Part shown: piece by piece, positions 1 through 64,000 of the stretch
Layout: each line of letters begins with the position of its first letter
Numbering within the stretch: position 1 is the stretch's first letter
Assembly (NCBI GenBank): GCA_046331705.1
Contig: JAXLQJ010000010.1
Coordinates: forward strand, 1-64,000
Direction of reading: 5' to 3'
Origin: a bacterium
GTDB taxonomy: Bacteria; JADJOY01
DNA: 64,000 nucleotides
Notes under the pieces: generated by a model
Told to the model about the DNA's origin: nothing
The model's database searches: none
What the model saw: only the letters and a program-made list of their open reading frames with translations
Translations under genes and position numbers: made by a program

Positions 1-703
1 GCGCCCACACGCCGGCCAAGCAATCGGCCTGCAGCTCGAGGCGCACCGAGAGCCGATTCGCCTCCTCCTCGGTGGCATCCCGCTGTGCCTCGGCGATGCG
101 CTGCGAGAAGCCGAGCAGGTTCTGTACGTGGTGCCCGACCTCGTGGGCGATGACGTAGGCCTGCGCGAAATCGCCGGGCGCATGAAAACGGCTGCGCAGG
201 TCGTCGTAGAACGAGAGGTCGATGTAGAGCTTCTGGTCAGCCGGGCAATAGAAGGGACCGACGGCGGCGTGCGCGAACCCGCACGCCGAATCCACCGCGC
301 GGGAGAAGAGCACGAGGATCGGCTCCTCGTACTCGCGGCCGCTCTGCTGGAAGAGATCGTGCCAGGTGTCCTCGGTGTCACCGAGGATCACCGACACGAA
401 GTCGCGCATCTCGTCCTCGCGCGCCGAGGTCTGCGCGTCCGGCGCGTCGGCGTCGCCATCGAAGGAGCCGCCGCCCGTGGAAGAGCGTGGCGGCTCGCGT
501 GGCACCGTGGCCCCCGTGCTCTGCAGCAGCTCCTCGGGGTTGATGATGCCCAGATAGGCGAGCACCACGAGCAGCACCAGCGCGCCGACCGATCCCCGCA
601 GGCCCAACGCTCGCAGCGGCGGCGCGCCCATTCCGGCGGCCGGCACGAGCTCGTCGCGCCGGTCGTCGATGTTGGTGCTGCGGCGTCCGCCTCGCCACTT
701 CAC
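1..703 (-). CDS. Neutral zinc metallopeptidase (YpfJ-like), 3' end beyond window start
   Basis: Not in ORF track because it has no stop in the window. Manual translation from GTG at 703: [16 protein letters not shown]...[17 protein letters not shown]...[19 protein letters not shown]...[12 protein letters not shown], with HEXXH and family motifs. AGGA upstream. Confidence 0.9.
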
Positions 704-730
704 GATGCCGAGTCCTGCGTGCGCGCGCGC

Positions 731-1723
731 TCAGCGCTCGAACGGGATGGTGATGCCGATCTTCTCGCGCACCGCGCGATCGTAGACGGCGCGTGCCGTG
801 GCCACGTCCTGGAGCGCGAGCCCGGTGGAGTCGAAGACCGTGATGTCGCGAGGCGAGGTCCGGCCCTCGATCTTGCCCGCCAGGACTTGGCCGAGCGTGC
901 CGGCGATCTGCTCGCTGTGGAACGCACCGCTCGCGAGCGGCACGTTGATCTCGCCGCTGTGGCTCGCTTGCTCCGGGTCGTCGACGAAGACCCGCGCGGC
1001 GCCGAGGATCGCCGGATCGAGCTCTTGCTTGCCCGGCGCATCGGCGCCGATCGCGCTGATGTGGGCGCCGTCCGCGACCCACGCGCGCTCGACCACCGGC
1101 TCGTGCGAGGGCGTGGTCGTGATGATCACGTCCGCGCCGCGCACCGCCTGCTCGACGCTCGCGGCGGTCTCGAAGGCGACGCCGCGTCCCCCGAACTCGT
1201 TCGCGAGCGCCGGGATCAGGCTGGTGTTGGGATCGTAGAGCCGCACCGTGCGGATGGCGCGCACACGCAGCAGCGCGTCGAGCTGGGTGTGGCTCTGCGC
1301 GCCCGCGCCGATCAGCGCCGCGACGCTCGCGTCCGGTCGCGAGAGGTGCTTGGCGGCGATCCCGCCCGCGGCGCCGGTGCGCATCAGCGTGATGAAGGTG
1401 GCGTCCATGATCGCCAGCGGCTCGGCGGTCTCGGGATCGCTCAGGATGAACACGGCGATCACCGCCGGCAGCCCCTTGGCCGGGTTCGCCGTGTACGACG
1501 AGACCCATTTCATCCCCGCCGATTTGAGCGCCGGGATGTAGGCGGGCATGGCGCGGAAATCGCCCTGATACTCGGGAAGATCGAGATAGATCTTGGAGGG
1601 CATGCGCGCTTCGCCCCGCCCGTGAGCGAGGAACGCCGCCTCGGTCGCGACCAGCGTCGTCTCCATGTCGAGGAGCTTGCGCACCTCGGAGCGGGTCAGG
1701 ATCAGCGTGTCGCGGATCGCCAT
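731..1723 (-). CDS. Ornithine cyclodeaminase / mu-crystallin family (alanine dehydrogenase-like)
   Basis: MRTGAAGGIAAKHL, GAGAQ, FDSTGLALQDVATA motifs. Confidence 0.9.
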   Translation of the reverse strand: MAIRDTLILTRSEVRKLLDMETTLVATEAAFLAHGRGEARMPSKIYLDLPEYQGDFRAMPAYIPALKSAGMKWVSSYTANPAKGLPAVIAVFILSDPETAEPLAIMDATFITLMRTGAAGGIAAKHLSRPDASVAALIGAGAQSHTQLDALLRVRAIRTVRLYDPNTSLIPALANEFGGRGVAFETAASVEQAVRGADVIITTTPSHEPVVERAWVADGAHISAIGADAPGKQELDPAILGAARVFVDDPEQASHSGEINVPLASGAFHSEQIAGTLGQVLAGKIEGRTSPRDITVFDSTGLALQDVATARAVYDRAVREKIGITIPFER

Positions 1724-1753
1724 GGGTGGTGCCTCCTCGGAAGCGCGATTGGA

Positions 1754-2746
1754 TCACACCATCCCGCGCGAGCGGAACCAGTCGATCGCCTTCTCGACCG
1801 CCGTGCGGAGCGGCGTCACCTCCAAGCCGAGCACCTTGCGGGCCTTCGCGTTGTCGAAATAGACGTGTTGATTCGCGTACTCGAAGGCCTTGAGGGTGCC
1901 GAGGGGCTTGCGGCCCGTGACCTTCGACACGCGCTCCGAGGTGGAGACCATCGCGCGGATGGCGGCGGTCGGGATCTTCACGTCGGGAATCCAGATGCCG
2001 GCGACCTCGGCCACCAGCTTCGCGAAATCGCGATAGGTGACGTTGTGGCCGGCGAGGATGTAACGCTCGCCGATGTGCCCCTTGGCGCCCGCCAGCAGGT
2101 GGCCGCGCGCCACGTCCTCCACGTCGACCGCGTTGAAGCCGCCTTCCATGTAGCCCGGCACCACGCGCTTGACGGTGTTGATGATGATCTCGCCGGTGGG
2201 CGTGGGCCCGATGTCGCCGGCGCCGAACGGAAAGGCCGGGTTCACGATCACCGCGGGCAGCCCGCGGCGGATGAAATCGAGCACCTCGAGCTCGGAGATG
2301 TACTTGCTCAGGATGTAGTCGTTGGCGCGATCCCAGAGGTTGAAGAGCGTGGTCTCGTCGGCGGGCTCTTGGCCGGCGCGCTTGCCGACCGCGGCGATCG
2401 AGCTGGTGTGCACCACCTTCTCGATGCTCTTCGACGCGAGCGCGGCGCCCAGCAGCGCGCGCGTCCCCTCGACGTTCACCTCGTACATCAACGCGGGACG
2501 CTTGAGCCAGAGCTGGTAGATCGCGGCGAGATGGTAGAGCTCGCGGCAACCCTTGAGCGCCTTCTTCACGACCTCGGAGTCGCGCAGATCGCCCTCGACG
2601 CGCTCCACGTCCAGCGCGTCGATGTTGGTGGTCTTGGCGCCGGGCTCGACCAGCGCACGCACGTCGTGGCCCTCGTCGAGGAGCAGCCGAACCACGTGCG
2701 AGCCGATGAACCCCGTGCCACCGGTCACCAAGACCTTCATCTTCAT
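1754..2746 (-). CDS. NAD-dependent epimerase/dehydratase (dihydroflavonol-reductase/HpnA-like)
   Basis: Start reset to MKMKVLVTGGTGFIG (GGAGG RBS). YxxxK (YILSK) and PTPTG motifs. Confidence 0.88.
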   Translation of the reverse strand: MKMKVLVTGGTGFIGSHVVRLLLDEGHDVRALVEPGAKTTNIDALDVERVEGDLRDSEVVKKALKGCRELYHLAAIYQLWLKRPALMYEVNVEGTRALLGAALASKSIEKVVHTSSIAAVGKRAGQEPADETTLFNLWDRANDYILSKYISELEVLDFIRRGLPAVIVNPAFPFGAGDIGPTPTGEIIINTVKRVVPGYMEGGFNAVDVEDVARGHLLAGAKGHIGERYILAGHNVTYRDFAKLVAEVAGIWIPDVKIPTAAIRAMVSTSERVSKVTGRKPLGTLKAFEYANQHVYFDNAKARKVLGLEVTPLRTAVEKAIDWFRSRGMV

Positions 2747-3342
2747 GCGCCTCCGTTCGGTGCTTCGTCGCGAAAAAGCCCGCGCGCGGCAATGTAGCGC
2801 GCCACTCCTTCGGTCACGAGCCCCGCGAGCGGCTGGTGTGCCCGGAGGCGCGCGCGGATGTCGACGCTGCGCACGTCGTCGAGGAAGGGCTCGAGGCCGA
2901 GCTCGCGATTGGCCGCGTCGAACCCGCGCCGCGGGATCCAGAGCGGCGGCGCGAGGCGCTCCACCTCGTGGAAATCCTTCCAATGGGTCCGCTCTTCGTA
3001 GAGATCGGCGCCCAGCACCACGCGGAAGCCGCGCCCCGGGAATCGCGCGTGCAGGAAGCGCAAGGTGTCGATGGTGCGACCGGTGCGGCCGGGCACGTCT
3101 TGCTCGTAGGTCACCACGCGCGCCCGGCGCTCGGGATCGTCGAGATCGGCGAGCATGCGCTCGCACATCGCCACGCGATCGGCGAACGGCGCCAGCGCCT
3201 TGCCGAACGGGTGCGCGTAGGCGGGCATGAGCCAGAGCTCGCCGGCGTGCACCCGCAGCACGTGCCGGCACACACCGAGGTGGCCGAGGTGTGGCGGGTT
3301 GAAGCTGCCGCCGAAGAGCGCGACGGGCGGCGGCGCCTCCAT
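2743..3342 (-). CDS. nadD: Nicotinate-nucleotide adenylyltransferase
   Basis: FGGSFNPPHLGH, TIDTL, GAD, W-K motifs. Adjacent to pncB, 4-bp overlap with downstream gene. Confidence 0.88.
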   Translation of the reverse strand: MEAPPPVALFGGSFNPPHLGHLGVCRHVLRVHAGELWLMPAYAHPFGKALAPFADRVAMCERMLADLDDPERRARVVTYEQDVPGRTGRTIDTLRFLHARFPGRGFRVVLGADLYEERTHWKDFHEVERLAPPLWIPRRGFDAANRELGLEPFLDDVRSVDIRARLRAHQPLAGLVTEGVARYIAARGLFRDEAPNGGA

Positions 3343-4641
3343 TCAGCCCTCGATCTCGAAGCGGACGGGAAAGCGTTCGGGGACGGCGAGGCGGCGGACC
3401 TCGGGCGGCAGCGCACGCAGCTGCTCGGCGGCGCGCGCGCGGGCCCTCGCCAGCGGCTCGAGCGGTCGCATCCGCACGCCCCCCTCGATCACCGCTTCGA
3501 GCAGCGCGCGTTCACCCGATTCCGCGGACGCATCACGCGCCACGACGCGATCGCCGAGGGCCTGCCCGGACGCGTCGAAGCGACGCATCACCTGCTTCGC
3601 GCCGGCGACGTTCACCTTGCCCGGGCTGCGCTTGGCCGGGCGGCGCACGCCGTCCGGCCCGTCGATCTCGACCAGCTTCATGACCGCGCCCAGCGCGGGC
3701 GCGTCGGCGGGGGTCGCGAGCTGCTTGCCGACGCCGAATCGGTCGATGGGTGCGTCCGCGCACACCAGCTCGTCGATGCGGTACTCGTCGAGCTCTCCGC
3801 TCGCGGTGACGATCGTCGCGGCGAGGCCGTGCGCATCGAGGTGGGCGCGCACCCGCCGGCTGATCGTCGCGAGATCCCCCGAGTCGATCCGCACGCCGCG
3901 CACCGGGCGCTCGAGCTCCACGAGCGCCGCCAGCGCGCCCTCCACGTCGTAGGTGTCGAGCGGCACGAGATCGGTCTCCGGGAAGAGATCGAGCAGGCGC
4001 GCGAAGGCCTCGGGCTCTCGCTCGTGAGCGAGCACCCACGCGTGCGAGACCGCGCCCACCAGCGGAATGCCGTGGCGGAGCGCCGCCTCGACGTTCGACG
4101 TGGCGGCGGTGCCGGCGAGGTGCGCGGCGCGTGCGATCACCGCCGCGGCGGCGCGTCCGGCGGCGCGCCGGCTCGCGAACTCGATCACGTCGCGCCCGCG
4201 CGCGGCCACCACCAATCGCGACGCCTTGGTGGCGGCGGTCGTGGCGAGCTGGATCGTCGCGAGCGTGAGCGTCTCGAAGAGCGAGATCTCGGTCAGCGAG
4301 GCGGTGATCTGGAGCAGCGGCTCGCCGGAGAAGACGGGCGTCCCCTCGGCGGGCGCGCGAACCGAGCCCGTGAAGCGATAGTCGGCGAGCCACGCGAAGA
4401 AGGAGTCGGGCGCGTCGCGCAGCGCGGGCAACGCGCGCAGGTGCGCGACTTCGTCGGCCGAGAAGCGCAATCCCGCGATCCCGTCCGCCGCTTCGTCCAC
4501 GCCTGCGACGACCAGGTAGTTGCGATTGCGCGGCAGCGCGCGAACGAAGACTTCCGCCGTGGCGATCTCGTCACGCCGCGCGGCGTGGTGCGCCGCCGCC
4601 ATCACCAGGCCCTGCAGATCGATGTCGAGCGCGCCGGTCAT
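3343..4641 (-). CDS. pncB: Nicotinate phosphoribosyltransferase (divergent)
   Basis: TSNV, DTYD, GVRIDSGDL, ASGELDEY, FGVG motifs. Confidence 0.85.
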   Translation of the reverse strand: MTGALDIDLQGLVMAAAHHAARRDEIATAEVFVRALPRNRNYLVVAGVDEAADGIAGLRFSADEVAHLRALPALRDAPDSFFAWLADYRFTGSVRAPAEGTPVFSGEPLLQITASLTEISLFETLTLATIQLATTAATKASRLVVAARGRDVIEFASRRAAGRAAAAVIARAAHLAGTAATSNVEAALRHGIPLVGAVSHAWVLAHEREPEAFARLLDLFPETDLVPLDTYDVEGALAALVELERPVRGVRIDSGDLATISRRVRAHLDAHGLAATIVTASGELDEYRIDELVCADAPIDRFGVGKQLATPADAPALGAVMKLVEIDGPDGVRRPAKRSPGKVNVAGAKQVMRRFDASGQALGDRVVARDASAESGERALLEAVIEGGVRMRPLEPLARARARAAEQLRALPPEVRRLAVPERFPVRFEIEG

Positions 4642-4648
4642 TCCGCGA

Positions 4649-5077
4649 TCAGCCGGGACCCGGCTCCGCGAGGAAGCCCTTGCCAGGCACGTGATTCACC
4701 TCGAGGCGGATGCCGTCGGGGTCCTCGAAGAGCACCGAGTAGTAGCCCGGCATCCACGCGCCTTCCTCCGGCGGGTGCACGATGGTGGCGCCGATCGACT
4801 CCAGGTGCTGATGGAGCGCGTCGACGTCGGCCCGTTCGCGAGCGCGGAAGCAGAGGTGGTGAAGGCCCACGCGAAACTGGGCGAATCGCTCGCGGGCGTG
4901 CGCGTCGTCGCAGCGCACCACGCCGACCGCCGTGCGGCCGCCGACGTAGTAGAGGTAACCGTCGCCGTCGATCATCGGCTTGAGGCCGAGGAACGAGAGC
5001 AAGCTCGTGTAGAACGGGCGAGCCTTGTCGAAATCGCTCACCGTCAGGAACACGTGGGCGATGCCATTGATCTCCAC
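4649..5077 (-). CDS. VOC/glyoxalase family protein
   Basis: GTG start after GAGGAGG. GIAHVFLTVSD, GLHHLCFRA, YYSVLFEDPDGIRLE. Confidence 0.88.
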   Translation of the reverse strand: MEINGIAHVFLTVSDFDKARPFYTSLLSFLGLKPMIDGDGYLYYVGGRTAVGVVRCDDAHARERFAQFRVGLHHLCFRARERADVDALHQHLESIGATIVHPPEEGAWMPGYYSVLFEDPDGIRLEVNHVPGKGFLAEPGPG

Positions 5078-5241
5078 CGCGCCCTCCTCCGCGTCGCTGG
5101 GCCGAGACGCGGCGCCAGTCTCGCCGAACGTCCGGACCGCGAGCAACGCGTCAGCGCACCCCGCGTTCCGGCGCGGCAAGCGACGGAACGTCGCGCCGCC
5201 GGGTGCGCATCCGCCGCGGCGCCACCGCGACGGGCGCCGCG

Positions 5242-6525
5242 CTACCGATTCGCGAGCAACGCGTCCACGGACGGCTGCACCTGCGCCAGCCGGAACGAGC
5301 CGGCGCCCGAGTACGTGGCGCGGATGCGCCCGGCGCGATCGATGAGCACGGCGCTCGGAACACCGTTGAACCCGTAGGAGCGCTGGGTGCCCGGCACGGT
5401 CACGACGGTGGGGACCGTCACCCCGACCCGGCGCAGGTAGTCGTCGACCGTGACGGTGCGCTTGTCGATGCTCACCGCGATCACGTTGACACCCTTGCCG
5501 CGCAGCGAGTCGTGGAGCTTCTGCACCTCGGGCATCTCCTTCCGGCACCAACCGCACCAGGTCGCCCAGAACACCACCAGGTTCACGCGGCCCGAGAGCG
5601 CGTCGAAGCTGCGCGGGGCGCCCGCGTAGGTCTCGCGGAACTCGAAACGCGGTGCCTTGCGCGCGTTCGGCGCGGCGACGAGCTTCGCCGGCGGTCCCGT
5701 CGCCGGGCCGAGCGATTCGCCGTCATCGGGAGACGGCGCGTCGTCCGGATCCTCCGAGAACGGCTTGGAGACCTCGGCGCGCGCGAGCTCGGCCGGATCC
5801 GGCGGCAACGCGCGAGCGACCAGCGCGCTCAGCAGCGCGCGGCCCGCGCCGGTGAGCGAGTCGGGAGTGCCGCCGAAACCCCACAGCACCCGGTTGTCGA
5901 ATCGGGTGATGGCGAACGCGGCGGCTGCGTCGTCGCTGACGCGGCCGACCGCCTCGACGCCCACCGCGCGTCGCGCGTCGACGCCGACGATGGTGCGCAT
6001 CGGCACGTCGTTGGCGTAGATCGCGATCCGCCCATCCGGCTCTTTCGGCAACGACGGCGGCAGATCGAGCTGCGAGGCGGCCGCGGCCGACAGGGCCACC
6101 GCGCGCCCGCTCGCGGGCGTGAACCGCGCGCCCTCGGTGCCGGCGCCCTGCGGCGCCACCAGCTCGGTCGCGGCACCCATGAGAAAGAGCGGATGCGCGG
6201 ACACCGCCTTCCACGGTCCCGGGTGGCCCTTCCAGTAGAGCGCGGTGTCCGAGGTCGCGAACACCAGCCCGCACGCCAGTAGGTCGGGGCGATTGGCGAC
6301 CTGATCCAGGTCGAGGGCGTCGATCACCCGCGTGGCGATGCGGTGCTCGCGCAGGGTCTTCTCCCATTGCGCCGCGAGCGCGGGAGTGGCCGAGACCACG
6401 CACACGGTGCGCTCGGCGGGCTGTGCGGACGCCGCCGTGGCGCCGGTGAACGCGAGCCAGGTGGCGGCAACGGCGCACCACCGGGCGACGCTGCGTGCTC
6501 GCGCTGCGACGTCGAACGGGCGCAT
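5242..6525 (-). CDS. Exported protein with C-terminal TlpA-type thioredoxin domain
   Basis: Signal-peptide-like N-terminus. FWATWCGWCRKEMP and GVPSAVLID motifs. Confidence 0.8.
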   Translation of the reverse strand: MRPFDVAARARSVARWCAVAATWLAFTGATAASAQPAERTVCVVSATPALAAQWEKTLREHRIATRVIDALDLDQVANRPDLLACGLVFATSDTALYWKGHPGPWKAVSAHPLFLMGAATELVAPQGAGTEGARFTPASGRAVALSAAAASQLDLPPSLPKEPDGRIAIYANDVPMRTIVGVDARRAVGVEAVGRVSDDAAAAFAITRFDNRVLWGFGGTPDSLTGAGRALLSALVARALPPDPAELARAEVSKPFSEDPDDAPSPDDGESLGPATGPPAKLVAAPNARKAPRFEFRETYAGAPRSFDALSGRVNLVVFWATWCGWCRKEMPEVQKLHDSLRGKGVNVIAVSIDKRTVTVDDYLRRVGVTVPTVVTVPGTQRSYGFNGVPSAVLIDRAGRIRATYSGAGSFRLAQVQPSVDALLANR

Positions 6526-6619
6526 GGGGGCAGACTCTCACAGCTCCGGTGCTTTGGAAATCGCCGCCGTTCCACGCCGCCGTTCCAGGGTCGCGCCGGC
6601 GCGCACACGGCGCGCTCGG

Positions 6620-7675
6620 CTAGTTGGAATCGCGAACGAACGCGGCGAACGCGCGGCCGTTGCCTCGCAGCGATCCGTCGGGATTCTGCAGCCCGCGCCG
6701 ATCGTTGCCATCCATGCTCGACCACACGACGAACGGCATGCCCAGGCGTCGCGCGGCGGCGAGCATCGCGGTGACCTCGTCGTCGTCGCTGGTGGGCTGG
6801 CCGAGCTCGTTCGAGACGACCGGCAAGCCGGTGGCGCGGCTCAGATGGCGCGCCGCTTCCTCGAACGCGGCGGCGTCGGGGATGTCCCAGTGGAGGTTCA
6901 CGAAATCCGCCTTCGCCCCCGCATAACCGGCGAGCAGCGCCCGGCCGCGCTCCACCGCCCGCGCGGCGCGCTCGCGACCACCCGGCCCGCGCAGCTCGCG
7001 GCGCTCGGCTTCGCTCGTCGCCCGCTCCACGAACGCGTCCGCGCGGTCGACCTGCCCTTGCGCGCGCAGTTGCTCGGCCACCAGCAGCGCCACCACCTTG
7101 CTCGGCAGCCCGCCGTTGGTGCAGCGCACGCCGCGCGCGTGCGCCGCGGCGCACGCAGCGCGCAGCAGCTCGGCGTATTGCTCGGGCGTTCCGGCGAAGC
7201 GGCTCGGCGAGCTCTCCTCGTCCTCGATCGACACCAGCGCCGGCTTGTACTTGTCGAGGACGCTGCCGAGACGCGCTTCGTAGCGCGCCAGATCGAGCGG
7301 CGGCTTCGAGGGCGCGCCCGAGGGACCGCGATCGCCGCTGTTGCGAACGGTGAGCACGATCGCGAAGCCCGCCTCCTGGAACGCCTCCGTGTCCTGGTGA
7401 AAGCCACCCCAATCGGAGAGCGTCAGGTCCCATGGCCGTACGTACGCCACGCCCAGCCTCTTCGCGACCTCCACGCGGCTGCGCATCGTGAGCCCGCCGC
7501 CTCCCACCATCACGCCGAAGGGATTGGCGCTGGCGGCGCCGGCGGAACGCACGCCGGCGGCACCCGCCAGGAGCGCGATCGCGATCACGCCGACCGAGCG
7601 CGCGCGAGCGCGCCGCGCGGGCGGCGGATGCCGTGAGCGGCGTGGTTGGCGCGCAGGGGTGGGTCGAGAGGTCAT
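6620..7675 (-). CDS. Exported TIM-barrel protein, possibly clan GH-A glycoside hydrolase
   Basis: Hydrophobic signal segment. IEDEE and VVSNELG resemble acid/base and nucleophile positions, plus FVNLHW. Start uncertain. Confidence 0.55.
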   Translation of the reverse strand: MTSRPTPARQPRRSRHPPPARRARARSVGVIAIALLAGAAGVRSAGAASANPFGVMVGGGGLTMRSRVEVAKRLGVAYVRPWDLTLSDWGGFHQDTEAFQEAGFAIVLTVRNSGDRGPSGAPSKPPLDLARYEARLGSVLDKYKPALVSIEDEESSPSRFAGTPEQYAELLRAACAAAHARGVRCTNGGLPSKVVALLVAEQLRAQGQVDRADAFVERATSEAERRELRGPGGRERAARAVERGRALLAGYAGAKADFVNLHWDIPDAAAFEEAARHLSRATGLPVVSNELGQPTSDDDEVTAMLAAARRLGMPFVVWSSMDGNDRRGLQNPDGSLRGNGRAFAAFVRDSN

Positions 7676-7709
7676 GAGAGGATTCGCGCCCAGTTTGTCC
7701 GGTGCGTCG

Positions 7710-10700
7710 TCACTTGGCGCCGAGCTTCGACGCCTTGGCGCGCGTGTCGCCCGCCGCCACCGCGAGCCCGAGCTTCTCGTAGCTCTTGGCTGCGGCGTTC
7801 AGCAGCTCCTTCCCCTTCGCGCGATCGGTGCTCGCGACGAGCTCTGCGCTGGCGAGCTCGGCATCGGCCTCGCCGGCGGGATCGCCGAGCTCGCGGAAGA
7901 GCTTGCGGGACGAATCGAACGAGGCGCGTGCGTCGTTGGCCTTCCCGGCCGTGGCGTCGAGCCGCCCCACCCCCAGCAGCGCTTCGGCTTTGCCGGTGGG
8001 GACCCCGAGCGCGTCGAAGCGGGCGATGGCCGCGTCGTAGTGTCGCCGGGCTTCCGCGGCGTGGCCGGCGACCCGCTCCACGTCGCCGAGCCGCGCCTCG
8101 CACCAGGCCTCGCCCACGGGACGTTGCACTTGCTGGTAGATCGCCGCGGCGCGCGCCAGGTCCGTCGTCAGGTTCTCCGCGGGTCGAGTGGCGAGCTTGA
8201 GGGTGGCGATGCCGAGCAGCGCGTCCGCCTCGCACTCGGGAGCGGGGTAGAGCGCGCACGTGGTCCGGGCGCCGTCGAACGCGGCTTGCGCCTCCTGGGC
8301 GCGCCCCAGACGAGTCTCGAGCCTGCCGAGCTCGAGCTGAGCGGCGGCCGCCGCGCGGTAGTGGTCGGCTTTCTCGAAGAACGAGCGCGCCTTGTCGAGC
8401 GCCTCGCGAGCGGCGGCGTAGCGTCCGGACGCGCGCTCCAGGCTGGCCAGGACGGCCAGCCCATCGGCTTCCATCTCGGGATTCTGTCGCGACCGTGCCA
8501 GCTCCAGCGAGCGCGCCGCTGCGTCCTTGGCGGCGCCGAGCTTGCCCGTGTCGCGTTCGAGCTCGGCGACGTGTCGCAGCAGCTCGGCTTCCTCGGCGCC
8601 GCGATGGAAGCGTTGCAGAGTCGCGCGTGCGGTCCCGAGCCCGGCGCGGGCTTCGTCGAAGCGCCCACGGCGTGCGGCGAGACTCGCGCGGCGCATCTGA
8701 ATCTCGGCCTCGAATCGCTCGCTCGCGAGCGTCTTGGCCGCGCTGGCGGCCTTCGTGAGCGCGCTTTCGACCTGCGGGATCTGCCCGAGCGTGGTGTCTC
8801 GATCGGCGGCGAGCAGGCTCAGGAAGAGACCCAACTCCGGATTCTGCATTCGCTCCGCGGTGTCGCTGGCTCGTGCCATGGCGTCGCTCGCGTCACCCAG
8901 ATTGGCCATGCGGAAGTAGAGCTGGGCGAGCCCCGCGTCGCTCACCGCCGCGGTGAGATCCTGGTGGGATCGCACTCCGGCGTCGCGCGCCGCCTTCATC
9001 TGCTCGAGCGCGTCCTGCGACTTTCCTTCCCAGCGATCCAGCTCGGAGAGGGTGGTGAGCGCGCTGGCCAGCACCTCGTCGTCGGGGATGCTGCGCGCCA
9101 GCGCGAGCGCTTGCTGAGCGGCCTTGCGCGCCTCGGCGACGCGCCCGCCGCGCTGCGAGAGCACGGAAGCGTGCATCCACCACGCCTTGGCCGCCAGCCG
9201 CGGCTCGTGGATTCGCTCGTAGAGCCCCTTGGCCGCCAGCACGTGCCGCTCGGCCTCGTCCCAGTTGCCGAGCGCCAGATCCAGATGGCACCAGAGGAAG
9301 AGCGCGAGCCCCTCTCGGAGCGGATCGTCGGCCTGCTGGAAGAGCTGCCGCGCGGTGTCGAAGGCCGCGCGCGCAGGCTCGAAGCGCGAGCTCAGCAGCT
9401 CGAGGCCGCCGAGGCTCATCATCGCCATGCCCTCGCCGATGCCGTTGCCGTTGGACCGGAAGAGCCGCTGGGCATCCAGCAGGAACTGGCGCGCCTGATC
9501 GCGGTCGCCGACCTCCGCGGCGAGCCCGCCGAGCTGCAGCAGCGCCGAGCCCTCGACGCTGGGATCGGACACGCCCTTGGCGAGCTCGCGTGCCTTCTCG
9601 ACCGCCGCACGCGCATCGTCGCGGCGGCCCTCCTCGCGATCGAGCGCCGCGAGCTGGAGCACGACGATCAGCTCGCCGGATTTGTCGCTGGCGGCATGGA
9701 ACAACGGTGCCGCCTTCTCGAGCTGCTCGCGGGCCTCGCGCTTCTTGCCTTGCGAGTCGAGGAAGATCGCCAGCGCGTCGCGGGCGCGCGCCTCGTTGGC
9801 GCCGTCCTCCTTGGAGTGGTAGCCGTCGATGGCGCGCTGGTACGCCGCTTGGGCCGCGGCCACATCGCCCTTTTCCGCCAGCTGCTGGGCGGCGCCGAGC
9901 TCGTCGAATGGCGAACGCTGGGCGTCGGTCGCCGTCGCCGGGCCTTCGCCGCTCGATCGCCGGATCGTGTCGATGGCGCGCGCGACCATCTCGCGCTGGT
10001 AGCGATCCCCCTTCGACTTGAGCTCTTCGAGCGCAGGCAGGGCGGGGGCGGCGGTGGGACCCATCAGCTGCAACACGGCGAGCGCCTGCTGCATCTGCTC
10101 GCGGTCGTCGGCCGTCACCATCTGAATCAGCTTGGGAACCGCTTCGGCGGCGGCGCCGCGCAGCTCGTACAAGGTGCTGAGCGCCGCACTGCGGACTTCC
10201 GGGTCCGAATCGTCGAGCAGACCCAGCACCCACGACTTGGAACGAACCAGCACCGACGGTGCCGCGCTCGACGCCACGCGGATCGCGCCGGCACGGACCT
10301 TGGGATCCGAGTCCTTGGCCAGCGTCGCGGCGAGCGCCACGATCTCGTCGGGATCGTGGGCCACGGACCAGAGCGCTCGCGCCGCCGCGACGCGGACCTC
10401 GGGATCGGCGTCCGTGAGCGCGGCACGAATGCCGGGGAGCGCCGCCTTGCGATCGTCGCCGTCGCCCTGCGCCAGCATCTCGAGCGCGCGCTTGCGGCGC
10501 CCGGAATCACCACTTTCCAGCTCCTTCACCCAGCGTGAGGTGAGGTTCTTGGGATCGCCGCCGAGCTTGGTGTACGCGGCCGACGCGGCGGCGACCACGT
10601 CGGAATCCCTGGACGCGAGCAGCGCCTCGATCTTGGGGAGCGCGTCCTTGGCCTTCGGTCCGATCGCCGCGAGCGCGCGCAACGCGCTGGTTCGCAGCAT

Positions 10701-11891
10701 GCGGCTGCGATAGCCCTCGGCGTCGTATTCCCCCTCGCCGTGGGCGCTCCCCGCCGGTGCCTCGGTGGTGGCGATGCGGACCAGCTCGTCGATCGCGGGC
10801 GCCGCGGCGGATCCGGCCTTGGCGAGCAAGTCGAGAGCGGTGGATTGGGTCTCGGGGGAGCCGTGGCGCAACAGGTCGATCAGCCCCGGCACCGCCGGGG
10901 TGAGATCCTTGGCCACCCCACCGAGCGCCGTGAGCGCGAATGGCGCCCGCTCCGGATCGCCGAGCAGCTTCACCAAGGCGGGCGCGGTCGCCGAGGCCGC
11001 CTCGCCGAGCTCTCGAAGCGCCGATGCGAACCCCGATGCGTGCTCCCTGTCGGCGCGTCCCAGCGCATCCACCAACGCAGGCGCGGCGGCGGCACCCTTG
11101 GCGCCGAGCAGCCCGATCGCGGCCGCGGCGCGCGCTTGGAGGTCGGCGTTGCTGCTCGCGAGCGCCGCCGTGAGGACCGGCAGCGCGCGATCGACGTGCT
11201 TTCCGTTGCGCGCCAATGCCGCAGCCACATTGATGCGCGTGTCCAGGTCCGGATCGGCGAGCAGCTCGAGGAGATGATCCGAGTCGACGCCGTCGACACT
11301 CGTGAACGCGAGCACGCCGAGCGCTGCTTTGCGGACTTCGGGCCTCGCGTCCTCGACGGCGTTCGCGAGCGCGCGGCGGGCGTCTTCGTGCTCGTGGGCG
11401 AGCGCGCCCAGCGCCTGCGCGGCGCTCGCGCGCACCTCGGGCGAGGGGTCCGCCAACGCCTGCACGCCCAGGGGAATCCGGCTCGGGTTGCTCTGCAGCA
11501 GGCTGCGCACGGCACACGCGCGAACGGGAGCGCTCGGGTCGCTGCCGAGCGGCACCAGCACGGGATCCATCGTGTGGTCCAGATCGGAGAGCCCGTAGAA
11601 GCACGCGACCCGCGAGCGCTCTTCGTCGCTGAGCTGCGGAACGATCCGTGCCAGCGCCGGCACGGAGCGAGCGAAGTCGGAATCGCAGTGCATCGCGCGG
11701 CGCAACGAGCGGAGCCAATCCTGGCGCTTCTCCGGAGGAAGCCCCTCGAACTCGGCGATCAGCTCGCTCGCGGGCGTGGCGGTCGCGCACATGCCGGGAA
11801 TGCCCGAGCCCGTCGCCCGGGCCTGGGGGATCGCGAGGAGCAACCAGGCCGCAGCCGCAGCGAACGTTCGAGCCGACGCACCGATCTTCAT
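7710..11891 (-). CDS. Large exported HEAT-repeat + TPR-like repeat protein
   Basis: Start reset to MKIGASARTF (GAGG RBS, signal peptide). Repeated D.DPEVRA.AA.AL HEAT units, then GEA.ALL.LG.L TPR-like units. Confidence 0.8.
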   Translation of the reverse strand: MKIGASARTFAAAAAWLLLAIPQARATGSGIPGMCATATPASELIAEFEGLPPEKRQDWLRSLRRAMHCDSDFARSVPALARIVPQLSDEERSRVACFYGLSDLDHTMDPVLVPLGSDPSAPVRACAVRSLLQSNPSRIPLGVQALADPSPEVRASAAQALGALAHEHEDARRALANAVEDARPEVRKAALGVLAFTSVDGVDSDHLLELLADPDLDTRINVAAALARNGKHVDRALPVLTAALASSNADLQARAAAAIGLLGAKGAAAAPALVDALGRADREHASGFASALRELGEAASATAPALVKLLGDPERAPFALTALGGVAKDLTPAVPGLIDLLRHGSPETQSTALDLLAKAGSAAAPAIDELVRIATTEAPAGSAHGEGEYDAEGYRSRMLRTSALRALAAIGPKAKDALPKIEALLASRDSDVVAAASAAYTKLGGDPKNLTSRWVKELESGDSGRRKRALEMLAQGDGDDRKAALPGIRAALTDADPEVRVAAARALWSVAHDPDEIVALAATLAKDSDPKVRAGAIRVASSAAPSVLVRSKSWVLGLLDDSDPEVRSAALSTLYELRGAAAEAVPKLIQMVTADDREQMQQALAVLQLMGPTAAPALPALEELKSKGDRYQREMVARAIDTIRRSSGEGPATATDAQRSPFDELGAAQQLAEKGDVAAAQAAYQRAIDGYHSKEDGANEARARDALAIFLDSQGKKREAREQLEKAAPLFHAASDKSGELIVVLQLAALDREEGRRDDARAAVEKARELAKGVSDPSVEGSALLQLGGLAAEVGDRDQARQFLLDAQRLFRSNGNGIGEGMAMMSLGGLELLSSRFEPARAAFDTARQLFQQADDPLREGLALFLWCHLDLALGNWDEAERHVLAAKGLYERIHEPRLAAKAWWMHASVLSQRGGRVAEARKAAQQALALARSIPDDEVLASALTTLSELDRWEGKSQDALEQMKAARDAGVRSHQDLTAAVSDAGLAQLYFRMANLGDASDAMARASDTAERMQNPELGLFLSLLAADRDTTLGQIPQVESALTKAASAAKTLASERFEAEIQMRRASLAARRGRFDEARAGLGTARATLQRFHRGAEEAELLRHVAELERDTGKLGAAKDAAARSLELARSRQNPEMEADGLAVLASLERASGRYAAAREALDKARSFFEKADHYRAAAAAQLELGRLETRLGRAQEAQAAFDGARTTCALYPAPECEADALLGIATLKLATRPAENLTTDLARAAAIYQQVQRPVGEAWCEARLGDVERVAGHAAEARRHYDAAIARFDALGVPTGKAEALLGVGRLDATAGKANDARASFDSSRKLFRELGDPAGEADAELASAELVASTDRAKGKELLNAAAKSYEKLGLAVAAGDTRAKASKLGAK

Positions 11892-12025
11892 GGTCACCTC
11901 GCGCGGATCGGCACCGACCCGGTCCAGGAAAGGACGAGGATCATACGCCTTTTGCCGTGCCGATCCAGCGCGAGGACCGTCGCGTCGGCGGCGTGGAGAT
12001 CCCACGTCCGCGGGGCGAATCCTGG

Positions 12026-12544
12026 TCACTCGAGGTGGAGGCGCTTCTTCAGCTCGGCGAGCTTTTCCGGCGGCAACTTCTGGGATTCGAGGGATCGGCT
12101 GAAGGCCGCGGCGTTCCTGGCGACGGCGCGGTAGCCGCAGGCGGGGAAGAAGTCGGGCCAGGCGCCGTCGAGCAGCGCGCGGGGATAGTCGCGGCACATG
12201 CCGGGGCGCGACGCGTAGCTGTCGCAGGCGCGGGTGGTGGTGTCGAAGTGAGTGCAGCGGAACACGAAGACGCGCGCCGCCGGCTCCTCGCCGATCAGCT
12301 CGAAGCCGTTCACGCGCCGTTGCCACGCCAGGAAGAGCCGCCGCGCGGACGGCAGGAACCACACGGCCCTGCCGACACGCATCGCCGGTGCTTCGCAGCA
12401 ATGACCGCTCTTCACGCAGGCACCGCCGAGCTGCCACCGATCCTCCCGTCGCACCCGCCGCCAGCCGCGAACGAGCGCAAGGTCGACGCGGAACACGCCG
12501 CGGGCGAGCGCCTTGAGCGCGCGGCGTCCCGGTCCGTCACGCAT
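12026..12544 (-). CDS. YkgJ-family cysteine-cluster (Zn/Fe-chelating) protein
   Basis: CVKSGHCC, CTHFD, CDSYASRPGMCRDYP pattern. Confidence 0.8.
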   Translation of the reverse strand: MRDGPGRRALKALARGVFRVDLALVRGWRRVRREDRWQLGGACVKSGHCCEAPAMRVGRAVWFLPSARRLFLAWQRRVNGFELIGEEPAARVFVFRCTHFDTTTRACDSYASRPGMCRDYPRALLDGAWPDFFPACGYRAVARNAAAFSRSLESQKLPPEKLAELKKRLHLE

Positions 12545-12648
12545 GGTGCGCGTTCTCCGTGCAGGGCCGATGCAGGCGCGTTCGTCGTGGATCGGGCGTG
12601 CGGGGCGGGCGTATACTCGCGCGCCTTTTCGACCCCCCGGAGCGCGAC

Positions 12649-14889
12649 ATGAAAAGCGGTAATCGGCGGCGCGCGGCCGCGACGACGATCGGAATGCTCG
12701 CGTGGATGCTGGTCGTGGGCACGAGCTCAGGATGCTCGAAGCCCAAGCCTGCGTCCTCCGCGCGGGTGCCGGCGGCGGTGCGCGCTGCTCGCGAGGCGCC
12801 GGCGGTGGGATTGCCCAAGACCGGGGCGCCGGCAGCGCCCGATCCCGCGCTCGACGCCCAGCGCCGCATCCTGTTCGGCGACCTGCACGTCCACACCACG
12901 ATCTCGCTGGATGCGTTCTTCATGTCGCTGCCGATCATGGGCGGTGTCGGCGCGCATCCGCCCGACGAGGCGTGCGACTTCGCGCGCTTCTGCTCGGGGC
13001 TCGATTTCTTCGCCATCACCGACCACGCGATGGCCACGCTCCCCTCGGACTGGAAGAGCATCAAGGAGTCGATCCGCGGCTGCAACGCGCTCGCCGGTCC
13101 CGCCGAGGACCCCGACGTGGTGGCGTTCACCGGCTTCGAGTGGACCCAGCACGATCCGGACCCCGAGCACCATTTCGGACACAAGAACGTGATCTTCGAG
13201 GGCACCGCCGACGACCAGCTCCCGCGTCGCCCCATCGAGGCCACCAGCCGCGATCAGCGTCAGGCCGTGAAGGGCCAGGCCAACACCATCTTGCTCGCGC
13301 TCCTCGGCGATCCCGGCAACGCCGGCACCTACTTCGACTTCCGTCATCACCTGCTGGATCTCTCGAACGTCAGCTTCTGCCCGAGCGGCGTGGACACCCG
13401 CCAGCTTCCCGACGATTGCCAGGAGGAAGCGCCCGATCCGCCCACGCTCTTCGAGAAGCTCGACCAATGGGGTTTCGATGCGCTGGTGATCCCGCACGGC
13501 AACGCGTGGGGAATCCACGTGCCGCCGCACGCCAGCTGGGACCTGCAGGCGCGACCGGGCTGGCACGATCCGGCGCGCCAGAACCTCATCGAGGTCTATT
13601 CCGGCCATGGCAACTCGGAGGAGTTCCGCTCGTGGCAGGAGTGGGACGTGGTCGACGGCCAGAACGTGTGCCGCGAGCCCACCAAGAGCTATCTGCCGTG
13701 CTGCTGGCAGGCCGGTGAGATCGTCCGCTCGCGCTGCGCCGATCCGCGATCCACCGAATGCGACGCCCAGGTGCTGGCGGCCCGCGAGGCGTACATCGAG
13801 GGCGGTGTCTACGGCGCCAGCTCCATCCCCGACGCCAAGCCCGAGGAATGGCTCGACTGCGGCCAGTGCCGCGACTGCTATCTGCCCGACTTCAACATGC
13901 GCCCGCGCATGACCGTGCAGGCCGCTCTCGCCACCACCGGCTTCGAGGATCCCGCGAACCCCGTGAAGTTCCGCTTCGGGCTCATCGCCTCGAGCGATAC
14001 CCACCGCGCCAAGCCCGGCACCGGCTACAAGGACGACCGCAGCGCCTTCACCGACGCCTCCGGCGCCCACGATCGCATGACGCAATGGGTGATGGACGTG
14101 GGGCGCCGCCGCAACCACGGCCGCGGCGGTGTCATGGACTGGGAGCTCGAGCGCCAGGGCAGCTACTGGTACACGGGAGGGCTGGTGGCGGTGCACGCGG
14201 AAAACCGCACGCGCGAGGCGATCTGGCAGGCGCTCAAGGAGAGGCGCGTGTACGGCACCTCGGGCGAGCGGATGCTGCTCTGGTTCGACTTGCTCGGCGC
14301 GGACGGCACGCGGCAGCCGATGGGCTCGGAGGTCACCTTGGGCGGGGCGCCGCGCTTCGAGGTGCGCGCCGTGGGCGCCTTCAAGCAGAAGCCCGGCTGT
14401 CCTGCCGACACGCTGGCCGCGGCGGGGCAAGAGTTGATCGATCGGGTGTGCGTGGGCGAGTGCTACAACCCGAGCGACGAGCGGCAGGCGGTCGATCGCA
14501 TCGAGGTGGTGCGGATTCGGCCGCAAGCTCGGCAGGGTGAGCCGCTCGAGAAGCTCATCGAAGACCCGTGGAAGGTGATCCGCTGCCCCGCCGATCCCGC
14601 CGGCTGTGTGGTCACCTTCGAGGATCCCGACTTCGTGGCGAGCGGACGCACCAACGTCTACTACGTGCGTGCCGTCGAGCCCGACACCGCGACCGTGAAC
14701 GGCGCCACGCTGCGCTGCACCTGGGACGAGCACGGCAACTGCACCAAGATCGAGCCCTGCTACAGCGATTACCGCACGCCGCAGAGCGACGATTGCCTGG
14801 CGCCCGCAGGCGAGCGCGCGTGGTCGTCGCCGATCTTCGTGGACTTCTCGCCGCCCAAGAACCCGGCGGTGCCGGCCGAGTCGCAGTGA
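12649..14889 (+). CDS. DUF3604-family PHP-like metallo-hydrolase, probable lipoprotein
   Basis: FGDLHVHT, LDFFAITDHA, IPHG, IASSDTH, YGTSG and ERAWSSPIF motifs. Lipobox-like SSGC. Confidence 0.85.
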   Translation: MKSGNRRRAAATTIGMLAWMLVVGTSSGCSKPKPASSARVPAAVRAAREAPAVGLPKTGAPAAPDPALDAQRRILFGDLHVHTTISLDAFFMSLPIMGGVGAHPPDEACDFARFCSGLDFFAITDHAMATLPSDWKSIKESIRGCNALAGPAEDPDVVAFTGFEWTQHDPDPEHHFGHKNVIFEGTADDQLPRRPIEATSRDQRQAVKGQANTILLALLGDPGNAGTYFDFRHHLLDLSNVSFCPSGVDTRQLPDDCQEEAPDPPTLFEKLDQWGFDALVIPHGNAWGIHVPPHASWDLQARPGWHDPARQNLIEVYSGHGNSEEFRSWQEWDVVDGQNVCREPTKSYLPCCWQAGEIVRSRCADPRSTECDAQVLAAREAYIEGGVYGASSIPDAKPEEWLDCGQCRDCYLPDFNMRPRMTVQAALATTGFEDPANPVKFRFGLIASSDTHRAKPGTGYKDDRSAFTDASGAHDRMTQWVMDVGRRRNHGRGGVMDWELERQGSYWYTGGLVAVHAENRTREAIWQALKERRVYGTSGERMLLWFDLLGADGTRQPMGSEVTLGGAPRFEVRAVGAFKQKPGCPADTLAAAGQELIDRVCVGECYNPSDERQAVDRIEVVRIRPQARQGEPLEKLIEDPWKVIRCPADPAGCVVTFEDPDFVASGRTNVYYVRAVEPDTATVNGATLRCTWDEHGNCTKIEPCYSDYRTPQSDDCLAPAGERAWSSPIFVDFSPPKNPAVPAESQ

Positions 14890-15776
14890 CGCACGCGCGA
14901 CGAGCGAACGCGTTCTTGGCGCTCGGCACGCTCGCGGGATGGGTCTTGATCGCCGTCGGGCTGGTGGGTGGCCCGCGCGTGCCGGCCGTGCTCGCACCCG
15001 TGGACGCGGAGCCCGCGGCGGCGATCGTGAACGGCGTGGCGATCCCGCGCGCCAGCATCGCGCGCTTCGCCGAGGCGCTCGAGAGCGAGCGTCCGGATCG
15101 CGGCGGCGATGCAGCGGGCCTCGCGCGGACCGCGCTGGATCGCGCCATCGACGACGAGCTGCTCTTCCAGCGTGCCGTCGCGCTGGAGCTGCCGCGCAAG
15201 GATTTCCTGGCGCGCAAGCAACTGGTGAAGACCCTCATCGAGGCGGTGGTGCGTGAGGCCGAGTCGAGCGAGCCGACCGATGCCGAGATCGCGGCGACCT
15301 ACGCCGAGAGTCCCGACTTCTTCCGGAGGCCGGCCAGGCTCGCCGTGCGTTTGCTGCTCTTTCGCGAGAGTGCCGCGGGCCGCACCGAGCCCGTGAGTGA
15401 GCGCGTGGAGCGGGCGCGAGCACGGCTCGCTGCCGGGGAGGCGTTCGAGCAGGTGGCCGGCGAGCTCGCCGATCCGCCGGTGATCCCGCTTCCCGCGGGC
15501 CCGCTCACCCCGACCGAGCTGCGCGAGTATCTCGGTCCGACCGCGGCCGCCACGGCGCTTGCGCTCGACATCGGACGCGTGAGCGAGCCGATTCGGGCCA
15601 GCGCCGGCGTCATGCTGCTGATCGTGGACCAGCGCCAACCGGGTGAGATCCCACCGCTCGCCGCCGTCCGCGAGCAAGCACGCCAAGTGGCGCGCCGCCG
15701 CGCTGGCGAGCGCGCGCTGACGCGCTATCTCGACGATCTGCGGGCGCACGCGATCGTCCAGCGCGATCCGCGGTGA
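14886..15776 (+). CDS. PpiC/parvulin-type peptidyl-prolyl isomerase-like membrane-anchored chaperone
   Basis: GTGA overlap with DUF3604 gene. N-terminal TM, VNGVAI, IDDELLFQRA, GEAFEQVA, VSEPI. Confidence 0.75.
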   Translation: MTHARRANAFLALGTLAGWVLIAVGLVGGPRVPAVLAPVDAEPAAAIVNGVAIPRASIARFAEALESERPDRGGDAAGLARTALDRAIDDELLFQRAVALELPRKDFLARKQLVKTLIEAVVREAESSEPTDAEIAATYAESPDFFRRPARLAVRLLLFRESAAGRTEPVSERVERARARLAAGEAFEQVAGELADPPVIPLPAGPLTPTELREYLGPTAAATALALDIGRVSEPIRASAGVMLLIVDQRQPGEIPPLAAVREQARQVARRRAGERALTRYLDDLRAHAIVQRDPR

Positions 15777-16957
15777 AGCGCTTCGCGATGACGGCGTGCG
15801 GGGTGCTCGCGCTCCTCGGCGCGTCGCGCGAGGTGGCGAGCGCCGAGGGAGCCACCCAATCGATGTCGGTGTGGCGGATCGAGGGCACGACGGCGCGGGT
15901 GAAGGCGTGGGTCCCGGTTGCCGTGGCGCGGCGCTTCGGGGCGAGCGGCGAAGCCGCTTCGGCGGCCGACGCCGACAGCTTTGCCCGCGCGGGCCTGTTG
16001 GCTGGCGACCACCTGGCGCGGCGTCTGGTGCTCGTTTCCGCGTCCGGCTCGTGCGCGCCGGTGGGCAGCGGCCCTGGGACGGGCCAGCGAGAGGAGGGCT
16101 GGATCGTTCTCGAATGGAACGTGTCCTGTCCTACGGATCACGGCTTCCGGCTGCGTGACGACGCCTTCTTCGACGACTCGCCCACCCATGCGCATCTCGC
16201 GCGGGTCGAGTGGCAGGGCAGGGATGGCCGCGTCGGCGGCGTCGTCGAGAAGGTGCTCACGGCCGGCGACCGGGTCCTCGCGCCGCGTCACTCGAGCCAG
16301 GCCTCCCCTGGAGGGCGCGGCTCCGTCGGCTCCCTCGCTCTTGCCGTGCTCGAGCAGCTTCGCGGCGGGCTGCCGATGTGGATGGCGTTTCTGGCCGCCG
16401 CCTTCGCGAGCGCCCTCGCACAACCCACGGTGTGGCCGGTCGCGATCGCCAGCGCTCTTGGCCTCGCCGCGGGCGCTCTCGCACCCGCTGGCGCGGCATC
16501 GCTCGCGGTCCCCGTCGCCGCCGCGGCGACGCTCGCGCTGGCGCTCGCGCTCTTCGTTCGGGAAGGCGCGAGCGGTTGGCTCGCTGCCGCGATCTACGTC
16601 GTCGCGACCAGCGTCGCGCTCGCGCAGTCGGCTCTTCCCTGGGCTCTCTCGCTCTCGCGCGGGAGCGTGCTGCTCGGGCTCGCGCTGCTCACGTGCGTGA
16701 GCAGCCGCTCGGCGCTGACGACTCTCGCGCTTGCGGCCGCCGCCGGGCTGATCGTCGGCGCAACCACGACCGTCGCTGCCGCAGCGCCGCTAGCCCCGCT
16801 CTCGGAACGGCTCGCGAACGCAGCGGCGCTCGGTGTGCCGGCGCTCGCGACCGTCGCCTTCGCGAAGCCGCTCGATCACCGCGCCCGCCGGCGTCTGGCG
16901 AGCGCCCTCGCCGCCGCCGCCGTCGCTCTTTCCCTCGCCTGGCTCGCGTGCGCTTGA
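15773..16957 (+). CDS. HupE/UreJ-like membrane protein with periplasmic N-domain (degenerate)
   Basis: GTGA overlap. Signal peptide, two-Cys periplasmic domain, multi-TM C-terminus. Sits in the third position of the DUF3604-PpiC cassette. Confidence 0.55.
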   Translation: MKRFAMTACGVLALLGASREVASAEGATQSMSVWRIEGTTARVKAWVPVAVARRFGASGEAASAADADSFARAGLLAGDHLARRLVLVSASGSCAPVGSGPGTGQREEGWIVLEWNVSCPTDHGFRLRDDAFFDDSPTHAHLARVEWQGRDGRVGGVVEKVLTAGDRVLAPRHSSQASPGGRGSVGSLALAVLEQLRGGLPMWMAFLAAAFASALAQPTVWPVAIASALGLAAGALAPAGAASLAVPVAAAATLALALALFVREGASGWLAAAIYVVATSVALAQSALPWALSLSRGSVLLGLALLTCVSSRSALTTLALAAAAGLIVGATTTVAAAAPLAPLSERLANAAALGVPALATVAFAKPLDHRARRRLASALAAAAVALSLAWLACA

Positions 16958-16991
16958 GGCGTGGCCGCGCGTGGTCGGCGCCGCCACGCGC

Positions 16992-17600
16992 TCACTCCTC
17001 GGTTCCCACCGCGCGGTCTCGGGCGGGAAGCGCATCGCGGAAGACGTCGAACGTCTTCCAGGCGGGCACCGGCGGCGTGTAGTCGGCGCGCGGCGCGTGC
17101 TCGGAGTGTTCGACGAGCTGCATCTTGTGCATGTATCGCGGGCAATTGGGGAAGATCTGCGTCGCGGTGACGCGCACCAGGAAGACCGCGCCAGGAAATT
17201 CCGCGAGCAGAGGATCGCTCGCTGCGAGCCGTGCGGTGCCGTTCACACGAACGCGTCGGGACTCGGCGAAATCGAGGAAGAGCAATCCCACGTGCGGGTT
17301 GGCGAGGACGTTGCCCCACGTCCGGTACATCCCGTTGCCGTCGTAGTCGGGAATGGCGAGCGTCCGGTCGTCGAGAACGCGCACGAACCCAGGCAGGCCG
17401 CCCTTGTACGAGCAGTCGGGCCGCCCCTCGGCGTCGGCGGTGGCGACGAACAGCATCGCGCAGCGTTCGATGAACTCGCGGTCGTCGTCGGTGAACGACG
17501 TGTGCACCGTGACGTCGTTCAGCCGATCGGCCAGCGGGCGCGTCTCGCGCAGATCCTGAAGCCGCCGCATCCCCTCGTGAAACAGGTCGTCAACGGGCAC
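16992..17600 (-). CDS. Pyridoxamine 5'-phosphate oxidase-like FMN-binding protein
   Basis: GTG start after GAGGGAG. PDCSYKGGLPGFV, PDYDGNGM, FPNCPRY. Confidence 0.88.
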   Translation of the reverse strand: MPVDDLFHEGMRRLQDLRETRPLADRLNDVTVHTSFTDDDREFIERCAMLFVATADAEGRPDCSYKGGLPGFVRVLDDRTLAIPDYDGNGMYRTWGNVLANPHVGLLFLDFAESRRVRVNGTARLAASDPLLAEFPGAVFLVRVTATQIFPNCPRYMHKMQLVEHSEHAPRADYTPPVPAWKTFDVFRDALPARDRAVGTEE

Positions 17601-17710
17601 GGGCTCCCTCCTCGACCGGCACTGAGTCACCGATCCGCTTCGATTGCGATGGTGCACGGGATGGATTCGGTGCGCCTCTCGGGACGGTGTGGAGCGCGCG
17701 TCGCATGGCC

Positions 17711-18646
17711 TCATCCCAGCGCGAGGAGGGCCTCGTCGGGGCCGATGCCGGCGGGGAGGCGGCCGAAGCGCCACGTCTGGCGCTGGTGGGTCGCGGCGCC
17801 CGGCGCGAGGGTCTTGATCGGCGCGTGCACTTCGATCTCCAGGTAGTCGTGATTGGGCGAGTTGTAGACCTCGACCGAGGAGTCGTGGGCGAATTGGGCG
17901 CCCGGCTGTAGATCGAAGCGACGGGTGTGCGCGAGGGTCTCCTCGGCGCGCGGTCTGAGCGCGACCACGACCCCGCGCTCTGCCACTCCGCCGTACTTGA
18001 AGTGCCGAGCTTCGCGGCAGGGCACGCACGTCCAGCCGTCGTGCGCTCGCAGGATCTCGTCGCGGATGGCGACGGATTCGCCTTCGTCGGGATAGCCGCG
18101 CAAGTCGTCGAGCGCGACGGGCAGGTAGACGTCGAAGGGCCGCATCAGCTGCGTCACGTTCCAGATGCCGCGAGCGGCTTCCCGTTTGCCGACGTTCACG
18201 ATCTTCTCGTCCAGCGAGACGTCGCCGTTCGCGAAGAGCTCGACGCGCCGGATCACCTTGAGCTGGGTCTCGCGGCACGTGGGGCTTTCCATCACGATGG
18301 CCTTGCCCTCGCGGCGCCAGCCGTAGCGGCCGGCGTCCAGGTCGAGCGGTGGGATCGCTTGGTTCCACTGGCGCTGCGGCGCGATCCACGTCTTGTCGCC
18401 GCCCCACAGTCGGAAGCCGAGGCGCCGTTTCTCGGCGGCGAGATCGCGTGCTGCCGCGACGTCGAGCGGCTCGGCCATGTGCTCGTCGTGGACGAAGAAG
18501 AGCTCCTCGCCGCGATGCTTGATCGAGAGGATGCGGCCACCCACGTCGGGGACCAGCAGCACCGAGAGATCCGCGATGGCGAGGCGTATGGCGGCGTAGC
18601 CGAGGAACGAGGTCTCTTCGATCTTGACCAGCGTGGCGGTCGGCAT
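17711..18646 (-). CDS. DUF4380-like / galactose-mutarotase-fold protein
   Basis: PDVGGRILS, WGGDKTWIAPQ, YLEIEVHAP. Confidence 0.7.
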   Translation of the reverse strand: MPTATLVKIEETSFLGYAAIRLAIADLSVLLVPDVGGRILSIKHRGEELFFVHDEHMAEPLDVAAARDLAAEKRRLGFRLWGGDKTWIAPQRQWNQAIPPLDLDAGRYGWRREGKAIVMESPTCRETQLKVIRRVELFANGDVSLDEKIVNVGKREAARGIWNVTQLMRPFDVYLPVALDDLRGYPDEGESVAIRDEILRAHDGWTCVPCREARHFKYGGVAERGVVVALRPRAEETLAHTRRFDLQPGAQFAHDSSVEVYNSPNHDYLEIEVHAPIKTLAPGAATHQRQTWRFGRLPAGIGPDEALLALG

Positions 18647-18760
18647 CGGGGGTTCGCCTTTCGGTCGCGAGTCGGGGCGCGCGTCGGCGATTCTACGTCA
18701 CCGGTGCCAGGGAGTGACGCGCGCGGCGAGATTCCGCCGCGCGCGTCGCGAGTCGCCACG

Positions 18761-19720
18761 TCACGCTGCGAGGTCCGTCTGCTCGCTCGCCGCCGCCGTG
18801 CGGCGGCTTTTCGCCAGCGACATCCAGATGGAGCCGCCGAGCAGCGCTGCGATCACGAGCAAGGAGACGGTGGGCGGCACCTTGACGAGGTCCACCAGCG
18901 ACATCTTCGCGCCCACGAACACCAGCACCGCGGCGAGGCCGACCTTGAGATAGGTGAAGCGCTGAACCATGTCGGCGAGCACGAAGAAGAGCGAGCGAAG
19001 CCCGAGGATGGCGAAGATGTTGGAGGTGAACACGATGAACGGGTCGCGGGTGATGGCGAAGATCGCCGGGATCGAGTCGAGGGCGAACACCACGTCCGTG
19101 AACTCCACCAGGATCAGCGCCAGGAAGAGCGGCGTGGCGACGCGCTTGCCGTTCTCGATGGTCCAGAAGTGATCGCCGTCGAAGCGATCGGTGGACGGCA
19201 CCAGCTTGCGCGCGAGCTTCAGCGCCGCGCTGTCCTCGAGCCGCTGCTCCTGGCCGCGCTGCCGGAAGAGCTTGATCCCGGTGAGGATCAGGAACGCACC
19301 GAAGACGTAGATGAGCCAGTGGAAGCGCTCGAGCATCGCCGCGCCGGCGAAGATCATCAGGGCGCGCAGGATCAGGGCGCTCAAGATGCCCCAGAAGAGC
19401 ACCCGGTGCTGGTAGAGCGCTGGGATCCGGAGGGTCGAGAAGATGACGACGAAGACGAAGATGTTGTCGATGGAGAGCGATTTCTCGATCAGGTAGCCGG
19501 TCAGGAACTCGATTCCCGGCTGCGCGCCGAACGCCCACCACACTCCGACGTTGAAGACCAGCGCGAGCGCGATCCAGACGGCGCTCCAGCCGAGCGCTTC
19601 GCGAAACCCGACGACGTGGGATTTGCGGTGGAAGACGCCCAGGTCGAGGGCGAGCATGACGATGACGAAGCCCACGAATCCGATCCAAAGGCCGGGGCTT
19701 CCGATGCTGGTGGGGGGCAT
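18761..19720 (-). CDS. terC: TerC/Alx family membrane protein
   Basis: GYLIEKSLSIDNIFVF, DVVFALDSIPAI, FTSNIFAILGLRSLFF. Confidence 0.92.
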   Translation of the reverse strand: MPPTSIGSPGLWIGFVGFVIVMLALDLGVFHRKSHVVGFREALGWSAVWIALALVFNVGVWWAFGAQPGIEFLTGYLIEKSLSIDNIFVFVVIFSTLRIPALYQHRVLFWGILSALILRALMIFAGAAMLERFHWLIYVFGAFLILTGIKLFRQRGQEQRLEDSAALKLARKLVPSTDRFDGDHFWTIENGKRVATPLFLALILVEFTDVVFALDSIPAIFAITRDPFIVFTSNIFAILGLRSLFFVLADMVQRFTYLKVGLAAVLVFVGAKMSLVDLVKVPPTVSLLVIAALLGGSIWMSLAKSRRTAAASEQTDLAA

Positions 19721-19809
19721 GTGCGATCTCCGTTGATCGGCCGGTGCGGGCCGCTGTGTGAGTCAGGTCGGTCTCGGTTCGGTGTGGGTGAGCTTTCGCC
19801 GCGCCGCGG

Positions 19810-21693
19810 TCACGCCGCGGCGCGATCGGTTCGTTCGGCGAGCTTCGCGCCGGGGCTCGTGGCCGCGCCGGCCATCTGCGCCAGGTAGGGCGCGAGCGCT
19901 TTCTCGTCGAGCGTCTCGGTCGCGAGCAGCGCCGTGGCGCTCGCCTCCAGGATCTCACGCCGCGATTCGAGGATCGCGCGGGCCCGCTCGAACGAGCCAC
20001 GCACGATGGCGCGTACCGCGCAGTCGATCTCGCGGGCGGTCTCCTCGCTGTAGCTGCGCTCCCGCGCGGCGAGCGCGGCGGGGCCGAGGAAGCCCTGCGG
20101 CTCGCGGTCGTAGACCACGTGTCCCAGCTCGGGCACCATGCCGAAGCGCGTGACCATGCTGCGCGCGATCTCGGTGGCGCGGCCGAGATCGTCGGCGGCA
20201 CCGGTCGAGAGATGACCGAACACGAGGTGCTCGGCGGCGCGTCCCCCCAAGAGCACCGCCAGCTTCGCCTCCAGCTCCTCGCGCGTCATGAGGAAGCGGT
20301 CCTCGGTGGGGCGCTGGATCGTGTAACCCAGGGCGCCGATCCCGCGCGGGATGATCGAGACCTTGTGGACCGGGTCGGTCCCGGGCTGGGCGGCGGCGAC
20401 CAGCGCGTGCCCCATCTCGTGGAACGCCACGACCTTGCGCTCGCGGGGGTTCAGCAGCCGGTTGCGCTTCTCGAGCCCCGCCACGATGCGCTCGATCGCG
20501 GTGGTGAAGTCGGCCATCGCGACCGACTCCGACTGACGTCGCGTGGCCACCAGTGCCGCCTCGTTGACGAGATTGGCGAGATCGGCGCCGGTGAAGCCGG
20601 GAGTGAGCTGGGCGACTTGCTCGGCGTCCAGGTCGGCCGCGGCGACGACCTTCTTCAGGTGGACGCGTAGGATCTGCGCGCGTCCCAGGCGGTCGGGGCG
20701 GTCCACCAGCACTTGGCGATCGAAACGGCCTGCGCGCAGCAGCGCGGGATCGAGGATCTCGGGCCGATTGGTGGCGGCGAGCAGCACGATGCCGGCGGCG
20801 GCGTCGAAGCCGTCCAGCTCCACCAGCAATTGATTGAGGGTCTGCTCCTTCTCGTCGTGCCCGCCGAGCATGCCGCCCGCGTTCCGGGCGCGGCCCAGCG
20901 CATCGAGCTCGTCGACGAAGATGATGCAGGGCGCTTGCTGGCGCGCCTGCTCGAAGAGGTCGCGGACGCGCGCGGCGCCCACGCCCACGAACATCTCCAC
21001 GAACTCCGAGCCGCTGATCGAGAAGAAGGGGACGCCCGCTTCACCGGCGACGGCCCGCGCGAGCAGCGTCTTGCCGGTGCCCGGAGGGCCGACCAGCAGG
21101 ACTCCTTTCGGCATGCGTGCGCCGAGGCGGCCGTAGCTCGTGGGGGCGCGCAGGAACGCGACGATCTCCTCGAGCTCGTGCTTCGCCTCGTCCACTCCCG
21201 CGACGTCGCGGAAGGTCACCTTGGTGTCGGTCTCGACGTAGACCTTCGCCTTGCTCTTGCCGATCGAGAGCAAGCCGCCGCCCGCGCCCATCTTGCCGGC
21301 GAAGCGCTTCATGATGAACGCCCACACGCCGAAGAAGATCAGCACCGGCACGATCCACGAGAGCAGCGTCGGCAGGACGCGGCTCTCGATCCGCGCGGAG
21401 TACGCGACGCCGTGCGCGTCCAGCTCGCGCGACAGATCGGTCTCGACGCGCGTCGTGACGAAGCGGCGCTTGGGGACCGGCGCCGACTCCTTCATCTCGC
21501 CTTGGATCGTGTCGCTGCCGATCACGACTTCCTTGACGTGACCCCCGCGCAGGCGTTGCTGGAACTCGCTGTACGGAATCGGCTCCACGAACTGCGATTG
21601 CATCCAGAGATCGTGGAGCGTGATCACGCTCAGGGCGGCGATCAGGAAATAGATCACGTTGAAACGGACACTCTTGGGATTCAGCGGGGCCAT
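19810..21693 (-). CDS. ftsH: ATP-dependent zinc metalloprotease FtsH
   Basis: Start reset to MAPLNPK. Two TMs, Walker [32 protein letters not shown]. Confidence 0.95.
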
Positions 21694-21734
21694 GCTCGTG
21701 CTCCGGGTGAAGGGGGGTGGTCGGGTTGTGTGGC

Positions 21735-22070
21735 TCAGCGGCTCGTGGCCCGCATGCTCGCGGGGCGCGCGTCGCGTCGGATCGATCGAGCGACCGCTCG
21801 GCCGGCTCGATCGGCCGCGTCGGAGATCGCCGCGTAGAGGTCCTCGTGACGGGTCTCGATGTGCACGTCCCGGCTCGCCTCGATACAGACCTCGAGGCGG
21901 CAGCTCTTGTCGACGCCGCCGTGGTGGGGACCGTTGAGGTCGCCGATCGAGACCCGCACGACACGGATACGATCGTCGAAGCGGCCCAGCGCGAAGCGCA
22001 GACGGCGCTCGGCGTGGTCGCGGATGGATTCGGTCGGCTCGATTCCTCGATCGCGGATCTCGACTCGCAT
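21735..22070 (-). CDS. HPF/RaiA-family ribosome-associated protein
   Basis: HAERRLRFALGRF, DLNGPHHGGVDKSCR, DLYAAISDAADR. AGGAG RBS. Confidence 0.85.
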   Translation of the reverse strand: MRVEIRDRGIEPTESIRDHAERRLRFALGRFDDRIRVVRVSIGDLNGPHHGGVDKSCRLEVCIEASRDVHIETRHEDLYAAISDAADRAGRAVARSIRRDARPASMRATSR

Positions 22071-22150
22071 GGGGATCTCCTGGCCTGCGCTTCGTGTTCG
22101 GTATGCGTTGACCTCGTTCGAGCGAGCGCAACCTATGGATCGAGCGAGAC

Positions 22151-22195
22151 ATCGACAAATAGAAAGTTCAGCGGCAATACATCGAGAATGGCGAT
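22151..22195. promoter_or_regulatory. Probable LysR (NhaR) operator pair
   Basis: AT-rich patch with dyad ATCG-N7-CGAT (T-N11-A) at 22181-22195 and a degenerate ATCG-N7-GAAA at 22151-22165, upstream of hpf-ftsH-terC. Confidence 0.6.
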
Positions 22196-22469
22196 CCATG
22201 AGCTCGCCCGAACGCTCGTTGGCTTTCGGGGTCGCGTGGGATTCGATCGCCGCGGGTGCACGCGAGCGGCGCACGGATCTGGTGCGGCGCAGCGCGGCAA
22301 CGGGGCTTGCGGCGCGCGGCGGAGAATCGAGATGCCCTGGCCGGTGATCCTCCTCGCGGACGCGCGCATCGTCGAGACGCGCTACGCGGGACGGCGCACG
22401 CTCGACGACCTACAGGCGGCGCTTCGCGGCACGCTCGCGCGTGGCGCGCGATCCGCACACGAGGTGAGC

Positions 22470-22778
22470 ATGTTGTTCCTGGTCATCGAGACCTTCCGCG
22501 GCGGCGATCCCGCGCCCGTCTATCGTCGGTTCGGCGAACGGGGTCGGATGGCGCCCGAGGGGCTGACGTACCTCGGGAGCTGGGTCGCGACGGACCTCAC
22601 ACGCTGCTATCAGCTCATGGAGTGCGCCGACACCGCCTTGCTCGACACGTGGATGGAGGCGTGGCGCGATCTCGTGGACTTCGAGGTCGTGCCGGTGATC
22701 ACGTCGGCGGAGGCGGCCGCGGCGGTGGCCGAGCGTTCGTCGCCCGCGCCCGCGTCACCTGGCCGGTGGGGATCCTGA
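22470..22778 (+). CDS. DUF3303-family small protein
   Basis: MLFLVIETF...VYRRF...GRMAPEGL..GSWV..DLTRCYQLMEC...WRDLVDFEVVPV. GAGG RBS. Confidence 0.8.
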   Translation: MLFLVIETFRGGDPAPVYRRFGERGRMAPEGLTYLGSWVATDLTRCYQLMECADTALLDTWMEAWRDLVDFEVVPVITSAEAAAAVAERSSPAPASPGRWGS

Positions 22779-22793
22779 TACCCTGCGCACGCG

Positions 22794-23693
22794 ATGGAAT
22801 GGCTCAACTACCACCACCTGCTCTACTTCTGGGTGGTCGCGCGCGAAGGCAGCATCGCCAAGGCCACGCGCGAGCTGCGTCTCGCGCAGCCCACCATCAG
22901 CGGCCAGCTCCGCATGCTCGAACGGTCGCTGGGCACGAGACTGCTGCGGCGCGAGGGACGCGGGCTGGTGCTCACCGAGATGGGCCAGATCGTGTACCGC
23001 TACGCCGACGAGATCTTCTCGATCGGGCGCGAGCTGATGGACACCGTGAAGGATCGGCCCACGGGACGGCCGCTTCGGTTCACGGTGGGTATCGCCGACG
23101 CGATCCCGAAGCTCGTTGCGTACCGGCTCATCGAGGCGGCGCTCAAGCTGCCCGAGCCAGTCGCGCTGGTGTGTCGCGAGGATCAACCCGAGCGGCTGCT
23201 CGGCCAGCTCGCGCTCCACGAGCTCGACCTCGTCATCTCCGACGGCCCGTTGCCACCCGGGGTGAGCGTGCGCGCGTTCAACCACTTGCTGGGCGAATGC
23301 GGCGTGGCGTTCCACGCCGCGCCCGAGCTCGCGAAGCAGCTGCGGAAAGGGTTCCCGCGCTCGCTCCACGGCGCGCCGATGCTGATGCCCAGCGAGCACA
23401 CGAGCTTGCGGCGCGCGCTCGAGCAATGGTTCGACGCCCAGGAGATCCGCCCGCGCACGGTGGCCGAGTTCGACGACACGGCGTTGCTCAAGACGTTCGG
23501 GCAGTCGGGGCTCGGGGTGTTCCCGGTGTCGACGGTGATCGAGAACGAGGCGATGCGCCAGTACGGATCGCGCCGGATCGGCGTCACCGAGGACGTGCGC
23601 GAGCGCTTCTACGCGATCTCGGCGGAGCGTCGGCTCAAGCACCCGGCGGTCCTGGCGATCTGCGATCTCGCGCGCGAGAAGCTCTTCGGCTGA
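22794..23693 (+). CDS. nhaR: LysR-family transcriptional activator NhaR
   Basis: MEWLNYHHLLYFWVVAREGSI, QPTISGQL, EFDDTALLKTFG, ERRLKHPAV. Confidence 0.9.
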   Translation: MEWLNYHHLLYFWVVAREGSIAKATRELRLAQPTISGQLRMLERSLGTRLLRREGRGLVLTEMGQIVYRYADEIFSIGRELMDTVKDRPTGRPLRFTVGIADAIPKLVAYRLIEAALKLPEPVALVCREDQPERLLGQLALHELDLVISDGPLPPGVSVRAFNHLLGECGVAFHAAPELAKQLRKGFPRSLHGAPMLMPSEHTSLRRALEQWFDAQEIRPRTVAEFDDTALLKTFGQSGLGVFPVSTVIENEAMRQYGSRRIGVTEDVRERFYAISAERRLKHPAVLAICDLAREKLFG

Positions 23694-23721
23694 TGCCGGC
23701 TCGACCGGTACGCGGCGTTCG

Positions 23722-24762
23722 ATGAAACGGGTCGTGGTCCACCGCCCGGGCGGGTGGGATCGGCTGGTCCTCGAGAGCGGCGACGTGCCGCCCGTGGGCG
23801 CCGCCGAGCTGCGCATCGAGGTGGCCGCCGCGGGGGTCAACTTCGCGGACGTGGCGGTGCGGATGGGGCTCTATTCCTCCGCACGGAAGTACGTCGGCTG
23901 GCCCATCACGCCAGGCTTCGAGGTCGCCGGGCGCGTGGCCGAGCGGGGCAGCGCGATCTCCGATCTCGAGGTCGGCGACGCGGTGGTCGCGGTGACGCGC
24001 TTCGGCGGCTACGCGAGCGAGATCGTGGTGCCGCGGCATCGGGTGTGGCGGCGCCCGCCGCGACTCGACACGCTCGCCGCCGCGGGTTTTCCCGCGGTGG
24101 CGCTCACCGCCCATTTCGCGCTCTTCGAGCTGGCCCATCCCCGCGCCGGGGACACCCTGCTCGTGCACTCCGCGGGGGGCGGCGTGGGCGGGATGCTGGT
24201 CCAGCTCGGCAAGCTCGCGGGCTGCCGCGTGATCGGCGTGGTTGGCGCGACTCCCAAGGTCGAGGGCGTGCGCGCGCTCGGCGCGGACGCGGTGATCGAC
24301 GCGAGCCGTGTCGATCTCTGGAGCGAGGTGACTCGCCTCGCGCCGTCCGGGGTCGACGTGATCTTCGACGCCAACGGAGTCGCGACACTCGCGCGGAGCT
24401 ACCGACACCTCGCCGCGCCCGGAAAGCTCGTGGTCTACGGTTTCGCGACCATGTTGCCGCGCGGCGGCAGAACCGGGAGGCCGAGCTATCCGAAGCTCGC
24501 GTGGGATTGGCTGCGCACGCCGCGCTTCGACCCGCTCGACATGACCACGCGGAACCGCAGCGTGCTGGCGTTCAATCTCTCGTACCTGTTCGAGCAGCAC
24601 GAGCGGCTGAGCGCCGGCATGGAGAAGCTGCTCGAATGGCTCGATTCCGGCGCGATCCGGGCGCCGGCCGTGACGCCGTTCGCGCTCGAGCGGGTGGCCG
24701 ACGCACACCGCGCCCTGGAATCGGGACGGACCACGGGCAAGCTCGTGCTCACGATGGCGTGA
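23722..24762 (+). CDS. Medium-chain dehydrogenase/reductase (quinone reductase/VAT-1-like)
   Basis: AAGVNFAD, PGFEVAG, HSAGGGVG, GRTTGKLVL. Confidence 0.88.
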   Translation: MKRVVVHRPGGWDRLVLESGDVPPVGAAELRIEVAAAGVNFADVAVRMGLYSSARKYVGWPITPGFEVAGRVAERGSAISDLEVGDAVVAVTRFGGYASEIVVPRHRVWRRPPRLDTLAAAGFPAVALTAHFALFELAHPRAGDTLLVHSAGGGVGGMLVQLGKLAGCRVIGVVGATPKVEGVRALGADAVIDASRVDLWSEVTRLAPSGVDVIFDANGVATLARSYRHLAAPGKLVVYGFATMLPRGGRTGRPSYPKLAWDWLRTPRFDPLDMTTRNRSVLAFNLSYLFEQHERLSAGMEKLLEWLDSGAIRAPAVTPFALERVADAHRALESGRTTGKLVLTMA

Positions 24763-24783
24763 GCACGAGCGCCCCGCTCGCGC

Positions 24784-25209
24784 TCAGACCTCGATCGTCG
24801 CATCCAGCGAGATCTTCACGTTCAGCGCCCGCGACACGACGCAGCCGGCTTTCGCGCCGTCCACGATGGCGCGCACCTTGTCGGCGTCGCCGCCCGGGAC
24901 GCGCACGGTGGCGACGAGATGGCTCGCGGTGATGGTGGGCTTTCCGTCGACGGGCTCCATCGTGATGGTGCAGGCGGCATCCACGCTGCCCGGCGTGAAG
25001 CCGGCGCGCTCGAGCTCCGCCGAGGTCGCCATCGCGAAGCAGCCGGCGTGCGCCGCCGCGATCAGCTCCTCGGGATTGGTGCCGCGCTCGTCGCCGAAGC
25101 GCGTGACGAACGAATACGGGGTGCTCGCGAGCACGCCGCTATCGCTCGCCAGCGTGCCTTTTCCGGACTTGAGTGCTCCGGTCCACTGCGCCGATGCCTT
25201 TCGCTTCAT
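24784..25209 (-). CDS. osmC: OsmC-family peroxiredoxin
   Basis: MKRKASAQWTG, TNPEELIAAAHAGCF, KAGCVVSRAL. Confidence 0.92.
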   Translation of the reverse strand: MKRKASAQWTGALKSGKGTLASDSGVLASTPYSFVTRFGDERGTNPEELIAAAHAGCFAMATSAELERAGFTPGSVDAACTITMEPVDGKPTITASHLVATVRVPGGDADKVRAIVDGAKAGCVVSRALNVKISLDATIEV

Positions 25210-25414
25210 GGTCGGGTGTCCTCGCTCGTCCCGCGCATCGCACGGCGGGCCGCGTGAATGGGCTCGGCGAGAAGGTACACGCTGTGGCGCGCAGCGGCGT
25301 CGGGGCGTGAGTTCGAGCGCGAGCACCGCGCGCGTCGTGGGCGTTCCGAGCTCGAACGGAAGCCGCGATCGCTCGTCCACGGATCGCCGACCCCTGGCGG
25401 TGGGGCGGACGCGA

Positions 25415-25618
25415 TCACGCAGCGCTGCGCGTGACCGGAACGACGGGCGGCAGGAGGCGCGCTTCGACGACGTGGAGGCTCCACCCGGGGTTCTCGTCCG
25501 CGGGGGTCGGTGCGTAGACCGCGGCGACCCCCGCCCAGCGCGCGAGAACTTCGATCTCGCGGGCGCGCGCCTCGAGGATTGCGTCGTCGGGTGTCGGGCG
25601 ATGGGCGGCTGCACGCAT
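25415..25618 (-). CDS. Small hypothetical protein
   Basis: 67 aa with a strong GGAGG RBS, in an otherwise empty intergenic gap. Confidence 0.45.
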   Translation of the reverse strand: MRAAAHRPTPDDAILEARAREIEVLARWAGVAAVYAPTPADENPGWSLHVVEARLLPPVVPVTRSAA

Positions 25619-25759
25619 GCGATTCCTCCGGTTCGGGAGCTCGAGGGATGGTCGCTCGCCGCCCGCCCGGTGTTACGCGCAGCCGTGACGATCGCGGCCG
25701 TAACGAACCGGGCGGCCGTTCGACGGTACGTCAAGCAGCTCGCAACCGGAGAACTCGCC

Positions 25760-26071
25760 ATGCTCACGCCCCTTCGCAGCTCGTCACGGGAACCGGTGGT
25801 CGCGGAAGCCGCGCGCGGCGAAGCGGGGCGCGAGCCGAACCGCCTGCGCAGCGACGACGCGAGCTACGAGTGCTCGCTCTGCGGAGACACCGTGTCCGCG
25901 CGCGAGTGGGTGGCTCATCGCGACCTCGAGAACTTCGTGCTCGTCGAGATCCGGCGACTCAACCCGGGTTGGATCGAGCACGACGGCGGGTGTCGTCGCT
26001 GCATCCGCGCCTACCGTCTGCTGGGACGTGCGCGCTCCACGATGCGACGCTGGTGGCGTGCCGCCGCCTGA
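25760..26071 (+). CDS. Small putative zinc-binding protein
   Basis: GGAG RBS. CSLC...H...IRRLNPGWIEHDGGCRRC. Confidence 0.6.
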   Translation: MLTPLRSSSREPVVAEAARGEAGREPNRLRSDDASYECSLCGDTVSAREWVAHRDLENFVLVEIRRLNPGWIEHDGGCRRCIRAYRLLGRARSTMRRWWRAAA

Positions 26072-26132
26072 AGCCCGATTGGCTCATCACGACTCGGCGC
26101 GGCTGCGCCCTGCGCTCACGAGGAAACCTTTC

Positions 26133-27254
26133 ATGAAAGCCATCGCCGTCAAGCCGTCCACTCGCGAGGTCGGGATCGTCGACCACGCCGAGCCCACGCT
26201 GGTCCACCGCAACGACGTGAAGCTCAAGATGCTCGACGTCGGCGTGTGCGGAACCGACCGGGAGATCTGCGCCTTCGACTACGGCACACCGCCGTTCGGC
26301 TCGGAGCGGCTCGTGATCGGTCACGAGTCTCTCGGGCAGGTGCTCGAGCTCGGACCCGACGTGGTGGGGATCCGCGAGGGCGACTTGGTGGTGCCGATGG
26401 TGCGCCGTCCGTGTGCCCATGCCGATTGCGCCGCCTGCAGCTCCGGGCGCCAGGACTTCTGCTACACGGGCGAGTTCCGCGAGCGCGGCATCAAGGAATG
26501 CCACGGATTCATGACCGAGTACGTCGTGGACGACGCGAGCTACATGAACGTCGTGCCGAGGGAGCTGCGTGACGTGGCCGTGCTGGTGGAGCCGCTCACG
26601 ATCGCGGAGAAGGCGCTGGAGCAGCTCGCGCAGGTTCAGCTGCGGCTGCCGTGGGTGGTGTCGAAGGAGCCCGGCGCGCCGATCGGGGCGGGCCACAAAG
26701 CCGTCGTTCTCGGCGCCGGCCCGGTGGGGCTGCTCGGCGCGATGGCGTTGCTCGTCAACGGCTTCGAGACCTACGTCTACTCGCGATCGAGAAAGCCCAA
26801 CGACAAGGCGGATCTGGTGGAGTCGTTGGGCGCCAAGTACGTCGCGTCGGAGGAGGTCGACGGCAACGGGCTCGCGAAGGCGGTCGGAAACATCGACCTC
26901 GTCTACGAGGCGGTGGGCGCATCTCAGATCTCGTTCGAGGTGATGAAGGTGCTCGGCACCAACGGAGTCTTCATCTTCACCGGCGTGCCAGGGCGCAAGG
27001 CGCCGATCCAGGTCGACACCGACCTCCTGATGCGCAACCTGGTGCTCAAGAATCAGGTGGTGTTCGGCACCGTCAACGCGGGGAAGCAGACGTTCCAGCA
27101 CGCCATCCGCGATCTCGGCACGTTCGTGGAGCGCTTCCCGAAGGCGGTGAGCGCGCTCATCACCGGCCGCTTTCCGGTGGAGGCGCATCGCGAGCTGCTG
27201 CTGGGACGCGCGACGGGCATCAAGAACGTCATCCAGTTCGCCGAGCCCGCCTGA
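26133..27254 (+). CDS. Zn-dependent glucose 1-dehydrogenase (MDR family)
   Basis: GVCGTDREI, GHES, VRRPC..C..C...QDFC, ERGI, GAGPVG, GTVNA. GAGG RBS. Confidence 0.88.
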   Translation: MKAIAVKPSTREVGIVDHAEPTLVHRNDVKLKMLDVGVCGTDREICAFDYGTPPFGSERLVIGHESLGQVLELGPDVVGIREGDLVVPMVRRPCAHADCAACSSGRQDFCYTGEFRERGIKECHGFMTEYVVDDASYMNVVPRELRDVAVLVEPLTIAEKALEQLAQVQLRLPWVVSKEPGAPIGAGHKAVVLGAGPVGLLGAMALLVNGFETYVYSRSRKPNDKADLVESLGAKYVASEEVDGNGLAKAVGNIDLVYEAVGASQISFEVMKVLGTNGVFIFTGVPGRKAPIQVDTDLLMRNLVLKNQVVFGTVNAGKQTFQHAIRDLGTFVERFPKAVSALITGRFPVEAHRELLLGRATGIKNVIQFAEPA

Positions 27255-27565
27255 GTCGAGCCCGGCGCGAGACTCGCGCGCGCGGGGGCACGCGTGGCCG
27301 GCGAGGTGGTGCTCACGAAGATCCAGCTCTTCCGTCAGGGTCCGCGGCGGCACGACGACTCGCCGCTGTGGGTAGACTCGACGTTCGAGAGCGCGCGCCA
27401 ACGAGCCGTGACGCGGACTCTCGAAGAGCTCCCGCCCCAGGACAACGTGCGCGCTCACGAATCGATCGCCCTCGCAGCGCAGCGCAACCCGCTCGAATGC
27501 GCTGCTCCGCGCGGCGCCGCGGCCCTCGTCTCCGGCATCGATTCGTGGGTGCGGGGGACGCCGCC

Positions 27566-29842
27566 GTGATTCCGCGCTGGCTCGCGCGCTACGCGCGGTG
27601 GCTCCACACCGGCTGGCCGGCGGGAACCGTCGAGGCGCTTCCCGAGGTGAGCGCCGACGGAACCACGGCGGTGCCGGGTGTGCGCGTGGTCGGCGATCTC
27701 ACCGGAGTGCCGCTGCTCAAGATCGCTCTCGACAGCGGGGCGAAAGCCGTCCACGCGATCCTCGCCGAGCCCGACTTCGCCGCGCGCCGCGAGCGCGCTG
27801 GCGACCGCGACGGCGAGCGCCTCGACCTGGTGATCGTGGGCGGCGGAGTCGCCGGCATCGCCGCCGCGGTGGAAGCGGCCACGGCGGGTTTGCGTTTCGC
27901 GGTGCTGGAGGCAGGGCGGCCGTTTCAGACGATCCGCGACTTTCCAGTCGCGAAGCCCATCTTCACGTACCCGAGCGAGCTGGTGCCCGCCGGCTCGCTA
28001 CAGATCGGCGCCAGCGTGAAGGAGGCGCTCATCGAGGAGCTCGAAGCGGCGCGCACGCGCGCCGGGATCGAGCCGGTGCAAGCCCGCGCCGAGCGCATCG
28101 AGCGGCGCGGCGACGAGCTTCTCGTCCATACCGCCGGAGGCGAAGCGCGCGTGTTTCGAGCGTTGCGCGTGATCGTGGCGATCGGACGCAGCGGCGAGTA
28201 CCGCGCCCTCGGCGCGGTAGGCGAGGACCTGCCGAAGGTCTTCCACCGCCTCCACGATCCCAAGGACCATGCTGGCCGACGGGTGCTGGTCGTGGGCGGC
28301 GGCGACTCGGCGCTGGAAGCGGCGTCGGCGCTCGCCGCCGCGGGTGCCCGGGTGACCCTCAGCTACCGGGGGCGTGAGCTGTCGCGGCCGAAGCCCGAGA
28401 ACGTCGCGCGGCTGAGCGACGCGAGCGTGGAGCTTCGTCTCGCCACCACGGTACGCGAGGTGCGCCCGGACGACGTCGTGCTGCGTCACGAGAGCGGCGC
28501 GGAGGAGACGCTCGCCAACGACGTCGTGTTCGCGATGATCGGGCGCGCGGCCCCGCTCGAGCTCTTCCGGCGCTCGGGCATCCCGATCCGCGGCGAGTGG
28601 ACGCACCGCTCGCGCGTGGCCTTCGCCGCCTTCGTTCTCGCCTGTGCGTTCGTCTACAACTGGAAAGCGGGGGGCGCCCTCAACCAGCTCTTTCAGCAGA
28701 ACGGCTGGTTTCCGTACAACGTCGCCGAAGCCGCTTCGGGCGCATCGGCGCTCGCCACGGCGCTTCGGCTCACGTTTCGTGAGCCGGGGTTCCATTACTC
28801 GCTCGCCTACACGACCGCGATTCTCTGCTTCGGTGTCGCGCGAGTGCGGCGCCGCCGCACGCCCTACGTGACGCTCCAGACGGCGGCCCTCGCGGCGTTC
28901 CAGGTGCTGCCGTTGTTCCTCTTGCCGTACGTGCTGCTGCCGTGGGCCGGGCACGCGGGCTGGTTCGACGCGGGGATCGGCCGCCGCTTCGCCGATGCGT
29001 TCTTTCCGCTGGCGAGCTACGGGCAGGGGCGCGAGTACTGGCGCGCGTTCGGCTTCGTGCTGGCGTGGCCGCTCTTCATCTGGAACTTCTTCACGGCCAA
29101 GCCGATGTGGGCGTGGTTGGCCGTGGGCTGCGTTCAGACCTTCGTGCTCATCCCGTGGATGGTTCGCCGCTGGGGGAAGGGCGCTTACTGTGGCTGGATC
29201 TGCTCGTGCGGTGCCCTCGCCGAGACGATGGGGGATCTCCATCGCGGCAAGATGCCGCACGGTCCGCGCTGGAACCAGGTGAATCTCGTCGGGCAGGGAG
29301 TGCTCGCCTTCGCGAGCGCGCTCTTCGTGGCGCGCATCGCGAGCTGGAGCTTTCCGGGAAGCGCCGTCGGTCGCGGGCTGCAGTCGCTCTACGACCGCTT
29401 GGTCTCCAACGCGACGGTGCTCGGCGTGGTCCATCTCGACTACTACCACGTCGTCGACGTCTTCCTGGCCGGGATCGTCGGCGTCGGCTGCTACTTCTGG
29501 TTCTCGGGGCGCGTGTGGTGCCGCTTCGCGTGTCCGCTCGCGGCGCTCATGCACGTCTACGCGCGCTTCTCGAGGTTCCGGATCTTCGCCGACAAGAAGA
29601 AGTGCATCTCGTGCAACGTGTGCACCTCGGTGTGTCACCAGGGCATCGACGTCATGAGCTTCGCCAACAAGGGGCGCCCGATGGAGGACCCCGAATGCGT
29701 GAGGTGCTCGGCTTGCGTCGCGAGCTGCCCCACGGGCGTGCTCTCGTTCGGCAGCCTCGGGCCGGGTGGCGTCGCGTTGCTCGACCGGCTGCCGGCGTCA
29801 CGCGTGCAGCAAGCCGAAGCCCCACGCGGGCAGCCGCACTGA
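27566..29842 (+). CDS. FAD/NAD(P)-dependent oxidoreductase fused to membrane polyferredoxin (4Fe-4S) domain
   Basis: GGGVAG and GGGDSA dinucleotide motifs, TM helices, CGWICSCG, CRFACP, two CxxCxxCxxxC(P/H) motifs. Confidence 0.85.
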   Translation: MIPRWLARYARWLHTGWPAGTVEALPEVSADGTTAVPGVRVVGDLTGVPLLKIALDSGAKAVHAILAEPDFAARRERAGDRDGERLDLVIVGGGVAGIAAAVEAATAGLRFAVLEAGRPFQTIRDFPVAKPIFTYPSELVPAGSLQIGASVKEALIEELEAARTRAGIEPVQARAERIERRGDELLVHTAGGEARVFRALRVIVAIGRSGEYRALGAVGEDLPKVFHRLHDPKDHAGRRVLVVGGGDSALEAASALAAAGARVTLSYRGRELSRPKPENVARLSDASVELRLATTVREVRPDDVVLRHESGAEETLANDVVFAMIGRAAPLELFRRSGIPIRGEWTHRSRVAFAAFVLACAFVYNWKAGGALNQLFQQNGWFPYNVAEAASGASALATALRLTFREPGFHYSLAYTTAILCFGVARVRRRRTPYVTLQTAALAAFQVLPLFLLPYVLLPWAGHAGWFDAGIGRRFADAFFPLASYGQGREYWRAFGFVLAWPLFIWNFFTAKPMWAWLAVGCVQTFVLIPWMVRRWGKGAYCGWICSCGALAETMGDLHRGKMPHGPRWNQVNLVGQGVLAFASALFVARIASWSFPGSAVGRGLQSLYDRLVSNATVLGVVHLDYYHVVDVFLAGIVGVGCYFWFSGRVWCRFACPLAALMHVYARFSRFRIFADKKKCISCNVCTSVCHQGIDVMSFANKGRPMEDPECVRCSACVASCPTGVLSFGSLGPGGVALLDRLPASRVQQAEAPRGQPH

Positions 29843-29990
29843 CGTCGTCGTCTGCCTTCGCCGGCCGGCGCGCATCGGGCACCCGCGTCGAGCCGTGATC
29901 GTCCGATCGCTTTGGCGCGGGTTGAGCCAGGCGGATTCCTCGCGAATACTGGACGATCGCGCGATGGGGTGCGCAAGACGGAGGGGCGCC

Positions 29991-31670
29991 ATGGCCAAGC
30001 GATGCGATTCACCGTTGGCACTCGACAACGCCTATCACTGGGAGAAGGTGCTCGCGAACAAGACCTATCTGACCCAGCCGTATCCGGGCGGGACGACGCG
30101 CGACTGGAGCTGGGTGCAGGCGATGGACGAGGTGCGGCGCATGGCGGCGCATCTGCGCTCGCTGGGACTGCCGCCCCGCAGTCACGTCGCGCTGATGGCG
30201 AAGAACCAAGCGCAGTGGATCATGACCGACCTCGCGATCTGGGTGGCGGGGCACGTGTCGATCCCGCTCTATCCGAACCTCACGTCGGACACCGTGGCGC
30301 AGATCCTCGACCACAGCGAGGCGAAGCTGATCCTGATCGGCAAGCTCGATTCGTGGGACATGATGAAGGACGGCGTGCCGGCCGCGATGCCGCGAATCGC
30401 GCTGCCGATGAGCCCGATCTCGGGCGCGCCCACCTGGGACGAGATCATCCCCAGCACCCAGCCGCTGCGCGAGAGCCCTGCGCGCGACGCCGACGATCTC
30501 GCCACGATCATCTACACGTCGGGCTCCACGGGCACGCCCAAGGGGGTGATGCACAGCTTCCGCACCATGGGCCTCTCCGGCGTCGGCATCACCCGACACC
30601 TCACCGTCACCCACGACGACCGCATGCTCTCGTACCTGCCGCTTGCCCACGCCTTCGAGCGCTTCGTGGTCGAGATGGGCTCGATGGCGGCGGGTTTCCA
30701 CATCTTCTTCGCCGAATCCCTCGACACCTTCGTGCAGGACTTGCAGCGCGCGCGGCCCACGCTCTTCATCTCGGTGCCGCGCCTGTGGCTCAAGTTCCAG
30801 CTCGGCGTGTTCGCGAAGATGCCGCCCGAAAAGCTCGATCGCCTGCTCAAGATCCCGGTGGTGCGCGGAATCGTCGGCAAGAAGGTCCTCAAGGGACTCG
30901 GCCTCGACAGCGTGCGCTTCGCGGGCAGCGGCTCGGCGCCGATCCCCGCGGACGTCATCGGCTGGTACCGGCGGCTCGGCCTCGAGCTCCTCGAGGGCTA
31001 CGGGATGACCGAGAACTTCTCGTACTCGCATGCCTCGGAGCCCGGCGAGGCACGGGTGGGCTACGTGGGCACCGCGTATCCCGACTGCGAGTGCCGCATC
31101 AGTCCCGCCGGCGAGATCGAGGTCAAGAGCCCCGGCACGATGCTCGGCTACTACAAGGCCCCCGATCTCACGGCCGAGATGATGACGGCCGACGGCTTCC
31201 TCAAGACCGGCGATCGCGGCGAGATGGACGAGAAGGGCCGGCTCCGGATCACCGGCCGTGTGAAGGAGCTCTTCAAGACCAGCAAGGGGAAGTACGTGGC
31301 GCCCGCGCCCATCGAGAACAAGCTGCTCAGCAACACCCGTCTCGAGCAGGCGTGCGTGACCGGCTCCGGGCAACCGCAGCCGCACGCGATCATCGTGCTC
31401 GCGGAGCAGCTACGCGCCGATCTGGCCAAGGGCAGTGTGACCCGGGATCAGATCACGCCCGAGCTCGAGAAGCTCGTCGAGCAGGTGAACGCCACCCTCG
31501 ATCCCCACGAGCAGCTCGAGTTCCTGGTGGTCGCGAAGGAGCCGTGGATGATCGAGAACGGCTACCTCACGCCCACGCTCAAGATCAAACGTGCCGCCGT
31601 CGAGAAGACCTACACTCCGATGTCCGACGGCTGGTACTCGTCGCGCAAGCACGTCATCTGGCAGGAGTAG
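29991..31670 (+). CDS. Long-chain acyl-CoA synthetase (AMP-binding)
   Basis: IYTSGSTGTPKG, EGYGMTE, KTGDRG, GKYVAPAPIE, LTPTLKIKR. Confidence 0.92.
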   Translation: MAKRCDSPLALDNAYHWEKVLANKTYLTQPYPGGTTRDWSWVQAMDEVRRMAAHLRSLGLPPRSHVALMAKNQAQWIMTDLAIWVAGHVSIPLYPNLTSDTVAQILDHSEAKLILIGKLDSWDMMKDGVPAAMPRIALPMSPISGAPTWDEIIPSTQPLRESPARDADDLATIIYTSGSTGTPKGVMHSFRTMGLSGVGITRHLTVTHDDRMLSYLPLAHAFERFVVEMGSMAAGFHIFFAESLDTFVQDLQRARPTLFISVPRLWLKFQLGVFAKMPPEKLDRLLKIPVVRGIVGKKVLKGLGLDSVRFAGSGSAPIPADVIGWYRRLGLELLEGYGMTENFSYSHASEPGEARVGYVGTAYPDCECRISPAGEIEVKSPGTMLGYYKAPDLTAEMMTADGFLKTGDRGEMDEKGRLRITGRVKELFKTSKGKYVAPAPIENKLLSNTRLEQACVTGSGQPQPHAIIVLAEQLRADLAKGSVTRDQITPELEKLVEQVNATLDPHEQLEFLVVAKEPWMIENGYLTPTLKIKRAAVEKTYTPMSDGWYSSRKHVIWQE

Positions 31671-31857
31671 CCGCGCACCGGCGTGCTTCGCGCACCGGAA
31701 CGCTGCTGCACCGGACGTCGTCTCGGGGTCCGTTCCAGACCCCCGCCCCACCCAAGCCGTGTCGCTTCGCGCGCGCGGCGCCACTGGCTGGCGCCGCGCG
31801 TGATCGGCGTCGCGCGGGGAGAGTGAACGGGCGAGCGGGCAGGTGGGGCGCGAGTGA

Positions 31858-33459
31858 TCAGCGCGCGGCGAGGCGCGCTCGCATGAGCGGCGCCACGGAT
31901 TCGAGGATGCGTCGCGCGAGCACCTCGTTCCCTTCCTCGCCCACGTGGCACCAGTCGATGTAGACGTCCTGGGTCGAGTCCGAGAACGTATCGCCGAGAT
32001 CGACGATCGAATTGCCGATGGCGGCGCGCGTGCCGCCGTAGATCGCCGCCAGGTTCGGCCCGAACGCGTCGGCGTGCGCCTTCTCCTCGTCGCTCTTGGC
32101 GCGCTTGGTGAAGACCGCGGGCTGCCAGAACGCGGTCACCGCGAAACCATACTCCTTGCCGAGGCGCGCCGCGTGGGCGGCCCCTTCGCGGTGGCGCCGC
32201 GCAACCGTGGCGGCCACTTGCTCCACGCTCAGCTCCGCGGGCCAGGCCAGCTCGAATCGGGGTGCCGGTGCGACGCCGCGGCTCGCGATCGCCTTCAGCA
32301 GCAAGTGCACCCCGCTCACGTCGCGGAGGGCGGGCAGCAACTCGTGGCGATCGAGGAAGCGCGCCTGCCACCGCGCCAGATTCTGGTGAATGCGTTCGCG
32401 CTCGCCGTCGAGGGGCGACTGGAAGTGCGCGAACACGTCGTTGGCGCCGTCGTAGAGGATCGCCAGGTCCGGTGCGCGACCGGCCGCGGCGAGCTCGCTG
32501 AGCCGCAGCACCTCCTGCCACTGCACGTAACCATCCTCGCCATAGTTGGTGACGTGCACCGGAAAGCCGGCCTCGGTGGCCAAACGGGCGAACGCCGAGG
32601 GCAGCGTGCCGCCGTCCCTGCTGCCCACCCCCCACACCGTCGATCCGCCGAAGAAATCGATCTCGAGGGGGCGCGGCTGCGGCGCCGGCGGCGGGTTCTC
32701 GGTCCGACGCAACCCACCTTCGACGTGGACGTACTGCGCCGTGTGTCCTGCCTCGGGGAAGTCGCTGCGCTGCCACCCCAGGAAGGGGCGATAGCGCGCG
32801 TGGGTCGCCGCGAGCTCCCGGAAATAGTCGCGCGCCCAGGCCTTGCCGGCGTAGACCGCGGAATGGGCGCGCGCGTCGAGTGGCGCGCGGTCCGTCCATC
32901 CGGTGGCGCGCAGCGCCGCTCCCAGCGCAACGTTGAGCAACACCAGCCACAACGCGGCGGTGACGAGCCGGACCAAGAACGGCGAACGCCCACGCACGCT
33001 CGGGTGAACGTAGGTCTCGTCGCTGAACTGGTGGAAGTAGCGCACCTTGGGGCGCTCGTGATCGGCGCGTACCCAATAGCTCGACACGCGTCGGTCGGGC
33101 TCAGCGTCGAGCGGGTCGGCGCGACGGAGCCGCTGCCAGAGCGCCACCGGTGTGAAGAGCCCGAAGAAGACCGGCAGCAGCAGAACCCAGGTCAACGCCT
33201 CGCCGACCCAATACCCGAGCTTCGCGAAGAACCCCTGGATTCGTGACGCGGCCGTGCGCGATGCCCGGCTCACCGCGAACAGGGTGAGACCCACTCCCGC
33301 CACCACCGCGGCGGCGATCGGCTTGCCGCGCCAATAGAAGAATCCAGCGACCGCGAGCGGGATCAGCAGCTCGGCCACCACGCGTGCCGGACCGGGGGCG
33401 TGCGACACCACGGGCGGTGCGCCGACCTTGTTCCACTCCCAGCGATTGGGATTCTTCAT
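31858..33459 (-). CDS. SxtJ-like membrane domain fused to SGNH/GDSL hydrolase domain
   Basis: N-part: LGYWVG..LTWVLLLPVFFGLFTPVAL..RL...DPL....SSYW. C-part: FFGGSTVWG, YDGAND, YIDWCH. Confidence 0.7.
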   Translation of the reverse strand: MKNPNRWEWNKVGAPPVVSHAPGPARVVAELLIPLAVAGFFYWRGKPIAAAVVAGVGLTLFAVSRASRTAASRIQGFFAKLGYWVGEALTWVLLLPVFFGLFTPVALWQRLRRADPLDAEPDRRVSSYWVRADHERPKVRYFHQFSDETYVHPSVRGRSPFLVRLVTAALWLVLLNVALGAALRATGWTDRAPLDARAHSAVYAGKAWARDYFRELAATHARYRPFLGWQRSDFPEAGHTAQYVHVEGGLRRTENPPPAPQPRPLEIDFFGGSTVWGVGSRDGGTLPSAFARLATEAGFPVHVTNYGEDGYVQWQEVLRLSELAAAGRAPDLAILYDGANDVFAHFQSPLDGERERIHQNLARWQARFLDRHELLPALRDVSGVHLLLKAIASRGVAPAPRFELAWPAELSVEQVAATVARRHREGAAHAARLGKEYGFAVTAFWQPAVFTKRAKSDEEKAHADAFGPNLAAIYGGTRAAIGNSIVDLGDTFSDSTQDVYIDWCHVGEEGNEVLARRILESVAPLMRARLAAR

Positions 33460-33514
33460 GCCAGTGTGAAGCCGGATGGAGGGTGGGGGCCGCGGCGCGC
33501 CGGGACGCGCGAAC

Positions 33515-35503
33515 TTAACGCGAATCGTCGGGCGTGCCAGCGCCGAAACGCGCTTCCACCCGATCCGGCGACACCCCGTAGAGCTCTGCGACCCGCGCAT
33601 CGAGCTCGGCGAGGACGCGCGCACGCGCTTCGCCGGCGGGCACGGGACCGGCGAGCCCGAGAAGCACCCGCGCGAGATTGCCGATCTCCCGCCGCGTCCG
33701 ATCGTCCGGCGGCAGCGCGATCGGCAGGCCGCCGAGCACGGGATCGTCGAGATGGACGGTCAGCGTCGCGTGGCTGATGACCACGTCGCGAAGATAGGCG
33801 TGGATGAGCGACGAGTTGAGCATGGCCATCAGGAAGAACGTGTCGACGCGGGAATCCGTGGGCGTGAGGACGTTGACGGTGTCGAGCGGCAGCATGCCGC
33901 TCGGCAGCAGCGTGGCCTCGATCTCGTTCGAGACGTTCTGGATGCCGATCGCGGGCTCGCTCAGCAGCGCGCTGCCTGCATCGCTGGCGCTGACGCGCGG
34001 GAGCGCCGCCGGATCGAGGAGGCCGAAGGGCGTCAGGTCGCGTCCCTGGACCACCGCGACCGAGTCGGCGGTCAGGGCTCGTCCGAGGCGCTGGCGGCGC
34101 TTCGGCAGGTTGAGCCCGCGTTGGTTGCGTGCCAGCGCGCGCAACGGCACGGCGCGCGCTTCCATCGCGCGGAAGATCGCCAGCCCCGCCTCGGTCACGC
34201 CGAGCGGCAACGTCTCGTGGCGGTTCACGAAGCTGCGCGGGATGCGGGCGCTGCGCACGAGGTCGCCGCCGCGCGCACGAAACACGTCGACCCGTGGCGG
34301 CGCTTTGCCCGTGGTGCCGGTGACGATCATGGTGTTGAACGAGACCCCGGGGAACGCGTTGCCGAGGTCGACGAGGGTGGTGATGGAGAGCCGGCTGGTG
34401 AGCATCCGGCGCGCCGGTCCGTACGCACCCGAGCGGGTCAGCGAATGCGGCAGGACGAATCCCAAATATCCGCTGGGCGCCAGCAGCTCGAGGGAGCGCT
34501 CGAGGAAGAGTGCTGCGGTGTCGATCCTGCCGCGGGCCAGGCGGTAGCGGCGTCGTAGCCAGGTCTTCTCGGAGGCCGAGAGCCGGCCACCGTAGGGCGG
34601 GTTGCCAACGATGACGTGGAACGGCGAGCGACTCGCCAGCAGCCCGCCGCCGTCGTCGAGGCGGGGTGGGCCGCGCCGGCCAGGGTCGCCGAACGGCAGC
34701 TCCAGGCTCTCGTCGCCGGGCTCGGGAGGTGCCGCGGCGTCCCACAGCGCGTTCTCGTGGAAGACCCGTGGCCGAGCCAGCTCGCCGCCGTCGCGGTACG
34801 AGTCGATCGCTCGCGCGACGAGGCGAATGCGCGTCACCACCACGGCGACCGGGTCCCAGTCGACGGCGTGAAGGTTCCGCGTCAGCGCGCGCCGGCGCGC
34901 CTCGCGCGGATCGACGCCCGCGGCGATCCAGGCGGCTGCGAGGCGCTCCAGGATCGGCACCGCGAAATCGCCCGAGCCGCAGGCGGGCTCCAGCACCTTG
35001 AGCGCCTCCAGCGGGACGGTGCGCAGCGCGCGGTCGAGCGTGTGGTCCAAGATGTGCGAGACGAACGCGCTCGGCGTGTAGAACTTGCCCATGGCGTTGC
35101 GGTCGTGGGCCACGCCGAAGTCGCGCACCAGCTCGTCGAGGCCGCGCGCGCCCCATTCGAGCCAGGGCACGCCCTCGAGGGTGCGTTCGAGCTCCTCGCG
35201 CTCGGTCGCGTCGAGGGTGAACGGAGGGCCGGCGCCGGGTGCTTCGAGGGCGCGCAGTCCGAGCAGCTCGGTGCTGCGGCGGCGCGCGTCCGCAACACCC
35301 ACGGTGCGGAGGTAGCTGGCCAGGATCGCGTCCAGGATCGCCAGGTCGGCGCGGGCACGGGCGCCGAGGCCGTGGGCCGGCTCGGGCTCCTGCGAACGAC
35401 GCTTGGCGCGCTCGGCGCGCAGCCGAGCCACGGCGGCTTCGACCCGCGCGATCTCGCCGGTGAGTTGGCGCGCCGAGGCGTGGGAGCGTGATCGCGTGGG
35501 CAT
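33515..35503 (-). CDS. N6-adenine DNA methyltransferase, gamma-class order with C-terminal TaqI-like specificity domain
   Basis: GKFYTP, LEPACGSGDF (motif I), VGNPPY (motif IV), FLERSLELL..GYLGFVLP, MLNSSL. Confidence 0.85.
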   Translation of the reverse strand: MPTRSRSHASARQLTGEIARVEAAVARLRAERAKRRSQEPEPAHGLGARARADLAILDAILASYLRTVGVADARRRSTELLGLRALEAPGAGPPFTLDATEREELERTLEGVPWLEWGARGLDELVRDFGVAHDRNAMGKFYTPSAFVSHILDHTLDRALRTVPLEALKVLEPACGSGDFAVPILERLAAAWIAAGVDPREARRRALTRNLHAVDWDPVAVVVTRIRLVARAIDSYRDGGELARPRVFHENALWDAAAPPEPGDESLELPFGDPGRRGPPRLDDGGGLLASRSPFHVIVGNPPYGGRLSASEKTWLRRRYRLARGRIDTAALFLERSLELLAPSGYLGFVLPHSLTRSGAYGPARRMLTSRLSITTLVDLGNAFPGVSFNTMIVTGTTGKAPPRVDVFRARGGDLVRSARIPRSFVNRHETLPLGVTEAGLAIFRAMEARAVPLRALARNQRGLNLPKRRQRLGRALTADSVAVVQGRDLTPFGLLDPAALPRVSASDAGSALLSEPAIGIQNVSNEIEATLLPSGMLPLDTVNVLTPTDSRVDTFFLMAMLNSSLIHAYLRDVVISHATLTVHLDDPVLGGLPIALPPDDRTRREIGNLARVLLGLAGPVPAGEARARVLAELDARVAELYGVSPDRVEARFGAGTPDDSR

Positions 35504-35666
35504 GGCGTGGTGGGGTGTGGGCGCGCGCGAGGCCGCATCCTACCTTCCTCGATGTCGCGGGGCGCGCGCGGCGGCAGGGGCGTCGGTCACCTTGTAGGGA
35601 AAACTCCGGTCTGCTAACAGGTCTGGACGAGGAGCTCGTGCGCCGTCGAGCGACAGGGAGGAATCC

Positions 35667-36938
35667 GTGGTGATCGCATGCCGAGGCTCGCGCTGGCGCA
35701 CGCTCGCCGCCCTCGGGTGCGCGCTGGTGCTGCTCGGCGCGGCCGATCGTGTCCACGCCACGCCTTTCGAGGAGCGCGCGGCATCGCTGGAAGCGCAGAT
35801 CGCCGAGAAGAAGCGCGCGATCGAGCAGATCGAGCGCCGCAACGCCGATCTCAAGCGCGGCGTCGACGCCAATCCCGCGAACACCGGCGCCAACTTCTCG
35901 GCGCGACAGGAGATGCGCACCAACGCTCGTTACGTCGCCGTGTACCAAGGCGAGCTCGAGCAGCTCGAGCGCTCGCTCGCGGCGGTGCGCGCCGCCGCCA
36001 CCGCCGCGGTCGCGGAACCGCCCGTGAAGCCCAGACGTCCCGAGCGGCCTGCCGTCGCGCCGCCGCCGGTGGCGGAGCCCGTGGTGCGCGACCCGGTGGC
36101 GCCGCCCGCGGAGCCCGAGTCCGACACGACGGACCCGGGCACGCTCGGCCGTGGCGAGGTCCGCGAGCTGATGCGGAGCTGGGCGCTCGGCCAGAGCGGC
36201 GTCCCCGGGATGGGAGCGTACGCGAACGACGAGACGCCGCTGGCGATCGTGATGCGCGGCCTCGATTGGTGGCTCGATTGGCGTGAGCTCGCCGCCGGTC
36301 TGGTGCTGGGCGCGCTCGCCGGCGCAGCGATTCCCTGGGCCACCACCTGGCTGTTGCGTCGTCGCTTGCCGGCACGCGCGCCGGTGGTCGGCGCGATGAG
36401 CCGCAAATGGGTGAGCGCCGCCGGCGCTGCCGGGGCGCCGTCCAAGCAATGGCTCGATCTGAGCACCAAGGCGGCGGCGCCCGCCCGCGTGGCGGCCGCC
36501 GCCGCGGGCTTCGTCGCGCTCGCGCTGGCGGTCCAAGCCGTCGCGTCGTGGATCGGCTGGGGGCCGCGCGTCGGTACGCCCGGGATCGGCGGAGAGCTCG
36601 TGATGCTGGTCGTCGCGGTCGCGCTCGCTGCCGGGGCGATGGTGCTGTGGAGGCAGCGAACCTTCGAGCCGGCGTTCGCCGCAGCGTGCGGCCTGGGAAT
36701 GGCGTGTGTGGTGCCCGCCGCGCTGGGGCTCAGCCCGTTCGGCGGCCGCGGCGCGTGGGTCTGGGTGGCGGTGTTGGGGGTGGGGACCGCGCTCGAGATG
36801 CGCGCGGCCACCGTGCTCTGGCCGCTCACCGGGCCGCGGGCGACGCTCGACGCGTCACGCCGGACCACGGTGGCGAACACCGCGATCGGCGCAGTCGTCG
36901 GGCTCGTGGTGGCGGCTCTCTATCTCGCGTCGGCGTGA
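35667..36938 (+). CDS. Hypothetical membrane protein (signal peptide, coiled coil, Pro-rich linker, multiple TMs)
   Basis: GGAGG RBS before GTG. Composition-based architecture only. Confidence 0.6.
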   Translation: MVIACRGSRWRTLAALGCALVLLGAADRVHATPFEERAASLEAQIAEKKRAIEQIERRNADLKRGVDANPANTGANFSARQEMRTNARYVAVYQGELEQLERSLAAVRAAATAAVAEPPVKPRRPERPAVAPPPVAEPVVRDPVAPPAEPESDTTDPGTLGRGEVRELMRSWALGQSGVPGMGAYANDETPLAIVMRGLDWWLDWRELAAGLVLGALAGAAIPWATTWLLRRRLPARAPVVGAMSRKWVSAAGAAGAPSKQWLDLSTKAAAPARVAAAAAGFVALALAVQAVASWIGWGPRVGTPGIGGELVMLVVAVALAAGAMVLWRQRTFEPAFAAACGLGMACVVPAALGLSPFGGRGAWVWVAVLGVGTALEMRAATVLWPLTGPRATLDASRRTTVANTAIGAVVGLVVAALYLASA

Positions 36939-36993
36939 CGATCGCCCTCGCGCGGCGGGCATCCGCCTGCGCGCGGACGCGAGTCGGATTCGC

Positions 36994-37022
36994 TTGCCGG
37001 CGATGGGGGGGAGGGGTAGCAT
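36994..37022 (+). promoter_or_regulatory. Putative sigma70 promoter for transketolase operon
   Basis: TTGCCG-N17-TAGCAT. Confidence 0.45.
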
Positions 37023-37185
37023 TGCCCGAGTCGACGCCGGATCGACCTTCGTTCACAACCGACTTTGGTCACGTCTGTGTGCTCGGGCGGCCGCTTGGGC
37101 TGCAACCAGGCGCGGAGTGGTCGCTTTGCGAGGCGGTCGTGGGGCGGCGAATGCGGTGACGGTGCATTTCAGACCCGAGGAGAGC

Positions 37186-38025
37186 ATGTCGATCAGTGAC
37201 CAGGATCTGGCGCGGCTCGAGCAGATCCGCAAACGGCTCGCGATTTGGAGCATCCGCATGACGACCGCCGCGGGCAGCGGCCATCCGTCGTCGTGCTTGA
37301 GCGCGTCGCACATGGTGACGGCGCTCTATTTCGGCGGTTTCCTGCGACTCGATCCAAAGCGCCCGGACGCTCCCGAGCGCGATCGCTTCATCATGAGCAA
37401 GGGCCACGCGGCGCCGATTCTGTACGCGGCGCTCGCCGAGAAGGGCGTGGTCGAGACCAGCGAGCTGCTGAACCTGCGCAAGATCGGCAACCCGCTCGAG
37501 GGCCACCCGAACCTGCGGCGGGTGCCGGGCGTGGAAGCGTCCACGGGATCGCTCGGCCAGGGCCTGTCGATCGGCCTCGGAATCGCGCTCGCCCAGAAGC
37601 TCGCCAAGAACGACGCCCGCACCTACGTGCTCACGGGTGACGGCGAGCTGGACGAAGGTCAGGTCTGGGAGGCCGCGATGACGGCATCCAAGTACAAGGC
37701 GGACAACCTGATCGCCATGGTCGATCGCAATCATTACCAGCAGACCGGGCACGGCGACGTCGTGCTGCCCCTCGAGCCGCTCGCCGCCAAGTGGCAGGCA
37801 TGCGGCTGGGAGACCTACGAAATCGACGGCCACGACTGGAAGCAGGTGATCGGCGCGCTGAGCCGGGCGAGCGACTCGCGCGGCCGGCCGACCGCGATCC
37901 TGGCGCGCACCGTGAAGGGTTACGGTGTCACCAAGATCGTCGACGACCCAGGCAACAAGTTTCACGGGGTGCCGCTCAAGGCGCAGGAAGCCGAAGAGGC
38001 GATCCAGGAGATCGAACGCGCATGA
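37186..38025 (+). CDS. tkt: Transketolase, N-terminal subunit
   Basis: GSGHP, DRFIMSKGHAAP, STGSLGQG, GDGELDEG TPP motif. GAGGAG RBS. Confidence 0.93.
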   Translation: MSISDQDLARLEQIRKRLAIWSIRMTTAAGSGHPSSCLSASHMVTALYFGGFLRLDPKRPDAPERDRFIMSKGHAAPILYAALAEKGVVETSELLNLRKIGNPLEGHPNLRRVPGVEASTGSLGQGLSIGLGIALAQKLAKNDARTYVLTGDGELDEGQVWEAAMTASKYKADNLIAMVDRNHYQQTGHGDVVLPLEPLAAKWQACGWETYEIDGHDWKQVIGALSRASDSRGRPTAILARTVKGYGVTKIVDDPGNKFHGVPLKAQEAEEAIQEIERA

Positions 38026-38984
38026 ACATCGGTAAGTCGATCGGTCTCGAGATGGGCCTCAGCACCCGCGCCGCGTTCGGCGAGGAGCTGGCGGCGTTGG
38101 GCGCGGCGTTTCCCACGCTGGTGGTGGTCGACGGGGACGTCGGCAACTCGACGCGTACCGAGGTGTTCGGCAAGAAGTTTCCCGAGCGCTTCTTCAACGC
38201 CGGCATCGCCGAGAGCAACATGGTGAGCATGGCGGCGGGATTCGCGCTGTCGGGTCACATCGCCGTGGCGTCGAGCTTCGCGGCGTTCCTGACCTGCAAC
38301 GCGTACGATCAGATCCGCATGGGCGTGGGCTTCCCGCGCGCCAACGTGAAGCTGGTCGGCAGCCATTGCGGGATCTCGATCGGCGAGGACGGCCCCAGCC
38401 AGATGGGGATCGAGGATCTCGCGCTCATGTCGTCGATCCCCGGCATGGTGGTGCTGGCGCCGTGCGATGCGGCGAGTGCGCGGGCGCTGACGCGCAAGAT
38501 GCTGGAGCACGCGGGGCCGGTGTACATGCGCACCGGTCGACCCGAGGTGCCGGTGGTCTACAAGGACGGCGCCGCGGGGCTCGAGATCGGGAAGGCCGTG
38601 AAGCTGCGCGAGGGCAAGGACGCCACCGTCATCGCGTGCGGGCTCATGGTGCCGCTCGCCTTGGAGGCGGCCGCCGAGCTGGCCAAGCGCGGCGTCGAGT
38701 GCCGTGTTCTCGACATGCACACCGTGAAGCCGCTCGATCGCGAGGCGGTGCTCGCCGCGGCCCGCGAGACCCAGCGCGTGGTCACGGCCGAGGAGCACCT
38801 TCTCGACGGTGGTCTGGGCAGCGCGGTCGCGCGGCTGGTCGCCGAAGAGGCGCCGTGCCGCATGGCGTTCGTCGGCATCCGGGACACCTACGCCGAGAGC
38901 GGCAAGCCGCAAGAGCTGCTCGACAAGTACGGCCTCACCGCCGCGCAGATCGTGGCGGCCGTGGATCGCTGCCGCGCGGCGTAG
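38022..38984 (+). CDS. tkt: Transketolase, C-terminal subunit
   Basis: ATGA overlap. GIAESNM, GEDGPSQ, TVKPLD, EEH...GGLGSAV. Confidence 0.93.
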   Translation: MNIGKSIGLEMGLSTRAAFGEELAALGAAFPTLVVVDGDVGNSTRTEVFGKKFPERFFNAGIAESNMVSMAAGFALSGHIAVASSFAAFLTCNAYDQIRMGVGFPRANVKLVGSHCGISIGEDGPSQMGIEDLALMSSIPGMVVLAPCDAASARALTRKMLEHAGPVYMRTGRPEVPVVYKDGAAGLEIGKAVKLREGKDATVIACGLMVPLALEAAAELAKRGVECRVLDMHTVKPLDREAVLAAARETQRVVTAEEHLLDGGLGSAVARLVAEEAPCRMAFVGIRDTYAESGKPQELLDKYGLTAAQIVAAVDRCRAA

Positions 38985-39034
38985 ATCGCGGGCGGATGCC
39001 GCGCTCGGCGTTCGAGGCCGATGCGCCGGGTGCG

Positions 39035-39068
39035 AGGCCCACCGCAGTCGCGGTGGGCCTTTCGCTTT
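39035..39068 (+). terminator. Intrinsic terminator
   Basis: Perfect 11-bp stem AGGCCCACCGC/GCGGTGGGCCT with 4-nt loop, then TTCGCTTT, between convergent genes. Confidence 0.7.
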
Positions 39069-39102
39069 CGAGGAGGTCGGGCGCGCTCGCTCGCTCGCGG
39101 GA

Positions 39103-39885
39103 TCAGCCGGCGGTGATGCCGCCGTCGATGGCGAGCGATGCCCCGGTGATGTAGCCGGCCTGCGGCGACGCCAGGAAGAGCACCAAGCTCGCGATCTCGC
39201 TCGGCTCGGCGATGCGCTTGATCGCGCTGCGCGCCAGCACCCGCTCCAGATGGTCGGGGATGCGATCGGGCTGCACGCCCATGGGCGTGTCCACGTAGCC
39301 GGGGCACACGGTGTTGGCCGTGATGCCGCGCGTGCCCCATTCGAGGGCCACGGTTTTGGTGAACCCGATCACCGCGTGCTTGCTCGCCACGTACGCCGCC
39401 GAGAGCGGCGCTCCGACGAGCCCGTGCGCGGACGCGATCGTGATGATTCGGCCGAAGCCACGCTCCGCCATCGCCGGCAGCACACGCTGCGTGAACAGGA
39501 ACGTGCCCTTGAGGTTCACGTCGAGCACCTGGTCCCATTGGTGCTCGGGGATGGCGTCGACGCGCAGCATCGGACCCGCGACTCCGGCGTCGTTCACCAG
39601 GATGTCGATGCGGCCCCAGCGCGCGAGCGTCGCGGCGACCGCGGTGTCGATCATGGCGGAGCGCGTCACGTCGCAGAATTGAGGCGCCGCCTCGCCACCC
39701 TCGCGCTGGATCTCGGCGACGGTGCGCTCGGCACCGCGCAGATTCCGATCGAGTACCACCACCCGCGCGCCGTCGCGTGCCAGCGCCAGGGCGATCGAGC
39801 GGCCGATTCCGCTCGCGGCGCCAGTGACGATCGCCACGCGGCCGCGGATACCTTCGCGATTGTCGTTGGTGATGTTCGAAGCCAT
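39103..39885 (-). CDS. Short-chain dehydrogenase/reductase
   Basis: TGAASGIG, YVASK, CPGYVDT. Confidence 0.9.
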   Translation of the reverse strand: MASNITNDNREGIRGRVAIVTGAASGIGRSIALALARDGARVVVLDRNLRGAERTVAEIQREGGEAAPQFCDVTRSAMIDTAVAATLARWGRIDILVNDAGVAGPMLRVDAIPEHQWDQVLDVNLKGTFLFTQRVLPAMAERGFGRIITIASAHGLVGAPLSAAYVASKHAVIGFTKTVALEWGTRGITANTVCPGYVDTPMGVQPDRIPDHLERVLARSAIKRIAEPSEIASLVLFLASPQAGYITGASLAIDGGITAG

Positions 39886-40014
39886 TCGCGAAGCCTATGC
39901 CCGAGGCCGTGGGGTTCCAACCGCGTGTGACTCCGCGTAGCGTGGTGGGCGAGCCGAGGCCGTGCGGGGGCGTCGACGCGCGGCGCAGCCGGTCGTCTTG
40001 GTTTCCGATCAGCG

Positions 40015-40566
40015 ATGCCGATCTATTTTCCGCGGGGCTTCAACTCGGGCGAACCCGTTCGCGTGGTGGATGGGGTCACGGTGGTGCGCGGCTCGCTGGC
40101 GAAGCAGTCGGCGGCGCTACGCGTGGTGGCCGGAGCACGCGGGGCGCTGGGCGCGCTCGCGGGCCCCGGGAGCGCGACCGCCCGCCGCGTGTTGGACGCC
40201 GCCGCTCCCGGGATGCTGCGGCGGCTGCGCACGCGCCCGCGTCGACCGGGCTCGCTGCATCTCTTCGACCTCCCGAGCCCACCGACGCGCTGGCTCGGCT
40301 TTTTCGAGTATCGCGAGGTCCCGCGCACCCTCGAGGCGCTCGCGGAAGCCGTGGCGGACATCGAGCGTCACGCCGCGGAGCGCGGCGTGACCGAGGTGGC
40401 GATCGCGCCGTTCGGCGGCGCGCCCGCCGACGCCGAGCGGCTCGTGCGCGTGCTCGGGGATCGCAATCGCGGCGGCCAGCCGGCGGTGCGCTGGATCGTG
40501 GTGGTGGCCGATCGCGCTCAATTCGAGGCCGCGACGGCCGCCGGCGTCAAGGCGACCTCGCCGTAG
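40015..40566 (+). CDS. Hypothetical protein, possibly degenerate macro-domain fold
   Basis: VVRGSLAKQ at the start and GVTEVAIAPFGG near the end resemble the macrodomain G-D-I and SIAFPxxG regions. Confidence 0.45.
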   Translation: MPIYFPRGFNSGEPVRVVDGVTVVRGSLAKQSAALRVVAGARGALGALAGPGSATARRVLDAAAPGMLRRLRTRPRRPGSLHLFDLPSPPTRWLGFFEYREVPRTLEALAEAVADIERHAAERGVTEVAIAPFGGAPADAERLVRVLGDRNRGGQPAVRWIVVVADRAQFEAATAAGVKATSP

Positions 40567-42047
40567 ATCCGTCGCCACACCTCGAAGATCCGGAGGTCGT
40601 GCGCACCCCACTCCTCGGCGAGCCGGCTCGACGAGAGCGCCGGCCCCGGCGGCCGCGGCACGTAGGGCATGGGCCAGGGCCAGATCGAGGTGAGCAGGCG
40701 ACGGTTCCGCGCGACCTCGCTCGGCGTCTCGCGGGTGTAGAAGAACTTCCACGTGAGCCGCTCGTCGTCGGGAAGGTCGGCGAGCCCGCTCTCGTTTCGC
40801 GCGGCGTGTGGGAAGCGCTCGTACCAGCGCGTGTCCGGCGGCAGATCCACGGAGCCCGCGAATCGCGGCAAGATGCAGAAGAGCGCGGCCAGCGTCGTCA
40901 CCGCAGCAAGCGCGACACGACGGGTGGCGCGCGCGAGCAGCGCTTCGCCCGCGACGCCGATCCAGAGTCCCCACGGCACGAACACGAGGAGCACCGTGCT
41001 CATCTTCAGCTCTTCCCAGTTCTCCTGAAAGGCGAGGAAGAGGACGAAGAGCCAGAACCACGTCCACGTCAGCGCCGCAAGCCGCGGCGCTCTTCGGATC
41101 AGCGCCACGCTCCCCACCAGCGCGGCGGCGCCGAGCACGGCGCCGAAACAGCGCAGGAACACCAGCGGAAGCGACAGCACCGTCGGAAACGCGAAGTGCG
41201 GCGTGCGGACCCACGTGGCGTGAAACGGTCGATTCAGCAGGCCGTTGAACGGGAACTCGAGCGGCCCGAGATGGTGCGGGAAGAAGGGACGGAACCCCTC
41301 GAAGTGCGCGTATTGCGTGGGGTTGGCGAGCGGGTCGCCGTAGGCGTAGCTCTTCCACGCCATGACGGGCGCGATGGTGAGCAGCGCGCCGAGCGCGAAG
41401 AGGGCGAGCGCGCGGCCGCGCGTACGCTCGGTGGCCAGCCACACGAATAGCGCTGGGATGAAGAAGATGCTCATGTCGCGGACGCCGCCGAGGACACCCA
41501 GGACCAGCCCGGCCGCCAGCCACGAAGGCTCGGGCGTGAGCAGCAGCAGGAAGACCAGCGCAATCAGCGACAAGCTCACCAGCCCCGGGTTGAGCGTACC
41601 GAGCGCCAGGCTCATCGGGTTGAGCGCCACCAGCGCGCCGACGGGTAACGCGAGCGCCGGTCGAACCCCCGCGGCCTCGATCGCCAGGAACGCGAGCAGC
41701 GCCGCCAGCGCCAGCCCGAACGCGTGAGCGAAGCGATAGCCGGCTCGCCCCAGCGCCAGAAAGCCGAGGGCGTGGTGGATGCCGGAGCCGATCTGCTGAT
41801 CCTTGGTGGCGATCCGGAACGCGTCCGGCTGAACGAGGTCGTGGGGGAGGCGCTGCGGAGCGCGTGCCGTGTAGAGCGGCGAGCCGTCGACGTCGACGAA
41901 CTCGACGGGTGTGCCCGCGATCAGCGCCGCCGGTACCGCGATGTACGTGTCCCAGTAGCCCGTGGTGGGCCCCCGGTACGTGATGAACCCGACCGCGCCG
42001 ACGATCGCGGCGACGAGGAGCGCGGCGCAGCGCACGTTCCGAAGCAT
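40518..42047 (-). CDS. Multi-pass membrane protein, GT-C glycosyltransferase-like
   Basis: About 12 hydrophobic segments, acidic first loop (YWDTY), YGDP loop. Confidence 0.6.
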   Translation of the reverse strand: MLRNVRCAALLVAAIVGAVGFITYRGPTTGYWDTYIAVPAALIAGTPVEFVDVDGSPLYTARAPQRLPHDLVQPDAFRIATKDQQIGSGIHHALGFLALGRAGYRFAHAFGLALAALLAFLAIEAAGVRPALALPVGALVALNPMSLALGTLNPGLVSLSLIALVFLLLLTPEPSWLAAGLVLGVLGGVRDMSIFFIPALFVWLATERTRGRALALFALGALLTIAPVMAWKSYAYGDPLANPTQYAHFEGFRPFFPHHLGPLEFPFNGLLNRPFHATWVRTPHFAFPTVLSLPLVFLRCFGAVLGAAALVGSVALIRRAPRLAALTWTWFWLFVLFLAFQENWEELKMSTVLLVFVPWGLWIGVAGEALLARATRRVALAAVTTLAALFCILPRFAGSVDLPPDTRWYERFPHAARNESGLADLPDDERLTWKFFYTRETPSEVARNRRLLTSIWPWPMPYVPRPPGPALSSSRLAEEWGAHDLRIFEVWRRIYGEVALTPAAVAASN

Positions 42048-42124
42048 GAATCGAGGGTGCCGAGCGCGCCGATCCCGGCGCGCATCCAGCGGCAGCGCGA
42101 TTCAACCACGGATGCGGTCGAGAA

Positions 42125-42730
42125 TCAGCGAACCGGCGCGCGTACCAACCCGACCACCACGCCTTGGAGCGCCACCTCGCGCGCGACGATCGGCGCGTAG
42201 CTTGGGTTCTCGGCGACCAAGCGGACCTGGTCCGCGTCCTTGAAGAAGCGCTTCAGCGTGGCTTCGCCGTCGGCGAGCAGCGCCACGACGATCTCGCCAT
42301 TCCGAGCGACGTTGCGCTTCTCGACGATCACGTAATCGCCTTCGAGGATTCCCGCATCGATCATCGAATCGCCGCGAACCTGCAGCGCGAAACGGCCCGA
42401 GCCCTCGAAGAGCGAGGGGACATCCAGCGTGTCTTGCTGCTCGATGGCTTCGATGGGGCGACCTGCGGCGATGCGGCCGGCGAGCGGTAGCACGCCGGGA
42501 CGATCCAGCTCGCCCGTGTCCGGATCGAGGACCTCGATGGAGCGAGCGAGGCCACGATCACGATTGATGGCGCCCTTCTTCTCGAGCGCGCGCAGGAAGC
42601 CGTGTACCCCATTCGTGGAGCGGATGCCGAACTCCTCGCCGATCTCGCGTACCGTCGGCGGGAAGCCGCGCTCGCGGATCCGGGCGCGAATGAAGTCGAG
42701 GATCTTCTGCTGGCGGACCGTCAGATTCAT
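42125..42730 (-). CDS. lexA: SOS repressor LexA
   Basis: GFPPTVREIG wHTH, IAAG cleavage site, GDSM (Ser), ATLKRF (Lys). Confidence 0.95.
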   Translation of the reverse strand: MNLTVRQQKILDFIRARIRERGFPPTVREIGEEFGIRSTNGVHGFLRALEKKGAINRDRGLARSIEVLDPDTGELDRPGVLPLAGRIAAGRPIEAIEQQDTLDVPSLFEGSGRFALQVRGDSMIDAGILEGDYVIVEKRNVARNGEIVVALLADGEATLKRFFKDADQVRLVAENPSYAPIVAREVALQGVVVGLVRAPVR

Positions 42731-43302
42731 GTCAGATCCGCCCACGTCTCGCCCGCTCGCGCGAGCTGGGCGGCGGCCGGCACTTCGCTGTCCGAAGTCG
42801 CGCAGGGCGCTTCACCGTGGTTGGATTCGCCGAGTGGCAACGACGGCGCGGGCCGCGTCCGCTTGCGCTTCTGCCAGAGCCGCGCCTGGCGCAGCGCCGC
42901 ACGCTTGCCGCTGCGATTGGCGTCGCGCTCGACGTTGCCGTCGACCACGAAGCGCCGGCACGAGAGGCACTTGCTCATGATGGTGCCGTCCGGGAAGCGC
43001 AGCACGAAGAGGTGCTTCTGAGCGCAGTGCTCGCACACGAACGGTCCGCCCGACGAACGACGCGCCGCCCGGACCGTGTTCCCCGGGGCCGGAACGACGA
43101 GCGGCTGCGTGGCGGGCTCGTCTGGCGCCGGTTCGCCGATGCCGGTTGCGGGATCCACGATCCAGCGCCGTCCGCTGGCGAGGTTGCGGGTGATGAGGAG
43201 CCGCCCATCGACGCCGCGTGCGCGGACGCCTTCGACGTGCATGCCCATGTGCTTGAGCTCGCTCGAGCCCGCGTTCCGAGTGGATGCTGGATGGGTGTTC
43301 AT
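42727..43302 (-). CDS. Hypothetical zinc-ribbon protein translationally coupled to lexA
   Basis: CEHC...CLSC. Its TGA overlaps the lexA ATG (ATGA). Lies directly behind a strong promoter. Confidence 0.6.
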   Translation of the reverse strand: MNTHPASTRNAGSSELKHMGMHVEGVRARGVDGRLLITRNLASGRRWIVDPATGIGEPAPDEPATQPLVVPAPGNTVRAARRSSGGPFVCEHCAQKHLFVLRFPDGTIMSKCLSCRRFVVDGNVERDANRSGKRAALRQARLWQKRKRTRPAPSLPLGESNHGEAPCATSDSEVPAAAQLARAGETWADLT

Positions 43303-43342
43303 GGTGAACGCGAGTTTAGTGGACGAGCGTTCACCATGTCAA
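43287..43342 (-). promoter_or_regulatory. sigma70 promoter with three candidate LexA boxes
   Basis: Minus-strand TTGACA(43342-43337)-N18-TAAACT(43318-43313). Boxes on + strand: CTGGAT-N4-GTTCAT, GTGAAC-N4-GTTTAG, GTGGAC-N4-GTTCAC. Confidence 0.75.
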
Positions 43343-43379
43343 GCCCGACGTGGCGCACGCCGCGTGGGAGACTTGCCGA

Positions 43380-44129
43380 TCAGCCGGCGGCAGATTGGGC
43401 GCATCGCGCGCGCAGCTCGGCGACGCGATTCGAGATGATTCCGTCGACGCCGCGGTCGATGAGCTCGTTCGCGACGGTCGGGTCGTCGACCGTCCAGACG
43501 AGCACCCGCAGCCCCAGCGTTCGAGCACGCGCGACGAGCGCGGGGGTGGCGAGGTCGAAGCGCGGATGGACGAAGGACGCGCCCACCCGTCGCGCGTCCG
43601 CGTCGAGCGTCACGGGCGGCTCCTCGTACAGGAGGCCGATCGGCAACTCGGCATCGAGCGCGCGCAGCTCGTCGAGGTGCGCGAAGCGAAACGACGAGAC
43701 GAGCACGCGCTCGCGCGCTTCCGCGCTTCGCACCAGGTCGACCACGGCGCGGGCGAGCCCCGCGCCGGCCTTGCCCTTGAGCTCGACGTTGATCGGCACC
43801 CGCGGCGCGATGCGTGCGAGCACGTCGGCGAGGCGCGGCACGGGCTCGCCGCGAAAACGCGGGTCGAACCACCCGCCGGCGTCCAGCCGCGCGAGCTCGT
43901 CCGCGCTGCGCTCCCAGACGTGACCGTCGGCGCCGGCCGTGCGCGCGAGCGTGGCGTCGTGGATCACCACCACCTCGCCGTCGCGGCTCAACCGCACGTC
44001 GAGCTCGATCGCGTCGGCGCCCTGCCGCACCGCTTCCTCGAACGCCGCCATGGTGTTCTCGGGACGGTCCGCGGAAGCGCCGCGGTGCGCCACCCACGCC
44101 ATTCGGGTCTCGGAAAGAAAGGCGCTCAT
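43380..44129 (-). CDS. Glycerophosphodiester phosphodiesterase
   Basis: AHRGAS, PENT, IELDV, HD, NVELK, WTVD. Confidence 0.92.
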   Translation of the reverse strand: MSAFLSETRMAWVAHRGASADRPENTMAAFEEAVRQGADAIELDVRLSRDGEVVVIHDATLARTAGADGHVWERSADELARLDAGGWFDPRFRGEPVPRLADVLARIAPRVPINVELKGKAGAGLARAVVDLVRSAEARERVLVSSFRFAHLDELRALDAELPIGLLYEEPPVTLDADARRVGASFVHPRFDLATPALVARARTLGLRVLVWTVDDPTVANELIDRGVDGIISNRVAELRARCAQSAAG

Positions 44130-44209
44130 CGGCGATTGACTCCGGGAGGGGCGCCTCGTTAATTGCTCGCGACCTCGCTGCGAGGTGCGCGAACCGGGGA
44201 GGCGTGATC

Positions 44210-44740
44210 GTGCCGATCTACGAGTTCTACTGCCAAGACTGCCACAGGATCTTCAACTTCTTCTCGGCGGGCGTGAACACCACCAAGAGGCCCACCTGCC
44301 CGCGCTGTCAGAAGCGCACGCTCGAGCGCCAGCTGTCGCGCTTCGCCACCGTGAAGAGCATTGGCGACGCGGGCGGCGGCGGCGATGCCGGCGAGCGCGA
44401 TGCCGGCAGCTTCGACGAGGCGCGCATGGAACGCGCGATGGAGACCTTCGCCCGCGAGGCCGAGGGCTTGAACGAGGACGATCCTCGCCAGGCCGCCCAG
44501 ATGATGCGTCGGCTGTCGGAGATGGCGGGCATGAACATCGGTCCCGGCATGGAAGAGGCCCTGAAGCGCATCGAGGCGGGCGAGGACCCCGAATCCGTCG
44601 AATCCGAGATGGGCGACCTGCTCGAGGGCGAGGATCCGTTCGTGCCCGGCGCGGAGAAGGCGGGCGACTCCGCGGCGCCGCGCACCGCCCCCACGCGCTC
44701 GCGGCTACCGGCTCGGGACGAAAAGCTCTATACCTTGTGA
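44210..44740 (+). CDS. FmdB-family zinc-ribbon protein
   Basis: MPIYEFYCQDC...CPRC...LERQLSRF, DPRQAA.MMR tail. Confidence 0.85.
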   Translation: MPIYEFYCQDCHRIFNFFSAGVNTTKRPTCPRCQKRTLERQLSRFATVKSIGDAGGGGDAGERDAGSFDEARMERAMETFAREAEGLNEDDPRQAAQMMRRLSEMAGMNIGPGMEEALKRIEAGEDPESVESEMGDLLEGEDPFVPGAEKAGDSAAPRTAPTRSRLPARDEKLYTL

Positions 44741-44799
44741 GCCGTCGCACGATCGCTCGTCGCGATCGGCCGCGCGTCCATCACGGGGAGCGTCGCCTC

Positions 44800-46008
44800 A
44801 TGACATCGAACCGCAGCGTCTGGTTGGCAGCCCTCGTTGCCGTGTCGCTCGCCGTGGCGTGTGGAGGAGGCGGGGGCGGCGGTGGTGGTGACGGAGGGGG
44901 CGGCGGCGGCGACGATCTGGGCGAAGCGAACGCGTTTCGCCTGGTGGAGCTCGGGACCTTCCCGCTCGGCTCGACGGTGCAGGCGGGCGGACGATCGTTC
45001 GCCGCCACCGCGCCGATCTCCGCGAAGATCGCGAGCGACACCGTGTCGTTCGCGCTGCTCACCGATCTCACCGACAGCGGTGCCGCGGATCGCCTCGGCA
45101 CGATCGCCGACGTGGTGAGCCCGTCGGGCGAGCTGCTCACGCCCGGGAGCAATCTCGATCAGTTCCAGGACGGCCCGCTCAAGCCGAGCTTCGACTACGG
45201 CGCCAACGGGCTGCTGATCCCGAAGTCGCCGAGCGGCCTGCCGCAAGCGGGCACCTACACCTTCCGCGTGATCCGCGACGGCAGCAGCAATCGCTCGGTC
45301 CCCGTCGCGGTGGCCGTGCGGCGCGGCAAGATCACCGGGCGCCGCATCCCGTGCAACGTGTTCGTGCACGATCAATCGGGCCTCAAGCCCGAGGACCTGG
45401 GCGGCGTCATGGATCGGATCAACCAGATCTACGCGCAAGCCGGGCTCACGCTCGACCCCATCGAGTTCTTCACCGGCGGCGATGCCGGCAACGCCGTGAT
45501 CCGAAACCCCGGCAGTCCCGGCTCGAACCTGCCTTCGTTGCTCTCGATCCCCGCACCCCAGGAAGACGCGCTCACGTTCTGGTTGCTCCAGGACGTGACC
45601 GATTCGAGCGTCGACCAAGATCTCACCCTCCTCGGTCTGGCGCTCGGCATCCCCGGCTCGTACGGCTGGCCGCGGTCCAGCGACAACGGCGTGCTCGTCT
45701 CGGTGGCCGGTCACACCGGGCCGCTGGGTCTGGTGGTGGACGCCGAGCTGCTCGCGGTCACGATGGCGCACGAGGGCGGCCACTGGTTGGGCCTGAATCA
45801 CACCAGCGAGTTCGACGGCAGCGCGCACGACCCCATCGGCGACACGCCGGAGTGCTTCATCACCGCCGACGCCAACGGCAACACGCGTCTGGATCCCGAC
45901 GAGTGCCCGGACGCGCCGAACCTGATGTTCTGGACCGGTACGTCGAACGACGATCTCAGTCGCGATCAGGACATCGTCCTGCAACGGAACCCGATCGCCG
46001 TGCCGTGA
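44800..46008 (+). CDS. Lipoprotein metzincin metallopeptidase (M43/pappalysin-like)
   Basis: Lipobox LAVAC, poly-Gly tether, HEGGHWLGLNH, DTP, Met-turn NLMFW. Confidence 0.82.
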   Translation: MTSNRSVWLAALVAVSLAVACGGGGGGGGGDGGGGGGDDLGEANAFRLVELGTFPLGSTVQAGGRSFAATAPISAKIASDTVSFALLTDLTDSGAADRLGTIADVVSPSGELLTPGSNLDQFQDGPLKPSFDYGANGLLIPKSPSGLPQAGTYTFRVIRDGSSNRSVPVAVAVRRGKITGRRIPCNVFVHDQSGLKPEDLGGVMDRINQIYAQAGLTLDPIEFFTGGDAGNAVIRNPGSPGSNLPSLLSIPAPQEDALTFWLLQDVTDSSVDQDLTLLGLALGIPGSYGWPRSSDNGVLVSVAGHTGPLGLVVDAELLAVTMAHEGGHWLGLNHTSEFDGSAHDPIGDTPECFITADANGNTRLDPDECPDAPNLMFWTGTSNDDLSRDQDIVLQRNPIAVP

Positions 46009-46038
46009 CGTTCCACGGCGCGCCGGAGCTTACGACCG

Positions 46039-46602
46039 ATGAAACGCTTGCAAACCTTGGCGTTGGTGATCATGGGGACGACGCTCGTGTTCTGTTCGAC
46101 CACGCATGGCGGTGAAGACACCGTGTCGCGGGTGCGCGCGCGGCTGGGGCAGGGCTACGAGCAAGCGCCGACCTCCGGCGAGATCGAAGCGCTCGGGCCG
46201 GACGTCGGCGTTGCGCTGCTCGAGATCTACCGCGACCCCGCGAGCCCCATGCTCCACAAGATGCGGGCCCTCGACTTGCTCGGGAGCTATCCCAGCGAGG
46301 ACTTGAAGACGCTGCTCGACGCCGAGTCCGCGCGCACCGATCTCCCGCCCGCGCTCGCCCGCCGCGTCCTGGCGGTCGCGATCCGCGCCTACGGCGATCG
46401 TGAGCCAGCCGTCGCCGAACGCGTCTGGCAAGCCAACGCGGCGAGCGCCGACGCCACCGTCCGCTACGACGCCGCCCAGTCGCTCATCAAGCTTCGACCC
46501 AGCGCCGCGCTGATCGCCACCGCGCGGCAGCGCGCCACGAGCGAGATCGACGCCACCGTGCGCGCCGAGCTCGACAAGGCGCTCGCCGCCGTGCCCCGCT
46601 GA
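46039..46602 (+). CDS. Small exported HEAT-like repeat protein
   Basis: Signal-like N-terminus, RALDLLG, DATVRYDAAQSL, DATVRAEL. Confidence 0.65.
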   Translation: MKRLQTLALVIMGTTLVFCSTTHGGEDTVSRVRARLGQGYEQAPTSGEIEALGPDVGVALLEIYRDPASPMLHKMRALDLLGSYPSEDLKTLLDAESARTDLPPALARRVLAVAIRAYGDREPAVAERVWQANAASADATVRYDAAQSLIKLRPSAALIATARQRATSEIDATVRAELDKALAAVPR

Positions 46603-46646
46603 GCGCGGTCGCTCCGCCGCTTCAAGCTCGCCTGGAGGCGCGAACC

Positions 46647-46781
46647 CGAACCTACCTCCACCCGCCCACCGGCGCTCGCCGCCGCCACCAGCTGCACGAA
46701 TCCGTGCGCCAGTGCGCCGTCTCCATCGCCGTGGTCTGCGCGCGCCTCTCGAAACGCGCCACCTGCCACACCCTCCGCCAC
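46647..46781 (+). pseudogene. intI: Integron-integrase-like (IntI) internal fragment
   Basis: Manual translation [45 protein letters not shown] matches the IntI-specific RRHH.HES segment and the following CHTLRH motif. No start codon. Confidence 0.75.
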
Positions 46782-46821
46782 TATACCGAGTACCGGGTTG
46801 TGCCGAGCTCGGCATGACCCC
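46782..46821. mobile_element. 40-bp insertion scar containing a 26-bp palindrome, splitting the recombinase RH-SFATH motif
   Basis: GGGTTGTGCCGAG/CTCGGCATGACCC (46795-46820, two mismatches). CCAC repeated at 46778-46781 and 46821-46824. Confidence 0.65.
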
Positions 46822-46950
46822 CACAGCTTCGCGACACACCTGCTCGAAAGCGGCACCGACCTGCGCACCATTCAGACCGTGCTCGGGCACTCGTCGCTCG
46901 GCACCACGGTGATCTACCTGCACGTCGCGGCCGGGGCGCTCGAGGTCCGC
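46822..46950 (+). pseudogene. Tyrosine recombinase C-terminal fragment
   Basis: [35 protein letters not shown] (box II, catalytic Tyr). End coordinate approximate. Confidence 0.85.
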
Positions 46951-46990
46951 GCTCGCGGCGCGAGCGAACCTCTTCGGCGATCAGCGCCGC

Positions 46991-48084
46991 GTGCTGCGCG
47001 ATCTCGCCGCGTGCCGCACGGCGGCGCTCGGTGGACATCGATTCGAATGCGAGCGCTGCGGCCACGTCGATCTCTCCTACAACTCCTGCCGCAACCGTCA
47101 CTGCCCGCGCTGCCAGCGCACCGCGCAGGCCACGTGGTTCGCCGACCGCGAGCGCGAGCTGCTCCCGGTTCCGTACTTTCACGTGGTCTTCACGATTCCC
47201 GACGAGCTGGCGCCCGTAGCGCTCGCCAACCCGCGGCACGTGTACGGGCTGCTCTTTCACGCCGCGGCGGACACGCTCACCACCATCGGCCGCGATCCCA
47301 AGCGTCTCGGCGCCGACATCGGCTTCCTCGCCGTGCTCCACACCTGGGGGCAGACGCTCCGGCACCACCCGCACGTTCACTGCGTCGTGCCCGGCGGTGG
47401 ACTGGCTCCGATCACCAGCGCTGGATCGCCAGCCGCAAACGCTTCTTCCTGCCGGTCCGAGTCCTGAGCCGCGCCTTTCGAACCCGATTCCTGCGCGGGC
47501 TGGCCCAGCTTCGCGATCGTGGTGCGCTTCGGTTCGGCGGCGCGATCACACCGCTGGCCGCCGCCGATTCCTGGAGCGCGCTCCTCGACGCGATGCGCGC
47601 GAAGGAATGGGTGGTGTACGCCAAGCCCCCCTTCGGCGGGCCGCGTCAGGTGCTGCGCTACCTCGCCCGCTACACCCACCGCATCGCCATCGGTAACGAC
47701 CGCATCCTCGCCCTCGACAACGACCACGTCGCCTTCCGGTACAAGGACTCGGCCCATGCGCGACGCCCGCGCACGATGCGGCTTCCGGCGGTGACCTTTC
47801 TCCGACAGTTCTTGTTGCACGCGCTGCCGTCCGGCTTCATGCGCATCCAGCATTACGGCTTCCTGGCGAACCGAGCGCGGAAGACGCTCCTACCGCTGGC
47901 GCAGCGGCTCGCGGCACGGGACACGACGCCGACCCCGGAGTCCCCGAGTACGCGTCCGGTCGAACCCGTGGCGCAGCGCGCTCCCCGTCGCTGTCCGGCC
48001 TGCGGCGAGAGCGCGTGGCTGGTCGTCGCCGTCGTTGCGCCCGAGCCCGCGAGGGCCTCATCGCTCCCTCTCGACACCTCCTGA
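46991..48084 (+). pseudogene. IS91-family HUH (Y2) transposase, 5'-truncated and frameshifted near 47400-47420
   Basis: First frame: [24 protein letters not shown] Zn domain and HTWGQ..HPHVH. Second frame: [34 protein letters not shown]. Confidence 0.9.
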
Positions 48085-48349
48085 GCACCGAGCCGCCATC
48101 CGTGATCACGATCCTGCCCCGTGCGCCTGACGTCGTCTCTCCCGGTCCAGCGACCGGATCGGGAACGCTCCGCCCAGCCGGCTCCGCAGCCGCCCTCGGC
48201 AAGCGATCTCTTCGCCGGATCCAACACACGAACCGTGCGACTCCAGCCGTCCGGGCATCCACCATCCCGCCCGACGCCCTTGACCGCGGGACCGTCCTCC
48301 TCAACAATCCCCATAGGGAAAGACGCCTAAGGCCTCCCACCGCGGTCTA

Positions 48350-48449
48350 GTCCAACGGGATCCTATCCAGACCGCTCGGGGCCGGCTCTCACCCCGGACG
48401 ACGCACAACCTCGGCCCGAGCACCCTGGATAGAATCCTTTTCGTTGGCG
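48350..48449 (+). repeat. attC-like imperfect hairpin at the end of the IS91-like unit
   Basis: GTCCAAC (RYYYAAC) ... GGATCCTATCCAG / CTGGATAGAATCC ... GTTGGCG, with inner arms GCTCGGG/CCCGAGC. Confidence 0.6.
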
Positions 48450-48510
48450 CGCAACCATGTTTAACCAAGCCACTGCAGGGCGCCGCATGCGCTCCACGCT
48501 ATAGTTGACG

Positions 48511-49345
48511 ATGATTCTGTCGCACCTTGAGGTTGAGGCTCTCTCGCCTGACGCCCTGGAGCGAGCCTTCGATGATCGGGTCGCTCGCGTCCTGAGTCGC
48601 TCGCTCGCAGCGGTCTTTGTCGCCGCCGACGTTGGAACCCAAACCTGACCTTCGCTGGAAGCGCGACCTCGTCGTACTCTAACCGCGTGTTCTTGCTGAC
48701 GGCGGAGCATCTGCTCTCAGAATTCGCGCACTGGGGTCGGCTCGGCTTTGCGACACCATACAATCAAACCGTGAGGCTCTATCAACGCGACTCTCTCCAC
48801 ATTTGGGCATTGCTTCGTGGACCAGACCCCGCACGCGGCCCTGACGTCGCAATGGTAGAGATTCCCGGAACCTGACGCGAGTGCCGTCAAACTCGAGAGC
48901 GTTGTGTACTCGCTCGACCTGCGCGAAGGCGAGGCCCCCGCCCAGGCGCCGAGACCTGATGCTGACCATTGGATGGTGGTTTGCCGCGCAGCCGAACGAC
49001 ACGAATTCGCCTCGACCACCGGCAGAATCACCAGCAGCGTTCTGCGGTGACCGTGTCCCGCTGTATTCGAAGCACGACGGATTGACTACGTCCGCATTGA
49101 ATTCAATCGTTCGACCCAGACGCACCTTCCACGCGACTTCAAGGGCGTGAGCGGTGGCGCACTTTGGAGAATGCAAATCCGCAAGGATCCGGAGAGTTGC
49201 AATCGTGGTGGGACGAATCGCGACGCTTGAAGGGGTTGCATTCTATCAGAGCGATATCGTTAACGATTCAGATTTCATTATCTGTCACGGCAGACATACA
49301 CTATACAATCGGCTTCTACCGTTTGTATCAGCTAGTTCCTTCTAA
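48511..49345 (+). pseudogene. Fragmented trypsin-like serine protease (cassette-like, AT-richer)
   Basis: FLLTAEH (~48690-48710), GPDVAMVEI (~48840), DFKGVSGGALW (~49135-49167) and LEGVAFYQ lie in several frames separated by stops. Confidence 0.6.
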
Positions 49346-49359
49346 CGACACCCGGAAGC

Positions 49360-49740
49360 ATGCGCGTCAAAGTTCGGCTCACGAGTCTCACAGGATGGCA
49401 ACGCATCTATGTGGTTCTGTCCGCGGTTTGGCTCATTTTTGTGTCTGGTCAAGTCGTCAGCGAGCTGACTACTTCATCCTTTGCGCGTGATTTCCATGAT
49501 GGATGCGATTCTCAGAGCCATCTCTACTTCCGTTGGTTCGATTCAAAGACACATCGTCGGCTCAGCCTTTGGCGGGATGGCGAATTTTCAGTCAATTGCG
49601 CGGTCCTGCAACAGCGTGCCGATCAGATGACCAGCGAGGCCCGCGCCGGGACGATCGAGCCCTACATGAAACTTCGGGGTGATGTGCTTATCCTAGCCTT
49701 GATCGTGCCGGCTATGGTTCTGCTGCTGGTTATTGCCTGA
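49360..49740 (+). CDS. Hypothetical two-TM membrane protein (AT-richer, possibly truncated)
   Basis: GWQRIYVVLSAVWLIFV and a C-terminal hydrophobic helix ending abruptly. Confidence 0.55.
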   Translation: MRVKVRLTSLTGWQRIYVVLSAVWLIFVSGQVVSELTTSSFARDFHDGCDSQSHLYFRWFDSKTHRRLSLWRDGEFSVNCAVLQQRADQMTSEARAGTIEPYMKLRGDVLILALIVPAMVLLLVIA

Positions 49741-49835
49741 ATTCCATCTTCAAATGGATCATAATCGGATTTCGGCAGTCCAAGGGTAAATAGCTCATTG
49801 TCAGAAGGTGCAACCGGAGCAGAGGCGCTCCAACT

Positions 49836-50778
49836 CCCTATAAGGCCCCCGTCCGTCAAGTGTGAACCTCTCCTGTGCGACGTGTTTCTCGTCGTTGATC
49901 CCATCCTCGAGTCGTGGCCTTGCGCTTGACGGACTCTGACTTCGTTTCCGGTACGGCGCGGGCGCTCACGACGGTGGCGCTGCACCAAACGCCTATCGAG
50001 GCTCAGCCGCCTTGCGGCGGTGCCGCGCAGAGAGGACGCGCCGACCTAGAAAACCATTTCGTGTCCTTTCCCGTCCCATTCAAAGCGTCAGGCTCGAAGT
50101 CCGTTGGTTGCGGGCTCGGAGAGGAGCAGAGCCAGCGAAAGACCATCGTCTCGAGTACCTACGGAAGAGCGGGGCAAGCGCGGGTGGCCAGTCAAAACGA
50201 ACGGTTGTCCGGGCACGTGGCTCATGACGTCCGAGTCCTGCTCGAGGCAGACGATTCGTGGAGCGTCGTTGCTGGAGCTCGACCCTTGTGGATTCCAGTT
50301 CGACATCGGGCTCACCCGCGCTTCCCCAAGATCGTTACGTTTTCATGAAACGCTCCCGGTTGAAGGGTTCACCGCGGGTGAGCATGGGGTAGCTCGCGCG
50401 GGCGAGACGATGAGCGAGGATCGACATCGCCTTGCCCTTGCCGTGCTTCCGCGCGAGACGCTCCCGCAGTCGTTGCCCCTCGGGGTTGCCGTGCAGGAAG
50501 AGCGCTGCGGCTTCCGAGTAGGCCCACTTGAGGTGAACGTTCCCGATCTTGGCGCCGCCGGTGCCGTGGATCTTGCCCGCGGACTCACGGCTGCACTTCA
50601 CCAGCCGGCAGTACGACGCGAAATCCTGCACGCGCGGGAAGCGCTGGATCGTGTGGACCTCGTAGAGGATCGTGAGCGCGAGAATCTTGCCGACACCCGG
50701 GATCGAGCGCAGCAGATGGAAAGCGTTTGGGTCGTGCTCCTTCGCTTGCCGCACCAGGTAGAGCTCGAGGTCGGTGAT
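49836..50778 (-). mobile_element. IS110-family remnant: transposase C-terminus plus long 3' non-coding end
   Basis: Transposase fragment followed by ~490 nt without a credible ORF, ending in CTTGACGGACGGGGGCCTTATAGGG, where composition shifts to AT-richer. Ends approximate. Confidence 0.75.
50335..50778 (-). pseudogene. IS110-family transposase C-terminal (Tnp) domain, RuvC domain missing
   Basis: LLRSIPGVGKILALTILYE, RF....DFASYCRL, ESAGK, GNVHLKWAYSEAA, ILAHRLAR. Confidence 0.88.
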
Positions 50779-50803
50779 GCGCTCGCCGAGGATCCGAGGG
50801 CGA

Positions 50804-50898
50804 ATCCGACTCGAGGTTGCAGCAGACGGCACTCGGGGTGCGCGCGGCTGGGGTTCGTGGTAATTCGTGGCCGCTGCTGAGCGCTTTGCAGGTCGCGA
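50804..50898 (+). repeat. Degenerate attC-like site
   Basis: ATCCGAC-tcgaggtt-GCAGCAGACGGC ... GCCGCTGCTGA-gcgctttgcag-GTCGCGA, an attC-like L''/L' arrangement. Confidence 0.5.
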
Positions 50899-50941
50899 CG
50901 ATGCCTCACGATCGCCCTCGATCTCCAAGAGAACGAGCACC

Positions 50942-51283
50942 ATGGCCAAGTACCTGATCTCCTTCCCGAGCGCGGCGATGGTGGTGCCCACCAGCGAGTG
51001 GGAGGCGGTGGGCCGCGACGCGCACGCCGTGGTCGACGAGGCGAAGGCCGCTGGCGTCTACGTCTTCGGCGGCGGCATCGACGAAGGCGTTCCGCCCGTG
51101 CTCGTCTCGGCCGACGGCACGGTCGTCGAGGGTGGCTACCCGTGGGCGCCTCGGCTCGACGGCGGATTCACCGTGCTCGAGCTACCTTCGCGCGAGCAGG
51201 CCGTGGCGTGGGCCGCGCGCATCGCGAAGGCCTGCCGCTGCGCCCAGGAGTTGCGCGTCTTTCAGTTCGACCCACAGTCCTGA
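50942..51283 (+). CDS. YciI-family (DGPF-like) protein
   Basis: MAKYLISF, EAKAAGVYVFGGG, GGFTVLELPSREQAVAWAARIAKACRCAQELRVF. Confidence 0.85.
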   Translation: MAKYLISFPSAAMVVPTSEWEAVGRDAHAVVDEAKAAGVYVFGGGIDEGVPPVLVSADGTVVEGGYPWAPRLDGGFTVLELPSREQAVAWAARIAKACRCAQELRVFQFDPQS

Positions 51284-51423
51284 TGGCGGTGCGTGCTCAG
51301 GCATTGCACTGGCTTCCGCCATCACGGCGAGTGTCGTGCTGGCGCTCGGGCCGATCGAGGTCGTGAGCTTCTGTTTGGAGACGATCGAGGCCGGCGTCTG
51401 CGGTGGCGCGGGCGGCGCGTGCG

Positions 51424-52419
51424 TTACGCGGGCGGGATCGCGTCGACGAAGCAGTCCTCCGGCTTGGGCGCCCTGGCGCGGTCGACGAGGCCGAGCTCGA
51501 CGAGCTGATCGACCACGGTCTTCCAGCGGTCGAGTGTCATGCGCCCCAGTCCGGCAGAGCCTTGCGGCCCGAGCACCAGCGGTTCCTGTGCTTTCGCTGA
51601 ATCGCGGAAGGTATCCAGATCCATCGTGCTGTTGAGCGCGTGCATGCGTTCATTGGTCGGGCCGGGATCGGCGAGGTAGCGGGTCCAGCCGTCACGCGCG
51701 GCTGCGACGAAGGCACGTGCTTCTTTCGGATTCTCGCGCCAGCGCTTGCCGCTGGTGATCACCACGGTCATGTACGGGTTGAGACCGACGTCGGACAGCA
51801 ACCAGACCTGCGGATCGGCGCCGCGGCGGCGAGCCAGGATGGGTTCGGAGGTGGCGAAGGCCTGCATGGCGAAGCTCTTCTCGGTGAGGAAGCGCTCCAT
51901 CGCGCCGGCCATGGGTACGATCGAGACCTTGCCGCCGCCGTAGCGCCGCTCGAGGTACTTGGTGAAGACGCTGCCGGGCTCGACGGCGAGGCTCGCGGGA
52001 TGGTTGAAGAGCTCCGCCAGGCTCGTGGCGCCGATCTCCTTGCGCGCCATGATCGCCCGCGGCGAGGTCTGGTAGACGGCGAAGAGACCCACGATGTCGA
52101 GGCCCGCCGCCCGTCCCAGCGCGATTTCCGTGGCTTCCGCGACGCTGTACTCGAGGCGTCCCAGCGCCACCTCCTGGACCGTGGGCACGCCGGGTCCGCC
52201 GGGGCGAATCGCCACGTCGAGGCCGTGCGCTGCGTAGAGCTTCTCGATCTCGGCGGTGTAGAAGCCGCCGAACTCGGGCTCCGGCACCCAGTTGAGGCCG
52301 AGGGTGATGCGACCGCGGGCCGCGTCCGCGGCACGCGCGCTCGGCGCCGCGGTTACCGCGAGTGCGGCCGACAGCGATGCGATGAGCGCGAGGATGCGTG
52401 ACGATCGCAAGGTGTGCAT
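51424..52419 (-). CDS. ABC transporter substrate-binding protein, NMT1/THI5-like
   Basis: Signal peptide, LNWVPEPEFGGFY, GLDVAIRPGGP, GLNPY. Confidence 0.88.
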   Translation of the reverse strand: MHTLRSSRILALIASLSAALAVTAAPSARAADAARGRITLGLNWVPEPEFGGFYTAEIEKLYAAHGLDVAIRPGGPGVPTVQEVALGRLEYSVAEATEIALGRAAGLDIVGLFAVYQTSPRAIMARKEIGATSLAELFNHPASLAVEPGSVFTKYLERRYGGGKVSIVPMAGAMERFLTEKSFAMQAFATSEPILARRRGADPQVWLLSDVGLNPYMTVVITSGKRWRENPKEARAFVAAARDGWTRYLADPGPTNERMHALNSTMDLDTFRDSAKAQEPLVLGPQGSAGLGRMTLDRWKTVVDQLVELGLVDRARAPKPEDCFVDAIPPA

Positions 52420-52525
52420 GAGCGTCCCCCTGGGAGTTCGAGCGGCGAGAGCGGCGAGGCTACAGCCACGGACTCGCGGCCGCTACCTCGTGCGACCACC
52501 GCGCCACCGCCACGCGTCTCGCGGC

Positions 52526-53323
52526 TCAGCGTCCCGGAACTTGCGACGCGTGCCAGCGGCGCAACGCGAGCCAGCCGGCAGCGTTCACGAGCCCGAACAT
52601 GGCCAGTCCCAGCAAGCACGCCAGCAGCACGGACGCATAAACGCGTGCGGTCTGAAAGAGCCTGAGCCCCTCGGCCATCGAGAGCCCGAGTCCGCCGCCG
52701 CTCCAATGGGTGGCGCCCGCCACGAAGTCGCCCACGATCGCTCCGATCACCGCGAGGCCGGCGGCCACACGGAGGCCCGTGAAGACATCGGGCAGCGCCG
52801 CCGGCAGCCGCAGCCGCGCGAACGTGAACACGCGCCCGGCGCCGTAGAGCCGGAAGAGATCGAGCAGCGCCGGCTCGGTCGAGAGCAGCCCGTTCAGCGT
52901 GTTCGCGATCACCGGGAACACCGACACGATGAACGCGGACGCCGCGACCGGCTTCAGCCCGGCTCCCAGGATCACCACCAGGATCGGTGCCAGCGCCACG
53001 ATCGGCACGGTCTGGAAGAAGATCATGTACGGATAGAACGCACGGCGCACCCACGGCAGCGTGGCGAGACCGATCGCTGCGGTGACGCCGAGCGCGATGC
53101 TCGCCGCGAATCCGAGCAGCGCGGCGAGCCCCGTCATGCCGGCGCGCGCCACCAGCTCGTTGCGCGCGAGCCAGCATTCGCGCAGCACCGCGCTCGGCAA
53201 CGGCAAGAGCATGCGGTGCGCCGCGTCGAGGGGCAGCTCCCGGAGCGCGAGCTCGGAGAGGCCCCCGACCGCGAGCAAGAGCAGCGTCGGCGGCAGCAAC
53301 GCGGCGAGGGTGCGGCGATTCAC
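52526..53323 (-). CDS. ABC transporter permease (NitT/TauT family)
   Basis: GTG start overlapping the ATPase stop. QTVPIVALAP, FPVIANT, LRLPAALP, GAIVGDF. Confidence 0.9.
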   Translation of the reverse strand: MNRRTLAALLPPTLLLLAVGGLSELALRELPLDAAHRMLLPLPSAVLRECWLARNELVARAGMTGLAALLGFAASIALGVTAAIGLATLPWVRRAFYPYMIFFQTVPIVALAPILVVILGAGLKPVAASAFIVSVFPVIANTLNGLLSTEPALLDLFRLYGAGRVFTFARLRLPAALPDVFTGLRVAAGLAVIGAIVGDFVAGATHWSGGGLGLSMAEGLRLFQTARVYASVLLACLLGLAMFGLVNAAGWLALRRWHASQVPGR

Positions 53324-54144
53324 GAGCGCGCCCCCGCGACCGAGCCGCGCGAGAGCGCTGCCTGCACGCGCCCCACGAGCTCGGCGTAGCGCGCATCCGA
53401 GCGCAGCGCGGCCTCGCGCCGCGCGGGTAGATCCATCACCCAGTCCTCGACGAGACGGGCGGGCCGGGCGCTCAGCACCACCACGCGCCGTGCGAGGTAG
53501 ACCGCCTCGGCGACCGAGTGGGTCACGAAGACGAGCGTCAGCGGCGAGCGCTCCCAGAGCTCGCGCAGCTGCTGGTCGAGCCCGTGGCGCGTGATCTCGT
53601 CGACGGCGGCGAAGGGTTCGTCCATGAGCAGCAAGCGCGGTTTGGCGACGAGGGCGCGGGCGATGGAGGCGCGCATCCGCATGCCGCCCGAGAGCTGGCT
53701 CGGGAAGACGCGGCCTTCGCCGGCGAGCCCGACCGATTCGAGCGCCGCCTCGGCGGCTGCGCGGCGCTCGCCACGCGGCACGCCGGCGATCTCGAGCGGC
53801 AGCGCCACGTTGTCCGCGATGGTACGCCACGGCATGAGCGTGGCGTCCTGGAACACGTATCCGATCGAGCCTGGGTGGCGTGCGCCCTCGTTGCCGACTC
53901 GAACCGTGCCCGCGCTCGGCGCGTCGAGGCCCGCGATGAGCCTGAGCAGCGTCGATTTCCCGCAGCCGGACGGACCCACCAGCGCCACGAAATCGCCTGC
54001 TTCGAACGTCGCATCGAAGCGCTCGACGGCGACCCGCGGCGAGCCGCCGGGGCCCTCCGCGTAGACCCGGCGGACCGCTTGCAGCTCGACGCGTACTCCT
54101 GGCGGGGAGTCGCTGGGCGGGTGCGCGAGCGTCGCGGTGCTCAT
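53320..54144 (-). CDS. ABC transporter ATP-binding protein (NitT/TauT family)
   Basis: GPSGCGKST, LSGGM, LLMDEPF, FVTHS. Confidence 0.93.
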   Translation of the reverse strand: MSTATLAHPPSDSPPGVRVELQAVRRVYAEGPGGSPRVAVERFDATFEAGDFVALVGPSGCGKSTLLRLIAGLDAPSAGTVRVGNEGARHPGSIGYVFQDATLMPWRTIADNVALPLEIAGVPRGERRAAAEAALESVGLAGEGRVFPSQLSGGMRMRASIARALVAKPRLLLMDEPFAAVDEITRHGLDQQLRELWERSPLTLVFVTHSVAEAVYLARRVVVLSARPARLVEDWVMDLPARREAALRSDARYAELVGRVQAALSRGSVAGARS

Positions 54145-54254
54145 GGGGTGGTTCGACGGCGCGAGCCGGCTCGCGCGCGAACTCGAGCCCGATCTCGGTT
54201 CGCGTCTCGGCGCAAGCTATCGCCGCCGGAATGCGAAAGATAGAATGCGCCGCC

Positions 54255-54830
54255 ATGAATCCGGAACGCGCCCGACGCGCGCTGAGCGAGTTCATCGCGG
54301 CGCTCGAGCTGCCCGCCGGCGAGGTCGACGCCGAGCGCAGCGCGGATTCGATGGTGCGCGCGTTCCAGGACGATTTCCTGCGCGGCTACGCGAGCGACCC
54401 GGGCGACTGTCTCGCCGTCGAGTTCGAAGGTGTCGGCGACGACCTGGTGGTGGTCCGCGACATCCCGTTCGTCTCGATGTGCTCGCACCACCTGCTGCCG
54501 TTCCTCGGCCGCGCCCACGTCGGCTACCTGCCGAACGGCAAGCTCACGGGCCTCTCGTCGATCGCACGGCTCGTGGACGGCTACGCGTGCCGCTTGCAGA
54601 GCCAGGAGCGCCTGGCGCGCTCGGTGGCGCAAGCGCTCGTCGATCGGCTGGGCGCGCGCGGCGCGGCCTGCCGGATCGAGGCGACTCAGCTCTGCGTCGT
54701 GGGGCGCGCGACTCGCAAGCCCGGCATCCGGACCGTGAGCGAGTGCTTGCTGGGCGTCTTCGAGAGCGACGCCGGCGAGCGGCGCCGGTTCCTCGATCTC
54801 GTGGGCGCGGCCGGGTCGTCGGCAGCGTGA
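54255..54830 (+). CDS. folE: GTP cyclohydrolase I (divergent)
   Basis: SMCSHHLLPFLG.AHVGYLP, GLS.IARLVD, RLQSQERL, second Cys in QLCV. Confidence 0.88.
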   Translation: MNPERARRALSEFIAALELPAGEVDAERSADSMVRAFQDDFLRGYASDPGDCLAVEFEGVGDDLVVVRDIPFVSMCSHHLLPFLGRAHVGYLPNGKLTGLSSIARLVDGYACRLQSQERLARSVAQALVDRLGARGAACRIEATQLCVVGRATRKPGIRTVSECLLGVFESDAGERRRFLDLVGAAGSSAA

Positions 54831-54840
54831 GGCGCCGCGC

Positions 54841-55584
54841 ATGGCGGTGAGCTGGAAGCACTCGCTCGATGGTCAGGTGGCGCTCGTCACGGGCGCCGGG
54901 CGAGGGATCGGTCGCGCGATCGCGGAGGAGCTGGCGGGGCGCGGCGCGCACGTCGCGTGCTGCGCGCGCACGCAACGCCAGCTCGACGAGACGGTGGAGT
55001 CGATCCGCGGGCTGGGCGGGCTCGCGTCGAGCCACGTCCTCGACGTCCGCAGCGAGGACGACATCGCGGCGGTCGTGGGCCGGATCGTGGACGACACGGG
55101 TGGACTCGACATCCTCGTCAACAACGCCGGAACCAACCGCCTCGAGCGCATCGAGCGGCTCGACCTCGGTGCCTGGAACGACGTCCTCGCGACCAACCTC
55201 TCGGGCCCCTTCCTGCTCGCGCGCACCGCGCTGCCGCACCTCGCGGAGCGCTCGGGCGCGATCGTGAACGTGTCGAGCGTGGGCGGACGGCCCGGGGTCG
55301 AGAAGTTCGAGGGGATGGCGGCCTACGTCGCGTCCAAGTACGGATTGCTCGGCTTCACCGAGGTGCTGGCGCTCGAGGCGCGTCGCAAGGACGTGCGCGT
55401 CTACGCCGTGTGCCCTGGCTCGGTGGCGACGCAGATGCTCGCCGAGACGATCCCCGACGTGGCCGAGGTGCTCCATCCCGAGGACGTCGCGCGCGCGGTG
55501 GCGTGGCTGGTGACCGGGAGCCCCTTGGTCGCGAGCGGTACGGTCGTCGACCTCAGCCCGGCGCGCGGCAAGCGCCGCGGCTGA
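54841..55584 (+). CDS. Short-chain dehydrogenase/reductase
   Basis: TGAGRGIG, NNAG, YVASK, CPGSVAT. 10 bp after folE. Confidence 0.9.
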   Translation: MAVSWKHSLDGQVALVTGAGRGIGRAIAEELAGRGAHVACCARTQRQLDETVESIRGLGGLASSHVLDVRSEDDIAAVVGRIVDDTGGLDILVNNAGTNRLERIERLDLGAWNDVLATNLSGPFLLARTALPHLAERSGAIVNVSSVGGRPGVEKFEGMAAYVASKYGLLGFTEVLALEARRKDVRVYAVCPGSVATQMLAETIPDVAEVLHPEDVARAVAWLVTGSPLVASGTVVDLSPARGKRRG

Positions 55585-55608
55585 CACCGTCCCGCGGACG
55601 CGCTCGCG

Positions 55609-56910
55609 TCAGCGTGTGTCCAACGAGAGCTGCAGCCGCGCTCGAAGCCGCGCTCCGCGCAAGGCGTCGCCGACTCGTGTCGCGAGGCGGGCGTGGCCGA
55701 GCACGTTGGGATGCACCACGTCCACCGTGAAGCAGGCGCGGATCGTCCCGAGGCAACGCAGCTCCGCCGCGAGGTCCACGAGCTCCGCACCCGTGGTGCG
55801 AGCGGCGGCGCGGATTGCATCGTTGCGCGCGGCGACGTCCTGCGCCTCGGGTCCGAGGAGGGCCACGGGATACGTGGTCACGAGGACCGGCCGTCCCGTC
55901 GAGGCGAGCGCGCGCACGATCCGCGCGTAACGCTCCGACAACCCGTCGCCGGTGGCCGGATCGACGAGGCGCTCGCGGACACCGGCGTACACCAGGAAGG
56001 CATCGGGTCGATGATGCAGCGCCCGCGCCGCCTGCGCGGCGAGATCGTCGAGCTCGGCGGACGGGAACGCGCAGTTGATCACCCGGACGCCGGCCCAGCG
56101 CGCGGCCGTGTCCCCGAGTCGTGCGGTGTCTCGTTCCAGCCGTCTGCCGAACGTCGCGCGATCGGGTACCACGAATCCGTAGGGCGACGAATCGCCGAGG
56201 ATGGCGAGTCGTAGCGGAGCGCCACTCGTTCCCGGAGCGGACGAGTCGCGCGCGTCCCGTGCGTCGCGCCCGGCGGCCATGCCGTCGACGTCACTCACCC
56301 GGCATTCGTGCGAGGCGTGCTGGGTGACCGCCACCGTGACGCACCACACCAGCGCCGCTGCGAGCAGCGCCTGTCTCGCCGGTGCGACGAGTCTCGTTTC
56401 ATCCGCCTCGCCGAGCGCGCCGCCCGGCTTGGCGCGTGCGATGCGCCAGCCCAGCGGTGCGTGATAGCCGACGGCCAGCAGGAAGAGCGGCACGATCGCG
56501 ACGGCGCTCACGAACGCGCACAGGAAGGCGAATGCGGGTATCCAGAGCGCGACCTGCACGCGCTCGCGGCGCGGATCGGCGCCGAGCCGAGCGACTCGGG
56601 TGGCGACGAGCCAGCGCAGCGTGGCTACGTCGGCCGTCGCCACGGCGACGTACGCGCCGAGGGCTCCGAGCGGGTTGCCGCGCGCCGCCGCCGCCACCAG
56701 CAACCCGCCCGCGACGAGGAGCGCGGTCGTCCGCGGCCCGCGCGGGATCGCGCGCGCCCAGGCATCGAGCGCGACGACGAGAAGGCATGCCGCCGAGGCC
56801 GGCGACACGGTGAGCAAGTACGCGCACCCGGCCGCCGCGAACGCGTGCGCGGACGCCATCGCGACGACCGCGAGCGTTCCCTCGCACGCGGCGCGGAATC
56901 GGCCCGGCAT
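55609..56910 (-). CDS. Membrane protein with C-terminal SGNH/GDSL hydrolase domain
   Basis: About 7 TMs, then ILGDSSPYG and VDVVHPN..GH. Confidence 0.72.
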   Translation of the reverse strand: MPGRFRAACEGTLAVVAMASAHAFAAAGCAYLLTVSPASAACLLVVALDAWARAIPRGPRTTALLVAGGLLVAAAARGNPLGALGAYVAVATADVATLRWLVATRVARLGADPRRERVQVALWIPAFAFLCAFVSAVAIVPLFLLAVGYHAPLGWRIARAKPGGALGEADETRLVAPARQALLAAALVWCVTVAVTQHASHECRVSDVDGMAAGRDARDARDSSAPGTSGAPLRLAILGDSSPYGFVVPDRATFGRRLERDTARLGDTAARWAGVRVINCAFPSAELDDLAAQAARALHHRPDAFLVYAGVRERLVDPATGDGLSERYARIVRALASTGRPVLVTTYPVALLGPEAQDVAARNDAIRAAARTTGAELVDLAAELRCLGTIRACFTVDVVHPNVLGHARLATRVGDALRGARLRARLQLSLDTR

Positions 56911-56986
56911 GGGTGCTCGCCGCGTGCGGCGGTGGGCCGAGGGTGGGCTCAGCGGAGAGCCAATCGCCCCCGCGGCGCTCCGGCGA

Positions 56987-57658
56987 TCACCTCAGGATCG
57001 CGTAGCTGTCCGCGTAGATGAGCACGGTCGAGATCCACAGCCCCCAGATCGGGAAGACGAACCAGAGTCCGTTCGACGCGCCGACGAACGAGGCGATCAT
57101 GGCCGGCGAATGGCCGACGTGGTTCCGGTTGTTGAAGAACTGGAAGAAGTAGACGACCGTGCCGTAGAACATCTGCCAGTACATCGCGATACCGATGATG
57201 CCGAGAACGCGCGCCGGCACCAGCTCGAAAGTCATGCCGATCACGGTGAGCGCGGCGGGCAGCACGGTGGACCAGGCGTTGCCCACGTCGATGTTCCAAC
57301 CGAAGGCGCGCCGGTCGGCATAACCGCGATCGAAGAGCGCATAGCTCGACCAGATCCCCGTCCAGCGCCGGAAGCTCAGCAGCTCGCGGAACGGGATTCG
57401 CGCCAGCATGACCTCGTTGACGCGGGCGGTCTCGCGGCCTTTGTACGGCTCGCGCGTCTCCTCCCATTCGCGCCGGATCTGGTCCGCGCACTTGTGGAGC
57501 GCGAACTCCCAGAAGTTCACCAGCAGGTTGATGACCAGGAAGAACGCCAGCGCCGCCTGGTGAACGTTCACGCCGCCGTGAACGAGCGCGTGCAAGCCGA
57601 TGTGGGCGGCGGATCCGCCCACGATCACGAACAGGATGAAAGACCAAGCTGGAACCAT
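56987..57658 (-). CDS. EXPERA/emopamil-binding-like membrane protein
   Basis: W..Y...D..Y and NGLWFVFP motifs, five TMs. Confidence 0.6.
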   Translation of the reverse strand: MVPAWSFILFVIVGGSAAHIGLHALVHGGVNVHQAALAFFLVINLLVNFWEFALHKCADQIRREWEETREPYKGRETARVNEVMLARIPFRELLSFRRWTGIWSSYALFDRGYADRRAFGWNIDVGNAWSTVLPAALTVIGMTFELVPARVLGIIGIAMYWQMFYGTVVYFFQFFNNRNHVGHSPAMIASFVGASNGLWFVFPIWGLWISTVLIYADSYAILR

Positions 57659-57786
57659 GCGTGCGCTCCGTCGGGGCCGAGCGGTGCCGCTGCCGGCGGC
57701 ACACCCCGCGAACGAGATCGAGCGCTATCGCATAGCACGCGCGCGGCGCGCGCAGAACCGGGACGCGAGCGAGCGGCTCGCGGCGC

Positions 57787-58458
57787 TCACGTGAGCGCCG
57801 CGACCAGCTCGCCCAGCGAGTGGATCACCGCGCTCGCCTCGGCGGGTCGCGACGCGGCGCCGCCGCGATCGAGCAGCACGGTGGCGCGGTAGCCGGCGAC
57901 GCGGGCCGGGAGCAGGTCGCGCTCGATGCTGTCGCCGATCATCACCAACCGCTCGGCGGGGCACCCGAGGAGGCGCGCGGGGATCGCGAAGAACGTCGGG
58001 TCCGGCTTGGCGAGCCCGTGCTCGTACGAGAGCACGACCGCCGAGAAGTGCCGGAAGAGGCCGCTCGCCACGATCGGCTCCATGCCGAACGACTGGGTGT
58101 TGGTGAGCAGCGCCAGCGGATAGCGCTGGCCGAGGGCGGCGAGGCAGGGCTCGACGTCGTCGAAGAGCCGCGCGGTGCGCGCCGATTCGTCCCACAGCCG
58201 TCGCACGCGGTCACGCGCGGCGACGGTCAGCCCCACGGTCGCCTCCAGATGGTCCAGGGCCTCGTCCAAATCCCGATACGCCCGTGACATCAACGGGTGC
58301 TCGACGAGCGCTCGCTCGGCGGGTACGGCTGGGTCGAGACCCAGTGCTGCCGCCGTGGCGTCGAACGGATTCTGGGGGAGCGAGTCGAACGCGAGGGTGT
58401 TCCACAGGTCGAAGACCAGCGCGGTGCCACCCTCTCGGAGCGAGCTCAGGTGCTGCAT
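57787..58458 (-). CDS. HAD-superfamily hydrolase
   Basis: FDLWNTL, LTN, KPDP, IGDS..RDL. Confidence 0.88.
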   Translation of the reverse strand: MQHLSSLREGGTALVFDLWNTLAFDSLPQNPFDATAAALGLDPAVPAERALVEHPLMSRAYRDLDEALDHLEATVGLTVAARDRVRRLWDESARTARLFDDVEPCLAALGQRYPLALLTNTQSFGMEPIVASGLFRHFSAVVLSYEHGLAKPDPTFFAIPARLLGCPAERLVMIGDSIERDLLPARVAGYRATVLLDRGGAASRPAEASAVIHSLGELVAALT

Positions 58459-58554
58459 GGCGATGCCCTGATCGCCAACGGTTTGACGATGGCTGACAAT
58501 TCGTTGTCGCCGAAGCGAGTGCCGATTGCTCTGTGCCGGCGCGAAGCCGGGGAC

Positions 58555-59328
58555 TCAGAGTCGGGCGCCGACCAAGCTGCCGTTGCGGAAGAAGAGTCGC
58601 TGGGCGACGGGCGCCCCCGTGTCATCGAGCTTGGTGTAGAGCCACTTGGAGACGCTCGCGCCCTTGCGGCCGCGCGTCAGCACCTTCTGGGGCTCGCCCC
58701 ACCGCAAGACCGCCTCCACCTCGCTCAGGCCACGCTGGACGTGCTCGGCGGCGATGCATTTGCGATGGCGGGTGGCGAGGCGCTTGGCGCGCTGCTGCAG
58801 GAGTCCCAGGAAGTCGAGCCCCGGCTCGGCGCGGCGCTCGTGGAAGAGCTCGATGCGTCTGCGCAAGAAGTGCAGCGGTTGGAGCGTGGTGTTGGCCGAC
58901 ATGCGATTGATCTCGGCGAACACCGGGAACCGTCGCATGAGCTGTCCGGGCGAGAGCCGGTGCTGGCGGTGGATGGGTTCGAGCAACGGATCCGGCGCCA
59001 CACCCACGAGCGCGACGTCGTTGGCTTGCTGCTCGATCTCGACGTACGGGAAGAAGCTGTCCTTGAGGTAGTTCTTGCTCAGGTTGGGATGCAGGAAGTG
59101 GTGCCCCAGCTCGTGCAAGAGGGCGAACACGCGCTGATTCGGCGTGAGCGACTCGTCGATGAAGATCGTCGGGACGTCGTGGACGCGAACGTAGAGCCCG
59201 TGGCAGTTGAGCTTGCGAACGCTGAGCGTGATGGATTCGCGTTCGCAGATGTATTCGAGGTCGTCGATGTCGAGCGCGCGCTTGTTGAAGAACGGGTAGC
59301 GTTCTTCGAGCGGGAAGTGCAACTGCAT
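58555..59328 (-). CDS. ImmA/IrrE-family metallopeptidase with extra C-terminal domain
   Basis: TIFIDESL...QRVFALLHELGHHFLH, EQQAND. Confidence 0.82.
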   Translation of the reverse strand: MQLHFPLEERYPFFNKRALDIDDLEYICERESITLSVRKLNCHGLYVRVHDVPTIFIDESLTPNQRVFALLHELGHHFLHPNLSKNYLKDSFFPYVEIEQQANDVALVGVAPDPLLEPIHRQHRLSPGQLMRRFPVFAEINRMSANTTLQPLHFLRRRIELFHERRAEPGLDFLGLLQQRAKRLATRHRKCIAAEHVQRGLSEVEAVLRWGEPQKVLTRGRKGASVSKWLYTKLDDTGAPVAQRLFFRNGSLVGARL

Positions 59329-59358
59329 GGTGCGCGCTCGTTCCTCGATGGGTGTGGC

Positions 59359-59730
59359 TCAGCTACCGCGAAGTTGGCGACGCTTGGCTTCCGCGATCAG
59401 GATCGCATCGGCGATGGCGTTGCGCCACAGTTCTTTTTCGACCTCGTCCGGTGCCTCGCGATACCCCATCGCGAGCGCCGTGAGCTGCGGAACATTCTCG
59501 TAGTCGAAGTCACGGGGCAGCGGATTGGTCGAGAGTCCGAGCAAGTAATCGACGCTCGTATTCAAGAAGCGAGCCATCTGCTGGAGATGGTGCGTGCCCG
59601 GATCTCGCTTCTGCTTCGTCCACTGCGACACCGTCGTCTCGGACACCCCGAGAAACGTGGCGAGGCGCTTCTGGTCGAGGCTTCTGCGCTTGAGCAGAAC
59701 CTTGAGCCGATCGCCCTGGAACTCGTTCAT
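59359..59730 (-). CDS. XRE-family HTH transcriptional regulator
   Basis: QKRLATFLGVSETTVSQW....RDP, TSVDYLLG. GGAGG RBS. Confidence 0.9.
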   Translation of the reverse strand: MNEFQGDRLKVLLKRRSLDQKRLATFLGVSETTVSQWTKQKRDPGTHHLQQMARFLNTSVDYLLGLSTNPLPRDFDYENVPQLTALAMGYREAPDEVEKELWRNAIADAILIAEAKRRQLRGS

Positions 59731-59761
59731 GACGTGAACCCTCCCTCGGGGGAACAACGTC

Positions 59762-59791
59762 ACTCTAGTCCCGCAATTTGCATCGGGTCAA
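59762..59791 (-). promoter_or_regulatory. Putative sigma70 promoter of xre-immA with a palindrome in the spacer
   Basis: TTGACC-N18-TAGAGT on the minus strand. GCAA-T-TTGC dyad at 59773-59781. Confidence 0.55.
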
Positions 59792-59892
59792 CCGCGGCGC
59801 CCCGAGTGGACAAGTGGGCAAGCGCGGGGAGGCCGCGGGCGTGTGGTAGGCTCGCGCCAGTCGCTGCCCCGAGATCGGAGGAACGTGCCGTG

Positions 59893-60477
59893 ATGACCCG
59901 CGGTCGACGGTTCGCCATCCGCCACGCTGCGTTGCTGCCGCTCGTGCTCGCCTGCGCCGTGGGGCTCGCCGCCCCCGCGAGGGCCGGTCTCTGGGAGTGG
60001 GCGGACGGAGCAGGGCGACCTCACAAGTCGCGCTCGCTCGACGAGGTTCCGGAAGAGTTTCGCTCGACGGCCGTCGAGGTGCCCGATTCGTCGGCGAAGC
60101 CGGCGGCGGAAGCGTCGAGCCCGCAGGCGAAGGGAACCGAGCGCACGCCGGCGCGCCCGCGGGGTGCTTCCGGCGAGTCGCCTGGCGCGAGCTCGGCGGT
60201 GGACAAGCCCGCCACGGATCGCGACGGCCACGACCAGGCGTGGTGGCAGTCGCAGGTCGTCGAAACGCGCCGCACGATCAACGAGCTCGAGGCGAAGATC
60301 GAGCACCTCAAGGGAGAGTCCATTCGCACCCCCCTGATCCGCAAGGAGCGCGAGGCTCGCAAGGAGTTCGCGAAGGCGCAGGCCGAGCTGGCCGAAGCGC
60401 GCAAGCGCCTGAGCGTCGACCTCCCGCAGCAAGCCGCCGCCGCCGGCGCCCCCACCTATTGGCTTCAAGTGAAGTAA
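59893..60477 (+). CDS. DUF4124-like exported protein with coiled-coil tail
   Basis: Signal peptide, LWEWADGAGRPH...VPEEFR, DQAWWQ, AGAPTYWL. Confidence 0.7.
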   Translation: MTRGRRFAIRHAALLPLVLACAVGLAAPARAGLWEWADGAGRPHKSRSLDEVPEEFRSTAVEVPDSSAKPAAEASSPQAKGTERTPARPRGASGESPGASSAVDKPATDRDGHDQAWWQSQVVETRRTINELEAKIEHLKGESIRTPLIRKEREARKEFAKAQAELAEARKRLSVDLPQQAAAAGAPTYWLQVK

Positions 60478-60553
60478 CGTTCGTCTAGCCTTCTGCTTCA
60501 CCTGATCGGTCGCGTCGAGCCGGTTCGGCTCGCGCTCGCATCGCGAATCTCGA

Positions 60554-60583
60554 TTGACTGCGATTCGTCGCGGGTCGTACGAT
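60554..60583 (+). promoter_or_regulatory. Putative sigma70 promoter
   Basis: TTGACT-N18-TACGAT upstream of an AGGAGG RBS. Confidence 0.5.
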
Positions 60584-60662
60584 CGTGGTGAGTCCTCACA
60601 ATCCGCGATAAATCGCCCTGCGCGCTTGGGTCTTCACCCAAGACAGGTCGAGGAGGCTGGTG

Positions 60663-63600
60663 ATGCGAGCGATCGAGTCTCCGTTACGAGTCGTGTGCCG
60701 ACGCATCGCGCGAGTCGCGCTCGTGTTGGCAGTCGGGAGCGCTCTCGTGGGCGGCCGGGCTCTCGCCCAGAGCCCGCCGATCTTCGCTCCGAGCCGCGCT
60801 CCCGCGAGTGGCGCGCCCTTTTCGCCCGCCTCGGTGGACGAGCGCGTCATCACGCTCAACCTCGCCCCGCTTGCCGCGGGCGCCGCATCGATCACGTTGG
60901 CCCGCATCGATGGCACGACATTCGAAGCGCAGCGGACGAGCTTCGAGCAGCGAGCGCCGGACGATTACACCTGGCGTGGTTCCGTCGGATCGACTGGCCA
61001 GGTCACCTTGACCGCGCACCGCGGGATGCTCGCCGGCCTGATCGTGAGCGACGGGGAGGTCTTCGAGATCCTCACGCGGGGCCGCCGGGGCCAGCGAATC
61101 GCGAAGATCGACCAGAGTCGCCTCGGTGGCTGTGCCACGGACGCCGGGCACGAGCATGACGAGCGATCCGCGCTGAGCGCCTCCCAGGCCGCCGAGGCTG
61201 GTCGTGCCGCCAGCGCGGCCAGTACCGCCAGTACCGCGCAGATCGACGTGATGGCGGTCTACACGCCGCAAGCGCAGACGGCCGCCGGCGGGGTTGCCGC
61301 GATTCAGACCACGATCCAAGCGGCGGTCGACGTCGCCAACACGGCGTTCATCAACAGCCAGATCGATGCTCACTACAATCTCGTTCACACCGCGCTCGTC
61401 GCGCACGACGACCAGCTCGACAGCGCCAAGGACTTGGCGTGGCTCAGCACGGACGCGACGGTCGCCTCGCTGCGCGTCGCGCACTATGCCGACTTGGTCG
61501 GCTTGATCACAGGGACGCTCGAGAGCGGGATCTGCGGCCGTGCGTACGTGCAGCGCGTCGTCTCGCCCGAGTTCGCGACGTCGGCCTTCATGGTCTCGAG
61601 CCTTTCGTGCGCGGTGGGCAACCTCTCGTACGCCCACGAGCATGGCCACAATCTGGGGGCCGAGCACGATCCCGCCAACGGCGCCGACCCCTCCGAGGCG
61701 TCGTATCCGTGGTCGTTTGGCCACTACGTCAACGGCGTGTTCCGAACGGTGATGTCCTATGCCACAGGCTGCACGAGCGGCTGTACGCGCGTTCCCTACT
61801 TCTCGAATCCGGCGATCAGTTACGCGGGTTATGCCACGGGTATCGCCGATCAACGCGACAATCACCGGACGCTGAATCTCACCGCCTTGGGCGCGGCGGA
61901 GTTCCTGGTCGCGGGCCGCGATCGAGACGGTGACGGCGTCGAAGACGTCGTCGACAACTGCCCCACCGTGCCGAACGCGGATCAGCGGGACGGCGATCAC
62001 GACGGCTTGGGAGACGCTTGCGACGACGACATCGATCAGCTGCAGAAGATCGTGCCCGCTCAGCTTCAGGCCGGCGACAACTTTGGCTGGGACGTGGCCT
62101 TCGATGGAACCTTGCCGGCCGCAGGCGCTTGGCTCGACGACGATCTCGGCCAGAACTCGGGCTCGGCATATTTCTTCGGGTTCAACGGCACGGCCTGGAC
62201 CACCGACCTGAAGATGGTCGGCTCGCAGCTCGCGACGTCGGAAACGTTTGGCTACAGCGTCAGCACGAGCGGCGACACCGTGGCGGTTGGATCGAGCATC
62301 GGGAACACCTACGTGTTCCGCAAGAGCGGCGGGATCTGGAGACCCGAGGCCGTGCTCACGCCGGTCGCCGGCGGCTATTGCGGTCAAGGTGTGGCGCTCG
62401 AAGGCGACAGGCTGGCCATCGCGTGTCCGAGCAGCACGGCTGACCCGGCGCCTCGGATTCGGATCTACAACCGTGCGAACGGAGTGTGGTCGGCTGGGCA
62501 GGTGATCACGCCCTCGGGTGGCCTCGGTCAGTCCACGAAGCACGTGGAGCTGCACGGCGATCTCCTGGTCGCGGGCGCGATCACCAACAACGCTACCTGG
62601 GTGTATCGTCGCTCTCCCACCACCGGCACGTTCGCGTTGGAGGCCACGCTGGCCCCCGGCGACGGGTTGTTCGGTCAGTTCGGGGCATCCGCGACGTCGG
62701 AGGGATCGACGGTCGTGGTCGGGGCACCGTACGTGGATGCGGCCAGCGTCGACTCTGGCGCGGCGTACGTCTACGAAAAGGTCGGCTCGAGCTGGACGCA
62801 GCGGGCTCGCCTCGTGCCCGCGGACGTCGCTGCCGGAGATCGATTCGGTCGTTCGGTGGCGTTGCGGAATGGTCTGCTCGCCGTCGGATCCGACGGCGAT
62901 GACGGCACGGCGGGGGCTGTCTACCTCTTCGCCAAGAACGGCGCGGGTACGTGGGCCCAGACGGCGAAGGTGACGCCGAAGGACCGACGATACGGCGCCG
63001 CGTTCGGCAGCACGATCGCATTGGCCGGCAATCGGCTGTGGGTGGGCGCGCCGTACGACGACCAGGCCGGCTCCTCTGCCGGTGCGGCGTACGTGTTCGC
63101 ACTTCCCGTCGACACGGATGGTGACGGCGTTCGCGACAGCCGCGACAACTGTCCATCGGTGGCGAACCCCGGACAGGAGAACCTGGACGGCGATGAGCTC
63201 GGTGACGCGTGCGATCCCGACAAGGATGGCGACGGCGTAGCGAACGAGGTCGACAATTGCCCCCTGAACGCGAATCCCGGGCAGCAGGACGTCGATTCGG
63301 ATGGGATCGGGGATGCGTGCGATCCGTGCACGGACAAGGATCACGACGCGTACGCGCTGCAAGGCGGGTCCTGCGGTGCCGTGGACTGCAACGACACCGC
63401 CGCCGCGGTTCATCCGGGTGCGGCAGAGATCCCACGGAACGGGATCGACGAGGACTGCAATGGTGTCGACGAGTCGTGCGACCACGACGCGCTCTGCGAG
63501 GTCGGCGAGACTTGCACCAACTGCGCCAGCGATTGCGTGAGCGGCAGCACGCCCGGCGCGGTCTGCGGGAACGGGATCTGCGAAGCGGCGAACGGCGAGA

Positions 63601-64000
63601 GCTGCTCGACGTGCGCGGCCGACTGCAACGGCAAGACCAGCGGCCCTGCGAGCCAACGCTATTGCTGCGGCAGCACGACGGCGTGCAGCGACTCGCGCTG
63701 CAACGCCAACGGCAAGAGCTGCACCACCGTTCCCACGGTGTCGCAGAGCTATTGCTGCGGCGACACCTTGTGCAGCGTGGGCGAGAGCTGCGGGAATTGC
63801 CGGCTCGATTGCACGGTGGGAGCCGAGGTCTGCACCGGCGGGCTCGACGAGGACTGCGACGCGACGATCGACTGCGCGGATTCCAATTGCACCGGAACGC
63901 CGGCCTGTCCGACGTGTAAGGCCGCCGGAAGCTCGTGCACGGCCAACAGCGAGTGCTGCTCGCTCAGCTGTGCCGGCAAGACGGGTAAGAAGACCTGCAA
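60663..64000 (+). CDS. Large secreted reprolysin-like (M12/peptidyl-Asp-type) metallopeptidase with FG-GAP propeller, thrombospondin-3 repeats, MopE-like and Cys-rich domains; stop beyond window
   Basis: Not in ORF track. MRAIESPLRVVCRRIARVALVLAVG signal; in-frame HEHGHNLGAEH (~61635), RTVMSY, DGDGV.D..DNCP..N.Q repeats, GAAYV FG-GAP units, DCND...HPGAAEIP.NGIDEDC, ends ..CAGKTGKKTC. Confidence 0.88.
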   Translation, partial: MRAIESPLRVVCRRIARVALVLAVGSALVGGRALAQSPPIFAPSRAPASGAPFSPASVDERVITLNLAPLAAGAASITLARIDGTTFEAQRTSFEQRAPDDYTWRGSVGSTGQVTLTAHRGMLAGLIVSDGEVFEILTRGRRGQRIAKIDQSRLGGCATDAGHEHDERSALSASQAAEAGRAASAASTASTAQIDVMAVYTPQAQTAAGGVAAIQTTIQAAVDVANTAFINSQIDAHYNLVHTALVAHDDQLDSAKDLAWLSTDATVASLRVAHYADLVGLITGTLESGICGRAYVQRVVSPEFATSAFMVSSLSCAVGNLSYAHEHGHNLGAEHDPANGADPSEASYPWSFGHYVNGVFRTVMSYATGCTSGCTRVPYFSNPAISYAGYATGIADQRDNHRTLNLTALGAAEFLVAGRDRDGDGVEDVVDNCPTVPNADQRDGDHDGLGDACDDDIDQLQKIVPAQLQAGDNFGWDVAFDGTLPAAGAWLDDDLGQNSGSAYFFGFNGTAWTTDLKMVGSQLATSETFGYSVSTSGDTVAVGSSIGNTYVFRKSGGIWRPEAVLTPVAGGYCGQGVALEGDRLAIACPSSTADPAPRIRIYNRANGVWSAGQVITPSGGLGQSTKHVELHGDLLVAGAITNNATWVYRRSPTTGTFALEATLAPGDGLFGQFGASATSEGSTVVVGAPYVDAASVDSGAAYVYEKVGSSWTQRARLVPADVAAGDRFGRSVALRNGLLAVGSDGDDGTAGAVYLFAKNGAGTWAQTAKVTPKDRRYGAAFGSTIALAGNRLWVGAPYDDQAGSSAGAAYVFALPVDTDGDGVRDSRDNCPSVANPGQENLDGDELGDACDPDKDGDGVANEVDNCPLNANPGQQDVDSDGIGDACDPCTDKDHDAYALQGGSCGAVDCNDTAAAVHPGAAEIPRNGIDEDCNGVDESCDHDALCEVGETCTNCASDCVSGSTPGAVCGNGICEAANGESCSTCAADCNGKTSGPASQRYCCGSTTACSDSRCNANGKSCTTVPTVSQSYCCGDTLCSVGESCGNCRLDCTVGAEVCTGGLDEDCDATIDCADSNCTGTPACPTCKAAGSSCTANSECCSLSCAGKTGKKTC

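Follow-up and report, generated by a model that had tools for sequence, protein, structure and literature searches.

Gene relics on both sides of the junction

The window, that is, the whole stretch of 64,000 nucleotides that was analysed, contains on its forward strand the relics of two tyrosine-recombinase genes, which meet around a short insert, and the pseudogene of a transposase. The left-hand relic (46641–46781) retains 47 codons of an integron-integrase-type (IntI-type) gene and ends in ...ATCHTLRH. It corresponds to positions 220–266 of the integron-integrase profile TIGR02249 (E = 7e-8), and a weak similarity may reach back to 46617; neither the 5′ two thirds nor the 3′ terminus of the gene has survived. 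In the NCBIfam profile search, the left half matched integron-integrase models only, and the low TIGR02249 score of the fragment (32 bits against a cutoff of 265) is explained by the survival of profile positions 220–266 alone. A phmmer search of 1.84 billion representative proteins yielded 256 relatives at E ≤ 0.001, with matches from query residue 13. Among 13 of these that were checked, TIGR02249 was the top family in all cases and its cutoff was reached in 10, the three below it being partial or fused proteins. A full integron-integrase-type protein (P0001), which scores 431 bits with the same profile, is 72% identical to the left half over 46 residues.

With its exclusive model matches and with relatives that pass the curated cutoff, the left fragment resembles the integron integrases (IntI). 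It differs from them in that 47 codons are left and in that the IntI-specific extra domain, which lay upstream, is gone. The relic is adjoined by a lipoprotein-like gene and by further chromosomal genes of ordinary kinds, and, as judged from these neighbouring ORFs, neither an attI site nor a cassette array is evident beside it.

The right-hand relic (46825–46951) retains the last 42–45 codons of a companion integrase gene from an ISAzo26-type IS91 element (Pfam Phage_integrase, E = 1.7e-10). It is followed by an N-terminally truncated pseudogene of an IS91-family (Y2 HUH) transposase (46966–48084), which was recognized by NF033538, Zn_Tnp_IS91 and Y2_Tnp, and by the non-coding right end of the IS (48085–48445), which was delimited by anchor extension against L002. 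The latter, a metagenome-assembled contig with an intact relative of the right-hand IS, was the reference for the IS alignments. In L002 both genes are intact, and the stop codon of the 292-aa integrase overlaps the transposase start; on Aromatoleum plasmid 2 (L001), the annotated pair is a tyrosine recombinase and an ISAzo26-family IS91 transposase, the integrase lying directly upstream. The IS91 context that the initial annotation had proposed for the right half is thus found in both elements, where a like integrase directly precedes an IS91-family transposase. At the protein level, the right half is 93–98% identical to P0002–P0006, among which the full-length proteins (288–292 aa) score 206–224 bits with TIGR02249, below the cutoff of 265. 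At the DNA level, positions 46821–46965 are 96.6% identical to L002 843–989, the homology beginning exactly at CCAC. The alignment of the window with L002 contains 1389 identical nucleotides among 1471 and one single-base gap, and 48445 (...CCTTTTCGTT) is the last base that the two copies have in common.

Features that the window copy has in common with the ISAzo26 group are the C-terminus of the companion integrase, a transposase with zinc-binding and Y2 domains, and a right end without coding sequence; in DNA, the copy is 94–97% identical to the intact one of L002, and its gene order is that of the Aromatoleum ISAzo26. It differs from these elements by three losses. One concerns the start of the element, of which 831 nt present in L002, comprising the left end and 231 integrase codons, are absent. 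Another is a deletion of about 108 nt, whose junction lies at 46952–46975 (alignment with L002 930–1130), and which took the integrase stop codon and roughly the first 22 codons of the transposase; about 19 nt of the window can be aligned to both sides of this gap. The last is a 1-nt deletion after 47405, which shifts the transposase frame: the two resulting pieces score 221.1 and 180.9 bits with NF033538 (cutoff 125), and PF14319 and PF04986 are both present. The copy is incapable of moving or of making protein. The region as a whole is an element graveyard, in which the truncated IS91 element is accompanied by an IS110-family fragment (50335–50991) and a low-GC stretch.

Chimeric nature of the recombinase reading

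In the NCBIfam integron-integrase model, the left piece covers positions 220–266 and the right piece positions 267–307. Because these profile positions abut, the two pieces meet in register, and they do so at box II, the Arg-His...His motif of tyrosine recombinases. They do not, however, match one recombinase subfamily best: among 111 proteins that span both halves, none is a good match to both. The 80 proteins found via the left half have median identities of 57% to the left half and 52% to the right half, while the 31 proteins found via the right half have medians of 38% and 74%, respectively, the identity to the right half reaching 95%. The left half is about 40% identical to the relatives of the right half. 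A comparable contrast is seen in the DNA alignment with L002, in which 135 of 141 positions are identical to the right of the junction, whereas the left side, aligned with gaps, has 78 identities in 141. As judged from these identities, the halves are of different recombinase lineages and are joined chimerically, and the assignment made initially, of the left half to the IntI type and of the right half to the recombinases that accompany IS91-like transposases, agrees with the exclusive TIGR02249 matches of the one and the close relationship of the other to P0002–P0006.

Everything at this locus is a pseudogene; nothing is functional now, and the feature is inert for this genome. The same relic was not found when the 428-aa read-through ORF was searched against the protein collection, in which the best match was 74% identical over 52% of the query. 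In tblastn searches of plasmids with the read-through peptides, the left junction gave no match and the right junction matched in the SFATH motif only.

Structure of the insert

By direct reading, frame 2 ends with CGCCAC at 46776–46781, and the reading is resumed one frame over, in frame 0, at 46825. The initial annotation, which had an IntI-type segment stop at the HxLRH motif and a recombinase reading resume in another frame, was accurate on this point, while its length of 40 bp for the scar needs revision: 43 nt (46782–46824) separate the ...TLRH reading from the SFATH... reading, and the part that we assign to a RIT (recombinase-in-trio) element below measures 37 nt. CCAC brackets the insert at 46778–46781 and 46821–46824, so that on the opposite strand GTGG borders it on both sides. 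Between these CCAC copies, as had been noticed, lies a palindrome, GGGTTGTGCCGAG/CTCGGCATGACCC, at 46795–46820, whose 13-nt arms are complementary at 11 of 13 positions and follow each other without a spacer.

The 26-mer occurs a single time in the window, where no match is expected by chance. Palindromes of equal quality, by comparison, number 13 in the 64 kb (mean of 10 simulations, 6.6), and the hairpin energy of the insert, −8.9 kcal/mol (z = −1.65), is equalled by 13 of 200 shuffled sequences. As a bare palindrome or hairpin, it is unexceptional; it is its RIT-like sequence that sets it beyond random.

Several other origins of the insert were tried and rejected. As a candidate REP-like repeat, the 26-mer has one copy in the 64 kb when up to three mismatches are permitted, the arm pattern gives 11 matches against 13.15 expected, and the 13 palindromes of similar quality are unrelated in sequence. 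As a candidate IS91 end, the insert aligned with both IS ends of L002 and with the right end in the window at chance-level scores of 8–9, and in blastn-short searches of L001–L004 the matches of the palindromic core did not exceed 11 nt. As a candidate product of local templated synthesis, it scored 10.5 and 9.5 against the 400-nt flanks, scores that are equalled by 5% and 22% of 312 background windows, respectively. In a BLAST search of plasmids with the 91-nt junction, no record covered at least 80% of the query and the best E-value was 0.06; the Streptomyces plasmid matches H1 and H4 were located in unrelated genes. An Rfam search of 46000–51500 gave nothing at E ≤ 1.

End architecture of plasmid-borne RIT elements

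A RIT element consists of three adjacent, overlapping tyrosine-recombinase genes, ritA-ritB-ritC; such elements were reportedly described by Van Houdt in 2009 and 2012 and by Ricker in 2013. They are widespread: in tblastn, RitA of Aromatoleum alone matched 454 plasmid records. We took 12 RIT copies (L005–L016) and analysed the ends of 11, L006 duplicating L005. Alignment of the flanks revealed that in one RIT subgroup each inverted repeat is built from a 10-nt motif (TTATGCCGAG type) that occurs twice in the same direction, 17 nt apart, a spacing that was seen in L008, L011, L012 and L015. Moreover, in 6 of the 11 loci, a 20-nt palindrome composed of two inverted copies of the motif lies just outside one of the inverted repeats. 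The ends that the initial annotation had put forward, TTATGCCG...CGGCATAA, proved to be of this kind: such motifs, together with the terminal palindrome, were found on the RIT trios of Sphingobium, Rhizobium, Paraburkholderia and Bradyrhizobium plasmids.

The boundary of the element was given by one empty site, which is the only such comparison made. The Sphingobium RIT (L012) has as its counterpart an uninterrupted ParB gene on another plasmid (L017), and the comparison of the two shows that the palindrome is inserted DNA and forms the end of the element, that the target ends in ...GCCA, and that a 6-7-nt duplication, (A)CAGCCA, is present on both sides. The flanks of L011 and L015 have no clear duplication. 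The rule of a ...GCCA target with a short repeat is drawn from this empty site and from the junctions in L005, L006 and L007. In L012, furthermore, the inner motif is repeated, base for base and in the same orientation, by one 10-mer of the terminal palindrome. Descriptions of RIT ends in the literature vary. The sections of PMC3414803 on these elements give a size of about 3.5 kb, an inverted repeat of 28-9 bp and a palindrome overlapping it, and mention that a transposase gene and radC have been hit by insertions and that truncated combinations occur on the Aromatoleum plasmid; imperfect palindromes of 47–51 bp are given in the relevant part of PMC5737581, and 34-bp inverted repeats in PMC10214605, where target specificity (in Table 1) and movement are listed as not tested.

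The insert as a RIT remnant

The layout of these ends recurs in the insert. Read from left to right, it comprises CCGCCA (46775–46780), the outer end motif CTATACCGAG (46781–46790), a 7-nt spacer, the inner motif TTGTGCCGAG (46798–46807), the inverted terminal motif CTCGGCATGA (46808–46817) and CCCCCA (46818–46823), after which the sequence continues with C AGC.... The inner and the inverted motifs are the left and right halves of a 20-nt palindrome, and the outer and the inner motifs are 17 nt apart, as in RITs. On the basis of the half-site and palindrome matrices and of the motif spacing, the 37 nt at 46781–46817 were delimited as a RIT remnant ("mini-RIT"), and CCGCCA, by analogy with L012 and its empty site L017 (target ending in ...GCCA), as the putative left 6-nt flanking repeat. 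CCCCCA, the right repeat, has 5 of 6 bases in common with the left copy; relative to GCGCCA, the native sequence in the intact IS integrase of L002, two of its six positions are changed.

The palindrome matrix was constructed from six RIT palindromes only, all from Proteobacteria plasmids and of one motif subgroup, and these RITs share with the window the motif type and not close sequence identity. With this matrix, 46798–46817 ranks first among 63,981 positions, with 25.75 bits against 8.73 for the next position, and none of 100 simulated windows reaches this score (best, 19.5). In the half-site ranking of 127,982 positions, 46808–46817 is no. 1, 46798–46807 is no. 9 and 46781–46790 is no. 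17. The direct-direct-inverted arrangement of the motifs occurs once in the window and in none of 300 simulated windows. Thus one complete RIT end (46781–46807) is present and the opposite inverted repeat is absent. When RitA, RitB and RitC of L005, L011 and L012 were searched against the window with tblastn, they matched the two known box II fragments only, and the 64 kb contain no intact RIT, no second remnant and no other recombinase fragment. Judging from the motif sequences and their layout, we conclude that the insert is a RIT remnant from which the whole interior is missing. The initial reading of the locus as the scar of a RIT that has lost its interior is therefore supported.

In its 10-nt end motif type, 17-nt spacing, back-to-back terminal palindrome, end position at ...GCCA within Arg-His codons and putative short flanking repeat, the insert corresponds to the RITs of Aromatoleum aromaticum EbN1 plasmid 2 and Sphingobium sp. 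YC-XJ3 (NZ_CP117472.1). It differs from them in lacking ritA, ritB and ritC, in keeping in its 37 nt three of the six terminal motif copies, and in having flanks that come from two genes. It is also comparable to MITEs and solo transposon ends, which are likewise very short derivatives that keep both extreme ends of the parent and are flanked by a short repeat; the present remnant, however, is single-copy in all the data examined and gives no sign of moving as a unit. The three-motif arrangement was absent from the 159,181 nt of loci examined, both RIT-bearing and other, and such remnants are hence not a regular by-product. Single-motif matches near 57.2 kb in the window lie in coding DNA and do not have the RIT spacing.

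RIT ends at the Arg-His codons of other recombinase genes

The initial annotation had also pointed to reported RIT insertions in tyrosine-recombinase genes. We found RIT ends abutting Arg-His codons in several independent records. On Aromatoleum plasmid 2 (L005), an ORF reading ...RLHDLRH runs into the RIT end, and past the trio the reading TTAMHLLQAG belongs to a different type of recombinase, the left flank being of the ritB type and the right flank of the ritC type. The second copy (L006), which is 99.97% identical, is flanked by recombinase 5′ halves in inverted orientation, each ending in ...HVIRH. The right flank of a Rhizobium RIT (L007) reads ...TLRH. The flanks around the RITs in L005, L006 and L007 are unlike each other.

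Further cases were sought among the relatives of the two halves. The 151 IntI-type representatives found via the left half can be grouped according to what follows RH: 85 are normal, 5 end near RH and 61 are disrupted at some point downstream, in most cases by a frame change or the end of a contig. Among these 61, six (P0149, P0159, P0225, P0238, P0261 and P0269) break exactly after RH, and their tails are related peptides that are not of recombinase origin, of the Y-A-G-S-R-T-M-P-S or H-A-D-S-R-I-M-P-T type; the window peptide at the equivalent place is Y-T-E-Y-R-V-V-P-S. The tails match RIT inverted repeats, each match being short and individually weak: those of P0149 and P0238 match both repeats of L008, that of P0269 the right repeat of L011 and that of P0261 the left repeat of L012. 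P0191, P0224, P0254 and P0169 were considered as motif insertions and rejected, being plain frame changes a few codons further on. In tblastn searches of plasmids with P0238 and P0269, the IntI part alone was matched.

A corresponding right end was found via the right half. P0096 reads ...LLCRARHKSH and then SFATH..., the window reads ...LCRARHDPH and then SFATH, and the right junction of L012 translates to LCRARHNSH. Since these peptides are the terminal palindrome and the 6-nt repeat in translation, a RIT right end is present at the same position in at least one further recombinase. Taken together, RIT ends recur immediately behind ...GCCA, within the Arg-His codons (CGC-CAC) of box II in other tyrosine-recombinase genes. 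RITs also occur outside recombinase genes, as in the ParB gene (L012) and in a strawberry-notch gene (L016). Neither the targeting of Arg-His codons nor a solo RIT remnant is described in the literature that was searched, which did not extend to Ricker et al. (2013).

Possible histories of the locus

How the two flanks came to be joined may be considered on the basis of these structures. In the most likely history, which we rate as slightly more probable than not, RIT copies would have been present at the same Arg-His codons of an intI-type gene and of an IS91 companion integrase, recombination between the RIT copies would have brought together the left flank of the one gene and the right flank of the other, and the RIT body would then have been lost between the inner motif and the like-oriented motif of the terminal palindrome. 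The IS91 element would have decayed later, through the 108-nt deletion and the frameshift. Both the sequence of steps and the disappearance of the body between motif copies are inferred from the structure: a 37-nt unit flanked by an imperfect 6-nt repeat is what would remain if the DNA between two motif copies in direct repeat were lost in its entirety. The swapped flanks of the Aromatoleum RITs and the RIT end in P0096 indicate that such a route is available. The proposal made initially, that recombination between two insertions fused an integron locus to an IS91-like unit, fits as one of two histories; of the integron locus, nothing beyond a 141-nt relic of an intI-type gene is in evidence on the left side.

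The right flanking repeat leans weakly the other way, towards a single insertion: CCCCCA is one change from the intI-side CCGCCA and two changes from the GCGCCA of the IS. According to this second history, to which we give a distinctly lower though still appreciable likelihood, a RIT or its remnant was present in the intI-type gene alone, and the conserved box II DNA immediately to its right (CAGCTTCGC...CTGCTCGA) later recombined or annealed with that of the IS91 companion integrase, so that the 3′ part of intI was replaced by the IS and the DNA between them was deleted. No other stretch of DNA identity between these genes is as long as box II, which by itself matched many unrelated recombinases in the plasmid BLAST; the 84 nt that follow the repeat are identical to L002; and the locus demonstrably drops DNA between short repeats, as the 108-nt deletion illustrates. 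This route would, however, need a crossover within about 12 nt of the insert, and a difference of 1-2 nt in a 6-mer is thin evidence. Moreover, a RIT end lies at these codons in a recombinase that is not of the IntI type (P0096), and flanks have been swapped in Aromatoleum, so that the route with two insertions is available.

An insert of other than RIT origin is very improbable. It could be filler DNA or a by-product of the IS91 element, arising through premature rolling-circle termination at a GTGG pseudo-site, a micro-segment shifted by the HUH transposase, templated fold-back synthesis or end joining. The right-hand unit is indeed a rolling-circle IS91-family transposon truncated on one side, the insert has GTGG at both borders on the other strand, and IS91 ends carry subterminal palindromes beside a tetranucleotide and their termination can be imprecise, according to the parts of PMC13181058 and PMC5737581 that deal with them. 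The similarity of the insert to the L002 IS ends is nevertheless no more than expected by chance, filler DNA lacks a local template (22% of random 400-nt windows score like the right flank), and none of these routes predicts a match of first rank to the RIT matrix or the 17-nt spacing. Least credible of all are a coincidence, with two independent truncations hitting one and the same codon, and an artefact of assembly at a conserved k-mer, in spite of the setting in an element graveyard and of the closest relative, L002, being a metagenome-assembled contig: two breaks within 4 nt of the aligned position in genes of about 900 nt have, by a rough estimate, a chance below 1%, the same type of junction occurs in independent records, and a 37-nt insert carrying RIT motifs would not arise if contigs were merely joined where they have a k-mer in common.

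Wider bearing of the RIT ends

The comparison provides testable features of RIT elements, namely, the 10-nt end motif in a fixed layout (17-nt spacing and back-to-back copies), a terminal palindrome that is owned by the element, and a ...GCCA target that falls on the Arg-His codons of tyrosine-recombinase genes. It also provides evidence that RIT copies reshuffle the genes that they interrupt. As a tentative extension, which we hold to be possible and not probable, RITs might home into the box II Arg-His codons of integron integrases, IS91 companion integrases and other RITs, knocking out rivals and driving fusions and inversions, and the 37-nt remnant might be a minimal substrate that can still be cut, moved or recombined by RIT recombinases acting in trans. 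If such homing were general, RITs would be a source of dead integron integrases, to which the 6 cases among the 151 IntI-type representatives would belong, and a route by which integrons, IS91 elements and other recombinase-bearing loci are fused.

A junction of a similar kind occurs in complex class 1 integrons, where ISCR1, which is IS91-like and lacks one end, is fused to integron DNA. The present locus likewise has an IS91-family element without one end abutting integron-type DNA; it differs from ISCR1 in that the junction is with intI itself and is formed through a third element, the RIT, in that no resistance genes are involved, and in that the whole is decayed.

Decay of the IS91-type unit and its neighborhood

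The decayed IS91-type unit of the window was compared with the intact ISAzo26-type element on a metagenome-assembled contig (L002), and two internal lesions were found. One is at 46952–46975, where about 108 nt are absent relative to the intact element, in a stretch that spans the integrase stop and the transposase start. At this site, a segment of about 19 nt can be aligned to either flank of the gap, and this double match suggests that the deletion arose by loss between short direct repeats. The other is a 1-base deletion at 47405–47406, which places the IS91-family transposase in two frames; apart from this, the identity to L002 is 94.4%. In the intact element, the transposase start overlaps the integrase stop (GTGA; L002 1020–1040), an arrangement reminiscent of the orf121–tnpA overlap of IS91 (PMC13181058). 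Integrase and IS91 transposase domains were also seen within a single ORF in five database proteins (P0274, P0279, P0289, P0368 and P0109), which may represent either natural fusions or frameshifted gene pairs that were read through.

In L002, about 12 nt separate the contig start from the left end of the element, where GAAC stands beside a small hairpin (L002 1–40). The right end reads ...CCTTTTCGTT (window 48427–48450), and the adjoining base differs between the two copies (C in L002, G in the window). Directly to the right of the IS, the G+C content is reduced in 48446–51000 (0.595 in 48001–50000), and this stretch has ORFs without a Pfam match. It also carries a C-terminal fragment of an IS110-family transposase (50335–50991, minus strand), and the whole resembles a minor graveyard of mobile elements.

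RIT ends, their flanks and disrupted integrases

At four plasmid RIT (recombinase in trio) loci (L008, L011, L012 and L015), an extra inverted copy of the end motif was found about 55 nt (52 to 78 nt) inward at both ends, as at 2676 and 6167 of the Sphingobium locus L012. This copy comes in addition to the two direct copies of each end, so that one element may have as many as eight copies of the motif. In the window, the half-site matrix for RIT ends also gave three isolated hits within 130 nt at 57196–57323 (ranks 7, 2 and 3 among 127,982 positions); they are irregularly spaced in coding-looking DNA and were judged to be chance matches.

Aromatoleum plasmid 2 carries identical RIT copies at L005 7503–12260 and L006 2268–7172, with mismatched flanks. 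The L005 copy is flanked by a ritB-type 5′ half to its left and by a ritC-type 3′ half to its right, the latter preceded by a 27-nt degenerate copy of a RIT end; the L006 copy lies between two inverted 5′ halves facing one another. The DNA that surrounds the Bradyrhizobium RIT itself forms an inverted repeat, with CATTGAG...ACAG on either side (L008 2780–2800 and 6220–6240), as if this RIT had been placed inside the ends of another element.

Among the IntI-type representatives found with the left half of the chimera (P0122–P0271), disruption after box II, the Arg-His...His motif, was found in 61 of 151, a share that is due in part to the way in which broken genes form clusters of their own and so is not a rate. 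These disruptions are mostly frame changes or contig ends within 0–30 codons.
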